Shown: piece after piece, positions 1-54,160 of the stretch | Position numbering within the stretch: position 1 is the stretch's first letter | Layout: each line of letters begins with the position of its first letter | IMG/VR virus record: IMGVR_UViG_3300028191_000002 | Span: 1 to 54,160 of that record | From: a virus | Taxonomy: Duplodnaviria > Caudoviricetes | Direction: 5' to 3' (one strand) | DNA length: 54,160 nucleotides | Made by a program: the position numbers and the translations under genes | The notes under the pieces: model-generated | What the model was told of the DNA's origin: nothing | The model's input: the letters and a program-made list of their open reading frames with translations, nothing else | Database searches by the model: none

Positions 1-127
1 AGTAACGGATGATTACCTGGAAAAGTTATATCTGGTTTATCTTGAGAAAACGGATTCAAGCTCTAATATTGAAACATTGAATGAACAGTTTGAAGCAGCA
101 GTAAAAGAAGTTACTGATGATGCTTGG
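1..127. repeat. Terminal direct repeat, copy 1 (127 bp); indicates a circular or complete contig
   Basis: Identical to 54034-54160 and lies inside a continuous reading frame, so most likely an assembly overlap. Confidence 0.95.
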
Positions 128-3100
128 CTATTTCAGATGCCTGAAAAGCTGGTTGCAGATGAGACAGAACCCGAATTCAATTTAGAACCCAAAGCAGATA
201 TACCTGAACCAGATATACCACCAGTCCTAAACGCGAAGAAGATGACCTCTGCCGATACTGAAGAAATGCCAATGGACGAGGTGTATGATGTAGGGACGTT
301 GATAGGTTTGACTGAGGAACAGAAAAGTCTATTAGCCCACGTAAAGTATGCAAGTGTTACCAAAAATAAAGTGTCACCAATGGCAGTAGTTTTGGATGAC
401 AGCGGATATTCAACATATGAAGTGGATAACGATGTCAAAAAAGTAATCGCCGGACATAAAGATATCACCCTGCTAATGGCGCACGAAGGGGAGTATAGTT
501 TTTTCGGAGGCGAGGTAGATAAGTTAGCCACTGTTCCAGAGTTCAAGACAGCTTATCTTATAACCAACAACGGTACGATATTCAAACTTGAGAAGGATCC
601 GGAGCACAACCTCCTAACACCAGATTTTGCGAAGGGGTTAACCTCAGGTATAGATTATGCAAACACACTAAATCTTAATGAAGGTATGGATTCTGAAGAA
701 GCCTATTTCCAAGCAAGTGTCTCAACCTTCGATGTTTATGGTATTAAGTTGACCAAAGAATACGACCCCGTCGCAATACTTCAGGAAAAGGAGGATCAGC
801 GGGCATTGGACGAATACCACATAAGTCGGGCAGATCTCGGTATTGTACCCCGGGACAAACTGAATTTCACAGAGCATTTCAAAGAAAAAGCGGATAGTAA
901 CTTTAAGCAGTTTGTAGCACGAAAGGTTAGTAGTAATAAAACGTTCGATGGAAAAGACGTGAGCGATACTTATGACCAGTTAACTGGTGTCTATAAGCAA
1001 TCTAATATCCCCGGACTTCATGCAGCAGTAGATAACTATGTAGGTAGTAACTATCAGCGAATAAACGGCTCCTTACGTTCCGACCCATCCGTCTTCTACC
1101 GCAAGTTACGAAATGCACATACCGGATTAAGTGAAGATGAAATTCAAGCGACTATCCAAGAAACGTATGCTTTGCGAGATAAGGTAACCACTGCCATTGC
1201 CAAGCAGCCACCCACGACTGAAGATATGGTGGTATATCGTGGTGTTCGGGTAGCATTAGAGGATATGAAAAAGAAGCCGGCAGCGTTAGACGATTTAGTA
1301 ACCCTTCCTGGTTTTACATCATCATCTTTGGAAGCATCAGTTGCGAATAGCTTTATGAACAGTGGGAATATCATTTATCAGATAGATATCCCGAAAGGTA
1401 GTACAGGGGTCCTATCGGGATTCAATTCTTCTGAAAAAGAAGTCTTGTTCCAGAATAACTCATCATTCCAGGTTGTGGAGACCCAGAAGTCTGGTGCAAG
1501 AACCATAGTCCACCTACGCTACGTGTCTCCTGATTCGCCAGCAGGCAAGATAGAATCCTTGAATATAAGCGATAAAGATAAGCAGGAACTCATTACAAGA
1601 TCTTACAACAACTCCTTTACTTTTGACAAAACGATGTCAGTGAAAGGAGAGACAGTATGGAAAGCTTTTCAAAGTGGGAAGTTAGATTCCGGCGGTGCTA
1701 CGGATGCCTTTGGACGGTATTTTACAGACATCTATCCTGCCGCAACTACTCCAATTTCTCAATACTCACCTCGGACAAAGGCAGCGTTGTTTGATATGCC
1801 AAACCACGACTACTACTATCGTAACAAGCTGATGAGGATGGGCGAAGAATTGTTTGTCCAGGAAATGAAGGTTAACCCCGGGGATGACCCGAATCCTTTG
1901 AAAAGGTTACAATCGTTCAAGGAATACAATGCCACTGTACTCCAAGCATTCGACGAATGTAAGCCCACAACGGAAGAGTTGATAGTCTTTCGTGGTGAGG
2001 AGTTTGATGCAACCGTCCTGCACCCTGAGATTATCCCGATTGGGAATACCTATTCGCCAGCAGGTATAGTTAACACTTCTTTGGATGCAGGCTGGGCAAA
2101 GAACTTTGAAAGAGATGGTGGAACTGTTTATCAGATAGATATCCCGAAAGGTAGTACAGGAGTAGTTGGTGGTTTCAATGAAATGGAGACAGAAATATTA
2201 CTGAATGATAAGTCAACATTCCTGGTAAAGGATTATAAGGTAGTAAATGGTAAGATTAGTTTGGTTCACCTCCAATACATCGATCCAAAGCAGATAAAGG
2301 AAATCGACGATGCTATGGTAGGACCAAGGTTATCTGGCGAAGCACAAACGGCCTTCCGATGGAAACAGCAAGAAGCAGACCGAAAACAGATGAAAGAGAA
2401 TTTGACAAAGCATCTTGAGAAGGTAGCAGTAGAGCAGGCACGGGAGAAGGCAGAAATACAAGCGGAAGTTAGCCGCCAGATATGGGTAGTTGAAGATTCT
2501 TGGGATAACCCGATAGGACAGTTTAGTACACCAGAAGCGGCAGATTACTTTATAAAACATGGAACGAACTTGACAAATGTTAGGCAGAAGATATATGTTA
2601 AAGATACAGCTATCGATCCGGCGACAGACTTCTGGACGAAGGATATGGATGGGAAGAAGACAGTAACGCCTTTAACCGTAGTGGAAGAAGTGCAGAAGGA
2701 TACTACCACCAAACCAAAAATAACTCCACCCAATGATTATGTTTGGCAAGTACTGGACGCGGAATCGGGTGAAGCTATAGGACAGTTTCTTACTATGCCA
2801 GAAGCACAGCACTATGCAGCAATAAACGGTACTTCTACTATCAATATCAATAAGCTTAAGATTATTGGTGGGGTAAAACCGGATATAGATTTATGGCATA
2901 TGGACGAAGATGGAATGATAGTCTCGAAGACACCGAAGACACCGAAGAAGAACGAGCCAGAAAAGAAAGGCATAGTTGAGAAGCACATCGCCCTTCCGCA
3001 GGACTTTGTGTGGGCAGTGAAAGATGAGAACGCCGGTTCCATCGTTGGTCAGTTTGAGGAAAAGTGGGAAGCAGAAGCATACATAAAGCAGATGGACATA

Positions 3101-3196
3101 CAGGCAGTAGCAGTCAAGAAAAAGATCCCTGGTGGCATTACGCCAGCGGAAGATCTTTGGTTTGTGGACGAGACTGGTGAAACGAATATGGGATAA
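1..3196 (+). CDS. C-terminal part of MuF minor head protein fusion (starts at 52721, ~1502 aa in total): two VIP2/Alt-like ADP-ribosyltransferase domains and three C-terminal repeats
   Basis: In frame with ATG 52721 across the 127-bp overlap with no stop. ART1: VYRGV...FTSSS...SEKEVL. ART2: VFRGE...VNTSL...METEIL. Three W-x-V-x-D...GQF...D(L/F)W repeats. Confidence 0.88.
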   Translation, partial: VTDDYLEKLYLVYLEKTDSSSNIETLNEQFEAAVKEVTDDAWLFQMPEKLVADETEPEFNLEPKADIPEPDIPPVLNAKKMTSADTEEMPMDEVYDVGTLIGLTEEQKSLLAHVKYASVTKNKVSPMAVVLDDSGYSTYEVDNDVKKVIAGHKDITLLMAHEGEYSFFGGEVDKLATVPEFKTAYLITNNGTIFKLEKDPEHNLLTPDFAKGLTSGIDYANTLNLNEGMDSEEAYFQASVSTFDVYGIKLTKEYDPVAILQEKEDQRALDEYHISRADLGIVPRDKLNFTEHFKEKADSNFKQFVARKVSSNKTFDGKDVSDTYDQLTGVYKQSNIPGLHAAVDNYVGSNYQRINGSLRSDPSVFYRKLRNAHTGLSEDEIQATIQETYALRDKVTTAIAKQPPTTEDMVVYRGVRVALEDMKKKPAALDDLVTLPGFTSSSLEASVANSFMNSGNIIYQIDIPKGSTGVLSGFNSSEKEVLFQNNSSFQVVETQKSGARTIVHLRYVSPDSPAGKIESLNISDKDKQELITRSYNNSFTFDKTMSVKGETVWKAFQSGKLDSGGATDAFGRYFTDIYPAATTPISQYSPRTKAALFDMPNHDYYYRNKLMRMGEELFVQEMKVNPGDDPNPLKRLQSFKEYNATVLQAFDECKPTTEELIVFRGEEFDATVLHPEIIPIGNTYSPAGIVNTSLDAGWAKNFERDGGTVYQIDIPKGSTGVVGGFNEMETEILLNDKSTFLVKDYKVVNGKISLVHLQYIDPKQIKEIDDAMVGPRLSGEAQTAFRWKQQEADRKQMKENLTKHLEKVAVEQAREKAEIQAEVSRQIWVVEDSWDNPIGQFSTPEAADYFIKHGTNLTNVRQKIYVKDTAIDPATDFWTKDMDGKKTVTPLTVVEEVQKDTTTKPKITPPNDYVWQVLDAESGEAIGQFLTMPEAQHYAAINGTSTININKLKIIGGVKPDIDLWHMDEDGMIVSKTPKTPKKNEPEKKGIVEKHIALPQDFVWAVKDENAGSIVGQFEEKWEAEAYIKQMDIQAVAVKKKIPGGITPAEDLWFVDETGETNMG

Positions 3197-3217
3197 CTTA
3201 GTATAAAGGAAGTAACA

Positions 3218-3403
3218 ATGACTTATATAACAACGCAGGAAGTAGCAAGCAAATTAGGATGTAGTGAAGAGACGATACGTAATATGATTCACGAAGGGAA
3301 GATACCCGCCCTCCGTCTTGATAGGACATATCGGATGGACTGGTTGGAAGTTCAGAGGGCTTTATCTGTTACTACCAACACAATTAATACGGGGAGACCC
3401 TGA
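3218..3403 (+). CDS. Excisionase-family/MerR-like helix-turn-helix DNA-binding protein
   Basis: YITTQEVASKLGCSEETIRNMIHEGKIPALRL fits the HTH_17 pattern; RBS AAGGAAG. Confidence 0.8.
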   Translation: MTYITTQEVASKLGCSEETIRNMIHEGKIPALRLDRTYRMDWLEVQRALSVTTNTINTGRP

Positions 3404-3429
3404 TTGCCAGGAATGTTAAAACAAAAGAT

Positions 3430-3458
3430 TTGACTTCCTCCGCCAGACAACTTAAAAT
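3430..3458 (+). promoter_or_regulatory. sigma70-type promoter upstream of head operon
   Basis: TTGACT-N17-TAAAAT. Confidence 0.65.
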
Positions 3459-3482
3459 TTATATTATTAGAAGGCAGTAAGT

Positions 3483-4595
3483 ATGGCTAAAGCACTAAAC
3501 ATAGGCAGTGGATTGTTACTTTCCAATTCGGTAGACGTAGGTGTCGGAATAGGCACTATGCGTCAAGAGAACGGAGTGCCAGTTTATCGGTATAAGAAGG
3601 AAGTTATCCGTAGTGGTAAATATTTCAAGGACGCCGATAAGCTGGCATTTACTGTAACAAAGGAAGTGCTTGACCATTGGGCGTTAACCTTCAGTAAGTG
3701 GAAGAAGGGTGGGAATAAAGTGGCAGTTCCTGAAACGCACGATGGTGCTCAGGATCCGTCGAAGAACCGAGGGTGGGTAGTTGAGATGTTCCGAGAAGGA
3801 GATTCTCTATTCGCAATCATGGATTTGTATGGTGCAGACTCGCCGAAAGTCGCTGCCACCAACGACGTGTCCATCTATTCCCCGGTAGAAGTAACAGATG
3901 GTGCGGGTAACGTTTACGCCCGTCCTATTACACATATAGCATTATGTATGGATCCGGTCATTCCGGGACTATCTAAATTTGAGGCCATCGCGGCTTCTCG
4001 TAAACCTCTAAAACAGGAGTATCAAATGGATTCAAAGAAATTAGCCGGTCTCTTGGGATTATCCTTGGATGAGAAAGACACCGACGAAGAGAAGGACAAG
4101 AAAATCGAAGCATCAATCAAATCTCTGAAAGCGAGTAAGGCAGTAAAGGCTTCCGCGGAAGGTGAGGATTTGACTGAGGAAGAGAAGAAGAAACTGGCTG
4201 AGGAAAAGGCCAAGGCAGTAGCTGCTTCTATGGAGGAAGACGAAGAGAAGGAAAAGAAGGCTGTCGCCGCTTCCCGTTCTGCTGTTAATCCTATGATGTT
4301 AAGTTTGGCATCCGAAAACCGTGAGATGAAACTATCTCGTCTGGTAACGGCTGGCAAGATAACCCCAGCAGTATGTGAAAAGCTGAAAACGAAGTATGTC
4401 GATAAGGACGCCCTTACGCTTTCATTGGCTCGCGGTGGCGACGACTTTGACAGTGTCGTAAGTATGTTTGCAGAAAACGATCCAGTAGCTTTACGCGAAC
4501 AGTCGGGTCCTCAACTACTCCAACTCGGTGACCTTCTGAAGACGGGTGGAAAGAACCCACTTTTGGCGGACGCAGAGGGCAGGACAAAGAAGTAA
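3483..4595 (+). CDS. Mu gpI-like prohead protease/scaffold, with probable internal scaffold start at 4026
   Basis: Lies between MuF and decoration/capsid genes; ETH...GWV, SIYSP and HIAL..P motifs; charged coiled C-terminal half; AGGAG RBS before in-frame ATG 4026. Confidence 0.75.
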   Translation: MAKALNIGSGLLLSNSVDVGVGIGTMRQENGVPVYRYKKEVIRSGKYFKDADKLAFTVTKEVLDHWALTFSKWKKGGNKVAVPETHDGAQDPSKNRGWVVEMFREGDSLFAIMDLYGADSPKVAATNDVSIYSPVEVTDGAGNVYARPITHIALCMDPVIPGLSKFEAIAASRKPLKQEYQMDSKKLAGLLGLSLDEKDTDEEKDKKIEASIKSLKASKAVKASAEGEDLTEEEKKKLAEEKAKAVAASMEEDEEKEKKAVAASRSAVNPMMLSLASENREMKLSRLVTAGKITPAVCEKLKTKYVDKDALTLSLARGGDDFDSVVSMFAENDPVALREQSGPQLLQLGDLLKTGGKNPLLADAEGRTKK

Positions 4596-4645
4596 CCTAT
4601 CCAAAGGCATAGGTCATCTTGTCAAAGTCCAGTAGGGACAAAAGA
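4596..4645 (+). repeat. Intergenic element copy A (degenerate): CCTAT-N8-ATAGG-N9-box
   Basis: cctatccaaaggcatagg followed at the same spacing by caaagtccagtaggg. Confidence 0.75.
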
Positions 4646-4690
4646 TAACGCAGTATTTTAGAAACAAACCATAGACAAGGAGTATTTATT

Positions 4691-5080
4691 ATGTTAGAAG
4701 AGCAGGCAAGATTAAATGATGTATTGCTATTTGAAGAGCGAGCAGAATTTGGCTGGTGTCGGAAAGCCGCAGTGCTTTCTAAAAACACGGGTGCTACTGC
4801 TGATGTTGAGATTGGAACAGTTCTGGAAAACGATTCCGGAGACTTTGTTCCGTGCACTACTGGAGCCAATGCCAATGGCATCCTCCTGACACACGTTACT
4901 CAGGCCGAGACAATTGCCGCCGACGTGGACGTTATCGTGCTATATCGTGGACCAGCACTGTTGAAGGATGCCGGTATCGTCGTTGGCTCAACTATCCTCA
5001 CTGCTGCGAAGGCGGCGTTGGCAATTCTTGGTATTGAGGTTCGTACCACACCAACCAAGTATGAAGAAGGTCTGGATTAA
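4691..5080 (+). CDS. Head decoration protein (lambda gpD-like)
   Basis: Size, GTVL...ANGILL motif, position immediately before the capsid gene. Confidence 0.75.
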   Translation: MLEEQARLNDVLLFEERAEFGWCRKAAVLSKNTGATADVEIGTVLENDSGDFVPCTTGANANGILLTHVTQAETIAADVDVIVLYRGPALLKDAGIVVGSTILTAAKAALAILGIEVRTTPTKYEEGLD

Positions 5081-5136
5081 GTGTTAGCATAAGCGTAGTT
5101 AGCACAAACAATTAAACTCTTACAAGGAGAATAAAA

Positions 5137-6138
5137 ATGCCGGAATTAATGTTAGATATGTTCAAAAGTGATGTTTTTGGCGTTACCAGTTTAACCCAGG
5201 CCATCAACCTACTCCCATACAAGCCGTCTAAGATTGGCTCGATGGGCTTGTTCGAATCCGCGGGCGTGGCAACAACCACACTTACCATTGAAGAAAAAGC
5301 TGGTATACTCGCGCTGCTTTCCACGAAGGCAAGGGGTGAAAATCGTGCTACGATATCCAGGAACGAAAAGAGAAAAGTTCGTTCCTTCGCTATTCCTCAC
5401 ATTCCATATGACGATACCATATTGGCTGAGTCAATTCAGAATGTGAGGGCGTTTGGATCTCCATCGCAGCTCCAGGGCTTAGTCCAGGTAGTGAACGATA
5501 AGATGGCACAGATGCGTCAAGATCATGAGTTAACCTTGGAATATCACCGAATTGGCGCTGTGAAGGGTGTCGTTCTTGATGCAGACGGAAGTACAGAACT
5601 CTACGACCTGTTCGATGAATTCGGCGTGTCGCAGACAACTGTTGACTTCGCACTCGACACAGTTTCAACGGATGTTCGTTTGAAATGTATCGATGTAGCC
5701 CGGGCAATTGAAGAGGCACTCGGGGCATCGATGTATACTGGTATCCATTGCTTCTGCGGTGCAGACTGGTTTGATGCTTTGATAAGTCACGAGTATGTGA
5801 AGGACGCATACCACAGATTCCAGGATTCCGTGAACCTCAGAAATGACCCGAGGAAGGGTTTTGAGTTCGCCGGGATTATGTTTGAGGAATATCGCGGGTC
5901 TGTCGGTGGCGTAAGCTTCGTTGATTCGTCCACGGCACACTTCTTCCCGACTGGTGTAAGTGGTCTATTCAAGACCTGGAATGCTCCAGCTGATTTTATT
6001 GAAACTGTCAATACTATCGGCCTTCCGATATACGCTAAGCAGGAAAGAATGAAGTTTGACAAGGGTATTGAAATCCATACCCAAAGCAATCCGTTGTGCC
6101 TGTGCAATCGTCCATCTGTTCTTATCAAAGGAACGTGA
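5137..6138 (+). CDS. Major capsid protein (Phage_cap_E family)
   Basis: FGVTSLTQAIN...TLEYHRIGAVKGVVLDADG...APADFIETVNTIGLP...QSNPL. Confidence 0.92.
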   Translation: MPELMLDMFKSDVFGVTSLTQAINLLPYKPSKIGSMGLFESAGVATTTLTIEEKAGILALLSTKARGENRATISRNEKRKVRSFAIPHIPYDDTILAESIQNVRAFGSPSQLQGLVQVVNDKMAQMRQDHELTLEYHRIGAVKGVVLDADGSTELYDLFDEFGVSQTTVDFALDTVSTDVRLKCIDVARAIEEALGASMYTGIHCFCGADWFDALISHEYVKDAYHRFQDSVNLRNDPRKGFEFAGIMFEEYRGSVGGVSFVDSSTAHFFPTGVSGLFKTWNAPADFIETVNTIGLPIYAKQERMKFDKGIEIHTQSNPLCLCNRPSVLIKGT

Positions 6139-6197
6139 TAAGCGGGTGTTAAGTAAGAACTATTAATTCATTTCTACATTTGTAGAAGGAGTAATAT

Positions 6198-6608
6198 ATG
6201 GGATACGATTGGTTTAAGAAAATGCTTCGAGTACTGATGGTCGGCGTTAATATGGCCGAATCTGTCTTTACCTTTACGACGAAGGATGGGTCAACCGGAA
6301 TCGTGGTAAAGGATTCTGACGGAGCCACGGTAGCCGGCATTGATAGCAATGGTGTAGTTACTGGATCTTCTTTTGTGGGACCAGTAACTGGCACAGCATC
6401 TAAGTTGCCAATATTTGCAGCAGGAGCTCTTACAGCTGCCTGTACACAAGCAGAGTTAGTTGCGATCTGTGGAGTGGCAGCAACTCTTGGTGCTGGTACT
6501 ATATTCGTCGTAACGGCGAATAGTGGAACTGGTTCTGGAAAGACGTACCTGGTAGTTAGTAATGGAACTACCTGGGACTATGTTCTTACAACGGTCGGCT
6601 CCGCTTAA
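6198..6608 (+). CDS. Hypothetical virion protein (G/T/A-rich, beta-rich)
   Basis: AAGGAG RBS; directly downstream of capsid. Confidence 0.55.
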   Translation: MGYDWFKKMLRVLMVGVNMAESVFTFTTKDGSTGIVVKDSDGATVAGIDSNGVVTGSSFVGPVTGTASKLPIFAAGALTAACTQAELVAICGVAATLGAGTIFVVTANSGTGSGKTYLVVSNGTTWDYVLTTVGSA

Positions 6609-6627
6609 CCCAAATAAGGAGCAACTA

Positions 6628-6855
6628 ATGGCTCTAACACCAGATGATAAAGAATACATCAGATTAGTTATCGCCGAGGGTCAGGCGGCCTTAGTCAATA
6701 AAATTACCGACAGTGCTATTGAGACCCACATTAAGTTATGCCCCCACGGTCAGGCTTTACAAAAGAATAAATCTTTCTTGGTAGGATTGGTTATCGGATG
6801 TAACCTGACTGGTGGTGGGCTGGTTTTAGCAGCAATCAAATTCCTTGGAGGGTAG
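6628..6855 (+). CDS. Small membrane protein with C-terminal hydrophobic helix (holin candidate)
   Basis: AAGGAG RBS before ATG 6628; FLVGLVIGCNLTGGGLVLAAIKFL. Confidence 0.5.
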   Translation: MALTPDDKEYIRLVIAEGQAALVNKITDSAIETHIKLCPHGQALQKNKSFLVGLVIGCNLTGGGLVLAAIKFLGG

Positions 6856-6856
6856 T

Positions 6857-7123
6857 ATGTTAGATAAAGATGAGTGGATAAAGAATCCAGAGACAGCAAA
6901 GGCTTCTCTGCTCCAAGAAATACGGGAGAGGATGACAGGTGGTCATCCTTGTTCCGACTCAATTACGGGTACAGATTGTCCATGCCCGACTGGTTCAGTA
7001 TGTGTATATAAAGTTCAGTATGATGAATATCAAAGAGTGAAAGCCACACCAGCGGTTACTCTTGCCAAAGAAGAATTGGCCAGAATACAGTCTCTACCAC
7101 AAACAGTGGAGGATGACGAATGA
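6857..7123 (+). CDS. Hypothetical Cys-containing protein
   Basis: GGAGGG RBS; ATGA overlap with next gene. Confidence 0.55.
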   Translation: MLDKDEWIKNPETAKASLLQEIRERMTGGHPCSDSITGTDCPCPTGSVCVYKVQYDEYQRVKATPAVTLAKEELARIQSLPQTVEDDE

Positions 7124-9027
7124 GTTTAGTAAATCTATACAAACCAAATGATTTTCAGGCAGTAACAGGTATCGTAGCAGGTAATCTGTTGAACTCCTAT
7201 CGTCTAATGGATCACATTGATTTTAGGCAGGGGACGTTCCAAGATGGAGCCCCAGCATGGATTGATTCTATACGCCCATATGCGGAATATGGAAGTGGTA
7301 AAGGTATCTTACGGTGGAATCCAAAAATGTATTCTGGTGCTTATGTAAAGTCAGTAGTATACGATTTTATTCCAAATACTTGGTATTATAATGGACAAAC
7401 AGTATGGTATGCTAATAATTTCTGGTACTTTATTGGTGATGAAGGCACAGTAGTACCCACACCAGCGGTAGGGGTGAGTTGGCAGTTATATGAAACTTGG
7501 GTTCAACTAGCACCAGAAACGGGCTACCCCGTCGGAGCTCGTGTAAGAAGAAATGGTTTACTGTTCTCAAGCTGGACGAATAACAATGCTACTGACCCGC
7601 TAATAAATGAAAACTTAGACTGGGAAGAAGTTGTGCAGCACGGTACTCAGTATGCCCCAACACCATACACTCCGAGAAATGCGGAAGAGGCATATGCGTG
7701 TGAAGTTTATATGGGAAGCAATGGGTACTGGGGCGGTGTGTTGTCGTTTGGTGCCTATGCTTATGGAACAGCGAATACTGTTGGTACTACCGCAGCACCA
7801 TTGTATGGATACTTTGACTTCAACGGATTCAAGATTTACAATATGTACATGGATCGTCGGGTTACCGAGACCATGGCAGGGGTAGGTAGTTCTACTAACA
7901 ATCCAAGTGCAAGTCAAAGAGCGGCTTTAATACCATACCTTGGAATAGCTACTGGCGATCCGTTCAATGGATCAACACCAAACTTTGATAGCCCGTGCAT
8001 CTTAAGCACAAATAGTTCAAGTGTTGTCTATTCCACCAGCTATAGTACAAGTTACCCGGATCCTATGACAGGCGGTATAGTTATTAGAAATGGCTTCGTT
8101 CTGAACCAGAATAGATTAGGTGGTATGGTGAGTAATAACAATACCCTCCAAATTTTAGGTGATGTTGATGTAGAAGGACGGCTGGTTAACCTAATGTTAC
8201 GAACAACCGCAGAAACGACCCAGGTAGGGTTTGTGTGTGGTAATTATCAGATATTAAGGCTCACAGAAGGAGACGTTTGCAACCAGGGCAATATTCGAGT
8301 TCGTGGTTCGATGTATATTGGACGTCCGGCGGTGTTGATTGGTGGTTTGTATGGGCGAATAAATATGTCTTCAGGATTACCACACACTTACAACTGGGGT
8401 AATATTGACGTAGAAGTAGATATAGAAATCAACGGTGTCTCCGGATTAGCTACTGGCATAAACACCAACAGCGTTGGATTGTTTGTTGGACATACTGCGA
8501 ACACAGACGTTACACTACCAGCCTGGGTGTGCAATCTGAAAAACGTCCTCTTGAAAGGATCTGTAACACAGCTTTGGGTCGAAGGACAACCGGCGTGCAA
8601 TATCAGCGGCTTGCTTGGTAAGAATACTGCTACGTGTACTTTTAATGTTGAGTCATTAGTGGCCGTGTTGGATTTGTCAAACCAGGCCGGCGATTGTTAT
8701 GCAATTTGTTTTGAGAATCTTGGTGTGGTTGAGATAGATAGTTTATATTATGTTGGTATATCTGGAGAAATAGTTGGAATAGGGACAGACGTAGATGCTA
8801 TACCACATGTGTTAACCTTGGATGGAATGAAAATCCAAAGCAATTTTACAGAATTAGATTTTGATGGTGATTGGATAATGAGTGCCTTTACGCCGATGCT
8901 GCGGGATTTTACTTTAGAAGAGATTGGCGTCTTTGAGCAGAATAATATAGTAATCACTGTTAACGTAGAGAAGAATAACTTTATGTGCGTTAATAGTTTG
9001 GTTTCTTCAAATAACTCCGTTTGCTAA
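7120..9027 (+). CDS. Putative virion appendage/adhesin with CBM5/12-like aromatic modules and a beta-rich C-terminus
   Basis: WYYNGQTVWY..NFW and YPVGARVRRNG...DP....W modules; N/G/V-rich body. Confidence 0.5.
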   Translation: MSLVNLYKPNDFQAVTGIVAGNLLNSYRLMDHIDFRQGTFQDGAPAWIDSIRPYAEYGSGKGILRWNPKMYSGAYVKSVVYDFIPNTWYYNGQTVWYANNFWYFIGDEGTVVPTPAVGVSWQLYETWVQLAPETGYPVGARVRRNGLLFSSWTNNNATDPLINENLDWEEVVQHGTQYAPTPYTPRNAEEAYACEVYMGSNGYWGGVLSFGAYAYGTANTVGTTAAPLYGYFDFNGFKIYNMYMDRRVTETMAGVGSSTNNPSASQRAALIPYLGIATGDPFNGSTPNFDSPCILSTNSSSVVYSTSYSTSYPDPMTGGIVIRNGFVLNQNRLGGMVSNNNTLQILGDVDVEGRLVNLMLRTTAETTQVGFVCGNYQILRLTEGDVCNQGNIRVRGSMYIGRPAVLIGGLYGRINMSSGLPHTYNWGNIDVEVDIEINGVSGLATGINTNSVGLFVGHTANTDVTLPAWVCNLKNVLLKGSVTQLWVEGQPACNISGLLGKNTATCTFNVESLVAVLDLSNQAGDCYAICFENLGVVEIDSLYYVGISGEIVGIGTDVDAIPHVLTLDGMKIQSNFTELDFDGDWIMSAFTPMLRDFTLEEIGVFEQNNIVITVNVEKNNFMCVNSLVSSNNSVC

Positions 9028-9043
9028 GAAGGAATAAAAAGAG

Positions 9044-9382
9044 ATGAAGAATTTTACAGTTTACAAACCGAATGCCGGGGCTTCCATTTATGCTCGTATA
9101 CACAATCCAGTAGATAACACTGCCTGGGATGACGTAACGAAGACAATGGAACTTGCTGCTGGTACGACCACTGCTGATACGTTAATAGAAGTGGCATGGG
9201 ACGCAACATTGCATAAATACCGTCTTCCAGTACCGGCACTGTTGCCAGTAGACAAAGAATATGATATCATATTCTATACCTCACAAAATGAAGCAGAAGT
9301 CCACCTGGGTAGGCGTGTATTAAATACTGCCTTACGCGGATTCATACAATCTGGGCAATTTAACATTCCTTCTTGGATATAA
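9044..9382 (+). CDS. Hypothetical virion protein
   Basis: ORF within structural operon. Confidence 0.55.
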   Translation: MKNFTVYKPNAGASIYARIHNPVDNTAWDDVTKTMELAAGTTTADTLIEVAWDATLHKYRLPVPALLPVDKEYDIIFYTSQNEAEVHLGRRVLNTALRGFIQSGQFNIPSWI

Positions 9383-9388
9383 TCAAAA

Positions 9389-9451
9389 TCGTCCTATACT
9401 AATACATAGGACGAGGTGAGATCGTCAAGCAGGGCTAATCCTGGGCATCCG
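9389..9451 (+). repeat. Intergenic element copy B
   Basis: tcgtCCTATactaatacATAGGacgaggtgaGATCGTCAAGCAGGGCTAAtcctgggcatccg. Confidence 0.9.
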
Positions 9452-9467
9452 ATTTAGAGGAGATAAA

Positions 9468-9884
9468 ATGACATATTGTGTAAAGACAGATATATACGAT
9501 GTTTACGGCGAAACGAATACAAAGAAATGGGCAGACCTCGATAATGACGAAGACTCAGCAAAGATTGATGCTCGTATTGCTAAGGCTATTGCCTGGGCGG
9601 ATAATGAGATAGACAGTCGCTTGAGAAAGAGTCTTTACTCCCTACCGTTGCAAGATGAAGATGGAGATACCCCACCGGACATTCTGAATACTGCGGCATT
9701 GTTAGCAGGTGTTTGGTTATATGAAAATAGAGGGGTGAACGATTTTGACCCAGATACTGGAGCCGCAGTACACAGGCTGGCTTATCAACGAGACCGTGCC
9801 ATTCGTACGATCCGAGAAATCTTAGCTGGTCAACGAACGATTCTGGCGATAACTCAATTTGACAGTTACCCGTGTGGTGGATAA
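9468..9884 (+). CDS. Head-tail adaptor, Mu gp36/DUF1320-like
   Basis: MTYC...D...AIAWADNEIDSRL..Y.LPL pattern. Confidence 0.8.
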   Translation: MTYCVKTDIYDVYGETNTKKWADLDNDEDSAKIDARIAKAIAWADNEIDSRLRKSLYSLPLQDEDGDTPPDILNTAALLAGVWLYENRGVNDFDPDTGAAVHRLAYQRDRAIRTIREILAGQRTILAITQFDSYPCGG

Positions 9885-9885
9885 T

Positions 9886-10458
9886 ATGGAAGTACATGTA
9901 ACTGTAAAAGTCGATAAAGTGTTATTCGCAGAGAATTTCAACGTCGGGAAAATATTCAACTCGCCGCAGATGATAAAAGCATACAAGGCGTGGGCGGTAG
10001 TTTATCGAGCAGCTATGCAAGAGCGTTTTAATACCTTTTCCCGGGGTGGTGGTGACTGGGCTCCTTTGGCACAATCCACTATTGATGCAAGACGGCACGG
10101 TGGTAAAGGTAATCACAAACGGGGTAAACGAGCTCTTAAGAAAGCAATTGAAGGTGGCGGTGGACAAGTAACCATATTGCGAGATACCGGATTACTGTTT
10201 ATGGCACTAAGTCCGGCGTTTGGTCAACCAGGACAGTTAGAATCAATTGTTGAGAATGGTATAGAAGTTGGGTTCGGTGGTACATCAGGATACCCGGACG
10301 GTAAAGCAACTATTTCTGATATTGCAGGTTTTCACCAGAAGGGGAATAAGAATCTTCCAAAACGCGAGATACTTGTGGAACCACCAGTAGGGGCAATCGA
10401 TACAATGAAAGCTATTGCAGTTAAAGCAGTAGAAGACTATTTTGGAGCATTGAAATGA
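9886..10458 (+). CDS. Virion morphogenesis/tail completion protein (Mu gpG / tail_S-like)
   Basis: W.PLA.STI..R, ILRDTG.L and A.FHQ.G....PKR motifs. Confidence 0.8.
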   Translation: MEVHVTVKVDKVLFAENFNVGKIFNSPQMIKAYKAWAVVYRAAMQERFNTFSRGGGDWAPLAQSTIDARRHGGKGNHKRGKRALKKAIEGGGGQVTILRDTGLLFMALSPAFGQPGQLESIVENGIEVGFGGTSGYPDGKATISDIAGFHQKGNKNLPKREILVEPPVGAIDTMKAIAVKAVEDYFGALK

Positions 10459-10949
10459 AAGACCCGTTATCATTGGTTTACGAAGGCTTATGGAATATCC
10501 TTGAGCAAAGTGTAGATTTCACAACAATGGTTAAACCCGGGAATCGTATTAAGTTCTCCGGTAATAACAGAGCACCATTGAAAGAAGAGGCGATGGCTGC
10601 TGATTATCCAGAGGTACGGATAACGACGCTGTCCTCAGAGCCACATCTCTGCCGCACTTCCAATGGTAGTTCTCTGAAAAAGACGTTTGCTATACAGGTC
10701 CTCAGCGGGGATCAGCGAGTTGATGCAGTTGACTTTCCTCTTGAGTGGATAATTTATAGTGCGTTGAATAGACGGTATGATACATTAGCTGACCTGACCT
10801 GGAAAGGAAAGCAATTTGTCAAAGTGCTTCGGGCACTAAATATTACAGACAACTTTGCTATGGGCGACGCAACACATCCAGCCATACGCGGGTGGGTATC
10901 CGTGTGGGCTTGTGAAATAGAAATGTGGTTTCAAACAACCGATTTATAG
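10455..10949 (+). CDS. Putative tail terminator
   Basis: Position and size between neck and tube genes. Confidence 0.5.
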   Translation: MKDPLSLVYEGLWNILEQSVDFTTMVKPGNRIKFSGNNRAPLKEEAMAADYPEVRITTLSSEPHLCRTSNGSSLKKTFAIQVLSGDQRVDAVDFPLEWIIYSALNRRYDTLADLTWKGKQFVKVLRALNITDNFAMGDATHPAIRGWVSVWACEIEMWFQTTDL

Positions 10950-10960
10950 GAGATAATATA

Positions 10961-11806
10961 ATGTCAGTATTAAGTGGAAAACTTGGTGCAGTTAATGCAG
11001 TAGATACCGTTCGTAGTTGGAGAATTTCAACCTCGGCAGCACTACAAGCATTCATAGCATCCAACACAAATGGAATGTCAGGTCAGGCAGAAGGTAATGT
11101 TGACTGGGTGGGGCAGTATGCCGCCTATGGACATACGCCACTAAAGATGCCCGGGGATACCTTTACCTTTACAGGCTCCTGCGATGGGGCGAAAGGTTGC
11201 TTTGGTCCTGCGATAGTTGATTCTGCGGAAGTAGTTATCGACATTGAGACCGGAGCAGTAATAGCACACACTGTAAACTTTAGTGGAACGGGTGCTTTAA
11301 CTTTGGGTGCTGCTGTTGTAGCAGATAGTGAAGTCCCAGCAATCTTTTCCAGTATTCAAAGGAAAGTAGAGATGTCTGCCATAGCAGGTGCGGTGGCATA
11401 CACTGAACTTGCCCACATCAGAACGGTTACTTTACGATTCTCGGCAGCGAATACCGCTTACGTGGATTCAAGCACCTCCGGACACGTGAGCAGGGAGGCT
11501 GGCAATTTGACAGTCGGGCTTTCCTTGAGTGTGTACGAAGCATCTGGGGACTTGGCGAATCTTGCAGCAGTATTACCAAATACCTGGAAAAAGGTTCGTG
11601 TATATGTAACGGCGACGGAATACTGGGAATTCAACGCCTGCGTCTTTGAGAATGCAACTGATTTTGTTATAGACAGGGAAGCTGCTACGATATGCGGTTT
11701 TACTATCGGGGCAAGATTCTCTGGCATATACAACGATGGCACAGGTCTGGTTATCGGTTCTATCGTGGATCCGGCTGAAAGTCAGTGGTGGCCTGTAGGC
11801 GATTAA
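10961..11806 (+). CDS. Major tail tube protein, apparently with two tandem tube-like domains
   Basis: AGGAG RBS before ATG 10961; lies upstream of chaperone and TMP; internal repeat. Confidence 0.65.
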   Translation: MSVLSGKLGAVNAVDTVRSWRISTSAALQAFIASNTNGMSGQAEGNVDWVGQYAAYGHTPLKMPGDTFTFTGSCDGAKGCFGPAIVDSAEVVIDIETGAVIAHTVNFSGTGALTLGAAVVADSEVPAIFSSIQRKVEMSAIAGAVAYTELAHIRTVTLRFSAANTAYVDSSTSGHVSREAGNLTVGLSLSVYEASGDLANLAAVLPNTWKKVRVYVTATEYWEFNACVFENATDFVIDREAATICGFTIGARFSGIYNDGTGLVIGSIVDPAESQWWPVGD

Positions 11807-11825
11807 TTTTAGAAAGGGAGATGCA

Positions 11826-12433
11826 ATGTCAACTCATATGGCAGGAGTGCCTATAGAACTCATTTTTCAAGATAAGAAGTATACCTTCCACCCACTCCGG
11901 GATATGGATTACGGGGAATTTGAGGCGTGGGCACAAGACAGGTATATCCAAGTAACTAAACGCAATATAGCAGATCTACCGGAAACGGAAAGACATATGT
12001 TGCTCTTACAAAGTTTTGAGCGGGCATCCTTGATAACATTTAGTTCCAAGGAAGCTCGTATTCTTATGTCAAGCGTTGAAGGTGCCGCGAAACTGTTGCA
12101 TCTAAGTATACGGCGAGGCGAACCAGCGATAACAGAGGACGACGTGAGAAAGTTATGCACGGATCCTCAGTTTGTTGTAAAAGCGTTTGATACTATTGCT
12201 CAACTAACGTCCCCGGCGATACGGAAGGCTGCTCAGGCTAAAAAAAAGAGCGGGAAGTTACCCGTGAAGAGGTCTACAAGACGCTCGCTGAAAGGTATGG
12301 GTGGACAACTGAAGAAATAAGGCAGTTGACACCATACCAACAAAGTGTCTATCTATCAGGCGATAAGCAGGATAAAGCAGACAGTTTAGACGAAGCTAAA
12401 GCAATTGTTGAAAGGTTAAGAAATGGCGGATAA
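11826..12433 (+). CDS. Tail assembly chaperone gpG (11826-12320) and gpGT via -1 ribosomal frameshift (to 12433)
   Basis: Slippery A-AAA-AAG at 12242-12248; -1 frame reads VTREEVYKTLAERYGWTTEEIRQLTPYQQ...RNGG*. Confidence 0.85.
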
Positions 12434-14048
12434 TGTAACTATTAAAATCGGAGCCGAAGTTGGTGGCTTCACCGATGGGGCGAAAGAAGTCCAGGATAGC
12501 ATTAAGAAGATCCAGGATGCCGCAAAGGATGTTGGAACCGCGGCGAAGGGTTTGATACCAGCAGACGATGCTAATGCTGCAGCTGGTGGTGTGGATAAGT
12601 TGTCCGATTCCTTGTGTGAGGTTCAAAGCATTATGGGACTTCTCGGAATACAGTCGCAAGCACTTGCCGCAGCACTTCGCGTATTAACCCTGGCTACCGG
12701 AACTATGAATACTGCTGGTATGGGTTACGTAGCAGTTATGGCAGCGATGGCAAAAGCTACTAAAGCATTTCTGGTCAGTCTTGGTCCCATAGCTATCGCC
12801 GTGCTTGCTATTGCAGTGGCGGTATGGGCGGTAACCAAAGTTTGGGGTTTTTATAAGGACGCTCAGGAACGTGCAAAGAAGGCAACTGAGGATTATCTTG
12901 CATCATCTTCAGAAGGCTTTGACCAGCTCCGCAAGTTAGAAATTGACTATTACAATGCCACCAAACAAGCTGCGTTAGCAAAAACTATGGAAATAGGACA
13001 GTTACGGGAACTCGAAGACAAGAAAGCAAATGACCTATTCCAGAAGCAGAAGCGGGCTCTCCATGAAATGAAAATGTCGGAAGAACAGTATGCTGCCGAA
13101 CTCGAGATGATTGTAGAAGAGAGAAATAGGAAACTTGTATTAATCGAGCAAACGTACAATGCCCGGATAAAGCAAGATGCTGAAGAACGAGCGGAAGAAG
13201 CAGGTAAAGCAGCGAAGGAGGAAGCAGACGCAAAGGCTAAAGCATCGAAGGAAATCCTGGAAGCTTTACAAGAAGAAAAAGAAATGTATGGTGCTACCGC
13301 CGGAGCCTTGTTGGAAAGAAAGCTAATCTTACTTGGCACCGCGGAAGCAGAAGCAGCGTTAGCAAAGGCTACCCGGGATGAGTTAGACGCAAAGAAGGAA
13401 CGAAACACTATCAAGGATACTTTGAAAGAAGAGTATGAAACCTACGCCCTGACCAATGGCGAATTAATCAAACGGCAGTTATTGTTAGCAGGTGCCTCAG
13501 AAGCCACAGCAAATGAAATGCAGGCATTACGTGAGAAGATAGATGCCGCGAAAGAAGCGGAGGAAGTCAATAAGACTCACGAGAAAACGATGGAAGACCT
13601 AACATTCCAATTTGAGTTAAACACAGCCATTCTTGAGAAGAACGTAGAAAAGCAGAGGGAGCTGAATATTCAGAAACGAATAGCTGCCGGACTGTCTCGT
13701 GAACAGGCGATGGCAGAAGTGGACGTTAGGAATAGCATTGAAGCCCAAACTGAAGCTATCACAAAAATGAAGCAGGAAGAGCAAGAGCAGTTAAATAGAG
13801 CGAAGGAAATGAACCAGATTCGCAAAGTTGGTCTTGAGCAATTATATGACCAGATTCAGACAGGATCTAAAGCAACGATGTCTACTTCCTCGTCCGCAAG
13901 CAGCAGCAAGAAGTCCTTGGCGGAAAGTTTGACAGGGGCAGTATCGTCCGCTACGGGTGGTGGAAAGATGGTTGAAGTATTGGAAAAGATTCTCGACTTA
14001 CTAACTGATGTTAAGAGGGGATTGCCCCTGATAGGAGTAGCAGGATGA
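12423..14048 (+). CDS. Tape measure protein (541 aa)
   Basis: Follows chaperone; hydrophobic segment then long E/K/A-rich coiled coil. Confidence 0.85.
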   Translation: MADNVTIKIGAEVGGFTDGAKEVQDSIKKIQDAAKDVGTAAKGLIPADDANAAAGGVDKLSDSLCEVQSIMGLLGIQSQALAAALRVLTLATGTMNTAGMGYVAVMAAMAKATKAFLVSLGPIAIAVLAIAVAVWAVTKVWGFYKDAQERAKKATEDYLASSSEGFDQLRKLEIDYYNATKQAALAKTMEIGQLRELEDKKANDLFQKQKRALHEMKMSEEQYAAELEMIVEERNRKLVLIEQTYNARIKQDAEERAEEAGKAAKEEADAKAKASKEILEALQEEKEMYGATAGALLERKLILLGTAEAEAALAKATRDELDAKKERNTIKDTLKEEYETYALTNGELIKRQLLLAGASEATANEMQALREKIDAAKEAEEVNKTHEKTMEDLTFQFELNTAILEKNVEKQRELNIQKRIAAGLSREQAMAEVDVRNSIEAQTEAITKMKQEEQEQLNRAKEMNQIRKVGLEQLYDQIQTGSKATMSTSSSASSSKKSLAESLTGAVSSATGGGKMVEVLEKILDLLTDVKRGLPLIGVAG

Positions 14049-14821
14049 CCGCATTTAGTGAAGTAGATGGCTCACCACAGGTAGACGTAACTATAGAAGG
14101 TGTTACTGTAGTCAGACAATTTAAGATTGCCTGGGGACAGCGAAAGAGCTTTATGCAAGATTTACTGGGAGTTAAGGATCACGATTATCCAGAAGCCCTG
14201 TGTAACCACGTCAAGTGCAAACGCTTCCCCGGAAAGGTTATGAGTAGTGGTGCTGATTATTGTTACTACGAATATGCGTTGGTGGATGCTGAGTATTCCT
14301 CAAATACCTTTGTAAGTATTGCGGAAGAGTTAGCTCCATCTGCGGAATTTCTTACTTTGGATGCAACCAACTTCAAGTGGGGATCTGCCTTAGGTGCAGA
14401 TCTTGAGCCTTCAGAAGCCCCAGGCAAATTAGATATGACGTTAGATTATACAGTTAGTTGGAAAAATCTAACTGTCCTTAATCCCAACCTCCTCATCGCT
14501 GGCGGGCATGTAAATGTAGCTGATGTCAATCCAAGCATTACCATCAACTCAAGATTAATGGATATCGTGTTTGAGGCACAGACACTGCTAATGCATCCGC
14601 CGGCAGTAACCAGGTCTTGGGATTTCGTTGAACAGGTAGCAACCTACGATATGACAGTACGGTTTACCTATCGACCAAACTTCTATGGTGGGGTGGCAAA
14701 AGGATGGAATTGGATATGGCGTGCGGATTCTGGATGTTATGAACAGATCTGGAGCACGAAGACTTCGGCAGCAATCAAAATCTACGAGACGATGGATTTT
14801 TCAGGTAGCTTATGGAACTAG
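14045..14821 (+). CDS. Putative distal tail/baseplate protein
   Basis: Translationally coupled downstream of TMP. Confidence 0.5.
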   Translation: MTAFSEVDGSPQVDVTIEGVTVVRQFKIAWGQRKSFMQDLLGVKDHDYPEALCNHVKCKRFPGKVMSSGADYCYYEYALVDAEYSSNTFVSIAEELAPSAEFLTLDATNFKWGSALGADLEPSEAPGKLDMTLDYTVSWKNLTVLNPNLLIAGGHVNVADVNPSITINSRLMDIVFEAQTLLMHPPAVTRSWDFVEQVATYDMTVRFTYRPNFYGGVAKGWNWIWRADSGCYEQIWSTKTSAAIKIYETMDFSGSLWN

Positions 14822-15486
14822 AATTTGTTAGAGGAAAGAAAATCACGGCGAAAGCCTTAAACGCTCTTCGGGCGAATAGGGTAAGTAGTCCTAACACAAT
14901 CCAAACGCCATACGGAACCTATCAAAGAAAGAGCGTAGTTGCGGCAGATGGTGGAACGCCAACGCCCGCAGAACAGCTTTATGTGAAGATAATTGCAGCA
15001 TTGAGCAATGACCAAAATGGCGTTACCGGGATTAGTCAGTATGTCTGCCGGTTTGACACATCTTCTTATGAAGCCTGGGTAGAAGAAGGTGGGACAGAGG
15101 ATGATGGCGATTATTCAGAAAATGCTTATGTAACTGGTTCTAATAACCGCCTGTACCAATGCAAACTTGTCTTGGATAGTGGTTTAATAAATCCAGTATT
15201 AGATACGACTGAAGTTAACTGGGCATTGATGGACGAGGTGGCAGTAAGAATATGGCATGACCCAGGAAATTTGGAATCACCACAATTTACTTCCGTAGAA
15301 GATATGCGGGACTATACGCCCAGATTAACCGTTGGTCAACGCTACCCTGTGATTGAGTGGAACGAAGAATACTATTTCCAGTTACAGTTTTCTTATGTAG
15401 GAGTTCCCGGGGAACGGTCAATAAGTTGGAATGAAGAAGAGGACAGAATGATGGCGTGTGTATCAGATACGGTGGGGAGCACCTAA
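14812..15486 (+). CDS. Putative tail tip protein with CBM-like aromatic module
   Basis: Position; YSENAYV...LYQC...NP......W module. Confidence 0.45.
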   Translation: MELEFVRGKKITAKALNALRANRVSSPNTIQTPYGTYQRKSVVAADGGTPTPAEQLYVKIIAALSNDQNGVTGISQYVCRFDTSSYEAWVEEGGTEDDGDYSENAYVTGSNNRLYQCKLVLDSGLINPVLDTTEVNWALMDEVAVRIWHDPGNLESPQFTSVEDMRDYTPRLTVGQRYPVIEWNEEYYFQLQFSYVGVPGERSISWNEEEDRMMACVSDTVGST

Positions 15487-18400
15487 TGACTAAAAACTAC
15501 TACTGGAACCAGGGCTGTCAATTCCCGATTACCGGGAAGGATGTAATTGACGGTCGGTGCTACATGTTTCTTGAGGCAATACGAAAGCTGTGTTTTCTGC
15601 TTCAATTCCCCGCCGCCGGCTATTATAAGAACGATATTTCATGCAGAGATGGTGGGCATTTACTTGAGTACGTTGCTGGGAATATCTATTATTTGGACGA
15701 CGATGAAGTTGCCTTCGCCAACTATACTACGTATATGGCAGCAAACTATTCTGGGACGGTAGAAGAAGCTCATTATCAAAGCGAATTGAAAATCTATTCC
15801 GGTGGTGTGATATGGGCGTATAATGTAGCTTCAGTTAAGACAACTAAAAACGTTTATTATTCAGGCGCCCGCTCTACTGCCCCACCTGAGAATGGTTGGT
15901 TTGAACCAAATACCAAGGGTGTATGGACAAAGCATCCAAGCAGGAATCGCTACTACGAATGGGATTTCAATAGTCTCCGCAATCTATACGCCGGGAATAG
16001 GTATCAGAATATCGATTTAAGTTATACTTACGTCAACCCCGGCGGTAGGGATTATAAATTCTTGCCGAAGAACTTTGACCCGTTCGAAGTATTACAACCG
16101 AAGTTTAGATTACCAGAAGCAATGCAGGGAAAAGCAAAGTTTGTTTCTGGTATGGCATTATCAGATAATCAGTACTACTGGTATAACCTGACCAGCGAAG
16201 GGGTGGAAGTTCCACGACTATGGAAGTGTTTAGATTATGCTACTGCTGATAGCCCGTCCCTCACTTCCGCCGATTGGTCATTGTATATGCCGGAATACTC
16301 TTCTACTGATTTTATGTTCCAGAGAAAAGAAATTGAGTTGCAGAAGTGGGATTTTTTCAAGGAGCCAATTCAAGGGCCTCAGTATACCACCGCAGAAGCA
16401 GTGGAAGTTCTAACTCATCCATGGCAGGCATTTACTCAGTACGTTCAGTTATCCGGGTGGCCTTCGGGGTTAGGTGTTGGGGTTGGGGAAGGTCGAACAT
16501 TAGACGAGCCAAAGTTATGCTCAACTACGGCAGCGTATATAGAAGCGAGTCTTGATTGGCATAGTTTTAGTGCAGAAGTAGATTCTGATTATAAAGCCAA
16601 CTATCACAAGTGGTGTGGTGGTGTGTATCAAGGAGACTCTTACACGAGTTATGATAAGGCATTAGAAGCAGAAGCAGCTATACTTGTAGCTCCTATTACT
16701 AGCATCTTTTGGGGCTGCAACGGTTCAGGATTTGAGTGGGCACTTAAGAAGGTTGGGGATTGGGATTGGTATTTTGATACCAGCTACCCACAGTATTCTT
16801 ATCTTCAGACAGCACTTGACGAAGCCATAGAAGCGGAGGATGATGATGCCATTACTGCCATCAATAACGTAATCTCAACAATTACCGGAACCTGGAGAAG
16901 GACGTGGAAACACTCAATAGGTACTCCTCAAGAACAACTTAATCTAGTTCCGTCCGATTATTCTCTAACAGCAGATGGCTGTCCTCCACGCCCGCGATAC
17001 AATGATAGCGGAACTTTGATAACCTTAGCTGCCTGGGAAACAATTGCAGCAAGCCACTACGTAACTTCTGCGGTGACTGTTGGTAATATTACAGAAAGAC
17101 ACGAACCGACCCAGAGCTACGTTTCTGGCGGTCAGACAGTCCGGGAATGGGAGATTGATAAGCTTACTGCCTTTATAAATGAGATATGGAACGTGTTGAC
17201 TGTTGAATTAAGCAAGGAAGGAAACCCTGTATCACTCAGTATGGGGCAGTTAGGTGCGGGATATTACATGGTTGGTGACGAAGGGCAAGCCAATACACAG
17301 TTAGACAACTGGTATAAAGACGCAATAGAGAATCCGACGTACAGCGGCGGCGGAATAATGGCGTTTTTTGGAAATGATTGGTTCAGCCATGTTGATGGAG
17401 CAGCGGATGTCTTTATGAGTGGCGGTCGTACAATATATGCTTTTAGGATAACCATAAACGCGCTTGATTCCGACAATTTAAGCCCAGTAACTCAGGCAAC
17501 TATATATTATAGATATTACACATCCGATAAAGGCGATACTCTTGATAAATACTACCTACCAATGACAGTTGTTTCATTAGCAGGCAATTTTTCATTTAGT
17601 GCCGGCGTAGGAATCCGTACACCACTGGCAGCAAACGCGGGAATAGGCAGTCTCAGTGTTCAGTTGACGGCACAAGAATTGACTGCCATAGTTGCGGCAT
17701 CTCCACTTCATTATACAGCAGGAGGAAGATTTGACAATGAGAATGGGTATTCTGAGCATTGGTCTAATGTCATGTATATCGATTGGACTGTTGACAATGT
17801 TTTACTTAGATATAATTTTGATTTAATACCGCATTCAGTATGGAACAGGGATGGTAATTGGCCGGTATTTGTTAATACTTTTGATCTTCCAATATTGCCA
17901 CCTTATCCAAATCCACCATACTGGATTAATCCGGCACGGATGTTTTTTGCATTTACAAATAATAATTTGAGTGGAAATATTTCAAACTGTACGAGTGTAC
18001 CAAGCGGGCGAGTTGTGCAATATATGTTTAGGTTATTAACTGGCGGGTTTAATTTGACGTCCGGCGATGCAATCGATTATTGGAACGAAACAACTGTTTA
18101 TCAAGCCGATGATGTGGCGGAATACGAAGGGTACGCATGGACGGCCATAAATCCTTATACAGGAGAATATCCGGGTTTGTATTCCGGCGATTGGACTAAG
18201 GGCGATATAATATATGGATGGTCGAGAATTTTAGCTTATGATAAGCGAACTGACTATGAGTATATCAACGAAAGCACAAATTATTATATTCAGCTTATCA
18301 CGGAGATACAGAACGAAGTTATTTACAGCTTGCAATTAACAACGAGTGTGCAAGCAATCCAAAATTATCTTTGGTATTATAACCTTGCTTCCTGGATTAC

Positions 18401-18890
18401 CGAAGCAAAGAGCTACGAGGCTGATGTAACTACTTATGACGACAGCAAAATATGCCTTTGGGGGAGTTCAGAACTTGTAATAAATGAAGAAGAATTGGAT
18501 GTAGGTGTTACTGTTGCTCGAGAACAGCAAACTGCGGGCGATCCACCAGTAGGGATAGACGCCTACGACATTACGCCAGACTGGAATTGGGCAGGGAACA
18601 CAGCAGTAGATGATGAACTGCTGACCGACAATATTGCTTTGACCTATTTATGTGATATACACGAATACGAGCCAACCAGTCTGGTATGGGATGATTGGAC
18701 AAAGACAGTAGTTTATACGGCAAGTAATGGTGAGTCTTTGACTGGATTGGTTATCACACCAACAAACTATACTTCTTGGGTAGGAATCAAAGTGCGGGCA
18801 ACTGTTACCCTAACTATGGGCAGTGTATCGCATATTTTTATAAGTGGATGGGCGTTAATCGTTCCAACTGAAGGTTTAGAATTTAGTTAA
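15486..18890 (+). CDS. Large tail tip/receptor-binding protein (~1134 aa, W/Y-rich)
   Basis: ATG 15486 overlaps upstream stop; WNETTVYQADDVAEYEGYAW...P....W CBM5/12-like module. Confidence 0.6.
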   Translation: MTKNYYWNQGCQFPITGKDVIDGRCYMFLEAIRKLCFLLQFPAAGYYKNDISCRDGGHLLEYVAGNIYYLDDDEVAFANYTTYMAANYSGTVEEAHYQSELKIYSGGVIWAYNVASVKTTKNVYYSGARSTAPPENGWFEPNTKGVWTKHPSRNRYYEWDFNSLRNLYAGNRYQNIDLSYTYVNPGGRDYKFLPKNFDPFEVLQPKFRLPEAMQGKAKFVSGMALSDNQYYWYNLTSEGVEVPRLWKCLDYATADSPSLTSADWSLYMPEYSSTDFMFQRKEIELQKWDFFKEPIQGPQYTTAEAVEVLTHPWQAFTQYVQLSGWPSGLGVGVGEGRTLDEPKLCSTTAAYIEASLDWHSFSAEVDSDYKANYHKWCGGVYQGDSYTSYDKALEAEAAILVAPITSIFWGCNGSGFEWALKKVGDWDWYFDTSYPQYSYLQTALDEAIEAEDDDAITAINNVISTITGTWRRTWKHSIGTPQEQLNLVPSDYSLTADGCPPRPRYNDSGTLITLAAWETIAASHYVTSAVTVGNITERHEPTQSYVSGGQTVREWEIDKLTAFINEIWNVLTVELSKEGNPVSLSMGQLGAGYYMVGDEGQANTQLDNWYKDAIENPTYSGGGIMAFFGNDWFSHVDGAADVFMSGGRTIYAFRITINALDSDNLSPVTQATIYYRYYTSDKGDTLDKYYLPMTVVSLAGNFSFSAGVGIRTPLAANAGIGSLSVQLTAQELTAIVAASPLHYTAGGRFDNENGYSEHWSNVMYIDWTVDNVLLRYNFDLIPHSVWNRDGNWPVFVNTFDLPILPPYPNPPYWINPARMFFAFTNNNLSGNISNCTSVPSGRVVQYMFRLLTGGFNLTSGDAIDYWNETTVYQADDVAEYEGYAWTAINPYTGEYPGLYSGDWTKGDIIYGWSRILAYDKRTDYEYINESTNYYIQLITEIQNEVIYSLQLTTSVQAIQNYLWYYNLASWITEAKSYEADVTTYDDSKICLWGSSELVINEEELDVGVTVAREQQTAGDPPVGIDAYDITPDWNWAGNTAVDDELLTDNIALTYLCDIHEYEPTSLVWDDWTKTVVYTASNGESLTGLVITPTNYTSWVGIKVRATVTLTMGSVSHIFISGWALIVPTEGLEFS

Positions 18891-18904
18891 TAGGAGATAA
18901 GAAA

Positions 18905-19354
18905 ATGAGTTTATCAGCAAGTATAAAGTTCGTCGTAGGCAGTGAAATAAAGAAGACAGTAGGCTCTTCTGAAATCGTTGCAAATTGCAATGCAAGAAAT
19001 GATATGACACTAACCGCACCAACCCTCTTTTATACCGTAGCTGGGACAATCCCAGGCGGTGGGGCGATTTCGTATGACTTGAGTGGAGCACTTACCAATC
19101 CACTCGGGGACGCTGCTGTCTTTGCCAAAGTCCAGGCAGTATACATCCGGAGTTTGACAGGAGCAACCTTTACCGTAGGCGGAGCACAGAATATTGGAAT
19201 GCTCGGAGCAGGTGACCTACTCAACGTCCCATTACTGGGAGTGTTAGGTTTCGCTGTTGACGCAGGCATCGCCGTAGCTAATGGTGCATCAGATTTGATA
19301 ACTATTACTGGGACCGCAGCGTCCACTTTTGAATTGATAGTAATAGGACAATAA
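18905..19354 (+). CDS. Hypothetical virion protein (last gene of tail operon)
   Basis: AGGAG RBS; G/A/T-rich beta protein. Confidence 0.55.
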   Translation: MSLSASIKFVVGSEIKKTVGSSEIVANCNARNDMTLTAPTLFYTVAGTIPGGGAISYDLSGALTNPLGDAAVFAKVQAVYIRSLTGATFTVGGAQNIGMLGAGDLLNVPLLGVLGFAVDAGIAVANGASDLITITGTAASTFELIVIGQ

Positions 19355-19376
19355 AAAGCATCTCCTCCTCACAATA

Positions 19377-19408
19377 CTCCACCGGTTACTGCGTAGGTTC
19401 CGGTGGGG
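19377..19408. terminator. Hairpin between convergent operons
   Basis: ctccaccgg...ccggtgggg inverted repeat between stops at 19354 and 19419. Confidence 0.5.
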
Positions 19409-19418
19409 TAACTTCTTC

Positions 19419-20060
19419 CTATCTCAGCCCAGTAATTTTCTGAACCTGTAAAGACAGGTGGTAACCATAACTCAAGCAGAGTTTGATACAATGGTTGACA
19501 TTTAGTTGATTTTGCTTTTCGTCTTTCTCATCCATAGGCTGGACGTAAATCTTATTTATGTATCTGCTATGCATTGGCTGGAAACAGAATTTTGGTAAAC
19601 CATCTAAAAGTTCAGTGTCAATACTGATTATATACTTCCACTGGTTAACTAAAAGATGATCCTTGACGGGGACAGGCTGATGCTCTTTCGGCGAACACGT
19701 GATAAAGACATTGGGGTAGTTTAAGATAGAATAGTCAATCATTGTGCCATTCGTCTCAATCTCAATACGCCGTTTGTTCTTCCACGTGAACCGGGTAAGC
19801 TCAAAGAGCAGGCTATGAAGATCTTGCAGAAATGGTTCTCCGCCAGTTATCACAACCATGGAGGTATAGGATGCTGGAGATACTGAATTCACGTGATCCA
19901 CAATTTCAGCCGCGGTCATCTTCATCGCCACCTGGTGCTGAGTATCACAAAAAGAACATTTCAAGTTACAACCAGCTAAACGTATAAACGTCGCCGGGGA
20001 ACCACTTTTCTCTCCTTCCCCTTGTAGGGAATGGAAAATTTCGTTAACATCGTAAATCAT
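19419..20060 (-). CDS. queE: 7-carboxy-7-deazaguanine synthase (radical SAM)
   Basis: EIFHSLQGEG...FIRLAGCNLKCSFCDT, ITGGEP, IETNG, CSPK, LSLQ..K. Confidence 0.93.
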   Translation of the reverse strand: MIYDVNEIFHSLQGEGEKSGSPATFIRLAGCNLKCSFCDTQHQVAMKMTAAEIVDHVNSVSPASYTSMVVITGGEPFLQDLHSLLFELTRFTWKNKRRIEIETNGTMIDYSILNYPNVFITCSPKEHQPVPVKDHLLVNQWKYIISIDTELLDGLPKFCFQPMHSRYINKIYVQPMDEKDEKQNQLNVNHCIKLCLSYGYHLSLQVQKITGLR

Positions 20061-20111
20061 TTTACTTTTTACCTTTCGTCGTACAATTTTTGTTTTGGAT
20101 TCTAAAAAACG

Positions 20112-20171
20112 CTTTCATCTTTTAGCCCTGCTTGAGGATCTACTGGTAGCCTATGTCTTTGGATAGGTTAC
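20112..20171 (-). repeat. Intergenic element copy E, identical to 52650-52709
   Basis: Reverse complement reads gtaaCCTATccaaagacATAGGctaccagtaGATCCTCAAGCAGGGCTAAaagatgaaag. Confidence 0.92.
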
Positions 20172-20181
20172 CTCTAAAACG

Positions 20182-21108
20182 TCAGAGGGCTAATATTTGA
20201 CTTTTATTAAGCTCACCTGGATCTTTTACGTCAGTAGGTAGCGATCCAATGCGGGGATTGAGCACTGCCAGTGATCCCGACAACTCCAACGCTATGTCAA
20301 ACGCCGTGCTATCGACTAAAATCACTATTTCTTCATACTCTGGAAGTAATTCAAGCAACAAATTTAGTTGTTCTGTAGAAAAGGAAGTCCCTAAGAACGG
20401 GGCTGCCTTGTCAAACCGGGAATAGTAGTTAATCTTGAGTGCATCAAATGGTCCCTCCACCAAATACAATCGCCGCCCGCCACTCAGGAGGTAGTCATAA
20501 GATAGTATAGTTTGTTTGATTGCATTCCCCAGAGGAAACGAACGATATCTTATTGTCGCCGGAACTATGGCTCTACCTGACCACGCCCTCAGTTTACCAC
20601 CAAGGTAGAAGGGAAAGATAACTCGAGATTTGAAATCCCCTACCATCGTATAATATAGTGGGAAGTGGGAAATCAAATCCTCAACGTCTGGAAAACCGCG
20701 GGATAGAAGATACCTATAAAATGGTTTACCGAACGAATCATTCTTAATCAGTTTGAAGGAGTCCGGTAAAACAAGTTCCGGTAAAATAATCAATTCTTCT
20801 GGAACCGGATTAAGTAACCCCGGGATGGAAGCGAAGAGTTCGTTAGTAGGAGGGGCGGCGATAATGATTTCTGCTTCGTCATAAGTTATTCCTAATAAGC
20901 GAACGAGAAGTGCCGGGAAGCTCGGGGAACGATGCTGGCGGTTTCTCCAACAGCCCCAAACACCTGTTTCTAAGTTAATACCTAAGTGTTCAGATTTGTC
21001 AAGTTCACCACAGATTGGGCACTTAACGTTTACATTACCTACCGCAACGTTCCTGCCAAAGGTAACATATGGTATGTGATAAGCTTTAAGTATTGCGATT
21101 ACATCCAT
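20182..21108 (-). CDS. DNA primase (Zn finger + TOPRIM)
   Basis: CPIC...H...CW; YLLSRG; RVIFP; SGRA; VEGPFD; KDPGE. Confidence 0.88.
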   Translation of the reverse strand: MDVIAILKAYHIPYVTFGRNVAVGNVNVKCPICGELDKSEHLGINLETGVWGCWRNRQHRSPSFPALLVRLLGITYDEAEIIIAAPPTNELFASIPGLLNPVPEELIILPELVLPDSFKLIKNDSFGKPFYRYLLSRGFPDVEDLISHFPLYYTMVGDFKSRVIFPFYLGGKLRAWSGRAIVPATIRYRSFPLGNAIKQTILSYDYLLSGGRRLYLVEGPFDALKINYYSRFDKAAPFLGTSFSTEQLNLLLELLPEYEEIVILVDSTAFDIALELSGSLAVLNPRIGSLPTDVKDPGELNKSQILAL

Positions 21109-21363
21109 CTTTCTTTATTACTTCCTTTCATCTTTTTGTCCTTCTTTCTTCCCTATGCACTACGATACCATTATTCCTGACTTCTTCCCTCTACCACTTA
21201 TATTGTCTTTCTACTTCCTCCGCTACCACACCAGTGCCAGAAAAGAATAAGTAAAAGATAAACAGTAAAAGACAGAAAACAGAAATACTAACTCAGTGCA
21301 CAAAAAGAATCATCAATCCGAAAAAGTCAGGACCAGGTCATCAGGTTGGGATGTCGCCTGGAT

Positions 21364-21576
21364 TTATTTATTGCTCGGTTGCTCAACTGATTCTAAACCC
21401 ACACCTATCGCCCACCGTAGTATCGTTGCTACGGCATCCTTCAGCGGAAGAAATCTAATATAATGGAATTTTCCTTCCGTTGCTCTTCGGGCTTGGTTTT
21501 TCTTGCAATGGCTATGGCATCTAACTACCACCATCTCTTCGTTACTTTCCATATTATTTGGTTCCATTGCACTCAT
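21364..21576 (-). CDS. Hypothetical protein (first gene of leftward operon)
   Basis: GAAGGA RBS within conserved motif, before ATG 21576. Confidence 0.55.
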   Translation of the reverse strand: MSAMEPNNMESNEEMVVVRCHSHCKKNQARRATEGKFHYIRFLPLKDAVATILRWAIGVGLESVEQPSNK

Positions 21577-21583
21577 AAAACTA

Positions 21584-21616
21584 TCCTTCATTAATATATA
21601 TAGATCCGGGGTTTAA
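21584..21616 (-). promoter_or_regulatory. Phage-specific promoter-like motif, copy 1
   Basis: ttaaaccccggATCTATATATATTAATGAAGGA on the minus strand. Confidence 0.7.
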
Positions 21617-21643
21617 GTATCGCCTCTTCTTTCTATATATTAA

Positions 21644-21781
21644 TAAGATATTAAAATATTAAAAATCTTCAGAAATAGGATTTGACTTTATCACCGAAAT
21701 CCATTATAATCTATATATATATAGCAAGAGGGTAATGGTTATCCTCAAGTAGACGAAATGAAACGAAATGAAAGGAACGAA
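21644..21781 (+). promoter_or_regulatory. Early promoter/leader cassette, copy 1 (138 bp)
   Basis: TTGACT 21682-87, N17, TATAAT 21705-10; AT-rich UP region; leader hairpin; RBS; two mismatches to copy 2. Confidence 0.9.
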
Positions 21782-21783
21782 GT

Positions 21784-22110
21784 ATGCAAGATTTAGTGTC
21801 ACGGAGAGATGATAGCCACGCAGTTCGCGGAGCGAAGACAAGGGCACGATTAAACGCAGAATTGGCAAGAAGTCTAGCACCGGCGACGGCACCGGCACCG
21901 GCTCCAATTCAACCAGACGACGAACTTCTTATGCGGGTGAAGGATATGGCTGGCAAGTGGACGGATGTGAAAACCGTTACTGGCACCCAGATGGATGACC
22001 TGGTAAGCACTTTAACCAAGTGTGGTGGTAAGTTAGAGGTAGATAATATAGCAACTCGTGTTCGCTTCCAAAGCGGGACGATTTACGAATTTGTGAAGGA
22101 GAGCAAGTAA
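21784..22110 (+). CDS. Early hypothetical protein with Pro/Ala linker
   Basis: First ORF after cassette RBS. Confidence 0.65.
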   Translation: MQDLVSRRDDSHAVRGAKTRARLNAELARSLAPATAPAPAPIQPDDELLMRVKDMAGKWTDVKTVTGTQMDDLVSTLTKCGGKLEVDNIATRVRFQSGTIYEFVKESK

Positions 22111-22430
22111 TGGCAGCAGAAGATATCAAATTAACCGTCGCCCGGTTAGTTCAGGATTCCTTGGGCAAGCAGATAAGCTACTTTAGAAATCGCTGGGAGG
22201 ACGAGAAGGAGTATGAGGATTTTGCGGAGTACGAATCTGCTCTTTGCAAGGCGTTTGACAAGTTGGTATTGGAACATCCAAAACTACAACAGAATTGGGT
22301 GAAGTTTGTTGGTCTTAAGAAAAAACCGTTCTCAGTGCGGTATTCTTTTGGAGTTGCTGCGAAGGTTTTCGTTATAAAGACGAAACTGACAAACTCAAGA
22401 ATAGAACTTTGGACAGAAATAGAGGAATAA
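22110..22430 (+). CDS. Early hypothetical protein
   Basis: TAATG coupling, GGAG RBS. Confidence 0.65.
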   Translation: MAAEDIKLTVARLVQDSLGKQISYFRNRWEDEKEYEDFAEYESALCKAFDKLVLEHPKLQQNWVKFVGLKKKPFSVRYSFGVAAKVFVIKTKLTNSRIELWTEIEE

Positions 22431-22431
22431 G

Positions 22432-22701
22432 ATGACAAAGAAAAAACCAGAAAATTGGATCCCACGCCGGCAACGCGATGAATTTGGTAGAAGCCCAATG
22501 TGGGTAGTAGTAGAAAAGGACACTGGCAAAGTTATGGGACAGTGGCGGCATGAGAAACGTGCCCACGATTTAGTAGAAGAGTTGGTAAGACGAAACAATG
22601 GTCCCTGGGTGGATTATCTTATCTGCCTAATGTGGTTTGAGCCAACTACACGTACTGGGGTAAGCAAGTATGCGAGGGATTGGTTATGCCAGAACCGATA
22701 G
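22432..22701 (+). CDS. Early small protein of the W-V-x-G-Q paralogue family
   Basis: MWVVVEKDTGKVMGQWRHEKRAHDLVEEL. Confidence 0.65.
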   Translation: MTKKKPENWIPRRQRDEFGRSPMWVVVEKDTGKVMGQWRHEKRAHDLVEELVRRNNGPWVDYLICLMWFEPTTRTGVSKYARDWLCQNR

Positions 22702-22997
22702 AACCAGCAGACAGGATCTTAGCATGCTTTAATCGGTATCAGAAGCCTGGCGATTTCTATAATCGAGCTCTTCTGAATGTACTGGTGGCAACCGAAGCAT
22801 CTAAAGGACCAACCGCACTTCCGGCGGTAGCGGCAATAATCCAGAAGAAGATAGCTGCCGGAGATGGCAAGGAGTGGCCGAAGGAATTGAGAACAATTCT
22901 GGCACACGTCCTTGGAATGGATCTTAAATACTTTCATATTATAAGGAAAACTCATGGACGGAAACATAACACCACACGTAGTATGCCAAAAGATTGA
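22686..22997 (+). CDS. Hypothetical protein
   Basis: GAGGG RBS; overlapping ORF chain. Confidence 0.5.
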   Translation: MPEPIEPADRILACFNRYQKPGDFYNRALLNVLVATEASKGPTALPAVAAIIQKKIAAGDGKEWPKELRTILAHVLGMDLKYFHIIRKTHGRKHNTTRSMPKD

Positions 22998-23295
22998 TGA
23001 ATATCTTTTGAAGAGATATGGCGTAGTAACCAAAGTAGACATAACCAGAAAAGAGCCAGGAATCGAGGATGGTTGGCAATGGCAGTCAATGGGTGTGGAA
23101 TCTCCTTGCGAACTGTACCCGGGCAAGTGGGTATTTATTGGATGTATGGTGAGGTGCATATGTACAGCGGAGCATCCTTATCTGTATGTTGTATTCTTTA
23201 ACATAAACAAAACCTTCCAGGATAAGACGCAGAAAGTTGAAATTTTGGCAGGGCAGTTATTTTTAACAAAGGAAGGTGAGCTGATAGATGAATAA
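22954..23295 (+). CDS. Hypothetical protein
   Basis: AAGGA RBS; overlapping ORF chain. Confidence 0.55.
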   Translation: MDGNITPHVVCQKIDEYLLKRYGVVTKVDITRKEPGIEDGWQWQSMGVESPCELYPGKWVFIGCMVRCICTAEHPYLYVVFFNINKTFQDKTQKVEILAGQLFLTKEGELIDE

Positions 23296-23587
23296 CAGAG
23301 TTTTAGTAAATGCTACATTGGTGGTACTGGCGTTTTTTCTGGGTATGGTATATCAAGGATATCTTGACAAGACACCGTCAGTACCGATAACCCATCAGTC
23401 TAAGCCGACTGAGATGGAAATGTATCGGTTGGATAATGACCTGGTTCTATGGTATCCATCTGACGCTGTACGAATCTTACAAAAGTCATTGAAGGTGGAA
23501 GGCTTCCCGGAGTTGGAAGCAGATGGAAAATTCGGAACACAAACAGAAAACGCTATCGTCGAATGGCAGAAAAGAGGTAACCAGTGA
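23288..23587 (+). CDS. Membrane-anchored peptidoglycan-binding-domain protein with no catalytic domain
   Basis: N-terminal TM helix; VRILQKSL...G......DGKFG..TENAIVEWQK fits PG_binding_1. Confidence 0.75.
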   Translation: MNNRVLVNATLVVLAFFLGMVYQGYLDKTPSVPITHQSKPTEMEMYRLDNDLVLWYPSDAVRILQKSLKVEGFPELEADGKFGTQTENAIVEWQKRGNQ

Positions 23588-24006
23588 TTAAGGTATACGC
23601 AAGGTGTGGAAATGGTGTGGATTCTTGGGAAGAGGATTTTACTGTCCGTAGTCTCGCTGCTGCGGAAGAAGAGGTTAAGCAATGTATTGATGCCTTTAAC
23701 GTGGCTGAGAAACGTCGGTATGGTGAAGGTGTTACACCAAGACTGTTTCTTGGTATGGTTGAAAAAGCAGGTCCTATGATGCACAACTGGGAAAAGGTTA
23801 ATGCTGTGTGTGATGCCTGGGGAAATGTTAACTATCGGTGCAGGCAGTGTGGGCTGGTCAAGTTAATAAGCCACCAGACACTTTGTGTCCCTGCCGACGG
23901 CGAATGTTATCCAGACCGGGTATGCAGAGACTGTAATACTCAGTTCGCGTCTGCCGAAAACTGTGCCCGGCATAAGGCACGGGGAGAATGCAGGCCGTGT
24001 TTATGA
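23584..24006 (+). CDS. Cys-rich, probably zinc-binding protein
   Basis: H.W...YRCRQCG and CRDC...F......H motifs. Confidence 0.55.
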   Translation: MIKVYARCGNGVDSWEEDFTVRSLAAAEEEVKQCIDAFNVAEKRRYGEGVTPRLFLGMVEKAGPMMHNWEKVNAVCDAWGNVNYRCRQCGLVKLISHQTLCVPADGECYPDRVCRDCNTQFASAENCARHKARGECRPCL

Positions 24007-24362
24007 TTTACACGGCGTGGGCATATATTGGAAAGACCGTTGAGGGTAAAGTTTTTACTCGGAAAAAGCGGACCTATATGTGGACGGGTGGTGGTGTGTG
24101 CTATGCAATACTAAAGACATCGATTCAACGAAAGGATCACGGAATGAATGTATTAATGGGCGGAATAGCGAAGGGACAGATAGTTAAGGTTTTACATACC
24201 AGGATGGGTATTTTTACTGCAGAAGCCCGGGACACGTTTTCAACTACAGATACCTGCTACCCACTGACAATTATTCGCCCACTGAAAAGTCAGGGCTGGG
24301 AACACCTGCGTGAGTTGTCTTGTGAACGGGATATGATTAAGTGGATAGTAGGGGTAAAGTAG
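23988..24362 (+). CDS. Hypothetical protein (true start uncertain)
   Basis: ORF ending just before promoter cassette 2. Confidence 0.45.
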   Translation: MQAVFMIYTAWAYIGKTVEGKVFTRKKRTYMWTGGGVCYAILKTSIQRKDHGMNVLMGGIAKGQIVKVLHTRMGIFTAEARDTFSTTDTCYPLTIIRPLKSQGWEHLRELSCERDMIKWIVGVK

Positions 24363-24367
24363 GCTAC

Positions 24368-24505
24368 TAAGATATTAAAATATTAAAAATCTTCAGAAAT
24401 AGGATTTGACTTTATCACCGAAATCCGTTATAATCTATATATATATAGCAAAAGGGTAATGGTTATCCTCAAGTAGACGAAATGAAACGAAATGAAAGGA
24501 ACGAA
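24368..24505 (+). promoter_or_regulatory. Early promoter/leader cassette, copy 2
   Basis: TTGACT 24406-11, N17, TATAAT 24429-34; near-identical to 21644-21781. Confidence 0.9.
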
Positions 24506-24508
24506 CTA

Positions 24509-25486
24509 ATGGCACACGAAGTAGAAATTAGAGGCGGCGGCGCAAGTATGATGTACGTCGGTGCAGAACCATGGCATGGGCTGGGAACTCAGGTTGCTAC
24601 CGAAGTAACCTCAGCAGCAGCACTAAAGGTGGCTGGTCTGGATTGGGATGTAGTAAAGAAACCAATTGGCGTTGTCTCAGATCTGAAGGTTGATGATATA
24701 CCGGTGGTTGCTCAGGTTATACCCGGGCAGTACGCTGCAATACGTCAAGACGATGGCAAGATCTTATCAATAGTTTCTGAGACCTATACCATCATCCAAA
24801 ACCGGGAACAGTTTGAATTTATGGACACCCTGGTAGGGGACGGATTGGCAATGTACCATACCGCCGGATCCTTGCGTGGAGGGAAGCAGGTCTTTTTGTT
24901 AGTTAAGCTCCCCGAGTCAATAACGATAGCAGATTGGGCAGTAGACCAATATATCCTCCTGACCAGTTCACACGATTACACAATGCCGACCAGGATCCTA
25001 TGGACACCGGTTCGAGTGGTGTGTTGGAATACCTTGAGTTTAGCACTCGATGATATGAGAAAATCCTTCAGCATTCGCCACACAGTAAATTGGAAAGAGA
25101 AGGAGCAGTTGGCAAGAGATACTTTACAACTCAGCCATATCTATTACCAGGCACTTAAGCAGAAGTTAGAATCCCTGGCACTGATAAAGATGGGCGATGC
25201 TATTCTTGAGGATATGCTTGAGAAAATGTATCCGATATCCAGTACACGGATGGAGGGTCGCATATCGGAAGTTCGGAGCACAGTCAGGGAACTGTTCTTT
25301 ACTGGAGCAGGTAATGACGGAAAGACGGGATTAGATTTTGTCAATGCCGTTGCTGAGTATCACGACCATCGCGAGTATCGTGATTCAAAGAATAGTTCTG
25401 GGGAGGACAAGCGGTTTGTCGCAGCAACCGAGGACTATTATGGTATGAAGAATTTAGCTGTTGAATTGGTCAGCGGCTTAGCATAA
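24509..25486 (+). CDS. DUF932/DUF945 (TIGR03299-like) phage/plasmid protein
   Basis: MAHE...PWHGLG...GLDW.V...Y.IIQN...TAGSL.GG...SHD...TPVRVVC.NTL...IRHT. Confidence 0.85.
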   Translation: MAHEVEIRGGGASMMYVGAEPWHGLGTQVATEVTSAAALKVAGLDWDVVKKPIGVVSDLKVDDIPVVAQVIPGQYAAIRQDDGKILSIVSETYTIIQNREQFEFMDTLVGDGLAMYHTAGSLRGGKQVFLLVKLPESITIADWAVDQYILLTSSHDYTMPTRILWTPVRVVCWNTLSLALDDMRKSFSIRHTVNWKEKEQLARDTLQLSHIYYQALKQKLESLALIKMGDAILEDMLEKMYPISSTRMEGRISEVRSTVRELFFTGAGNDGKTGLDFVNAVAEYHDHREYRDSKNSSGEDKRFVAATEDYYGMKNLAVELVSGLA

Positions 25487-25557
25487 TTGTTTCTTTCATT
25501 TCAAGCGGGGTGTCCTTGTTGGGTGCCCCGCACTATTAATTTTAACAGGAGATTAAG

Positions 25558-25995
25558 ATGCCAGAGAATGAAAAATGTACTCAGTGTGGCAATTGCTGCA
25601 GAAGAGTTGGAACGTATTTTTGGGTTAAAGCATATCAGGTGCGTAACCAGACTCCCCATAAACCAATCCTCAAAAAGCTTTTTGATAATATACTCAATAT
25701 GATGCCGGAGGATTTTAAGGATGATTGGTGTGATTGTGAGATGTTGGAAGAAGGAGAGGATGGTAAAACAAGGTGTCTTATCCAAGCCACATATGGTGAG
25801 GGGGTTAAATCAACATTGTGTGCGGATTTTGCCAGTGGCAACGAATACTGTCAACTGATACGCCGGGATGGTTTGCCATTCCGGGCAACCCTTCCAAAGA
25901 AGATACCGGTGCCAGTGCCTTCAAAAGTAGTAGCCCAAAAATTCCGCGATTTTCCAGATGAGGACTTTGGAGGCATGAATGCCAAAGACAGTTAA
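25558..25995 (+). CDS. YkgJ-like CxxCxxCC cysteine-cluster (Zn or Fe-S) protein
   Basis: CTQCGNCC...CEML...CLI...Y...LCADF. Confidence 0.7.
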   Translation: MPENEKCTQCGNCCRRVGTYFWVKAYQVRNQTPHKPILKKLFDNILNMMPEDFKDDWCDCEMLEEGEDGKTRCLIQATYGEGVKSTLCADFASGNEYCQLIRRDGLPFRATLPKKIPVPVPSKVVAQKFRDFPDEDFGGMNAKDS

Positions 25996-26182
25996 TAAAA
26001 TGAGGTTTGGTATTTTCTGTTCACAGGAAGATGCTGACTTTATATGGGAAGCACTTTTGATTGCTCGCAGTCAGCCAGGTAATGGTCGATTACCAATGCA
26101 TGAGTTTTGTCTATCAGCAGTAAAGAAAGAGGCACAGAATGTCATCAATGGCAAGCATTCTATTACTCCTTCCAAAGCTTAA
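25979..26182 (+). CDS. Small hypothetical protein (possibly ribbon-helix-helix)
   Basis: GGAGG upstream; beta-alpha-alpha-like pattern. Confidence 0.45.
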   Translation: MPKTVNKMRFGIFCSQEDADFIWEALLIARSQPGNGRLPMHEFCLSAVKKEAQNVINGKHSITPSKA

Positions 26183-26594
26183 TCAGACAGAAATTATAGC
26201 ATTAGAAAAGGCTTTGTCAACGTTCAAAAGACAGGGCGATAATGTATGGTTGGAGGCAGACCTTTACGACAGATTCAATCTGAAGTTGAAATCTGCTCTT
26301 CCTCCTTTCGGGATATTCAAGAAGACCACCGGTTACGCTAAGTGGGCATCTGGTATAGTTAGTGTAAAGCAACTATTGGTGTCTTTGAAAGTAGGAACGT
26401 CCGGGGTGTCTTATCTAAAGATGCTTGATATGCTGGTGTTCTCAACACTGACTTATCTGGACAAGCTGGAAATCCCCGTAGGTATCAAAACCATATCCCA
26501 GGTATTCGAAAGAATAGAACAAGTCATAGACGACCAGTTTCCGGGTTATTTGGAATCCGGTCTTCTTTATCTTATGATTAAGGAACAACTATAA
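26139..26594 (+). CDS. Hypothetical protein upstream of helicase
   Basis: Coupled to DnaB; C-terminal DQFPGYLESGLL. Confidence 0.6.
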   Translation: MSSMASILLLLPKLNQTEIIALEKALSTFKRQGDNVWLEADLYDRFNLKLKSALPPFGIFKKTTGYAKWASGIVSVKQLLVSLKVGTSGVSYLKMLDMLVFSTLTYLDKLEIPVGIKTISQVFERIEQVIDDQFPGYLESGLLYLMIKEQL

Positions 26595-27982
26595 TGGCTA
26601 CAGCTTTGACCGGTGCTGTCCAAGAGTGCCTACTATGTTTACTATGTTGGGACGAGGACAAGGGACGATTAGTCCCCGCGATAGTCCCGTTGGGATGCTG
26701 GGATACTTTTTATCGAGAAATCGCCAGCAAGGCTTACAATTACTGGCAGAAGTACGATAGGGTCCCCGGGGAACATTTTATAGATTTAGTGGATGAGTTG
26801 GTTGCACAGAATCCAAAAGACGAGCCTGTATACCGCAAGATTTACTTATCGATTATCCAAACCAAGAATAACATTAACGCCGAGTATGTTCTGGATAAAG
26901 CAGTTCAGTTTGCAAGACAGCAACAGATTAAAACCTCAATAATGCGAGTAGTTGACTTTATTCAAACGGATCAACTGGATGCCGCGGAACGTGAGCTGGT
27001 GTCCGGACTAAAGACAATCACAACGTCCTTCGATCCAGGCATAACCTTGACTGATGATGCAGCGTTTGGTTTCTTTAGAAAAGCAGGCAGTAGTTATATG
27101 ACCGGTATACCGGAGTTAGACTATAGAAACATTGGTCCGGCGAGGGGTGAGCTCCTGCTGTTTATCGCTCCAATGAAGCGTGGTAAGTCCTGGTTTATAA
27201 TTCACGTAGGGAAAACTAATCTTATCCAAAGGAAAAAGATACTGCACATATCTTTGGAAATGTCGGAAGAGCAAGTAGCTCAAAGATACTTACAAGGCTT
27301 TTTCGCAGTGACTACTCGACCACAATCGCTAATTAAGCAGACGTTTGAGAAAGATGAGATGGGTAGATTCTTGTCGTTACAAGCGGAGGAAATACCTGAC
27401 CGCCCATCGCTCCGCGATCCAGGAATTGAAAATTGGTTGCGTAGTAAGGCAAAGTCATTGAGAATGGCACCAAACCTACTAATCAAGAACTTCCCAACCG
27501 GCAGTTTGACAATACCGGAGTTGGAAGGATTTTTGGATTTGTTGGAGGATAGTAAGAAGTTTATACCAGACATCATACTGATGGACTATATTGACCTGAT
27601 GAAGATAGATTCAGCATCCTACCGACACGACCTTGGTGCTTTGTATAAAAACATTCGCGGTATCGCTGGGAAGCGTAATCTTGCGGTAGTAACTGTTTCC
27701 CAGGCAAATAAGGAGGGCATGGAAAGCAAGGTAATTCGAGATACGCACGTGGCCGAAGATGTCTCGAAGATAGCAACTGCGGATATCGTCCTAACCTATA
27801 GTCAGACTGAGTCAGAGAAGAAACTGGGCTTAGCAAGGCTTTTCGTTTCAAACTGTCGAAGCGAAGAGGATGGGTTTACAATAATCATTTCTCAGAATTA
27901 TGCACTCGGACAGTTTTGCAATTCCTCAGTATTAATGCAGTCCCGCTACTGGGACTATATTCCAAAGGACACAAACAAATGA
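26594..27982 (+). CDS. Replicative DnaB-like helicase
   Basis: TGIPELD, APMKRGKS (Walker A), SLEM, DYID, VSQAN, ADIV. Confidence 0.88.
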   Translation: MATALTGAVQECLLCLLCWDEDKGRLVPAIVPLGCWDTFYREIASKAYNYWQKYDRVPGEHFIDLVDELVAQNPKDEPVYRKIYLSIIQTKNNINAEYVLDKAVQFARQQQIKTSIMRVVDFIQTDQLDAAERELVSGLKTITTSFDPGITLTDDAAFGFFRKAGSSYMTGIPELDYRNIGPARGELLLFIAPMKRGKSWFIIHVGKTNLIQRKKILHISLEMSEEQVAQRYLQGFFAVTTRPQSLIKQTFEKDEMGRFLSLQAEEIPDRPSLRDPGIENWLRSKAKSLRMAPNLLIKNFPTGSLTIPELEGFLDLLEDSKKFIPDIILMDYIDLMKIDSASYRHDLGALYKNIRGIAGKRNLAVVTVSQANKEGMESKVIRDTHVAEDVSKIATADIVLTYSQTESEKKLGLARLFVSNCRSEEDGFTIIISQNYALGQFCNSSVLMQSRYWDYIPKDTNK

Positions 27983-29559
27983 TATCTAAATTTGCAGTTC
28001 AGAAGTTCTTAGAGACACCAACCAGCAATCTGGATTTGTTGAAGGATTTTCCAGAGGAAGAGTTGGACAGGTTACTGGCGGACTACGGCGTTGACTTCCA
28101 TACTGTGCCTCGGAAGCATCAGAAGGTAGCAACATTAATTGGAATAACCTATCCCGGAACGTTGTTCTTAATGGGTATGGGGACTGGTAAAACCAAGATA
28201 ATCTTGGATATCTTTTACTTTAGAAAAATGATGGGCGAAGCCAGACGCCTGCTACTGATTGTTCCGAATAATGTAAACATCGAATCGACGAGGGATGAGA
28301 TTCGGTTTCACCGCCCTGAAGTATCTTTTATTGGCTTGGAAGGGGATGCAGAAGACCGGGCAGCTATAATCGAAGACAGCGAAGAAGATATCGTTATCGC
28401 TACTTACAAAGGTTTACTGTATGCTTTAGGCGAGAAGGTTGAGTTTGAGGTTAAGAAGGTGCCCCTGGAAAAGGGCTTGCCGGAGACAGATAAGAAGAAA
28501 GAGAAGGAGGTGCTCCTGGAAAAGGGATTGCAGTTGATAGATAAGAAGGTGACCGCTTTCGCTCGCAAGTTTCAGATGTTGGTAATGGATGAAAGTTCGA
28601 ATCTAAAGAATCACATGTCTCTTAGTTACAAGCTGTGCAAGAAGTTAAGTCAGACTATCCATATTCGGTTTGAGTTGACAGGTACGCCGTTTGGTAGGGA
28701 TGTTGAGAATCTTTGGAGCCAGTTTTATATTATCGATGGTGGATTATCTTTGGGACCAACTTTGGGACTATTCCGGGAATGCTTCTTCACAAAAAAGAAG
28801 GCATATTGGACGATGTATGAATACGTATTTGACAAGAAGACTTTACCAATTCTCCGGGACAGAATGAAAAACTGTGCCTTGCATTACGAAGTAGACGAAT
28901 GTATGGATTTACCCGAGCTGGTTGAAATTCGAGTTCCAATTAACCTGTCGCCAGAACTGCGACAATCTTATGAGGATTTGAGAAAAGCGTTTGCCGCTTC
29001 CCGGGGTGATAACACGCAGATGAATAATGCTTTCATCAAAATGCGTCAGTTTACTTCTGGCATCGTTTCTGCGGGCGGAGCTACGGCAGTAATAGAAGAT
29101 AACCTAAAGACAGTAGCGTGCCTGGAGTTGGTTGAAGAGATTCCACAGGAAGAGAAGATTGTGATTTTTAACGAATTCATACTTTCTGGGGATTACTTAG
29201 AAAAACAGTTGAAGAAAAGAAAGTATAAGGTAGCCCGGATCTATGGTGGCTCTAAGGATTCTGGGGCTGAGTTACAAAAGTTTCTTAAGGACCCGAAGTA
29301 CCGAATAATGCTGGTCAATAATCAGGCAGGGGCGTTTGGTCTAAACTTGCAGAAGGCTGCCAGATATGTGATATACTTCGAATCTTCAGTGTCCTGTATC
29401 ATAAGACCGCAGACGGAAAAACGCTGCCATAGGCTTGGTCAAGAGAAAACAGTTTTTATGTATGACCTATTTGTGAAGGATAGTGTCGACGAAAACATAC
29501 TGGCGTATCTTAAAGAGGGCAAGGATTTGTATGCTGAGATACTGAAGAATCCTGTGTAG
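27979..29559 (+). CDS. SNF2-family helicase
   Basis: MGTGKT, DESS, LTGTP, GLNLQ.A, QTEKRCHRLGQ. Confidence 0.9.
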   Translation: MISKFAVQKFLETPTSNLDLLKDFPEEELDRLLADYGVDFHTVPRKHQKVATLIGITYPGTLFLMGMGTGKTKIILDIFYFRKMMGEARRLLLIVPNNVNIESTRDEIRFHRPEVSFIGLEGDAEDRAAIIEDSEEDIVIATYKGLLYALGEKVEFEVKKVPLEKGLPETDKKKEKEVLLEKGLQLIDKKVTAFARKFQMLVMDESSNLKNHMSLSYKLCKKLSQTIHIRFELTGTPFGRDVENLWSQFYIIDGGLSLGPTLGLFRECFFTKKKAYWTMYEYVFDKKTLPILRDRMKNCALHYEVDECMDLPELVEIRVPINLSPELRQSYEDLRKAFAASRGDNTQMNNAFIKMRQFTSGIVSAGGATAVIEDNLKTVACLELVEEIPQEEKIVIFNEFILSGDYLEKQLKKRKYKVARIYGGSKDSGAELQKFLKDPKYRIMLVNNQAGAFGLNLQKAARYVIYFESSVSCIIRPQTEKRCHRLGQEKTVFMYDLFVKDSVDENILAYLKEGKDLYAEILKNPV

Positions 29560-29564
29560 GAAGT

Positions 29565-29596
29565 TAAACACAGAATCTATATATATTAATGAAGGA
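29565..29596 (+). promoter_or_regulatory. Phage-specific promoter-like motif, copy 2
   Basis: taaacacagaATCTATATATATTAATGAAGGA. Confidence 0.7.
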
Positions 29597-29602
29597 ATAA
29601 TT

Positions 29603-30136
29603 ATGGAAAGACAGAAATTGATAACGTGTAGCATTGGTTGGGAAGAGGTAGAAGGTTACGCTTATACTATCGCTTCCAGGAACGTTTGGAAGACATCCCC
29701 AGTATACAGTATCGAGGATTTATTGCAAGAAGCGTTTTTCTGCTACCAGACAATCTTTGACCAGTATCACGTTGAGAAGGTAGCCCATTTTATGCGGTTA
29801 TTTGGAGTCTCCTTTTATCGTCGAATTCTTCATATTGCGGACAACGTAAGTGCCAGAAGATTGGCGGAAGAAGAATGGATTAAAGAGGCCAAGCTATGGT
29901 ATGAAGAAGACGACATCCTGCTTGGCTTGGTCGTAGAAGGTGGGGACGGTGTTTTTGAAACGGTAATAAAAAGTCTTGGTATAAACCGGGATTTGGATAG
30001 GACAGCAGTTCCGCTTTTTACGAAGTACGAAGATGGTAGTAGAGAAACGATCCACCAGTGGTTAGAGAAAATCTCTGGTTTGGATATAGCAATAGTAACC
30101 GAAATTATAGAAACCAAGATTGGAGTAAAAGTATGA
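29603..30136 (+). CDS. Sigma70/ECF region-2-like transcription factor
   Basis: YAYTIA...IEDLLQEAF....FDQY.....F resembles sigma region 2 (xEDLxQExF). Confidence 0.55.
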   Translation: MERQKLITCSIGWEEVEGYAYTIASRNVWKTSPVYSIEDLLQEAFFCYQTIFDQYHVEKVAHFMRLFGVSFYRRILHIADNVSARRLAEEEWIKEAKLWYEEDDILLGLVVEGGDGVFETVIKSLGINRDLDRTAVPLFTKYEDGSRETIHQWLEKISGLDIAIVTEIIETKIGVKV

Positions 30137-30555
30137 AGATTGGATTTAGTTTTGGCTTCGATGCCGCACACAGATTAATGGGTTACGACGGATTATGCAA
30201 GAATATCCACGGACACCATTGGCGGGTTGATATTGTGGTTGAAGGACCGGTCAGCCTTCTCACTGGGATGGTTATGGATTTCAAAGTTCTTAAGAAGCAC
30301 ATTAAGCATATAGAGGATCTGTATGACCACAGTTTGATTATGTGTGACCAAGATCCTCAGTTGGTTGGTATAACCCTGGTTTGTCCTGAGCAAAAGTTTC
30401 TTATACTCCCGACTATACCAACCGCAGAATTTATTGCTCAGGATATTAAGCGGAGACTTGAGTTAACATTACCACAGTTAGAAACCACTAACCATCGTTT
30501 GGTTATTGATAGTGTAACTGTTTACGAATCGTCCAATTGTTGGGCACAGATATAA
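30133..30555 (+). CDS. queD: 6-carboxytetrahydropterin synthase
   Basis: FDAAHRL....CKNIHGH...GMVMDF...DH...PTAE...V.VYES. Confidence 0.93.
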   Translation: MKIGFSFGFDAAHRLMGYDGLCKNIHGHHWRVDIVVEGPVSLLTGMVMDFKVLKKHIKHIEDLYDHSLIMCDQDPQLVGITLVCPEQKFLILPTIPTAEFIAQDIKRRLELTLPQLETTNHRLVIDSVTVYESSNCWAQI

Positions 30556-30566
30556 GGAATACATTC

Positions 30567-31202
30567 ATGGCAAAGATTACTAGTATTAAGAATCAGATTT
30601 TGGCAGTAGCAAAAGTTGCTAAGAAGCGTTATGAGAAACCGGACGACTTTGTTCGCAGAGTGATAAGAGCGGTCAATCAGTTGACTGACGAAGACTGGGC
30701 ATTGCTCCCAGATAGTGCTCAGGTATGGGCTAACGAAGCTATCATTGCTTATCACTCTGATAACTCAATCACGGCGTTCCCCGGCGAAGAAGAGGAAATG
30801 GCTTCCGTTACTGCTCCGCCGGTAGTAGAAATACCAGTAGAAGTGGTGGCTCCAGCACCAGCATCGGCGGTGCAGTTTAAGCCACAAGCACCTACTTTCG
30901 TGGGTCCGCCAGAACCATACATAGGACCAGCAATCGCAGATAAGATTAAGCCGAAGATTGGTGGTGGACGCAGGTTTGATGAACTTTGCGTTTTACATCC
31001 GACTATGAATTGGTTGGAAGTATTAGCTCTTCTTGAGGACGAGGGTTATCGAATCTCAGCAAATACGGCAACTGTCCGTTTTTACGAGACTTGGAGATTC
31101 CTTCAGACTCTTGACAAGATGGGTATGCTAAAGCAAGCATGGCCGAAAGAGCTTCCTAAGTCACCAGGTTTGAAATTGGCTGAAGAACCCGTAAAACCGT
31201 AA
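30567..31202 (+). CDS. Hypothetical two-domain protein with Pro/Ala linker, inside the que cluster
   Basis: AAGGA RBS. Confidence 0.6.
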   Translation: MAKITSIKNQILAVAKVAKKRYEKPDDFVRRVIRAVNQLTDEDWALLPDSAQVWANEAIIAYHSDNSITAFPGEEEEMASVTAPPVVEIPVEVVAPAPASAVQFKPQAPTFVGPPEPYIGPAIADKIKPKIGGGRRFDELCVLHPTMNWLEVLALLEDEGYRISANTATVRFYETWRFLQTLDKMGMLKQAWPKELPKSPGLKLAEEPVKP

Positions 31203-31215
31203 GCAGGAGTTTATA

Positions 31216-31872
31216 ATGAAACCAAAAGCATTATTAGCATTCTCAGGCGGGTTAGATTCTACAGTTGCGTTATTTATAATGACGAAGCTTTGGAATTGGG
31301 ATGTTAAAGCTGTCGGTTTTAACTATGGGCAGAAGAATATAATAGAGCTGGAGAGGGCACGGCAAATCGCCACCCTCGCCGGTTCTGAATTTGAAGTCAT
31401 AGATATACCAACGGCAATCTTCGGTTCGTCCAGCACTATGCTGGTAACAGGTGGGGAGATTATAAATTATGAAATAGTTGACCCAGCCTACGATACCAGA
31501 ATTGATTTTATTGTCCCAGCAAGAAATCTGCTATTCCTGGTCATCTTGGGTATTAGAGCAGAGGTAGAAGGAATCCCGGTTATAGCATATGGTGCGATAA
31601 CACAGGATCACGGATACCCAGATTGTACTCCTGAATTTGTCACTGCTACGGAAAAGGCATTGACGGCGGCAATTGGTCAGCAACACGCTGCGATTATGGC
31701 ACCAGTCATCTATTATACTAAGGAAGAGTTGGTTGCTTTGGCAAAGACAATCCCTGGTTGTATGGACGCGTTGGAACTGTCGTATACCTGCTATGTTGGT
31801 GGGGCAGAAGAGTGTGGGCACTGTGAAGCCTGTACATGTAAACAAGAGGCGTTTGGAAAAAAGAAAGGTTAG
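31216..31872 (+). CDS. queC: 7-cyano-7-deazaguanine synthase
   Basis: FSGGLDS, FNYGQ, VPARN, YPDC, SYTCY...CGHCEAC. Confidence 0.92.
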   Translation: MKPKALLAFSGGLDSTVALFIMTKLWNWDVKAVGFNYGQKNIIELERARQIATLAGSEFEVIDIPTAIFGSSSTMLVTGGEIINYEIVDPAYDTRIDFIVPARNLLFLVILGIRAEVEGIPVIAYGAITQDHGYPDCTPEFVTATEKALTAAIGQQHAAIMAPVIYYTKEELVALAKTIPGCMDALELSYTCYVGGAEECGHCEACTCKQEAFGKKKG

Positions 31873-31873
31873 T

Positions 31874-32782
31874 ATGGAAAAGAAAGTAGTTACCATAGCA
31901 GAGGTTCGAAATGCTGCCGAAATCGTAGCACAGAAAATTAACCATTGGAAGTTCAGTAACCAGCACCAGCATCCTCTACGGATATTTGGTGTTCCGAAGG
32001 GCGGATGGCACGCCGTAATTGCAGTGCTAAGCTGCTCAGTTGCTTTAGACGCTGTGGTTACTTATAACGTTAATGACGCAGATGTGATAGTTGACGATGT
32101 TATTGATTCCGGAGCAACCAGGAATCGGTATAACGATAATCCGGAAATTGATGCTCCATTCTTCGCTCTATTTGATAGACCACTAAAGTGGTTAGTTTTT
32201 CCTTGGGAAGTAGACGAAGAAGGCTCGGCATTGGATATTCCAACCCGGCTACTACAGTATATAGGTGAGGATACTACACGGGGTGGGCTACTTGAAACCC
32301 CAGCACGAATACTGAAGGCGTGGAAGTTTTGGACAGACGGTTATAACATTGACCCAGCATCTGTATTCAAAACGTTCACTGATGGAGCGGAACTTTACAA
32401 TCAAAATCAGATGGTAGTAGTTAAGAATATCCCGGTATGGTCAATGTGTGAGCATCATTTAGCACCGTTCTTTGGGACAGTATGCATTGCCTATATACCG
32501 GACAAGCAAATAGTTGGTTTGTCAAAGTTCTCACGATTGGTGGATATATACGCTCGTCGGTTACAAGTACAAGAGCGGTTGACCAATCAAATTGCCCAGG
32601 CAATTACTGATATTCTCAAGCCGAAAGGTTCGGCAGTGCTATTGGAATGTAGGCACTCATGTATGGAAAGTCGTGGAGTGCAAAAAGCAGGCATTGAGAC
32701 GATTACGTCGGACGTCCGCGGACTGTTTCTTACTGACCAATCAGTGAAAAGTGAATTTCTCCGGCTGATAGGAAGAAGTTAA
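31874..32782 (+). CDS. folE: Fusion of purine phosphoribosyltransferase-like domain and GTP cyclohydrolase I
   Basis: N-terminus: GVPKGG, IVDDVIDSGAT, WLVFPWE. C-terminus: GED..R.GL.ETP.R, SMCEHH, GLSK, RLQVQERLT, HSCM..RG. Confidence 0.9.
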   Translation: MEKKVVTIAEVRNAAEIVAQKINHWKFSNQHQHPLRIFGVPKGGWHAVIAVLSCSVALDAVVTYNVNDADVIVDDVIDSGATRNRYNDNPEIDAPFFALFDRPLKWLVFPWEVDEEGSALDIPTRLLQYIGEDTTRGGLLETPARILKAWKFWTDGYNIDPASVFKTFTDGAELYNQNQMVVVKNIPVWSMCEHHLAPFFGTVCIAYIPDKQIVGLSKFSRLVDIYARRLQVQERLTNQIAQAITDILKPKGSAVLLECRHSCMESRGVQKAGIETITSDVRGLFLTDQSVKSEFLRLIGRS

Positions 32783-32783
32783 A

Positions 32784-32999
32784 ATGTATATTTGTGGCAT
32801 ATATCTTACCCGGACAAGAAAGAGGAAGTTAGAGTTGCGAGCAATTGCTTCTTTAATCTTGTCTACGAACGCAGATTCGACCTTAGCAAGGGAGAAAGAA
32901 GCTGCAGCAAGGATTAAAACCTTGCAAGAACAAATAGGACTTCAGGAAACGATGATAAAAGAAAGGAAGGCTTTCGACGATGCCAGAAAAGAAAATTAA
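32784..32999 (+). CDS. Small hypothetical coiled-coil protein
   Basis: Fills the gap between folE and dpdA-like gene. Confidence 0.45.
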   Translation: MYICGIYLTRTRKRKLELRAIASLILSTNADSTLAREKEAAARIKTLQEQIGLQETMIKERKAFDDARKEN

Positions 33000-34029
33000 G
33001 ATTTGGTTAGACAGTGGTGCTTATAGCGTATGGAATCGTGGTGAGACAATCGACCTGACTGGGTACATTGATTTCATTCACCGCAATAAGCATAACTTAG
33101 AATACTACGTGAACCTGGATGTGATACCCGGGGTCAAGCTCCGAGAATCGACACCACAGGAAGTAGAAGATTCCGCCAGAAAAGGATTTGAGAATATGCT
33201 GCGAATGAGAAAAGAAGGTCTCGATCCAATGCCAGTATATCACTATGGTGAGAAAAGGGAGTGGCTGGAAAAGATGGTCGACCTTGGTTGTTCTTATATC
33301 GGTTTAGCATTGGGACGACAGGGAGCAGATCCTAATGCAAGGAAGTGGCTGGATGCTATCTTCCAATACTTATGCCATACCCCTACTGGCTTTCCTACGG
33401 TTAAGCTACACGGATTTGGTTTAACCGTGGTCCCCTTCCTGCTGCGATATCCTTGGTTTTCAGTGGATAGCACAACTTGGATATTCGCAGCAGCTTATGG
33501 TAGATGTCTGTTCCCGAGAATTGCAGCAAGCGGTGACTTTGATTTTTCAGTAGCGCCGTTGTATGTAGGGTTTACTGACAGGGATTCATCTCCTATGCTC
33601 GAGAAGCATAATTATTATGATTCTGTAGGAGACACAATGAAAAAGTTTATCGCCAGATACATAGAATTCTCCGGATTGGCTATAACACCAGACTCGTTGA
33701 AAACTAATTACTACGACCGGTTGCGGATAAACGCCTTCTACTTTAAGCAGGTAGGTGTCCGCAATATCTTACGTCCGTATGACGTACCAGTAGTAAGCGG
33801 CTTCTTTGACAAGCAGGTCTTTAAGACACTACCGGCGGCAGTGCTTCCCGAGCATCTACAGATGGTAAATGCAGTTGGGTTAAATGCAGCATTCAATGAA
33901 ATACTGAATGACGTAGATTCTAACAATCGTCTTATATCCTACGCGGATATGGGTAAAAATGATACTGAGACAATAGAACGCCTTGTAACGACAGGCAAGG
34001 TAAGAGAGGACAAAGATGGAACGAAGTGA
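32980..34029 (+). CDS. dpdA: TGT-fold DNA 7-deazaguanine transglycosylase (DpdA-like)
   Basis: LDSGAYS, NLDVI, PVYH, LHGFG, SVDSTTW equivalent to TGT catalytic Asp motifs; adjacent to queC/folE/queD. Confidence 0.75.
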   Translation: MPEKKIKIWLDSGAYSVWNRGETIDLTGYIDFIHRNKHNLEYYVNLDVIPGVKLRESTPQEVEDSARKGFENMLRMRKEGLDPMPVYHYGEKREWLEKMVDLGCSYIGLALGRQGADPNARKWLDAIFQYLCHTPTGFPTVKLHGFGLTVVPFLLRYPWFSVDSTTWIFAAAYGRCLFPRIAASGDFDFSVAPLYVGFTDRDSSPMLEKHNYYDSVGDTMKKFIARYIEFSGLAITPDSLKTNYYDRLRINAFYFKQVGVRNILRPYDVPVVSGFFDKQVFKTLPAAVLPEHLQMVNAVGLNAAFNEILNDVDSNNRLISYADMGKNDTETIERLVTTGKVREDKDGTK

Positions 34030-35053
34030 AATGTTAGCTGCCCTCAAAAAGACGGAGCGAGGGTTAGGTGCCCGGAATATGTCTTTACGAGACTCCGCAT
34101 TTTGGTTTGATGGTGAATTTGTAACTGCTTCCGACGAAGTGGTTATGTATAAGATGCCCTGTCCCTTTCCGATAGACGGGGGATTGGATGCTCAACTACT
34201 GCTCGGCGTACTGGAATCTTCCACGGCACAGGCAGTAGAAATCCTCAGTAACGAGGGTGGTGTGGTTAAGTTGAAAGTAGGCAGAACTAAAATTCAGTTG
34301 CTGCTCGAATCTAACGAGACCAGACCTTTAGTCGTGGATACTTCTGGAGAACGGAAGACCGTCGTTGTGGACGAAGATTTCTGGTATTGCCTGGAGCGGG
34401 CATCCCTGTCTATGGGAAAGAATGCAAGCTTCCCCAGTCGGTTAGGGATTACTTTTTGGGTCGATAAGGAATTGGTTCTATATGCGACTGATAATGTTAG
34501 CATTACCAAAGTGACCTGCGTAGTTAATCCTGATTTTCTGGGAGATGGTTTTAGCATAATTGTCCCGCCAGCGTTTCTTAAAGCAGTTATGAAGATAACG
34601 ACAGATAAGTGCATAGAATTAGCATTCACAGAAAATACAGTGGAAGCACGTTTTGAGTCAAACTTGATTATTCGGTCAAGGACGTTACACGGAGCGGACA
34701 GGGAACAGTTTGAACAGATTATTGAACCACTGCTCCCCGAGATAGCAAAAGGAATTGCTGTGCCTCCATCACTTCTACGGTGTGTTCAGAGGACGAAAGC
34801 TATCGCAACGCCGACAGGTTACTTCAGCACATTTACGGTATTGGACGGTGTCTTGTCAATTTTGTCTAAGAATGCTGCGGGTGAGATTCTGGATTACATT
34901 ACGCTGACGGAAAAGCATCCGGATGCTCAAGTCCAGATACCGCCGGATAAGTTGGAAGCAGCCCTACCATTCTCGGATAGGATCTTAATTGGAGACGCAA
35001 TTATTGTCGCGGGTCCTGGATCCATTGGACTTTTTGCAACCGTGAGTAATTAA
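34016..35053 (+). CDS. DNA polymerase III beta-like sliding clamp
   Basis: 345 aa three-domain size, ASD/ATD motifs, lies next to polymerase and clamp loader. Confidence 0.7.
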   Translation: MERSEMLAALKKTERGLGARNMSLRDSAFWFDGEFVTASDEVVMYKMPCPFPIDGGLDAQLLLGVLESSTAQAVEILSNEGGVVKLKVGRTKIQLLLESNETRPLVVDTSGERKTVVVDEDFWYCLERASLSMGKNASFPSRLGITFWVDKELVLYATDNVSITKVTCVVNPDFLGDGFSIIVPPAFLKAVMKITTDKCIELAFTENTVEARFESNLIIRSRTLHGADREQFEQIIEPLLPEIAKGIAVPPSLLRCVQRTKAIATPTGYFSTFTVLDGVLSILSKNAAGEILDYITLTEKHPDAQVQIPPDKLEAALPFSDRILIGDAIIVAGPGSIGLFATVSN

Positions 35054-35054
35054 G

Positions 35055-35113
35055 CCTATACTAATACATAGGACGCTCCGGGATCCTCAAGCAGGGCTAA
35101 TCCTGGGCATCCG
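35055..35113 (+). repeat. Intergenic element copy C
   Basis: CCTATactaatacATAGGacgctccggGATCCTCAAGCAGGGCTAAtcctgggcatccg. Confidence 0.9.
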
Positions 35114-35130
35114 TTTTTTGGAAGGTATTT

Positions 35131-37668
35131 ATGGAAATTGGATTTTTTACCAGAACTGAGATAAAGACGCAGAGGGCAGCAGTAAAGATGAAAGCCCCTG
35201 CTAAAACACGGAAAAAGTCAACGAAGGTAGCACCATTGGTAGCAAAGCAAGAAGAAACTATTCCAATTGACTTTGGTATACAAGATTGCACAAACTGCGG
35301 ATTATTACTCGATCCGAATATTCAGTACCCGGGGACGATAGCAGAGGGAGATATGAATCCCGAGTTATATTTTCTTAGTGCTCAGATGACCGTGGATGAC
35401 GATAATGTTGGACATCATTTTTCAGGAAAAAGTGGAACCTATCTTAAGCGGTTTGTTACTACGACAGCAAGATACTGTAGCTGTCTATGTTGTCGCCCAC
35501 CACTTGACAGGGAACCTACGGATAAGGAATTATGGTGTTGTAGGAAGTATGTAGAGGAAGATATTGAGTATAGTAAGCCGGCGGTAATAGTTGGGGTTGG
35601 TGCTATACCACTGCGGTGGGCGATTAATGCAACTACGCCTACGCTCTGGCGAGGACGGTTTGTTCCAATAACAGTTGGAAACCATAGCTGCTGGTTCTAT
35701 TCAATACTGGATCCGAAATTTGTCCTCAAAAGTGGATATCAAGAAGAGGATTGGGAAGAAGTGTTCCAACGCGACCTTTACAACCTCCAATCCGGAGATT
35801 ATGAAAAGTTAGGTAATCCGGTCGTCTTCGAGCCCACGATAGACGGGGTCATCTTTATTACACCAGAAAAGAAGAATCTACATCTGCTGAAAGAGTTTTT
35901 GGGAGAATCCAGTGGTGCTCCTACTGCGGTGGATATTGAGACAACCCACCTCCGTCCGTATTACGACGATTCCCATATTCTGTCTATAGCAATCAGTAAT
36001 GGAAAGAGGACAGTTGTCTTTCCATATGACCATCCGAGTTACGAATGGGATCCAGATTCTATGGATGAGCTCCGGGAAATGATGGCAGAGTATTTGGTTA
36101 GCGAAGATGATAAGTGGTGCCACAACGCTGCGTTTGAATTAGAATGGTTTGCAGTCAAAGTTACGTCGGCAGCCTTGACAGGCAGGTATTGGCAGGATAC
36201 TATGGTTCAGGGTTACATTCTTGACGAAAGATTCCAGGGATTATCCTTGGACTTCTTATGCCTGGAAAATCTCGGAATGCATCTTAAGCAGGCATCTGAT
36301 ATGGATAGAAAGAATATGCGGATCTATCCATTGACTGAGTTACTTCCATACAATGCTATGGACGCAAAGTATACATTTATACTAATGCGGTTATTAGAAC
36401 GCCGATTGAAGGTAGAAGATTTACAGGAAGTATATGAGTTTCAAGTAGAACGTATACCAGCGTTGGTTGGGGCACAGATGATTGGTTTGGCGGTAGTACC
36501 AGAAAGGATTATTGAGATTGGTCAGATGTTGGCAGAAAAGATAACCACAGTGACTGTGGATATTTTAGGTTCCGACTGTGTATCTGAATACCAGCAGACC
36601 AATGGTATCTTTAACCCGGGGTCGGCAAAGCAGGTAGCTGTGTTATTAAAGGATATTGTGAAGGCTCCGGAGTTGAAAGGAACTAAAACAGGTAAGGATA
36701 TTCTTGAGACGATAAGTCATCCTATCGCCAGACAAATTCTTGAATATCGGAAGTACAAGAAATTGGAGTCAACCTATCTGACTGGGTATAATGTAGGTGG
36801 AAAGTATGTTTACCCAGATGGAAAAGTCCATACGACCTTTACCAATACTAGTACAGTAACAGGACGTTTGTCAAGTAGTGGACCAAACCTTCAGAACTTC
36901 CCTGCTCGAGAAGATTCCTTTATTCGTGGTATACTGGGAGCCCCTCCTGGATATACGATGGTAAGTTTTGACTATGGACAGATAGAGGCGAGGGTAGTAG
37001 CAATGATGTCTAAGGACGCTACCTTGGTTAAGGCATTATGGGATAACTATGATATACATATGGTTTGGGCGGAAAAGTTGGCTGCTAAGAATGCATCAGA
37101 ATATAAGGCGGTTGGTCGGAATATTAAGAAGTTCCGAAGTATCGTAAAGAATACTTTTACCTTTCCACTTATCTATGGCGCAATAAGCGAATCCATATCC
37201 AAGAATATTGGCACGTCTGTCGGAGTTATGGATGGTATAATTGCAGAATTCTGGGAGACCTTCCCGGGAATACGAGCGTGGCAGATAACGCTGCAAGAGC
37301 AGTATCATAAGTTTGGTTATGTTGAATGTTTAACTGGAAGACGTAGAAGGATGCCTTTAACTGATAATCAACTATTCAATGCTCCAGTGCAAGGCACGGC
37401 ATCAGATATAGTGGTTGACTCAATGATCCGGTTGTCCCGGTTGTCCCAGGAATTAGATATTCACTGGTTACATCCGGCGGTAAATATACATGATGACTTG
37501 ACCTATCTTCTTCCTACGAAAAAGCTGGAAGCAGGTATGGAAGTAATAGTTGAGGAAATGGTTCGTAAAAACTTTCCTTGGATAAATGTACCAATAACAA
37601 TTGAAGCAAAGATTGGTCCAGATTGGGCAAATCTAAAAGAGATTGGAGTATTTAGTTCAGATGAATAA
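35131..37668 (+). CDS. Family A DNA polymerase with N-terminal UDG family-4-like domain and 3'-5' exonuclease
   Basis: CTNCGL...CRPP..R.P...E...C (UDG-F4/SPO1-like); DIETT, HNA.FE, YNAMDA; TGRLSS..PNLQN, DYGQIEAR, PLIYG, NAPVQG, IHDD. Confidence 0.92.
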   Translation: MEIGFFTRTEIKTQRAAVKMKAPAKTRKKSTKVAPLVAKQEETIPIDFGIQDCTNCGLLLDPNIQYPGTIAEGDMNPELYFLSAQMTVDDDNVGHHFSGKSGTYLKRFVTTTARYCSCLCCRPPLDREPTDKELWCCRKYVEEDIEYSKPAVIVGVGAIPLRWAINATTPTLWRGRFVPITVGNHSCWFYSILDPKFVLKSGYQEEDWEEVFQRDLYNLQSGDYEKLGNPVVFEPTIDGVIFITPEKKNLHLLKEFLGESSGAPTAVDIETTHLRPYYDDSHILSIAISNGKRTVVFPYDHPSYEWDPDSMDELREMMAEYLVSEDDKWCHNAAFELEWFAVKVTSAALTGRYWQDTMVQGYILDERFQGLSLDFLCLENLGMHLKQASDMDRKNMRIYPLTELLPYNAMDAKYTFILMRLLERRLKVEDLQEVYEFQVERIPALVGAQMIGLAVVPERIIEIGQMLAEKITTVTVDILGSDCVSEYQQTNGIFNPGSAKQVAVLLKDIVKAPELKGTKTGKDILETISHPIARQILEYRKYKKLESTYLTGYNVGGKYVYPDGKVHTTFTNTSTVTGRLSSSGPNLQNFPAREDSFIRGILGAPPGYTMVSFDYGQIEARVVAMMSKDATLVKALWDNYDIHMVWAEKLAAKNASEYKAVGRNIKKFRSIVKNTFTFPLIYGAISESISKNIGTSVGVMDGIIAEFWETFPGIRAWQITLQEQYHKFGYVECLTGRRRRMPLTDNQLFNAPVQGTASDIVVDSMIRLSRLSQELDIHWLHPAVNIHDDLTYLLPTKKLEAGMEVIVEEMVRKNFPWINVPITIEAKIGPDWANLKEIGVFSSDE

Positions 37669-38593
37669 TGCATACAATGTTAAATTTCGACCAGCGGAGC
37701 TAAGTGGGCTTATTGGACAAGAAACGATTGTCCGTTCGCTGAAGGATGTTCTGAAGAAGGGCACAGCCAGATGCTTTGTCTTACACGGACCCGCAGGAGT
37801 AGGCAAGACAACCACCGCCAGAATCATAGCAACTACCCTTGGCTGTGAGGATTGTAATCGGTTGGATATAGACGGGGCAACATATACCGGTATTGATAAA
37901 ATGCGGGAAATTACTGAAAGCCTGAGATACCAGCCAATGACTAAAAGCAAGACGCGGGTGGTTATTGTGGATGAAGCACACCGATTATCTAAGCAAGCGT
38001 GGGACAGTCTTCTTAAGGATACAGAAGAACCACCTGTCGGGGTATACTGGATTTTCTGCACAACGGAGCCAGCAAAAATCCCGGCTACAATCCGCAGCAG
38101 GGGTGCTACGTATGAATTTAAGGCAGTAAGCTCGGAGAAAATATATGACCTACTTCTGAAAATAGCAAAGGAAGAAAAGTTAACTACTTCCGAGGATATC
38201 CTATATGCGATAGCAATCAAGTCTGGTGGTAGCGTACGAATATCTTTAACGGCGTTAGCTCAATGTTCCGGATGTGAAAGTGTAGCGGATGTAGAAGAGC
38301 TCCTGCACATCATCAGTGCCGAAGAAGGAGAAGCAGTTGAGCTGGCTCGCCTGCTATTAAAGGGAGCAACCTGGGCAAAGGCGTTAACCATACTCAAGAA
38401 GTTGGATGAGCAAGCCCCGGAAAGTATTCGGATGGTTATCTTGAGTTACTTGTCAAAGGTACTTCTAAACACTGCTTCTGAAGAAAGTGTGATGGAAATA
38501 CTGTTTGTGATGGCGTGCTTCCGGAGTCCATATTACGCCGGGGAGGGCATGGCTCCGTTGCTATTGTCGTTGGGTAAGGTTATCTTTGTGTAA
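37661..38593 (+). CDS. Clamp loader AAA+ subunit (DnaX gamma/tau-like)
   Basis: KFRP...GQ, GPAGVGKTT, DEAH.L, LLK..EEPP, TIRSR. Confidence 0.9.
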   Translation: MNNAYNVKFRPAELSGLIGQETIVRSLKDVLKKGTARCFVLHGPAGVGKTTTARIIATTLGCEDCNRLDIDGATYTGIDKMREITESLRYQPMTKSKTRVVIVDEAHRLSKQAWDSLLKDTEEPPVGVYWIFCTTEPAKIPATIRSRGATYEFKAVSSEKIYDLLLKIAKEEKLTTSEDILYAIAIKSGGSVRISLTALAQCSGCESVADVEELLHIISAEEGEAVELARLLLKGATWAKALTILKKLDEQAPESIRMVILSYLSKVLLNTASEESVMEILFVMACFRSPYYAGEGMAPLLLSLGKVIFV

Positions 38594-38594
38594 G

Positions 38595-38628
38595 TAAAAC
38601 ACGGGATCTATATATATTAATGAAAGGA
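38595..38628 (+). promoter_or_regulatory. Phage-specific promoter-like motif, copy 3
   Basis: taaaacacgggATCTATATATATTAATGAAAGGA. Confidence 0.7.
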
Positions 38629-38637
38629 TAAATAGAA

Positions 38638-39138
38638 ATGGTTACGAAACAAGAGTTACTGATAGACAAGAATGAGTTGGACAGGGAGCTGATAGAACAG
38701 GCTTCACAGTATCATGCTTCGGGAGAAGAGTATGCCAAGGCACAATCTCGCGTAGCATATCTTAAGGACCAGTTGTCCGCATTACAGGCATCAATCGATA
38801 GAGAGATTCGCCAGCAGGCATCTGAGGACAATGAGAAGGTTTCCGAGACCTTGGTTTTTAATCGAGTTGTGATGGACGACCGGTATCGTGCAATGAATAT
38901 GGAAGTGCTACAAGCAAGGGAGGCTATGGAAAGTGCCGGTTCCTTACGTGATTCCTTTGCCCAACGTGCTTTCGCTTTGAAGGATTTAGTAGTATTGTAT
39001 ACCAGTGGTTATTTTGCAAGAAGTTGCGAAAAGGGTGTACCTCAAGCAACGCAAGATGCTATGGTGGATGATTATAGAAAAGGCATCAACGCTACACGCG
39101 TACGTCTAAACATGGCGATGCCACAGAAAGGAAGATGA
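38638..39138 (+). CDS. UvsY-like recombination mediator (helical)
   Basis: L.IDK..LD.E...Q N-terminus, all-helical, located before SSB and RecA. Confidence 0.55.
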   Translation: MVTKQELLIDKNELDRELIEQASQYHASGEEYAKAQSRVAYLKDQLSALQASIDREIRQQASEDNEKVSETLVFNRVVMDDRYRAMNMEVLQAREAMESAGSLRDSFAQRAFALKDLVVLYTSGYFARSCEKGVPQATQDAMVDDYRKGINATRVRLNMAMPQKGR

Positions 39139-40238
39139 TTATGGCTTTTCAATACCAGGAAAGAACAAAGCAAGCAGTCCAGAAAAGGGCTACACAGAAG
39201 GGTGGATCGTTTGATTCCATCTTCAAACAACAGTTTGATTCCTTTTCAGTAAAAGAAGGGGACCAAAGAATTCGCATACTTCCACCAACGTGGGAAAATG
39301 CTGAGCATTATGGCATCGATATATATGTTCATTATGGCGTTGGGCCAGATGAGCAAACATATCTTTGTCTTGAGAAGAATGACGATATGATGGCATTGTT
39401 AGGTATGCCTTCGGAAGTATGCCCGTGTTGTGAAGAAAGGCGAAAAGCGGAAGCGGAAGGCATGACCGAATATGCGGACAGTTTGTATGTAACCAAACGC
39501 GTTCTTGTGTGGATGATAAATAGGGCGGACGAAGATGCTGGTCCTATACTATGGTCAATGCCGTGGACGATAGACCGGGATATGGCATCAGTCAGTATGG
39601 ATAAAGCATCTGGCGAATACCTTTGCATTGACCATCCGACAGAAGGATATGATGCTGTCTTTACTAAAGAGGGTAAGGGGCAGAAGACCAAATATATTGG
39701 TATGCAGATAGCAAGACGAGCTACACCACTATTCGCCGATAAGGAATTGGTGGATTTGACACTTGAGTTTATTGTTAAGAATCCACTGCCATCTGTCCTC
39801 AATTTTTATCCTGCGGACTATATTGCGAACATCTTTGCCGGAAGTGCAGAAGTGGAAGCAGCGGCAGAAGCAACAGCAGCACCAGCCGCAGCACCACAAA
39901 CGCGAGCTGAAGCAGCAGCCTTTTCAGTAGCGGATGTTCCTTTTGACGATGGACAGCCCTATGAGGAAGAAGTTGCAGCACCGCCACTGGCTCCAGCACC
40001 AGCACCGGCTCCAGCACCAAGGACAAGGACTCGTGTAGCAGATATAGTTCCGGCTCCGGCACCAGCACCGGCTCCAGCACCAAGGACAAGAGCAGCAGCT
40101 CCAGCACCAGCACCGGCTCCAGCACCAAGGACAAGAGCAGCAGCACCGGCACCGGCTCCAGCACCAGCACCGGCTCCAGCGGCTGACGCTTCTTTAGCAG
40201 ATAGAAGAGCCCGTTTACGGGCAGCATTGAAGGATTAA
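39135..40238 (+). CDS. T4 gp32-like single-stranded DNA-binding protein with long Pro/Ala repeat tail
   Basis: IRILPP...HY...YLC...CPCC...GYD..F.K.G.G..TKY. Confidence 0.75.
   Translation: MIMAFQYQERTKQAVQKRATQKGGSFDSIFKQQFDSFSVKEGDQRIRILPPTWENAEHYGIDIYVHYGVGPDEQTYLCLEKNDDMMALLGMPSEVCPCCEERRKAEAEGMTEYADSLYVTKRVLVWMINRADEDAGPILWSMPWTIDRDMASVSMDKASGEYLCIDHPTEGYDAVFTKEGKGQKTKYIGMQIARRATPLFADKELVDLTLEFIVKNPLPSVLNFYPADYIANIFAGSAEVEAAAEATAAPAAAPQTRAEAAAFSVADVPFDDGQPYEEEVAAPPLAPAPAPAPAPRTRTRVADIVPAPAPAPAPAPRTRAAAPAPAPAPAPRTRAAAPAPAPAPAPAPAADASLADRRARLRAALKD
39990..40180 (+). repeat. Coding tandem repeats (APAPAPAPRTR)n in SSB tail
   Basis: gcaccagcaccggctccagcaccaaggacaag x3 plus partial units. 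Confidence 0.9.
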
Positions 40239-40244
40239 TCAACC

Positions 40245-41234
40245 ATGGAAAGAGCCCGTATAGAAGAAGATTTATTTGACTTTACCACCGGGGTCGAAAC
40301 ATTCTCAAGTGGGTGTGAACTTCTTGACTGTGTATTAGGTGGTGGCTACCCGGTTGGTCGGGTAGTCAATGTTGTAGGCGATAAGTCGTCCGGAAAAACG
40401 TTGTTGGCGATAGAAGCGTGTGCTAACTTCGCTGCCAAGTATCCAGACGGGGTTATCAGATATCGTGAAGTCGAAGCAGCCTTTGATCCTAAATATGCTC
40501 AGGCATTAGGTCTGCCCCTGTCTCGTGTTGAGTTTCCAGCATCCATCTGTGAGACTGTGGAAGATATGTATGAAGATATAGTCAGTTTTATCGCCACTAC
40601 GAAAATGGCAAGAGGATTGTATATATTGGATTCCTTGGACGCTCTGTCCGATAAAGCAGAGTTGGAAGGAGATTTTGGCGAAGCCAGTTTTGGTGTAAAG
40701 AAGGCTAAGTTAATGAGTCAGCTATTCCGCCGGATAACCCAGGCTGCTGCTAAAAGCAACGTAACCATATTAATTGTGTCCCAGATACGGGACAATGTTG
40801 GTGTGGTATTTGGAAAAGCAACAACACGTTCTGGCGGTAGGGCTTTGGACTTCTACTCATCTCAGGTATTGTTCTTAAAGCATATAAAGACGATGGTAAA
40901 AACCATTGACAAGATAGAGCGTCCTATTGGGGTTCTTATTCGGATAAAGTGTGAAAAGAATAAAATCGGTTTACCGTTCCGTGAATGTCAAGTACCAATA
41001 ATCTTTGGTTATGGTGTGGACGATATTGCGGCAGGGGTGGACTGGCTTCTTGAGATTGGAAAAGAAAGTGAGTTAGACCTAAATGGGCAAGCATCTTGCA
41101 CGGCTTTCTTCAAAAGAGTGAAGAAGGGTAATCGTGAAGAACGGCTGGCAATTCGTGGTCTGGTTGCTGAGACAGTCAACAAAGTTTGGAAAGAGGTAGA
41201 AAGTAAATTTTACCCTGACCTGTCAAAGTACTAA
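40245..41234 (+). CDS. recA: RecA/UvsX-like recombinase
   Basis: LD..LGGG.P.GR, GDKSSGKT, E.AFDP.YA..LG, DS, SQIR, GGRALDFYSS, KNK..PF. Confidence 0.92.
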   Translation: MERARIEEDLFDFTTGVETFSSGCELLDCVLGGGYPVGRVVNVVGDKSSGKTLLAIEACANFAAKYPDGVIRYREVEAAFDPKYAQALGLPLSRVEFPASICETVEDMYEDIVSFIATTKMARGLYILDSLDALSDKAELEGDFGEASFGVKKAKLMSQLFRRITQAAAKSNVTILIVSQIRDNVGVVFGKATTRSGGRALDFYSSQVLFLKHIKTMVKTIDKIERPIGVLIRIKCEKNKIGLPFRECQVPIIFGYGVDDIAAGVDWLLEIGKESELDLNGQASCTAFFKRVKKGNREERLAIRGLVAETVNKVWKEVESKFYPDLSKY

Positions 41235-41295
41235 TGGTATAAAGGTATGGGCTGGTTGGACATTTTAGGATCTGACCAGCTCGCGAAAGGTTAAT

Positions 41296-41847
41296 ATGGC
41301 GAATGGCAAGTATAAAGGTAGTGAGTTTGAGCGGGAAATGTGTAAGACATTAAGTTCATGGCTATCTGCGGGCAAACGATTGGATTACTTTTGGCGGTCA
41401 GCAATGTCTGGAGGACGAGCAACCGTTGCTATGAAAAAGAATATTGAGCTGGGAGCCAGTAGTGGCGACATCACGGCTATATGTTCAGAAGGAGAAGTCC
41501 TGACTAAGCAATTTATGATTGAATGCAAAGCATACCGTTCCTTGCAATTGGATCAATTGATATTTACGGATACCGGGGAATTTCGGTGGATATGGTTGAA
41601 GTTAAAAGCAGACTCAAAAAAGTATCACAGGGAACCAATGCTGATTGCCAAGCAAAACCAGAGACCAGTAATAGTTGGTTTGGGCAGACAAGGAAGGCTA
41701 ATCTTGGATCCAAAATGGAAGTTAAAACAATTGGCCTGGTTTACCACGGACGATATTCAATTATTCCGATTATCGGATGTAATTAGTTTGAGTCCAGACT
41801 ATGTAATCCCGGCGTTAACGCGACAAATAGAAAGAGGTGCAGAATGA
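41296..41847 (+). CDS. Holliday junction resolvase-like PD-(D/E)XK nuclease
   Basis: KGSEFER...RSAMSGG...GDI...IECK. Confidence 0.8.
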   Translation: MANGKYKGSEFEREMCKTLSSWLSAGKRLDYFWRSAMSGGRATVAMKKNIELGASSGDITAICSEGEVLTKQFMIECKAYRSLQLDQLIFTDTGEFRWIWLKLKADSKKYHREPMLIAKQNQRPVIVGLGRQGRLILDPKWKLKQLAWFTTDDIQLFRLSDVISLSPDYVIPALTRQIERGAE

Positions 41848-42836
41848 ACGTATTATTAACAGCAGATTGGCACTTAACTGATAAACCAGCGGACAGTTAT
41901 CGGTTTAAGTTTCTTGATTGGCTCCGTGATTATGTTGCGGAGATGGAAGTAAGCAAGATTATAGTGTTAGGAGATATTACAGAGCATAAGGACTGCCACC
42001 CTTCGTCCTTGGTTAATGAGATAGTAAGAAGAATTGCAGATTTGACGCAACATTGTCCTATGGACATTCTTACTGGGAATCACGATTATATAGACGAAAA
42101 TTGTCCTTTTTTCAAGTTTCTACAATATCTGCCTGGGGTGAATTTTATTACTCATCCTACGGCCATACCGGACATAAACAGCTTCTACATACCGAATCGC
42201 CGACATTGGTATGATGCTGAGTTAATTAGTGAGTGGGTAGCTCGTGATTATGATTACATCTTCTGTCATCAGTTATTTACTGGGGCAGTAAGTTTTTCTG
42301 GAAAAATGTTGATAGGTGCTTCTCCTTCTAATTTCACATCCAACAAGACTAAGATCTATGCTGGGGATATTCATAATCCGCAGATTGTGGGTCCGGTTGA
42401 GTATGTAGGGTCACCCTATCTGATAACCTTCGGTGACGCCTTTGAACCCCGGGTGATTCTTTTGGACACGCAATCAAAGAATTCTTGGTCAATAGCAACG
42501 CCGGTGTTCCTACACAAGAAGACGATAACCATCCATTCTATAGAAGAGTTGGAGGCAATGCGGTTAGGTGTTGATGACCTGGTAAAACTGATTGTAAGTA
42601 TTCCACAAGACGAGACTCAGTATTGGGCGGATATTCGTAGTAGGATAGAGGATTATTTCTGTGAATCCAAAGCAGATTTACATAGTATGGAGTTGGTTAT
42701 CGAAACACCAGAACAGAAGATTGGAAAGCTTGGTAAGGCTCCTGTTAAAACGAATCAGGACTTGTATGCTGACTATTGTAAGCAGGCTAATCTACCAGCG
42801 AATATTGTGGAAGTTGGAAGGGAGTTGATGAAATGA
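41844..42836 (+). CDS. SbcD/Mre11/gp47-like metallophosphoesterase nuclease
   Basis: ADWH, LGD, GNHD, CHQ, GDIH, YVGSP. Confidence 0.9.
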   Translation: MNVLLTADWHLTDKPADSYRFKFLDWLRDYVAEMEVSKIIVLGDITEHKDCHPSSLVNEIVRRIADLTQHCPMDILTGNHDYIDENCPFFKFLQYLPGVNFITHPTAIPDINSFYIPNRRHWYDAELISEWVARDYDYIFCHQLFTGAVSFSGKMLIGASPSNFTSNKTKIYAGDIHNPQIVGPVEYVGSPYLITFGDAFEPRVILLDTQSKNSWSIATPVFLHKKTITIHSIEELEAMRLGVDDLVKLIVSIPQDETQYWADIRSRIEDYFCESKADLHSMELVIETPEQKIGKLGKAPVKTNQDLYADYCKQANLPANIVEVGRELMK

Positions 42837-44671
42837 TAAAGTCAGTTAGTATGACCAATTTTAAGAGCTTTAGGAAGACCCAGTCCTTTAATCTTCCAAT
42901 TGTATCTGGCTTCTTTCTTGTGTCGGGAGATAATCAGGTTGACAAAGCACTGGAAGGGAATGGTGCTGGAAAATCATCTTTCTGGGATGCCATCGCCTGG
43001 TGCTTATATGGAAAGACTGCCCGGGGATTGAAAGCATCTAACATTATCAGTTGGGGTGAATTGACAGCAGAAGTAGTTGTGCAAATAACCGCCGGAGACT
43101 TTATTTACAACATCAGCCGTACCCAGAGTCCAAATTGCTTATCCGTGAATGGAAAGACAGTAGAGCAGAAGGTAGTGGACGATTTGATTGGCATAAACTA
43201 TCTTGGCTTTATGAATGGTGTCTTAATGGGACAGTTTAATCCATTCTTCTTTGACCTGGGTCCCACCGATAAATTGGCACTGTTTTCAGATATTCTGAAT
43301 TTGGATGTCTGGGATCGTTTTGCGGAGAAGGCAAAGCTTCTACTGGCGGACGTAACACGGAATTCACAGTTATGTCAATCACGATTAGACGGAAGTATTC
43401 GAGCATTGGGTCTTCTTGCAGATAGTGAGAAGTTAGCTTCTGAAAGAAAGGATGCTTGGCAAGAAAGCATTAACCAACAGTTAGAGCAGAAGAAAGCAGT
43501 TGTAGCAGGGTTAGAAGCTGAACTCAAACCAGTACTGATAACCCTGGCTGGATTGGAGCAAAAAGCAACCAGACAACCACAACCGCCGGATTTGTCAATT
43601 CGAGAAGAGGAGCTACAGAATGCTCGGGAGCTTTTTATGGATGCTGCTCAAAAGGTAACCATGTTAAGTGCCCAGATAAATACTGTTGATTCCGATATAT
43701 GTAAGATAGAAAAGATGTTGGAGACAAGGGTATGTACCTACTGTGGAAACAAGATAAAGGTAGATCATTTAGCAGCAGAGGCAGAAATACTGTTTACTAA
43801 CGCGGATGACTTAGATGCGAAAATGATTCTTGCTCGGTCGGATAAGGCAATATATGCGGAGGCCATTAAAACAGCGGAAAAGAGGCTGTGCACTGAGAAG
43901 CTTGTCTGGGACAAGGAATTAGCAGTCTACAACGAACAGGTGGACAGACCGCTTCGTCAACTACGGCAGGAAGTAAGTAGCAAGAAGAATACTATTGCGG
44001 TGCATCAGGAATACCTGGACAGTGTGAAGAAGCAGACGAATCCATATATTGTGGAGCTGAAAGCCCTAAGCCAGAAGGTTGCAGATACTCAGGCGGAGAA
44101 GAGCACGTACGAGGATGAGAAGACTCAGTATGACCAGAAGATAAGCGGTTATCAGTACTGGACAAAGGCATTCCGCGATATACGATTGTGGATCGTTAGT
44201 TCCTGTCTAAGCGAGTTTGAAATAGAAGTAAACAATACTCTTGTCCAGGTTGGTTTAGAGGGTTGGAAAATTGAGTTTGACGTTGAGAAGGAGAATAAGT
44301 CGGGTGGTATATCGAAAGGCTTTACTATCTTGGTCAAAGCTCCGTTTACTAATACTGCCATTCCGTGGGAAAGCTGGTCAGGTGGGGAAACTCAGCGACT
44401 GAGGTTGGCCGGGTCAATTGGTCTGGCTAATCTTATTCGGTCAAGAGTCCGCTTACCTTTTAACCTGGAAATATGGGACGAACCAACGCAGCATCTTTCT
44501 GTTCAAGGTATCGAGGATATGTTAAACTGGTTTTCATATCGCAGTCAGAAAGAAGGAAAGCAGATATACCTTCTCGACCACCATAGTCTGGACAAGGGCG
44601 TTTTTGACGGTGAGATACATATAGTCAAGGATGAGAATGGTAGCTCTATAACGACCGTTTTAAGTGCCTAA
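42833..44671 (+). CDS. SbcC/Rad50/gp46-like ABC ATPase
   Basis: NFKSF, NGAGKSS, CTYC zinc hook, WSGGE, WDEP, DH. Confidence 0.92.
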   Translation: MIKSVSMTNFKSFRKTQSFNLPIVSGFFLVSGDNQVDKALEGNGAGKSSFWDAIAWCLYGKTARGLKASNIISWGELTAEVVVQITAGDFIYNISRTQSPNCLSVNGKTVEQKVVDDLIGINYLGFMNGVLMGQFNPFFFDLGPTDKLALFSDILNLDVWDRFAEKAKLLLADVTRNSQLCQSRLDGSIRALGLLADSEKLASERKDAWQESINQQLEQKKAVVAGLEAELKPVLITLAGLEQKATRQPQPPDLSIREEELQNARELFMDAAQKVTMLSAQINTVDSDICKIEKMLETRVCTYCGNKIKVDHLAAEAEILFTNADDLDAKMILARSDKAIYAEAIKTAEKRLCTEKLVWDKELAVYNEQVDRPLRQLRQEVSSKKNTIAVHQEYLDSVKKQTNPYIVELKALSQKVADTQAEKSTYEDEKTQYDQKISGYQYWTKAFRDIRLWIVSSCLSEFEIEVNNTLVQVGLEGWKIEFDVEKENKSGGISKGFTILVKAPFTNTAIPWESWSGGETQRLRLAGSIGLANLIRSRVRLPFNLEIWDEPTQHLSVQGIEDMLNWFSYRSQKEGKQIYLLDHHSLDKGVFDGEIHIVKDENGSSITTVLSA

Positions 44672-44708
44672 GATAATAAAAGATTTAACGAATCCGAGTG
44701 CATTTCAT

Positions 44709-44803
44709 TTGACTTTATCGTCGAAATCCGTTATAATCTATATATAGAAATAGGATAATGGTTATCCTCAAGTAGACGAAATGAAACGAAATGAAAGGAA
44801 CGA
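44709..44803 (+). promoter_or_regulatory. Early promoter/leader cassette, copy 3
   Basis: TTGACT 44709-14, N17, TATAAT 44732-37; same leader taatggttatcctcaagtagacgaaatgaaacgaaatgaaaggaacga. Confidence 0.9.
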
Positions 44804-45070
44804 ATGATGGCAAGATTAGCAAAGTTACAGAAGAACAATAAGAGATGGCAAGTTTTTTCAAAAGAGACCGGCGAAATTTTTGGTCAGTATATGCAGCATA
44901 AGAGATGTATAACTCTTCGGGATGAGCTGGTTAAGTTTGGCATTGTTGAGAAGAAATCAGAACTTCTTATCGCCAGTTGGCCAGTATCGACGTATGATGC
45001 CAGTTCTGGTATTTGTAGCAAGTATTATAAGATTCAGATGAGGGATTTACGCCAGAAAGCAGGTGTATGA
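44804..45070 (+). CDS. Early small protein, W-V-x-G-Q paralogue family
   Basis: RWQVFSKETGEIFGQY. Confidence 0.7.
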   Translation: MMARLAKLQKNNKRWQVFSKETGEIFGQYMQHKRCITLRDELVKFGIVEKKSELLIASWPVSTYDASSGICSKYYKIQMRDLRQKAGV

Positions 45071-45252
45071 TGGCAAAGTTGATGAAAGAAGGCTGGTGTG
45101 TGGAAGACGATCCAAGCGGGGAAACCGTGGCACAGTTTTGGAGAAAAGAAGACGCAGAAGCGTTTGTGAGGCGGCAGCATCCAGACCATGTAAGTAACTT
45201 CAATCTCGAATTTGTGAAGCAGGAGCCAGTAGTGGCGGGAGAAGGTGTATGA
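45067..45252 (+). CDS. Early small protein, W-V-x-G-Q paralogue family (closest to MuF repeats)
   Basis: WCVEDDPSGETVAQFWRKEDAEAFV. Confidence 0.7.
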   Translation: MMAKLMKEGWCVEDDPSGETVAQFWRKEDAEAFVRRQHPDHVSNFNLEFVKQEPVVAGEGV

Positions 45253-45539
45253 TGGCAAAGTTAGCAGAGGGAAAGATGGCACGGGGTTGGATGATGTGGG
45301 CAGTGGTTAACCCGGAAAGTGGTGAAATCTTTGGTAAGTATCGTCAGTACAGGAGGTGTCTGGATCTTATAGCAGAGATTCGTGAACTTGGTTCGATAGA
45401 TACTCGGGAACCGTTGGTTATTCATTTGGTGACCTGTTCTGATTATCGGACGCGGAAGGCTGGTTTATGTGGGCAGGATTTCCGTCGTTTAATGAAGGTT
45501 TTGCGAGGGGACGCTAAACTACAGAAAGCAGGTGTATGA
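45249..45539 (+). CDS. Early small protein, W-V-x-G-Q paralogue family
   Basis: WAVVNPESGEIFGKY. Confidence 0.7.
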   Translation: MMAKLAEGKMARGWMMWAVVNPESGEIFGKYRQYRRCLDLIAEIRELGSIDTREPLVIHLVTCSDYRTRKAGLCGQDFRRLMKVLRGDAKLQKAGV

Positions 45540-45859
45540 TGGCAAAGCAGTCTAAAATACTTATTGGGATGATTACTGAAAGTTTTCAGGTGTCTGATGA
45601 AGAAGTCGTACTGTTCACAGAGCAGCATATGGATGGGTACGTTGGTGAGGATATGGTATCTTACATGGCGAATCTTGTCAACTTGGAAAGCAATACCGTG
45701 GAGCAGATGAACCTTGGTATGCTGAAGTCCTTTTATCCAGAAGTCGAAGGCAGGCGGGACAGAATCGCTTACTGGCGGTGGATGGGGGAGTTTACTGTGG
45801 AGGGGCAGCAAAGAAGAGCTGAGAATGAGCGTGCGGATGTAGAAAGCAGGATACGCTGA
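45536..45859 (+). CDS. Early hypothetical protein
   Basis: Shares the MMAK junction repeat. Confidence 0.65.
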   Translation: MMAKQSKILIGMITESFQVSDEEVVLFTEQHMDGYVGEDMVSYMANLVNLESNTVEQMNLGMLKSFYPEVEGRRDRIAYWRWMGEFTVEGQQRRAENERADVESRIR

Positions 45860-46083
45860 TGTCCCCAGAATTCACAAGAATGGTGAAGGAAATGATTCGT
45901 GAGATGTCAGGCTGTAGGTATTGTTACCGTATCTACATTAATGGTCTCTATGAAAAGTTGGTGACCAGATGTAGATACGTATTACCGGTAGAAGGGCAAG
46001 CAGCCTGTGTTGATTATGTACTAGAATTTTTTAAGAAAGGAAATTGCGATGATAAGAAAAAAGTTAATTCAGTTACTCACTGA
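45859..46083 (+). CDS. Hypothetical protein
   Basis: TGATG coupling. Confidence 0.5.
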   Translation: MSPEFTRMVKEMIREMSGCRYCYRIYINGLYEKLVTRCRYVLPVEGQAACVDYVLEFFKKGNCDDKKKVNSVTH

Positions 46084-46339
46084 CCTTCCTGAGTATGAGC
46101 TTCGTAAGGCAGATGAGATGTTCAAACTGGGACAGCTGGTTCGGACGTTAGGCGGTGGTTGGTTGTTCTATCGTGACCCGAGATGGATGGTTCAGGTAAA
46201 CGATTTTCTGATTCTCTGGAATGGGAATGATAGTGGATATGAAGTTCGTTTGTTAGGCAATGTAATACCGCCGGAAGAGTCGAAGTATTACACAGACCTT
46301 AAGTTACTAAAGCAGGCAGTATGTCCTGAACAACTTTAA
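46049..46339 (+). CDS. Hypothetical protein
   Basis: AAAGGA RBS. Confidence 0.55.
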   Translation: MIRKKLIQLLTDLPEYELRKADEMFKLGQLVRTLGGGWLFYRDPRWMVQVNDFLILWNGNDSGYEVRLLGNVIPPEESKYYTDLKLLKQAVCPEQL

Positions 46340-46351
46340 CTGGAGAATGAA

Positions 46352-46672
46352 ATGGCAAAGGATAAAAAAGAGTTTTCGCCCATAGATTGGGATAAACCAG
46401 GTATGGAACGGTTTACGGACGACTTTATGCAAGGAGCAGCAGTTTTCAACGCCAACGCCCACCCGCGAACGAATCTTATGGTAAAGATTACTGGGGACGA
46501 TGGAACGTTGGATGGTGAGGAAGGCAACGCTTACGCTATAATGGCGAAGGTGCGGCAGGTACTAACGGACAGGGGTTTGGGTATAGCAGTAGCCCAGTTT
46601 CTTAAGGAAGCCCAGTCCGGCGATTATGAGCATCTTCTTGAAGTAGTTCACGATTGGGTGGAGGTGCAGTAA
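46352..46672 (+). CDS. Conserved-looking phage hypothetical protein (GNA.AIM...SGDY..LL type)
   Basis: GGAG RBS; motif recalled from small phage/plasmid proteins. Confidence 0.6.
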   Translation: MAKDKKEFSPIDWDKPGMERFTDDFMQGAAVFNANAHPRTNLMVKITGDDGTLDGEEGNAYAIMAKVRQVLTDRGLGIAVAQFLKEAQSGDYEHLLEVVHDWVEVQ

Positions 46673-46782
46673 TGGGTTACATCATAATTGGTTTAGTAGT
46701 AGTAGGTTTGGGTCCAACGTTATTGGTTCCATTCCTGAAAAAGCACGAAGCTTGTCAACTTGAACAGAAGGAAGTGAAATGA
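46672..46782 (+). CDS. 36-aa single-pass membrane peptide (not in ORF track)
   Basis: GGAGG RBS; MGYIIIGLVVVGLGPTLLVPFLKKH...; coupled at both ends. Confidence 0.55.
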   Translation: MGYIIIGLVVVGLGPTLLVPFLKKHEACQLEQKEVK

Positions 46783-47075
46783 AGGCAGGTAGAATTACCA
46801 GAAATATAGAGTCCTACCAGACTGAGGAAGTTACCAGTACTAAGAAGCCCCGGGTCAATCTTGATTATGAACCAGGCATCCTTCTTGGGAAGTTTGCTAC
46901 GATAGCTACTGACAGATCCAGGTGGGATAGAGCGAAGATTGTAGAAGACCATCCTAACCTATTTATTGTGGAATATCGGAAATGGGTTAAGGCTGAGTTG
47001 GGGCGGGATCTGAAGATTGTTAGAGAAAGCATATGCAAAGCTCATATCACTGAATTTAGAGCGTTTACTAACTAA
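46779..47075 (+). CDS. Hypothetical protein
   Basis: ATGA coupling, AAGGA RBS. Confidence 0.55.
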   Translation: MKAGRITRNIESYQTEEVTSTKKPRVNLDYEPGILLGKFATIATDRSRWDRAKIVEDHPNLFIVEYRKWVKAELGRDLKIVRESICKAHITEFRAFTN

Positions 47076-47115
47076 GGTGATATGTTTTTGATAAACCAGA
47101 AAGGTTAGGTGTAGT

Positions 47116-47517
47116 ATGATTAAGAAACTTGTTTTACTGGCACTGTTTACGATAGTAATGGCCTTGAGCCTCTATATCGCAGGCTGCACGGAAAAGCAAA
47201 GAGAAGGTGTAGATGCTGCAGTAGCGAAAACTCAGGAAACCGTAAGTGCTATGACACCAGTGGTTACAGTGGCAAGCACAGCATATCCGCCACTTGTGGT
47301 GGTTAATGGAGTGTTGGCGGTTCTTGGAGCAGCAGCAGCAGTATGGCAGTCAGGACGTAAGAAGGACGTAGAGTTAGTCGCTTCTGAAATTATAAAAGGT
47401 GTCCAGGCTGCTAAGGTTGCTTTACCTCAAGTCAAGGCGACTATCAATGCTGCCCTCGAAAGCAAGGCAGGGCAGGCTACCAAGGATTATGTAGCCATTG
47501 TTAAGACGAAGCTATAG
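47116..47517 (+). CDS. Lipoprotein with an additional internal TM helix
   Basis: Signal peptide II with lipobox IAG-C; second hydrophobic helix LVVVNGVLAVLGAAAAVW. Confidence 0.7.
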   Translation: MIKKLVLLALFTIVMALSLYIAGCTEKQREGVDAAVAKTQETVSAMTPVVTVASTAYPPLVVVNGVLAVLGAAAAVWQSGRKKDVELVASEIIKGVQAAKVALPQVKATINAALESKAGQATKDYVAIVKTKL

Positions 47518-47530
47518 CAAGAACTCAGGG

Positions 47531-47560
47531 AGCGAGTCCGTACGCCAGACTCGCTTTTTT
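47531..47560 (+). terminator. Intrinsic terminator
   Basis: agcgagtc-loop-gactcgct followed by a T-run. Confidence 0.8.
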
Positions 47561-47608
47561 GCCTATACTAATACATAGGCCATGTCGAGATCGTCAAGCA
47601 GGGCTAAT
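47561..47608 (+). repeat. Intergenic element copy D
   Basis: gCCTATactaatacATAGGccatgtcgaGATCGTCAAGCAGGGCTAAt. Confidence 0.9.
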
Positions 47609-47624
47609 TTATGAGGGTAGAAAA

Positions 47625-47777
47625 GTGGTGGATTATCTGAAACCAAGGGAAGACAGGCTGAGATGTAAGTTACATCCGGAACGCAATGAATGGGCAACAG
47701 TAAATGGTATTCCACAGTGTGTTGAGTGTCACGAGCAGTGGTTAATAGAGCGAAATAAGAAAGAAATGAGGAAATAG
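47625..47777 (+). CDS. Small putative zinc-binding protein (GTG start)
   Basis: GAGGG RBS; C..H...C..C. Confidence 0.4.
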   Translation: MVDYLKPREDRLRCKLHPERNEWATVNGIPQCVECHEQWLIERNKKEMRK

Positions 47778-47779
47778 AG

Positions 47780-48448
47780 ATGGATAAGGAAATTGAAGAA
47801 GTTACTTACAAAGGAAAGGTATATGAAAATGTTGAGCGTCCTGAAAAGTTTATGCAATACTGTGCTTCCTGCGATATAGGCACGGAGTGTCTGTCGTTTC
47901 AGAAGGTCATTGGCAGGGAATGCAAGCTATCCGAAATATGGAGAGAAAAAGAAATGAGTAAGCTAAAGAAATTACCAGTGGATATTCAGAAGGTGCGTAA
48001 GAGTCTTAAGGTTGGAGATTTGATTTATGTTTACTGCCGATTAAGGAGGTGGAAGTTCCGCCGGAACCGTATCTGGAGAAGGGAATACTTTGAGCAATGG
48101 CTGGAGGCAATCTATCTTGGCTCCAGGACAATCATGGATGGTCGGGTTGCTTTTGACCCGGAGTATATTGAGTTTATGCCAGATTCTTGGAGTACAGTGG
48201 CATTGGTTAAGATCCTGGATAACAGAACTAATCCATTCTATTGCACTTTTGACAGTCTCATAGTTAAAGGCTGGATGGATAAAGAGGAAGTCAAGAAGAT
48301 ACCCTGTCCCTTCCAGAAACCATCGAAGGGATCTTATCAGCGGATGGACGGTAAGTATGAATCTATAGCAGACTTGCCCCGGGAAGGTGTGTCTTTACAG
48401 GAAAGGGTTCGTCTTGATAAGCAGAAGGAAGAAGGGTGGGACGAATGA
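47780..48448 (+). CDS. Hypothetical protein
   Basis: GAGG RBS; Cys-rich N-terminus. Confidence 0.55.
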   Translation: MDKEIEEVTYKGKVYENVERPEKFMQYCASCDIGTECLSFQKVIGRECKLSEIWREKEMSKLKKLPVDIQKVRKSLKVGDLIYVYCRLRRWKFRRNRIWRREYFEQWLEAIYLGSRTIMDGRVAFDPEYIEFMPDSWSTVALVKILDNRTNPFYCTFDSLIVKGWMDKEEVKKIPCPFQKPSKGSYQRMDGKYESIADLPREGVSLQERVRLDKQKEEGWDE

Positions 48449-48816
48449 AAGTTGCAATAGTCATAGATGGTGAAAGTGCTAAGGATTTATTTGCAGTCGG
48501 GTCAAAAGACCTCGTCCAATACTTCCTACCGAAGAAGTGGGGTGTCAAAAAGAAGGATGTTGTAAAGATTACCATGGAACAGTTTTTTGTAGACGATAAG
48601 GAAGTAACCCTCTCAGAAGTCTACAGCTCCGGCAAACCTTTTAGGACACGCTCAGATAATTATCGCCGAAAGGATAAAGGTGAGGCAACAACAGTACTTG
48701 AGGCATCCCAACGTAGTGGGAAGGAAGCACGGCAGGAAGAAATATTGAATGAGTTCGCTGCCGCAGAACAGGAGCAGTTTAAGGGCAAAGAGAATATGGT
48801 TAAGCCAGATGAATAA
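48436..48816 (+). CDS. Hypothetical protein
   Basis: Coupled ORF (likely start ATG 48445). Confidence 0.55.
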   Translation: MGRMKVAIVIDGESAKDLFAVGSKDLVQYFLPKKWGVKKKDVVKITMEQFFVDDKEVTLSEVYSSGKPFRTRSDNYRRKDKGEATTVLEASQRSGKEARQEEILNEFAAAEQEQFKGKENMVKPDE

Positions 48817-48845
48817 GTTGAGCCGCTACTAATACCCCGTTTCTC

Positions 48846-48899
48846 GGTGACCTTCAGTAAACTCCTAATGCAATAAACCAACTGAAGGTCATCTTTTTT
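48846..48899 (+). terminator. Terminator-like hairpin with 22-nt loop before the packaging operon
   Basis: ggtgaccttcagt / actgaaggtcatc followed by TTTTTT. Confidence 0.65.
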
Positions 48900-48951
48900 C
48901 GTGTTAATACTGGCACTTATACGGTTTGAGATGAAAGTAGCAGGAATATCC

Positions 48952-48980
48952 TTGACTTAGAAGGAATAAGAATATAAAAT
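48952..48980 (+). promoter_or_regulatory. sigma70-type promoter upstream of terminase operon
   Basis: TTGACT-N17-TAAAAT, same hexamers as 3430-3458. Confidence 0.65.
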
Positions 48981-49004
48981 AGGGTTATAGAAAAGGAATT
49001 AATT

Positions 49005-49358
49005 ATGGTAAAAGTAGGTGCAAAAGCAGGTGGACGTACAGCAGGCGATTACGCAATAGGTAGACGTAGGGCTCTACGTGAACTGGACAAGATATTAGAG
49101 ATAGAGGGTAACTTGAATAAGCTATCCGTAGCATTTCAAAAGAGGTTTGACAAGAATCCGTTCGAGTTCTTTACAAAGCTGGTTATGCCTTTACTGCCTG
49201 ATGTTGAGGACAGTAGAGGGGAAGGTGGAGTTGGTCAAACGACACTTACACCAGACCAGGTTGTCTTGGAAATGGATATGAGAACGTGTACGTTTAATCG
49301 GAATGGAATAAGTGAAACTAATGTAAGACCGAGAATCAAACTCAGGGAAGGAAGTTAA
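49005..49358 (+). CDS. Putative terminase small subunit
   Basis: Position and size; GGR..G N-terminus; NPFEFF..L...LLP. Confidence 0.6.
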   Translation: MVKVGAKAGGRTAGDYAIGRRRALRELDKILEIEGNLNKLSVAFQKRFDKNPFEFFTKLVMPLLPDVEDSRGEGGVGQTTLTPDQVVLEMDMRTCTFNRNGISETNVRPRIKLREGS

Positions 49359-49362
49359 AACT

Positions 49363-49767
49363 ATGCATAATCTAATAATGGATGATGAATTTGTGTGGAT
49401 GATAGGACAGTTACTGGGAGCAGGAATAATGTTAACCATAGCAGCAGTAGTATGCAATTATATGGTAAAGACATATAAGATGAGGCACGGCTTCTGGTTC
49501 CTATTTTGGTTATTCCCCTGGTCGTTACTTCCTTTCGTGTTCCGAACGTTAGCAAACGATTGCAATACGGATAAAGAAGAAAGTGTATATGTAATCAACG
49601 TTAAATTATCACCACAAGTATATGCGTTACTTCTTAAGGAATTATTAATTAAATCCCCGGATACAGATATATTAGATAATAATATGGTCAAGATGGAACT
49701 TGGTAGGGAAGTGTCAAGGAAGCTTATTCTATGGCAGATAGCGAAAACTCGGGCAGGGAAGAAATAG
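49363..49767 (+). CDS. Membrane protein (two TM segments) between TerS and TerL
   Basis: Two hydrophobic N-terminal helices. Confidence 0.55.
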   Translation: MHNLIMDDEFVWMIGQLLGAGIMLTIAAVVCNYMVKTYKMRHGFWFLFWLFPWSLLPFVFRTLANDCNTDKEESVYVINVKLSPQVYALLLKELLIKSPDTDILDNNMVKMELGREVSRKLILWQIAKTRAGKK

Positions 49768-49831
49768 CAAGGAAGTACCGGAGGGTGGATGAAGTGGCAA
49801 ACCAGTTCAATAAGAAAAGACGCGAGGATCT

Positions 49832-51250
49832 ATGATTGATTTACCAGACAATTGGACACCACTAAACTACCACCCAACCCAGTTCAAGTTGTGGACAACT
49901 AAGGCGAGATTCGTAGCTGTCCCAGCGGGGCGGGGTTCGGGGAAAACTGAATTGGCGAGAAGAAGGCTGGTTAGAATGTTACCAGTAAAGAAGGCATGGG
50001 GCAATCCAATGTACTTCTACGGAGCCCCGACCTACGGACAAGCCAAACGTATTGCCTGGGATCCGATTGTTCGTCTTATACCGAAGGAATGGATAGAAAG
50101 CATTTCAGCCTCGGAACTGTTGATAAGGACGGTATTCGGAAGTGAGTTACATATAGTTGGACTTGACAAACCACAACGTGTAGAGGGTAATCAGTGGGAC
50201 GGTTGTGTGTTAGACGAAAGCTGCGATCTCAAACCGAAAACGTTTGACCTGAGCATACTACCGGCACTTACGTGGAGAAACGGATGGTGTTGGAGGATAG
50301 GTGTTCCGAAGAGGTTTGGAATAGGAGCAGTTGAGTTCCATGAGTTCTACGATGCTGCGTGCAGAGGTGATGTCCCAGACGCGGAAGGTTTTACGTGGCC
50401 ATCATCAGACATCGTTCCAAAGGCATCCTTAGACTACGCCCGCTCCGTGATGGACGAGCGTGATTTTAATGAACAGTTCAACGCCAGTTGGCAGACAGCG
50501 GGTGGTGGTGTCTTCCATGCCTTTGACAAGGACAGGAATGTAAGGCCAGTAGCCTACGACCCACACAAGACAATCTTAGTTGGTTCTGACTTCAACGTCG
50601 ATCCAATGGCTTGGGTCTTATGTCACCGCAGAGCGAATGTAATAGAAGTGTTTGATGAACTCTGGTTGAGGAATACAAATACCCAGGCAACCCTCCGCAT
50701 ATTAGCAGAACGATACCCTGACCACCAGGGTGGGTGGGAGTTTTATGGGGATGCTACTGGACGAGCAAGAAAGACATCCGCTACATCAAGTGATATACAG
50801 CAGATATCTAACTACCCGCAGTTCCTCAGGCAGGGAAGGACAATCTTATACTTATACTCCAATCCCCTGGTAGGTGATAGATTCGCAGCAACCAATGCAA
50901 GGATATGCAGTGCGGACGGACAAAGAAACCTGTTCGTTGACCCGAGATGTAAGCATCTGATATTCGACTTGCAAAGCAGGGTTTACAAACCAGGCACACG
51001 AGAAGTGAATGACGTGGGCGATATAGGGCATATAACTGATGCCATGGGCTACATTGTCTACAAGCTCTTCCCAATCCGAATAAAGGTGGAAGTAAACGAA
51101 GAGTATGAAGTATACGTTACAGACCCAGCCAGCCAAGCCCATGCAAGGCCAGCAGATAGATTCTTAAAACAGAAGGCAGCAGTAGCTGCTTCTATTAACC
51201 ATAGTGAGAAGATGCCAGCAACCTCAATTAGAAGGGAACGGTTAAAATGA
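49832..51250 (+). CDS. terL: Terminase large subunit
   Basis: AGRGSGKT, APTYGQAK, LDE, GSDFN..P, GDATG, HITDA.GY. Confidence 0.92.
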   Translation: MIDLPDNWTPLNYHPTQFKLWTTKARFVAVPAGRGSGKTELARRRLVRMLPVKKAWGNPMYFYGAPTYGQAKRIAWDPIVRLIPKEWIESISASELLIRTVFGSELHIVGLDKPQRVEGNQWDGCVLDESCDLKPKTFDLSILPALTWRNGWCWRIGVPKRFGIGAVEFHEFYDAACRGDVPDAEGFTWPSSDIVPKASLDYARSVMDERDFNEQFNASWQTAGGGVFHAFDKDRNVRPVAYDPHKTILVGSDFNVDPMAWVLCHRRANVIEVFDELWLRNTNTQATLRILAERYPDHQGGWEFYGDATGRARKTSATSSDIQQISNYPQFLRQGRTILYLYSNPLVGDRFAATNARICSADGQRNLFVDPRCKHLIFDLQSRVYKPGTREVNDVGDIGHITDAMGYIVYKLFPIRIKVEVNEEYEVYVTDPASQAHARPADRFLKQKAAVAASINHSEKMPATSIRRERLK

Positions 51251-52653
51251 TAGGTACAGAGATAAAGATACCGCAGATAGATGCCAGGGTAAAGATTGGT
51301 GAGATAACTCCTCCGCAGGTCGACTATATCATTAGCACACAAGAGCTGATGAAAACGATGGCCACTGGGGCATCCTACAAGCTATACCGGGAAATCAGGC
51401 AGGATCCAACAGTAGCCTTGGCAAGGGCACTAATCTTGGCTACTGCGTTAAGTGGTGATTGGTCAGTAGAGTCCGAGAAGGACGTACCGGACGATGCCGT
51501 AGAAATGATAAACAAATGCCTTCTACCACTCCGTGAACAGATTATGGAGTCCGCTTTGAGTGGTGGTATTGACTTCGGATGGCAGGGCTTTGAGAAATGC
51601 TTTACCGTCGTGGATGGGATGATAGTATTAAGCAAGCTCAAACCACTACTCCACGAAATGACAGAGGTCTTGGTCATAACTGAGACAGGAGAATACGCCG
51701 GGTATAAGCAGTCACCATACTCGGGCAACGAGGTGTTCTTAGATGTGAATAAGTGTCTGCACATAGCATTTCGAATAGAAGGCACGAATTGGTATGGCAC
51801 AAGTCTTCTTGAGAATGTAAGGAAGACGATGGAGAAATACGACAGAGCCGAGTTCTCAGCCGCCGAATATGATAAGAAAGTGGCGGGTAGTCACTTTATT
51901 GTTTACTACCCATCCGGGACATCTATTATCGGTGGGGTAGTTACTTCCAACGCAACCGTAGCATCGCAGCTCCTGGGAGCCCTGGAAAACAGTGGGTCCA
52001 TTACTGTGCCGCGAACCGTGATAGAATACGTTGACCAGTTGAATAACTCGGAAAATGTAGGGTGGAAGATTGAGCTACTCGAAGACAATGGTGGACGCCA
52101 ACCAACCTTCGTCGAAAGATTAAAATATCTTGATGCATTGAAGGTAAGGGCATTGTTAGTGCCAGAACGAGCTATCTTGGAAGCTGAGTTCGGAACCAAG
52201 GCAGAGGCAGGTGAGCACGGCGATATGGCACTTAAGAATATCCAGTTGACTGACCGCCAGATAACCCGGATGGTCAATCAGCAGGTGGTAGACCAACTAC
52301 TAGCACTTAATTACGGAGAAGACTTTAGAGGTAAAGTGTGGCTACAAGCAGCACCGTTGATAGATGAGCAGATTCAATACCTCCGAAGCATCTATACCGC
52401 CCTCGTAACTAACCCACAGGGGTTCGCAGAAGAGTTTATGACAATAGACACGGACTCCATCAAAGACAAACTTCAGATACCAAAGCTGGACGTAGTAGCT
52501 GAGCAGGGCTCCCAACTACCACCATTGGACTCCGCAGAGCCTCTAAACGAGGGAATTCCAGAGGACGAAGAGGTTCAATTGTCAAAATTTGCGAAAGTGG
52601 TAGGATTTTGGAAGAAACCGACCAGGGCTGCGGCGGGCAGGACAAAGAAGTAA
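51247..52653 (+). CDS. Portal protein (Mu gp29/DUF935-like)
   Basis: Follows TerL; FGW..FEK, YG.SLL, G..A.A..H, L..LNYG. Confidence 0.8.
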   Translation: MIGTEIKIPQIDARVKIGEITPPQVDYIISTQELMKTMATGASYKLYREIRQDPTVALARALILATALSGDWSVESEKDVPDDAVEMINKCLLPLREQIMESALSGGIDFGWQGFEKCFTVVDGMIVLSKLKPLLHEMTEVLVITETGEYAGYKQSPYSGNEVFLDVNKCLHIAFRIEGTNWYGTSLLENVRKTMEKYDRAEFSAAEYDKKVAGSHFIVYYPSGTSIIGGVVTSNATVASQLLGALENSGSITVPRTVIEYVDQLNNSENVGWKIELLEDNGGRQPTFVERLKYLDALKVRALLVPERAILEAEFGTKAEAGEHGDMALKNIQLTDRQITRMVNQQVVDQLLALNYGEDFRGKVWLQAAPLIDEQIQYLRSIYTALVTNPQGFAEEFMTIDTDSIKDKLQIPKLDVVAEQGSQLPPLDSAEPLNEGIPEDEEVQLSKFAKVVGFWKKPTRAAAGRTKK

Positions 52654-52709
52654 CCTATCCAAAGACATAGGCTACCAGTAGATCCTCAAGCAGGGCTAAA
52701 AGATGAAAG
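52650..52709 (+). repeat. Intergenic element copy F
   Basis: 60 bp identical to reverse complement of 20112-20171. Confidence 0.92.
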
Positions 52710-52720
52710 GGGTTTTTGCT

Positions 52721-54160
52721 ATGGCAGACGGAAAATATGCGGTTAGTATGGAAGAACGGGCACTCGCGATACAAATGGCGAATGAGACGTATGTTATTGA
52801 GCACCGTGGAGCAGAAGCCGCGGCAAAGGTCGCTGCCAGGGCAAGGGCGAAAGTTAGGACAGCCTTCAAGCGTGGCCAATACTATCCAGGCATCATAACC
52901 GCAGAATTGATGAAAGCCAAGGACGAGCTCTTGGAAGCCACGATAGGTGCACATCTTCTTGGGTTGAAGAGGAGGTTAGACACTGCCAACCTACAGTTGT
53001 CTGCCTCCACACCACAAGTCCAGTACTTGAGGAAGTTACTTAATCTGAAGAAGGCTGAGCTGGACAAGCTTAAGCAAGTCTATGGAGACCAGATTGACCT
53101 GGCACTTATCAAGACAGGGGCAATGGCAGAGGGAAAGGTTAACACTGCCATCTACCAGTCACTAAACAAGGGTGAGCATATTCGAGATGCCACCAAGCGA
53201 TTAGAAAAGGCATTCGACGCATCAGGAATCAGTCCAACCAACTCATATCAGATAGAAGGCCTCTTCCGCACTCAGGCACAGATGGCATACAGCGGAGCGA
53301 AGTGGCAAGCTAACCAGGAAGGGTATGTTGGGGAGTTCCTTTGGGGTTATAAGTATGTAACCGTCGGCGATGACCGAGTAAGAATGACACACAGAATGTT
53401 AGATGGCGTTATCTTGCAAAAGAACCACCCAAAGTGGGACAAGATATTCCCGCCGAACGGGTGGGGTTGTAGGTGCCAGGTTATTGAGATATTCCATCCA
53501 ATGCAGGAACAGTTACCACCAGAATCCTATACTGACAAAAATGGTGTCCAGAAGTATGTTGGTGCGGACGAAGGTTTTGACTTCAACCCGGGACAGCTAC
53601 TGCACTATGCCACCAAACCGATTACCAAGACAGTAGCCGATATTCATCAGCAGGTAGCGGAGGCGATAAAGCAAAAGAAGCTTGATATTGAGGCGTTGAA
53701 AGAAAAGCTGGCCGCCGCAGAGGCGAAGATAGTTGAGAAGGAGAAAGTTTGGAATACCTTAGCAGATAAACCCACCAGCCCAACTTTGACGGAAGAAGAG
53801 TTGATGAAAGTAACAGGACAGTATACTACCCACGTTGGCAAGTCACTATACAATGTGTATGGAGAAGAAGGAAAGGTGTCCTTTGCAGCAGATGGGTTAT
53901 TCGTAGTATACCATGAGAATGGAACACCACCAACGCTTCAGGAAATGCAAAAGATAGTTATGGAAGGTGGTGATGCTTTATTAGTAATGGGTAAGGATGG
54001 GTCAGTCTCAAGCCTAAACCTCGATCCGTCGGTAGTAACGGATGATTACCTGGAAAAGTTATATCTGGTTTATCTTGAGAAAACGGATTCAAGCTCTAAT
54101 ATTGAAACATTGAATGAACAGTTTGAAGCAGCAGTAAAAGAAGTTACTGATGATGCTTGG
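52721..54160 (+). CDS. N-terminal part of MuF (SPP1 gp7/Mu F) minor head protein; continues at position 128 to 3196
   Basis: Own translation: FRTQAQMAYS...YVTVGDDRVRMTHRMLDG...HPKWDKIFPPNGWGCRCQV...GFDFNPG; absent from ORF track because it runs off the end. Confidence 0.92.
   Translation, partial: MADGKYAVSMEERALAIQMANETYVIEHRGAEAAAKVAARARAKVRTAFKRGQYYPGIITAELMKAKDELLEATIGAHLLGLKRRLDTANLQLSASTPQVQYLRKLLNLKKAELDKLKQVYGDQIDLALIKTGAMAEGKVNTAIYQSLNKGEHIRDATKRLEKAFDASGISPTNSYQIEGLFRTQAQMAYSGAKWQANQEGYVGEFLWGYKYVTVGDDRVRMTHRMLDGVILQKNHPKWDKIFPPNGWGCRCQVIEIFHPMQEQLPPESYTDKNGVQKYVGADEGFDFNPGQLLHYATKPITKTVADIHQQVAEAIKQKKLDIEALKEKLAAAEAKIVEKEKVWNTLADKPTSPTLTEEELMKVTGQYTTHVGKSLYNVYGEEGKVSFAADGLFVVYHENGTPPTLQEMQKIVMEGGDALLVMGKDGSVSSLNLDPSVVTDDYLEKLYLVYLEKTDSSSNIETLNEQFEAAVKEVTDDAW
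54034..54160. repeat. Terminal direct repeat, copy 2
   Basis: Identical to 1-127. Confidence 0.95.

Follow-up and report, generated by a model that had tools for sequence, protein, structure and literature searches.

The window, i.e., the whole stretch of 54,160 nucleotides analyzed here, carries an exact direct repeat of 127 bp at both contig ends and represents a whole phage genome. The MuF gene begins near the right end (52703..54160, + strand), where its ORF runs off the contig, and the reading frame resumes at position 2 through the 127-bp repeat, giving one continuous protein of 1508 aa. The 5' part encodes a Phage_Mu_F domain (residues 145-261 of the 52703 ORF; ~53135-53485, + strand), which scored 64.5 bits against a cut-off of 29.6 in the profile search (PF04233; E 1.8e-17). 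The 3' part (2..3196, + strand; 1064 aa) consists of a spacer, a first ADP-ribosyltransferase (ART) domain, another spacer, a second ART domain, a short predicted coil, and three repeats of a small module. A portal-like gene (51247-52653) lies directly upstream of the MuF gene and a gene for Mu-like_Pro (Mu-like prophage I protein) on the other side, with the MuF ORF between them; portal homologues in three relatives (L001, L002, and L004) confirm the head module. The next ORF after MuF (3218-3403) encodes an HTH_17 protein (E 2.8e-10). Because a similar HTH_17 ORF also follows the MuF gene of L001, where the cargo differs, it is not regarded as cargo-specific.

ADP-ribosyltransferases of the R-S-E type are marked by Arg, Ser-x-Ser, and Glu-x-Glu strings. 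The first domain, ART1 (ADPrib_exo_Tox/ART; 1022..1519, + strand), carries YRG, FTSSS, and EKE, and its paralogue ART2 (1844..2401, + strand) carries FRG, NTS, and ETE. The two share 37% identity over 117 aa (E 2e-25), and YRG/FRG, TSS/NTS, and EKE/ETE align between them. PF03496 matched at 61.2 bits against a cut-off of 23.4, in two stretches covering both ARTs (residues 341-496 for ART1), and ART1 also matched PF01129 (27.9 bits against a cut-off of 22.3). With profile scores above the cut-off and all three strings present, both domains are assigned by sequence to the R-S-E family. The original prediction of a MuF-ART protein with a module tail was thus borne out by the Phage_Mu_F match of 64.5 bits and by two ART domains. 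Since MuF, two ARTs, and three modules are encoded in one ORF, the 1508-aa product is, by its domain content, a "polyvalent" MuF effector. By analogy with other MuF fusions and with Alt of phage T4, we infer that it would be packed in the head, exit with the DNA, and ADP-ribosylate host proteins at time zero.

The tail module was found seven times in the genome, three times at the end of the MuF-ART-ART protein and once in each of four small ORFs (44804, 45067, 45249, and 22432, each named by its start). The repeat strings quoted in the original prediction were located at 2477-3193 of the window and the four ORFs where it had placed them. The repeats are ~65 aa each with pI values of 4.3-5.1, and all lie on the + strand: R1 (2474..2671; 66 aa, pI 5.1; core 2477-2584), R2 (2735..2932; 66 aa, pI 4.4; core 2738-2845), and R3 (3002..3193; 64 aa, pI 4.25; core 3005-3112). 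The core appears to be a Trp-led β-hairpin, W-x-V-x5-G-x3-G-Q-aromatic, followed by a helix, in which a hydrophobic residue comes three positions after a small one, and then by a third strand. Aligned over 29 columns, the seven cores need only one gap, of a single residue in R1, and share ten positions conserved in property. The common positions are W3, V5, G11, hydrophobic 13-14, G15, Q16, aromatic 17, small 23, and hydrophobic 26-27. No eighth copy was found in the genome, where the next match (E 0.064) lay in an overlapping alternative frame.

The four small ORFs, also on the + strand, lie 9-20 kb from the MuF module repeats on the circular map. Sigma-70-like promoter matches of the form TTGACT-17-TATAAT (11/12) were found at 44709..44737 (+ strand), ahead of a gene array at 44804-45859, and at 21682..21710 (+ strand), ahead of 21784, 22110, and 22432; the latter belongs to a 144-nt cassette with a second copy at 24365-24508. 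The gene 44804 is the first behind the site at 44709 and 22432 the third behind that at 21682, while 45067 sits between 44804 and 45249 in one array with shared junction repeats. The idea that all four ORFs stand behind strong early promoters is therefore upheld in terms of matches to the consensus, the sites upstream being near-consensus (11/12).

The relationship between the MuF tail and the small ORFs was scored by searching the 467 six-frame ORFs of at least 30 aa in the genome with an HMM derived solely from R1-R3; the four ORFs had originally been chosen by eye for the very similarity that was then scored. The top non-self match was 45067 (E 1.9e-5, 19.5 bits), followed by 22432 (E 0.036, 9.0 bits), 44804 (E 0.072, 8.1 bits), and 45249 (E 0.24, 6.4 bits), and the match after these had an E value of 0.94. 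In reverse, an HMM of 44804, 45249, and 22432 found MuF as its best non-self match (E 1.5e-4, 16.5 bits in total), with 8.1 bits for the best single MuF stretch. When the columns of the profiles were shuffled, the observed score was reached in none of 1500 shuffles for any small ORF and in none of 250 in the reverse direction (null maximum 3.9 bits). Summed over the three ORFs other than 45067, the score came to 23.5 bits, whereas 1500 shuffles gave at most 11.4, and one shuffle gave 45067 a score of 19.2 against the observed 19.5. Taken alone, each of these three ORFs matches the MuF repeats only weakly (6-9 bits). On the profile searches, the shuffle controls, and the 29-column alignment together, the sharing of a ~30-aa module by the MuF tail and the four small ORFs, as originally proposed, is confirmed at the level of sequence.

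The module copies appear to form two subfamilies, an acidic one (A; R1-R3 and 45067) and a basic one (B; 44804, 45249, and 22432), and the four free ORFs accordingly fall, by sequence and charge, in two non-equivalent classes. ORF 45067 (45067..45252; 61 aa, pI 4.8; core 45088-45195) is identical to each repeat at 9-11 of 28-29 core positions (31-38%), as are the repeats among themselves, and shows 41% identity to R3 over 27 aa; it spans strand-strand-helix-strand and lacks the final hairpin of a MuF repeat. It is the only one of the four free ORFs that qualifies as a close sibling, and so far as sequence goes a free one, of the acidic repeats. The products of 44804 (44804..45070; 88 aa, pI 9.85; core 44840-44947), 45249 (45249..45539; 96 aa, pI 9.7; core 45291-45398), and 22432 (22432..22701; 89 aa, pI 9.75; core 22495-22602) constitute a paralogous family of their own (pI 9.7-9.9), in which 45249 and 44804 share 36% identity over the full length. 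Between the B and A cores, 4-8 of 28-29 positions are identical (14-28%), and a local hhalign comparison of B with A covered 14 columns only (probability 10-16%, P 0.0016-0.0032). The B proteins keep the hairpin-helix-strand core and add a C-terminal helix of their own, where the MuF repeats have a second hairpin. Because they are basic and so diverged in the core, these three ORFs fit poorly as simple decoys of the tail.

Structure prediction gave a compatible picture, with models resting on alignments of only three to four rows, all from this genome. The AlphaFold model of R2 (pLDDT 82) has two strands, a helix, a strand, a short helix, and two strands, and that of 45249 (pLDDT 64 overall, 71-85 in the core) has strands at 15-20 and 27-31, a helix at 34-47, a strand at 57-62, and a helix at 73-94; the two, built from separate alignments, thus share the order strand-strand-helix-strand. 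In VIA-align searches of 48,161 PDB chains with these models, 10 of the 50 listed chains were common to both with overlapping ranges, including 4e6z_A and 8xqw_Q. The best Z values across the searches were 3.5, 3.2, and 4.5. Foldseek gave no match to the PDB at E <=0.001 with either model, and neither did the search of BFVD, in which the top rows for R2 were mostly small uncharacterized phage proteins with the same core (strongest 43-61 aa; TM 0.45-0.87 by target, rmsd 1.3-3.5, 44-54 columns). Because the order strand-strand-helix-strand is common, no PDB match exceeded a Z of 4.5, and none in BFVD reached E <=0.001, the shared fold is weak evidence of common descent. When R2 (alignment A3) and 45249 (alignment A1) were modeled as a complex, without controls, the scores were 0.15 and 0.05, the mark being 0.32, and speak neither for nor against an interaction.

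No family in Pfam, PHROGs, NCBIfam, or the PDB fits the tail or the four ORFs. Pfam gave only sub-threshold hits for them (DUF2188, NDUS4, EutA, and DUF6826), PHROGs gave matches below acceptance to families of unassigned function (phrog_10621, E 0.0032; phrog_2070, E 0.012; phrog_6742, E 0.069; phrog_16074, E 0.081), and NCBIfam gave none. Scans of the genome itself with PF09954, phrog_10621, and phrog_6742 picked out one copy each (11.9-14.1 bits). In DUF2188, a W-x-V hairpin precedes an F-x-T-x-x-E-A helix cap. This family was rejected for the module: of the seven copies, R3 alone matched PF09954, at 12.8-14.0 bits against a cut-off of 22 and over profile positions 8-38 of 62, and the loose search also gave a signal in 12 of 14 control genomes. 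DUF7336 (PF24024; cut-off 25 bits) was likewise set aside, having no match in the whole genome at E values up to 10 and weak structural rows only. The GYF domain has a strand-strand-helix-strand-strand fold with a W-x-Y ... G-P-F ... G-Y-F signature. GYF-domain rows did appear in Foldseek (3k3v and 3fma_D; E 0.7-1.3, TM 0.37, 19-20% identity), these did not feature among the rows of Z >=2 in the second structural comparison, and Pfam had no GYF match in the tail or the four ORFs. By sequence, the PDB hits of P0001 to 2i02_A (E 0.11), of profile A2 to NosL (E 0.062), and of the basic-paralogue profile A1 to MarA (14.6 bits, E 0.23) were judged to be chance or local motif likeness.

Homologues of the module were found only in this genome by the sequence searches. 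The tail had no relative among proteins of 585-1862 aa, the ART region (residues 320-800) had none at E <=0.001 among 8000 scored candidates, and the basic-paralogue profile passed 3 of 14 candidates, all of them this phage's own proteins. In a search of 1.84 billion representative proteins, too insensitive for a relationship as remote as that between B and A, profile A2 found two matches, the phage's own 45067 and P0006. The latter, with four RNase H1 N-terminal domains, was rejected since it matches only on an F-x-T-x-E-E-A-D-A-F-V helix cap. The ESM Atlas offered no usable match for the tail and only leads below 0.9 for 45249; blastn and tblastn against the phage collection returned nothing for the head region, early array, tail, or portal, and scans of contigs with the tail, 45249, or profile A2 revealed no relatives. 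The module is absent from all four relatives traced through the portal, of which L001 and L003 have a 666-aa MuF protein that differs at the C-terminus and lacks ART, L002 has one of 279 aa without cargo, and L004 has no MuF gene after the portal. Among sequencing runs, this DNA was listed in one, a metagenome of lake water and possibly its source, and in no RNA run; over the region 44500-46500, one contig of that metagenome crosses the array, with no variant joints.

The layout has partial precedents, and the claim that no named system resembles it was too strong. The virion-delivered "polyvalent proteins" of phages and conjugative elements include MuF fusions, and their domains also occur solo in phages (Iyer et al., 2017; PMC5512222). 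In that work and in a NAD+/ADPr survey, ART is given as the commonest enzyme domain, Alt/VIP2-type ARTs being often fused to MuF, and the solo domains include PBECR, 2H, and a kinase, sometimes near the polyvalent gene (PMC5512222; PMC9503650). The protein reported here likewise combines a MuF head domain with several effector domains in one polypeptide that is presumed to be packaged and injected. Unlike those domains, the module is a non-catalytic one, present three times over at the very C-terminal end, with solo copies in distant early operons. It matches no described domain in Pfam, PHROGs, or NCBIfam, although supplementary tables of the two papers (PMC5512222; PMC9503650) might list one, and its arrangement was found in no second genome among those searched.

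The protein also resembles the MuF polymorphic toxins (Jamet et al., 2017; PMC5576092) and the Bxa-Bsi-BAH system in having an N-terminal MuF and a variable toxin domain, here ART; as in those systems, the cargo differs among relatives and small proteins are candidate partners. In MuF toxin systems the gene directly after that of the toxin encodes the immunity protein, which bears no sequence resemblance to the toxin, whereas here that position is taken by the conserved HTH_17 gene, the tail of the toxin protein itself carries the module found in the small proteins, and the toxin domain is away from the C-terminal end. In T4, Alt is packaged in the head as an ART and injected with the DNA, with later phage proteins acting on the same host machinery, among them ModA and ModB, so that the ARTs are staged (PMC5512222; PMC9503650). 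The staged element in T4 is the catalytic ART domain itself, while here it is a non-catalytic module of ~30 aa, and the link to Alt is the shared Pfam ART family. The order of elements and the small size are also common to T7 Gp2 (Z 2.5-2.7), the anti-CRISPRs AcrIIC5 (Z 3.1; 29% identity over 45 residues) and AcrIC9 (Z 3.0), and uncharacterized phage proteins in BFVD, including a DUF7336 protein. For folds this small, none of these scores rises above noise; none of Gp2, AcrIIC5, and AcrIC9 was listed by sequence in the PDB profile search, and no function can be carried over from any of these proteins to the module.

The reading that we prefer, and to which we give about an even chance, is that a lineage-specific mini-domain has been multiplied inside one phage genome and now exists as subfamilies A and B, with the MuF protein as a polyvalent effector. 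It would most simply have arisen by duplication and domain shuffling within the genome, in that the variable C-terminus of MuF captured a small early gene or the transfer ran in the reverse direction. The main challenge comes from the rather unlikely, though by no means negligible, view that only 45067 is truly related to the MuF repeats, the basic paralogues being unrelated and their Trp hairpin, G-Q-aromatic string, and helix convergent or generic. The low core identity between B and A (14-28%), scores of 6-9 bits with E values of 0.036-0.24 among 467 ORFs, and an hhalign probability of 10-16% over 14 columns all point that way, as do the opposite charges, the differing second halves (B ends in a long helix, the MuF repeats in another hairpin), and the commonness of the fold among small phage proteins. 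The B profile also scores a MarA segment higher (14.6 bits) than its best MuF stretch (8.1 bits), though MarA came from a far larger search. Against it, shuffled profiles never attain the observed scores (23.5 against a null of 11.4 in 1500; 0/250 in reverse), the match is reciprocal and top in both directions, and ten property-conserved positions align with the one-residue gap of R1 alone. Moreover, 45067 is flanked on either side by a B gene in an array whose junctions share repeats, and the R2 and 45249 models share 10 of 50 listed PDB chains.

As to function, the module may be a small protein-binding adaptor, a tentative reading that we hold somewhat short of even. With its three copies, the ART protein would then be recruited to a host factor in a multivalent manner, 45067, as the free acidic copy expressed from an early promoter of host type, would engage the same partner without modifying it, and the basic copies would use the same scaffold toward other partners. 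The two-stage system originally envisaged, in which the tail modules aim an injected ART at a host protein and free copies made minutes later serve, toward the same protein, as decoys, inhibitors, or a self-shield of the phage, appears improbable. The module is indeed common to a presumably virion-delivered ART protein and to genes behind host-type promoters, 45067 is as near to the repeats as these are mutually and equally acidic, and T4 offers a precedent in the injection of Alt before ModA and ModB are made (PMC5512222; PMC9503650). However, all free copies except 45067 are basic and divergent, which makes them unlikely mimics of the acidic tail modules, and the arrangement was seen in no other genome searched. 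We also doubt strongly that the module binds the ARTs themselves, with the tail silencing both of them in the producer cell and the capsid and 45067 shutting the injected enzyme off again in the new host. Bxa, a MuF-type ART toxin of a Bacteroides stercoris prophage, is reported to be neutralized by the small binder Bsi and a hydrolase (Alexei et al., 2024; PMC11699363), and no cargo-specific small ORF follows MuF here; since the ORF that does follow encodes the HTH_17 protein also present in L001, any immunity function would have to lie elsewhere. Three modules for two ARTs have no obvious logic in such a scheme, however, a lytic-type genome would hardly need immunity late in infection, and the basic paralogues would be left unexplained.

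There is also a more daring reading, to which we attach only a small probability: the three acidic tail copies would dock the injected double ART onto a host DNA- or RNA-handling factor at time zero, and 45067 and its basic cousins, transcribed by the host polymerase within minutes, would then take over that interaction, compete with it, or switch it off. If true, this would be a delivered-then-expressed adaptor system, undescribed for any phage. The weight of the case is limited to one genome from one lake-water sample, with relatives that have no module. The compact, repeated, non-catalytic tail offers a handle on the problem of how virion-delivered ARTs reach their substrates within seconds of infection; its free sibling in an early operon amounts to a natural experiment, since the module occurs both joined to the enzyme and apart from it. 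The genome likewise illustrates an exchange of domains between the variable MuF C-terminus and small early gene arrays, and the seven-member orphan mini-domain family joins the pool of candidate host-takeover or anti-defense binders.

An exact 127-bp direct repeat at window positions 1-127 and 54034-54160 gives a unit genome of 54,033 bp. ORF 2-3196, open at its 5' end, and ORF 52703-54160, open at its 3' end, overlap in frame through this repeat and form a single 1508-aa protein; the contig is a circular-type assembly whose MuF ORF crosses the terminal repeat in frame. The window, which is the complete 54,160-base record, is a phage genome, with nearly all genes on the plus strand, the terminase and portal genes at 49832-52653 and a Mu-like_Pro (Mu-like prophage I protein) gene starting at 3483. 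The sole public sequencing run containing this genome is a lake water metagenome, possibly its source, and no relative was found by blastn or tblastn among 50,697 deposited phage records. A small HTH_17/MerR-like gene (3218-3403; E 2.8e-10) is located directly 3' of MuF, an unusual position in the head module for a DNA-binding regulator.

The N-terminal part of the 1508-aa protein carries a Phage_Mu_F domain (64.5 bits; cut-off, 29.6), and the part encoded at the window start carries two ADP-ribosyltransferase (ART) domains (PF03496, 61.2 bits in two stretches; PF01129, 27.9 bits). These domains, at 992-1531 and 1844-2401, are paralogues with 37% identity over 117 aa (E 2e-25), and both retain the Arg, Ser-x-Ser, and Glu-x-Glu strings. 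The C-terminal 239 residues (2477-3193; tail protein P0001) consist of three ~65-aa repeats, R1-R3, with Lys/Pro/Thr-rich linkers, and the repeats are 31-40% identical over ~60 aa by local BLASTP and 28-35% identical across the whole alignment. Because the ART domains are paralogous, the MuF protein is duplicated at two levels (ART twice, module three times). Each repeat is closed by a second short Trp hairpin, D-[LF]-W-x-x-D-x-x-G (2641-2671, 2902-2932, and 3163-3193), which echoes the first hairpin W-x-V-x-D-x-x-G, and the sequence suggests an internal pseudo-duplication of the 65-aa unit.

The original prediction held that a module of ~30 aa is common to this tail and four small ORFs, named here by their start coordinates (44804, 45067, 45249, and 22432). 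An HMM built from R1-R3 alone and searched against all 467 six-frame ORFs of at least 30 aa in the window ranked exactly these four highest after MuF itself (45067, E 1.9e-5; 22432, E 0.036; 44804, E 0.072; 45249, E 0.24), the fifth-ranked match having an E of 0.94. In the reverse direction, the best non-self match of an HMM of 44804, 45249, and 22432 was MuF (E 1.5e-4). Since neither the three repeats nor the three paralogues are independent observations, the alignments were column-shuffled, so that order was lost with composition and conservation left intact. On MuF, 250 shuffled paralogue profiles scored at most 3.9 bits, compared with the observed 16.4. With 1500 shuffles of the repeat profile, no small ORF scored as high as in the real search; summed over the three paralogues, the real score was 23.5 bits and the highest shuffled one 11.4. 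For 45067, the nearest of the 1500 shuffles scored 19.2 against the observed 19.5, so composition contributes to this score. When each copy is trimmed to 36 residues, the alignment of all seven needs a single gap of one residue. The copies have in common W3, V5, G11, two hydrophobic positions, G15, and Q16; in addition, position 17 is aromatic, 23 is small, and 26-27 are hydrophobic. The shared module was thus confirmed, and ~30 aa is a fair estimate of its length from this alignment; the seven-copy profile found no eighth copy in the window.

Identities in the 29-column core of the seven copies separate two classes. Of 28-29 core positions, 45067 shares 9-11 with each MuF repeat, the range also seen between one repeat and another, and it shows 41% identity to R3 over 27 aa (BLASTP); it is firmly placed by its sequence as a sibling of the tail repeats. 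The second Trp hairpin of the repeats is absent from 45067. The other three ORFs share 11-14 of 29 core positions among themselves (full-length identity between 44804 and 45249 is 36%; 22432 matches both at 38-43% identity over ~30 aa), 4-8 of 28-29 with the repeats, and 5-6 of 29 with 45067. Their pI values are basic (9.72-9.85), those of 45067 and the tail repeats acidic (4.25-5.07). Local hhalign comparison of the acidic and basic groups aligned only 14 columns, with a probability of 10-16% (P 0.0016-0.0032). A lack of true kinship between the three basic ORFs and the tail repeats would agree with these low values; with the reciprocal profile match and the shuffling controls on the other side, we consider it rather unlikely, and the three are probably more distant cousins. 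What is shown is a mini-domain family of seven members, specific to this genome, that falls into two subfamilies; the triple tail at the C-terminal end of the MuF-ART-ART protein is built from one of them.

The core of the basic paralogues (44840-44947 and counterparts) resembles a MarA segment, F-K-K-E-T-G ... G-Q-Y-I-R-x-R-K (14.6 bits, E 0.23), which covers the recognition helix and linker helix of that protein. We judged this likeness to be due to chance, as the basic ORFs have nothing else of an AraC-type domain and their model is a hairpin.

The AlphaFold2 model of R2, based on a four-row alignment (R1-R3 plus 45067; mean pLDDT 82), has strands at 2-8 and 14-18, a helix at 21-31, and a strand at 36-42, followed by a short helix and two short strands. 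That of 45249, based on a separate three-row paralogue alignment (pLDDT 64 overall, 71-85 at residues 11-60), has strands at 15-20 and 27-31, a helix at 34-47, a strand at 57-62, and a long C-terminal helix. The strand-strand-helix-strand order is common to both models, with the first strand starting at the conserved Trp in each. As a proxy for direct superposition, exhaustive VIA-align searches of 48,161 PDB chains were compared: 10 of the 50 listed chains were common, with overlapping chain ranges (best Z, 3.5 for R2 and 4.5 for 45249). Because this arrangement is widespread, the common chains indicate a like arrangement, not descent. Foldseek gave no match at E ≤0.001 in PDB or BFVD for the models searched; the best BFVD rows were mostly small uncharacterised phage proteins, the strongest of 43-61 aa (TM ≤0.87 by target, rmsd 1.3-3.5), so the module belongs to a structural class frequent among small phage ORFs.

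The four small ORFs do lie behind promoter-like sites. TTGACT-17-TATAAT sites (11/12 matches) occur within repeated cassettes at 44709, 21682, and 24406; 44804, 45067, and 45249 are genes 1-3 behind the first, and 22432, which has a GAGGA ribosome-binding site to itself, comes third after the second. As the promoter matches are of the host type, these genes are probably early. The gene behind the third cassette copy (24482-25486) encodes a DUF932 protein (E 3.8e-45). Within the array of four genes at 44804-45859, a 26-nt junction repeat (45053-45078, 45235-45260, and 45522-45547; two of the copies are identical, and the remaining one is 81%) provides the ribosome-binding site together with the stop of one gene (..GV*) and the next start (MMAK..). 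The C-terminus of 45067 falls within this repeat, and this free copy may therefore have been truncated by junction-mediated recombination.

Nothing above cut-off was found for the module in Pfam, PHROGs, or NCBIfam. DUF2188, matching one of the seven copies at 12.8-14 bits (cut-off, 22), and DUF7336, with no sequence match, were rejected. Searches of the large protein collections yielded nothing beyond the window's own proteins and one RNase H1 N-terminal-domain protein, whose resemblance is confined to a helix cap; since a hit there required ~37 bits, homologues as remote as the basic paralogues would have escaped notice. With the portal protein as query, related phages were retrieved (contigs L001-L004; 42-53% identity), and the module profiles matched none of their ORFs. 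MuF is a 666-aa protein with a different C-terminus and no ART in L001 and L003, a 279-aa protein without cargo in L002, and absent after the portal gene in L004. In this lineage, therefore, MuF is followed by varying cargo, in line with descriptions of MuF toxins and polyvalent proteins. The 666-aa MuF (L001 1135-3135, same as L003) contains an HEYGH string in its C-terminal part, metallopeptidase-like by eye, and is directly followed by a 79-aa ORF without a Pfam family (3137-3376); the two are a candidate toxin-immunity pair. L001 then keeps the same HTH gene as the window, between MuF and the homologue of the Mu-like_Pro gene, the next head-module gene.

Judging from MuF fusions and T4 Alt (PMC5512222, PMC9503650), the 1508-aa protein would be packed in the head and enter the host with the DNA. 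We tentatively propose, short of calling it probable, that the module is a binding adaptor recruiting to a host factor. The original interpretation is borne out in part; its scheme, in which the free copies of a steering module serve as decoys, inhibitors, or self-protection, appears improbable to us. An immunity-like action of the module on the ART itself, for which Bsi of the Bxa system (PMC11699363) would be the counterpart, is in our view just as improbable as the decoy scheme. MuF toxin-immunity pairs differ from the present layout in that the gene after MuF here encodes a conserved HTH_17 protein that is not cargo-specific, and in that the small proteins resemble the toxin protein's own tail.

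The claim that no named system has this layout goes too far. The MuF-ART-ART-module architecture is that of a polyvalent MuF effector as defined, and solo versions of polyvalent-protein domains are on record in phages (PMC5512222). The literature searches and the main-text passages covered gave no description of the module. The weight of the finding is limited by a single genome and a putative module function; new are the module as such, its threefold occurrence after two ARTs, and the free copies carried by putative early operons.

What the first reader, a model, noticed from the sequence alone, without database searches (positions are those of the whole stretch)
31874..32782. Purine phosphoribosyltransferase-like domain fused to GTP cyclohydrolase I
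Seen: the first ~113 aa carry GVPKGG, the PRPP-binding loop IVDDVIDSGAT and a Gpt-like WLVFPWE end, in frame with an intact FolE, between queC and dpdA. A PRTase is not part of the canonical preQ0/dpd pathway. Inference A: it salvages guanine released by DpdA back to GMP/GTP to feed FolE. Inference B: it ribosylates preQ0 or CDG, opening a nucleotide-level route to modified DNA. The domain is compact and could instead be a regulatory sensor.
Basis: partly seen in the sequence, partly recalled or inferred. Interest (0 to 1): 0.75.

Follow-up and report, generated by a model that had tools for sequence, protein, structure and literature searches.

The report
Loop-less guanine-type phosphoribosyltransferase fused to FolE
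A phage gene joins a stripped-down guanine-salvage-type enzyme domain to the first enzyme of the pathway that makes 7-deazaguanine for its DNA; the pairing is real and common in such phages, and its role, most likely guanine recycling, is untested.

Summary
Observation confirmed. ORF 31874-32782 (302 aa) is one frame. Residues 125-299 are a canonical GTP cyclohydrolase I (Pfam 227.6 bits; NCBIfam folE equivalog over cut-off). Residues 1-113 are a type I purine PRTase core closest to Gpt/XGPRT (profile E about 1e-11; VIA Z 10-11). It lies between queC and dpdA in a complete 54-kb phage record that also has queD and queE.

The domain keeps the PPi loop (K-G-G), the PRPP loop, the purine-stacking Trp and the O6-contacting basic residue. 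It lacks about 22 residues at the place of Gpt's mobile catalytic loop.

The fusion is widespread. It is found in 120 of 122 distinct IMG/VR homologues, nearly all beside que genes. It also occurs in cultured Queuovirinae (VpKK5, NP1, PaMx25, where RefSeq splits it wrongly), and unfused but adjacent to folE in Flavobacterium phage immuto.

Chloroflexota chromosomes carry a paralogue whose FolE half has lost catalytic residues while every PRTase residue I checked is kept. Five such genomes lack queD.

Best reading (0.45): a 6-oxopurine PRTase that recycles guanine. Rivals: a ligand sensor (0.22), a deazaguanine PRTase (0.10).

No paper I could search describes it. This scan has noted the same fusion at least 32 times on other DNA.

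The parts
31874..32782 (+). mini-PRTase-FolE fusion gene (302 aa plus stop)
   Evidence: Single ORF. AlphaFold2 full-length model pLDDT 95.5, pTM 0.85.
31874..32212 (+). loop-less Gpt-like type I PRTase domain (res 1-113)
   Evidence: Profile hits to XGPRT and purine PRTases. Foldseek and VIA-align top hits are all 6-oxopurine PRTases, Z up to 11.3.
31994..32005 (+). PPi-loop motif P-K-G-G (res 41-44; family consensus P-R-G-G)
   Evidence: P41, R42, G43 at 90% or more; G44 invariant. Aligns with S-R-G-G of XGPRT.
32084..32119 (+). PRPP-binding loop VIVDDVIDSGAT (res 71-82)
   Evidence: D75 and T82 are invariant; D74, D78 and G80 are at 90% or more among 141 sequences. Aligns with IVIDDLVDTGGT of XGPRT.
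32189..32209 (+). WLVFPWE (res 106-112); W106 aligns with the WIEQPWD tryptophan of XGPRT
32246..32782 (+). GTP cyclohydrolase I (FolE, type IA) domain, res 125-302, with CEHH, SK..R, QE and H.C...R motifs intact
31216..31872 (+). queC (preQ0 synthase), 218 aa, no Gat domain
   Evidence: PF06508 6.9e-44; TIGR00364 148.3 bits.
30130..30555 (+). queD (CPH4 synthase); start uncertain within ORF 30058-30555
   Evidence: PF01242 8.6e-30; TIGR03367 2e-23.
32980..34029 (+). dpdA-like DNA transglycosylase
   Evidence: phrog_887 7.9e-43. Same position as the annotated transglycosylase in VpKK5 and PaMx25.
19419..20060 (-). queE (radical SAM CDG synthase), apart from the cluster on the other strand
   Evidence: PF04055. 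The best NCBIfam hits are five QueE models, all below their cut-offs.

Best explanation
The gene encodes a bifunctional protein. Its C-terminal two thirds are an ordinary, catalytically complete GTP cyclohydrolase I that starts preQ0 synthesis (GTP to H2NTP). Its first 113 residues are a minimised Gpt-type 6-oxopurine phosphoribosyltransferase. This domain most likely converts free guanine plus PRPP to GMP. The guanine would include the guanine that DpdA expels from phage DNA when it inserts preQ0. Host kinases would then return the GMP to the GTP pool that FolE consumes, and removing guanine would also relieve competition at DpdA. Shown here: the fold, the homology to Gpt, conservation of substrate-binding residues, an intact FolE, and the tight genomic linkage to que/dpdA genes in viruses. 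Inferred: that the loop-less domain is catalytically active, that its base is guanine, and the physiological loop.
For: (1) Homology and fold. Profiles of the family hit XGPRT over its whole length (profile 1-112 to chain 1-140) at E 2e-12 to 4e-11. VIA-align gives Z 10.1-11.3 with 106-111 aligned residues to P. horikoshii purine PRTase, E. coli and Yersinia XGPRT, S. solfataricus HGXPRT and H. pylori XGHPRT. The regulator PyrR scores lower, 8.6-8.8.
(2) Chemistry-bearing residues are conserved across 141 family members. G44, D75 and T82 are invariant. P41, R42, G43, D74, D78, G80, F96, W106, F109, P110, W111 and E112 are at 90% or more. By alignment to XGPRT these are the PPi loop, the acidic pair and the Asp of the PRPP loop, the 5'-phosphate loop and the stacking Trp. 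The residue roles are recalled from the Gpt and HGPRT literature. The conserved Asp at 78 corresponds to the residue that contacts purine N7 in HGPRTs (recalled), an atom that 7-deazaguanines lack.
(3) Linkage. Of 122 distinct IMG/VR homologue ORFs, 120 are fused to FolE and 118 have queC, queD or queE in the locus. Of 55 loci with at least 4 kb on both sides, 55 have queE, 50 queD, 49 dpdA and 36 queC.
(4) The domain accompanies FolE whatever the end product: QueC phages (window; VpKK5), a 466-aa queC product in PaMx25 that I read as Gat-QueC, loci with no QueC hit (19 of 55), and Flavobacterium phage immuto (fdPreQ1, complete G replacement according to PMC10516641), where a stand-alone copy sits directly upstream of folE.
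(5) Autonomy. In 12 Chloroflexota fusions every PRTase residue I checked is kept, while the FolE half has lost H194, S217/K218 and H261 in 12 of 12. A sensor attached to a dead enzyme is unlikely.
Against: About 22 residues of Gpt (59-84) have no counterpart. That region lies where type I PRTases carry the mobile loop that closes over the transition state (recalled), and no loop-less purine PRTase is known to me to be active. The window's own domain fails Pfam PF00156 (12.7 against 26.3 bits) and has K42 and R102 where the family has R and K. A PRTase makes GMP, not GTP, so the fusion gives no direct channelling. The module is dispensable for the pathway: 391 phage records have FolE, but only 38 match a mini-PRTase query at E 0.01 or better, with none from Escherichia (41 FolE records) or Mycobacterium (56). 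The Chloroflexota paralogues keep the domain without queD (0 of 5), with queC in 1 of 5 and with only one tRNA-type TGT each, so DpdA-released guanine cannot be its only substrate source. There are no biochemical data.
Confidence: 0.45

Rival explanations
1. The domain is a non-catalytic ligand sensor. Having lost the catalytic flap, it only binds PRPP, a guanine nucleotide, guanine or (p)ppGpp, and tunes the attached FolE decamer to the purine or stringent state of the infected cell.
For: The flap is missing. PRTase folds are used as regulators: PyrR matches at Z 8.6-8.8, and a Gpt-like N. gonorrhoeae protein solved with bound ppGpp (5vog) matches at Z 10.0. HPRT is inhibited by (p)ppGpp through the PRPP motif (PMC6783271; I saw only the start of the abstract in the listing). 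The full-length model has pTM 0.85, which suggests a fixed inter-domain arrangement. Mammalian FolE is regulated by a bound partner, GFRP; such complexes are among the fold hits.
Against: Residues needed for chemistry rather than mere binding are kept at 90% or more (the acidic pair D74/D75, D78, the PPi-loop Arg). The 12 Chloroflexota paralogues keep all of them while the FolE half has lost catalytic and GTP-binding residues. Stand-alone forms of 105-200 aa exist without FolE in the same protein, including loop-less relatives in picocyanobacterial genomes.
Confidence: 0.22
2. The domain is a 7-deazaguanine phosphoribosyltransferase of the TubE/ToyH type. It attaches CDG, preQ0 or a derivative to PRPP and so opens a nucleotide-level route to modified DNA, or traps the base in the cell.
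For: TubE, a 194-aa purine-type PRPP transferase encoded beside FolE, QueD and QueE homologues, was shown in vitro to be CDG-specific (PMC6112128, abstract and results passages). Phages with complete G replacement carry PRTase genes: immuto gp211 beside folE, and phiST CGPG_00045. The phiST gene matches my query only at E = 1. A nucleoside form of ADG was reported in cells infected with CP220, and DpdA3 could not be shown active in E. coli (PMC10516641 passages).
Against: The same fusion sits in phage clusters whose QueC type differs, so the predicted end product differs. DpdA is found in 49 of 55 well-flanked loci, and the field's evidence is for post-replicative insertion (PMC10516641 abstract). 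The family is maintained in 5 of 5 sampled Chloroflexota genomes with no PF01242 (queD) hit and no match to the window's QueE. The Asp at the N7-contacting position is conserved (role recalled). The module is tied to the first pathway enzyme, not the last.
Confidence: 0.1
3. The domain is a structural or assembly appendage, or an enzyme of some other, unforeseen chemistry on a PRPP- or nucleotide-like substrate, with no role in guanine salvage.
For: No activity is known for any member. The architecture persists when FolE catalysis is lost, so the T-fold half might serve only as an oligomeric scaffold. Family-specific invariant residues with no Gpt counterpart (E112, and R125 on the following helix) hint at a modified active site.
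Against: The conservation pattern is that of a 6-oxopurine PRTase active site, and the nearest solved folds are all purine PRTases.
Confidence: 0.2

Closest known systems
Xanthine-guanine phosphoribosyltransferase Gpt/XGPRT (E. coli 1A95-1A98, 1NUL, 4JLS; Yersinia 5XTK, 6KP5), and small archaeal 6-oxopurine PRTases (P. horikoshii 1VDM, S. solfataricus 4Z1O)
   Same: Type I PRTase core, colinear from the N-terminus to the W..PW(E/D) strand. Shares the (R/K)GG PPi loop, the DD..D(S/T)G.T PRPP loop, the basic residue before the stacking Trp, and similar size.
   Different: Lacks about 22 residues at Gpt 59-84 (the position of the mobile loop) and about 11 residues before the Trp. The C-terminal tail is replaced by a helix with an invariant Arg that continues into FolE. 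The domain is fused to, or encoded beside, FolE. It scores below the Pfam PF00156 threshold.
Phage FolE of 7-deazaguanine clusters (for example phage 9g FolE, shown to complement E. coli folE; PMC6884629 passage)
   Same: The C-terminal domain is a canonical FolE, in the same cluster logic with queD, queE, queC and dpdA.
   Different: The Escherichia and Mycobacterium FolE-bearing phage records show no mini-PRTase match. Here FolE carries the extra N-terminal domain.
TubE / ToyH, PRPP transferases of tubercidin and toyocamycin biosynthesis
   Same: A purine-type PRTase genetically coupled to FolE, QueD and QueE homologues. TubE has proven activity on CDG (PMC6112128).
   Different: They are 194-aa stand-alone enzymes in actinomycete secondary-metabolite clusters that lack transglycosylases. 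I could not compare sequences, because no tool here gives them.
PHROG 8995 'phosphoribosyl transferase' (for example Flavobacterium phage immuto gp211, Cellulophaga phage phiST CGPG_00045)
   Same: 52 of 87 stand-alone relatives match this PHROG. immuto gp211 lies directly upstream of folE in the deazaguanine cluster.
   Different: These are unfused. The window's own domain does not reach this PHROG at E 0.001. phiST matches my query only at E = 1.
Chloroflexota (Dehalococcoidia) mini-PRTase-FolE-like paralogues
   Same: Same two-domain architecture. All 16 PRTase positions I checked are kept; two of them (K42, R102) read R and K there, as in the family consensus.
   Different: They are chromosomal, with no que or dpd genes within 8 kb. 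The FolE half lacks H194, S217/K218 and H261 equivalents in 12 of 12. The five sampled genomes also carry a canonical FolE.

Membership tests
Type I purine (6-oxopurine) PRTase, Gpt/XGPRT-like | Type I PRTase alpha/beta core fold | tested here: met
   Model pLDDT 94.6. All listed Foldseek matches are purine PRTases, E 1e-5 to 5e-4. VIA Z 11.3 to 10.1 with 106-111 aligned residues.
Type I purine (6-oxopurine) PRTase, Gpt/XGPRT-like | PRPP-binding loop: hydrophobic run, two acidic residues, then D(S/T)G.T | tested here: met
   VIVDDVIDSGAT at residues 71-82. D75 and T82 are invariant; D74, D78 and G80 are at 90% or more. Aligned to IVIDDLVDTGGT.
Type I purine (6-oxopurine) PRTase, Gpt/XGPRT-like | PPi-binding loop (S-R-G-G in Gpt) | tested here: met
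   P-K-G-G in the window and P-R-G-G in at least 90% of the family. K for R is a conservative deviation.
Type I purine (6-oxopurine) PRTase, Gpt/XGPRT-like | Purine-stacking aromatic residue and 6-oxo-contacting Lys (Trp134 and Lys115 of E. coli Gpt; numbering recalled) | tested here: met
   W106 aligns with the W of WIEQPWD. R102 (K in all 14 other fusions) falls in the aligned stretch that holds the FAKPAG lysine of XGPRT.
Type I purine (6-oxopurine) PRTase, Gpt/XGPRT-like | Mobile catalytic loop (loop II) between the second and third core strands | tested here: not met
   Profile positions 63 to 68 span Gpt residues 58 to 85, so about 22 residues are absent. The model has only 8 residues between strands 60-62 and 71-77.
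Type I purine (6-oxopurine) PRTase, Gpt/XGPRT-like | Pfam PF00156 gathering score | tested here: not met
   12.7 bits against 26.3 for the window's domain. 37 of 87 relatives match at E 0.01 or better.
Type I purine (6-oxopurine) PRTase, Gpt/XGPRT-like | PRPP-dependent nucleotide formation from guanine, xanthine or hypoxanthine | not testable with these tools
   Needs an enzyme assay.
GTP cyclohydrolase I, FolE type IA | Family model over the curated cut-off | tested here: met
   PF01227 227.6 against 27. TIGR00063 equivalog 209.7 against 181.6; NF006825 224.4 against 174.
GTP cyclohydrolase I, FolE type IA | Zn ligands and catalytic His residues (CEHH, H.C) and GTP-binding residues (TP.R..K, SK..R, QE, R) | tested here: met
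   C192, E193, H194, H195, H261, C263, R145, K148, S217, K218, R221, Q233, E234 and R267 are all present. Their roles are assigned by recalled E. coli numbering. G215, K218 and R221 are invariant, and S217, C192-H195, H261, C263 and R267 are at 90% or more, in 15 fusions.
TubE/ToyH-type deazapurine PRTase | Activity on CDG or preQ0 with PRPP | not testable with these tools
   Only genomic context argues, and it argues against. A sequence comparison with TubE or ToyH was not possible.
PHROG 8995 phosphoribosyl transferase | Match to the PHROG profile | tested here: not met
   The window's N-domain has no match at E 0.001; 52 of 87 relatives do.

The most novel reading that the evidence does not exclude
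The loop-less mini-PRTase is a dedicated 7-deazaguanine (CDG or preQ0-type) phosphoribosyltransferase, as TubE is in tubercidin synthesis. Phages would then make 7-deazaguanine nucleotides as well as free base, and the complete G replacement seen in DpdA3 phages such as immuto would come at least partly through the nucleotide pool rather than only by post-replicative base exchange.
Probability: 0.1. Interest if true: 0.85.

Novelty: new variant of a known kind. Interest (0 to 1): 0.6.

Why it matters
Phage 7-deazaguanine DNA modification is described as FolE, QueD, QueE and QueC plus a DpdA transglycosylase. Here an extra, strongly conserved enzyme-like module is welded to, or parked beside, the first enzyme in over a hundred distinct viral sequences and in cultured Pseudomonas, Vibrio, Stenotrophomonas, Xanthomonas, Sphingomonas, Variovorax and Flavobacterium phages. 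The pathway papers I could search never mention it, and at least one RefSeq genome mis-annotates it. If it recycles guanine, it closes a stoichiometric loop (the G cut out of DNA becomes the precursor of its own replacement). It could also set how much of the genome gets modified, and hence how well the phage resists restriction and CRISPR. If it instead handles deazaguanine bases, the accepted post-replicative model would need revising. It would also be the first type I purine PRTase shown to work, or shown to have become a sensor, without the mobile loop. The assays are simple.

Tried and rejected
Single-sequence tests of the N-domain led nowhere. Pfam matched only the PRPP loop at E 0.081. 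phmmer against PDB returned one chance hit, mS34 at E 0.12. NCBIfam gave no family and PHROGs none. tblastn of the 119-aa domain against 50,697 phage records gave no match at E 0.001. More central family members (P0037, P0045) were needed as queries.

GMP-direct idea. I considered that the fused FolE might take GMP directly from the PRTase. I rejected this because the residues I recall as triphosphate-binding in E. coli FolE are all present and conserved.

Frameshift idea. In PaMx25 the annotated 'hypothetical protein' upstream of a short folE suggested a frameshifted or split fusion. The 297-aa ORF is in fact continuous and the upstream gene call is out of frame.

Artefact or chimera: rejected, given 120 distinct fused sequences.

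Binding of the naturally split pair. Complex prediction on the FolE and the stand-alone mini-PRTase of locus L156 returned 'no answer' (score 0.00, controls not run). That is no evidence either way.

Stand-alone relatives.

Coordinates. Model coordinates are not exposed. I therefore could not check whether E112 or R125 reach the active site, or how the PRTase site faces the FolE site.

ESM Atlas. It only returned viral clusters carrying PF01227 or PF00156 at scores of 0.85-0.90, which are leads only.

Literature. Nothing relevant came from 'deazaguanine + phosphoribosyltransferase + phage' (35 papers, 25 listed, none on this), from the four-term search with DpdA (0 papers), from 'DpdA + PRPP' (0), from the Gpt search, or from 'GTP cyclohydrolase + phosphoribosyl transferase + phage + queuosine' (2 papers). 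Of those two, the Far-T4 paper only labels 'PRT' and 'GTP Ch' in a figure legend. The word 'phosphoribosyl' occurs 0 times in the main texts of PMC6884629, PMC10516641 and PMC10484667.
Full report
WHAT IS THERE. The window is a whole IMG/VR virus record of 54,160 bp with direct terminal repeats. ORF 31874-32782 (+) translates without stops to 302 aa. Residues 125-299 match GTP cyclohydrolase I (PF01227, E 9.3e-68, 227.6 bits against a cut-off of 27; phrog_2197). They also pass NCBI's folE equivalog model (TIGR00063, 209.7 against 181.6). The gene follows queC (31216-31872) by one base. It precedes a 71-aa ORF and then a DpdA-like transglycosylase (32980-34029; phrog_887 7.9e-43; no Pfam or NCBIfam hit). 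queD lies at 30130-30555. An ORF of 221 aa with no family match separates queD from queC. queE lies apart on the minus strand at 19419-20060. Downstream come a sliding clamp and a family A DNA polymerase, the order also seen in Queuovirinae. With a plain 218-aa QueC and no amidotransferase or QueF found in the cluster, the predicted product is dPreQ0. This follows the logic of PMC6884629 (passages).

THE N-TERMINAL DOMAIN. Alone it is nearly invisible to single-sequence tools: PF00156 at E 0.081 covering only residues 71-82, nothing useful in PDB by phmmer, and no NCBIfam or PHROG family. It does have many relatives. A word-seeded search restricted to residues 1-125 found 15 proteins, 14 of them carrying PF01227. 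An exhaustive phmmer scan of 1.84 billion representatives found 297 at E 0.001 or better, 22 at 1e-10 or better, and none at 1e-30.

I held 166 proteins in all. Of these, 74 also carry FolE sequence: 52 of 280 aa or more (two of them the window's own protein) and 22 shorter fragments. The other 92 do not carry FolE, and apart from one protein of 3038 aa they are 93-228 aa long.

Profiles built from these sequences hit solved XGPRTs over the whole chain. A2 has 141 sequences and A3 has 87. The hits were 6kp5 and 5xtk at 2.3e-12 and 6.9e-12, E. coli 1a95 at 3.9e-11 and 1.7e-10, and P. horikoshii purine PRTase 1vdm at 2.4e-10 and 5.1e-11. All 18 sequences under E 0.01 in the A3 search are PRTases.

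AlphaFold2 models are confident: full length pLDDT 95.5 and pTM 0.85; residues 1-119 pLDDT 94.6. Foldseek of the domain lists only purine PRTases. VIA-align gives Z 11.3 (1vdm; 108 aligned; rmsd 3.2), 10.9-10.1 for E. coli XGPRT, about 10.5 for S. solfataricus HGXPRT, 10.0 for a ppGpp-bound Gpt-like protein (5vog), and 8.6-8.8 for PyrR. The full-length model matches solved chains only through its FolE half: at most 198 alignment columns and TMq at most 0.58 in the 50 rows listed. No listed structure covers both domains.

ANATOMY OF THE ACTIVE SITE. Across 141 sequences G44, D75 and T82 are invariant. P41, R42, G43, D74, D78, G80, F96, W106, F109, P110, W111 and E112 are kept at 90% or more. 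The HMM alignment to XGPRT makes four placements:
- P-R-G-G falls on S-R-G-G.
- The DD..DSG.T loop falls on IDDLVDTGGT.
- The family's D-K falls in the stretch that holds the FAKPAG lysine.
- W..FPWE falls on WIEQPWD.

From my recollection of the Gpt and HGPRT structures, these are the PPi loop, the Mg/ribose-binding acidic pair, the Asp that contacts purine N7, the 5'-phosphate loop, the 6-oxo-contacting Lys and the stacking Trp.

The window's protein has K42 and R102 where the family has R and K.

What is missing is Gpt 59-84, about 22 residues reduced to a short turn, plus about 11 residues before the Trp. The first gap lies where type I PRTases carry the mobile catalytic loop (recalled). 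After the PRTase core comes a helix with an invariant Arg (R125). It is the first helix of FolE in the fusions. Stand-alone members carry a similar helix followed by a short non-FolE tail.

The FolE half has every residue I recall as Zn-binding, catalytic or triphosphate-binding in E. coli FolE. It should use GTP, not GMP.

DISTRIBUTION IN VIRUSES. Two IMG/VR scans each kept the best 80 of at least 258 and 184 confirmed relatives. In the first, 80 of 80 loci have the domain in one ORF with FolE. Of the 71 loci newly analysed from the second, 69 are fused, one is cut by the contig end, and one (L156) is a natural split with the mini-PRTase gene ending 12 bases before folE.

After collapsing identical ORFs, 122 remain:
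- 120 are fused.
- 118 have at least one of queC, queD or queE in the locus. The other 4 have at most 439 bp upstream.
- Of the 55 with at least 4 kb on both sides, 55 have queE, 50 queD, 49 dpdA and 36 queC.

These counts come from single-sequence phmmer searches with the window's own proteins, so divergent DpdA and QueC are undercounted.

DISTRIBUTION IN CULTURED PHAGES. In GenBank phages, 391 records match the protein and 12 of them cover at least 80% of it. A central family member (P0045) finds the domain in 38 records at E 0.01 or better: Pseudomonas 18, Vibrio 7, Flavobacterium 4, Stenotrophomonas 3, Variovorax 2, Xanthomonas 2 and Sphingomonas 2. None is from Escherichia (41 FolE records) or Mycobacterium (56).

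Vibrio phage VpKK5 gp32, annotated 'GTP cyclohydrolase' (300 aa), is the same fusion in the same gene order.

In Pseudomonas phage PaMx25 the RefSeq record shows an out-of-frame 'hypothetical protein' gp38 and a short folE gp37, where a continuous 297-aa fusion ORF exists.

In Flavobacterium phage immuto_2-6A a 131-aa 'phosphoribosyl transferase' gp211 lies directly upstream of folE gp210. It sits inside the cluster with queD, queE, dpdA, the formyltransferase and queF. This phage has fdPreQ1 and complete replacement according to PMC10516641 (passages).

52 of 87 stand-alone relatives match phrog_8995 'phosphoribosyl transferase'.

DISTRIBUTION IN CELLS. Eighteen are fusions:
- Three lie in phage-like que plus dpdA clusters.
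- Three are on contigs under 3 kb with queD (one also with queE).
- Twelve are in Dehalococcoidia or Chloroflexi chromosomes with no que or dpd gene within 8 kb.

Around one of the twelve lie ordinary genes: Ada/Ogt, a peptidase, cyclophilin and enoyl-CoA hydratase. Five such genomes each hold a second, canonical FolE (about 210 bits against about 140 for the fusion) and one tRNA-type TGT. A real QueC is present in 1 of the 5. PF01242 (queD) hits 0 of 5, although the control genomes ring 10 of 14. The window's QueE matches 0 of 5.

Earlier notes of this scan (e1-781709, e1-4857489) said that the FolE half is degenerate there. I checked this. In 12 of 12 the equivalents of H194, S217/K218 and H261 are replaced, and E234 is replaced in 8 of 12. 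All 16 PRTase positions I checked are kept; two of them (K42, R102) read R and K, as in the family consensus.

The other 31 loci are unfused and more distant. Many are about 135-aa loop-less proteins of Prochlorococcus and Synechococcus, with ETG instead of DSG in the PRPP loop.

HOW IT MOST LIKELY WORKS. The conservation pattern is that of a working 6-oxopurine PRTase site. The domain is kept when FolE catalysis is lost and when no deazaguanine can be made. In viruses it is tied to the GTP-consuming first step, regardless of the final base. I therefore favour guanine (or xanthine or hypoxanthine) plus PRPP giving the nucleotide. In a DpdA phage this recycles the expelled guanine into the GTP that FolE uses (confidence 0.45).

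The missing flap is the chief objection, and it keeps a sensor role alive (0.22). A TubE-like deazaguanine PRTase has a precedent (PMC6112128) and would be the most interesting outcome, but it fits the distribution poorly (0.10). Some other role remains possible (0.20).

COMPARISON AND NOVELTY. The domain works like, and descends from, Gpt-type PRTases. It fails two membership features: the mobile loop and the Pfam threshold. It is best called a loop-less Gpt-like variant. This scan's earlier agents reported the same fusion at least 32 times on other genomes, with the same leading reading. That is repetition, not independent proof.

Noticed in passing
L003 5785-6678 (Pseudomonas phage PaMx25, NC_041953.1): RefSeq annotates an out-of-frame 124-aa 'hypothetical protein' (gp38) plus a 191-aa folE (gp37) where one continuous 297-aa mini-PRTase-FolE ORF exists. 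The N-domain is therefore hidden in the annotation.
   Followed up: yes
window 30537-31202 (+): A 221-aa ORF between queD and queC with a Pro/Ala/Val-rich middle. It has no Pfam, PHROG or NCBIfam match and was not found by phmmer in any of the 200 related loci examined.
   Followed up: partly
window 32784-32999 (+): A 71-aa ORF between the fusion gene and dpdA that overlaps the dpdA start by 20 bases. No family match.
   Followed up: partly
L162, L164-L173, L199 (Dehalococcoidia/Chloroflexi genomes): Chromosomal mini-PRTase-FolE paralogues. The FolE half has CE(N/R/K)H instead of CEHH and has lost the SK and H.C histidine positions, while the PRTase residues I checked are all kept. The five sampled genomes also have a canonical FolE and no queD.
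   Followed up: yes
L175, L178, L180-L182, L186, L189, L193, L204 and others: Picocyanobacteria (Prochlorococcus, Synechococcus, Cyanobium) carry a conserved loop-less mini-PRTase of about 135 aa, with GVPRGG, VDDVYETG.T and W.VFPWE. It is not near que or folE genes. Function unknown to me.
   Followed up: partly
L156 7863-9005 (IMG/VR contig of 170 kb): A natural split: queD, then a stand-alone mini-PRTase ending in a FolE-helix-1-like helix, then folE starting 12 bases later with its own copy of that helix.
   Followed up: partly
IMG/VR loci such as L012, L022, L025, L048, L059, L153: 19 of 55 well-flanked fusion loci show queD, queE (and mostly dpdA) but no QueC hit with the window's QueC. 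These may be CDG- or DG-type modification clusters, or may carry divergent QueC.
   Followed up: no
window 39135-40238 (+): A 367-aa ORF whose C-terminal third is made of repeated APAPAPAP-RTR(A/V) units. Seen in the ORF list only.
   Followed up: no
window 31823-31873: A public gene call for this protein (P0002, 319 aa) starts 17 codons upstream at a GTG inside queC. Homologue N-termini favour the ATG at 31874.
   Followed up: partly
L084 8965-9393 (Cellulophaga phage phiST, CGPG_00045): phiST (dDG, complete replacement according to PMC10516641) has an annotated phosphoribosyl transferase two genes upstream of ribonucleotide reductase. It matches the mini-PRTase query only at E = 1, so kinship is unproven.
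   Followed up: partly
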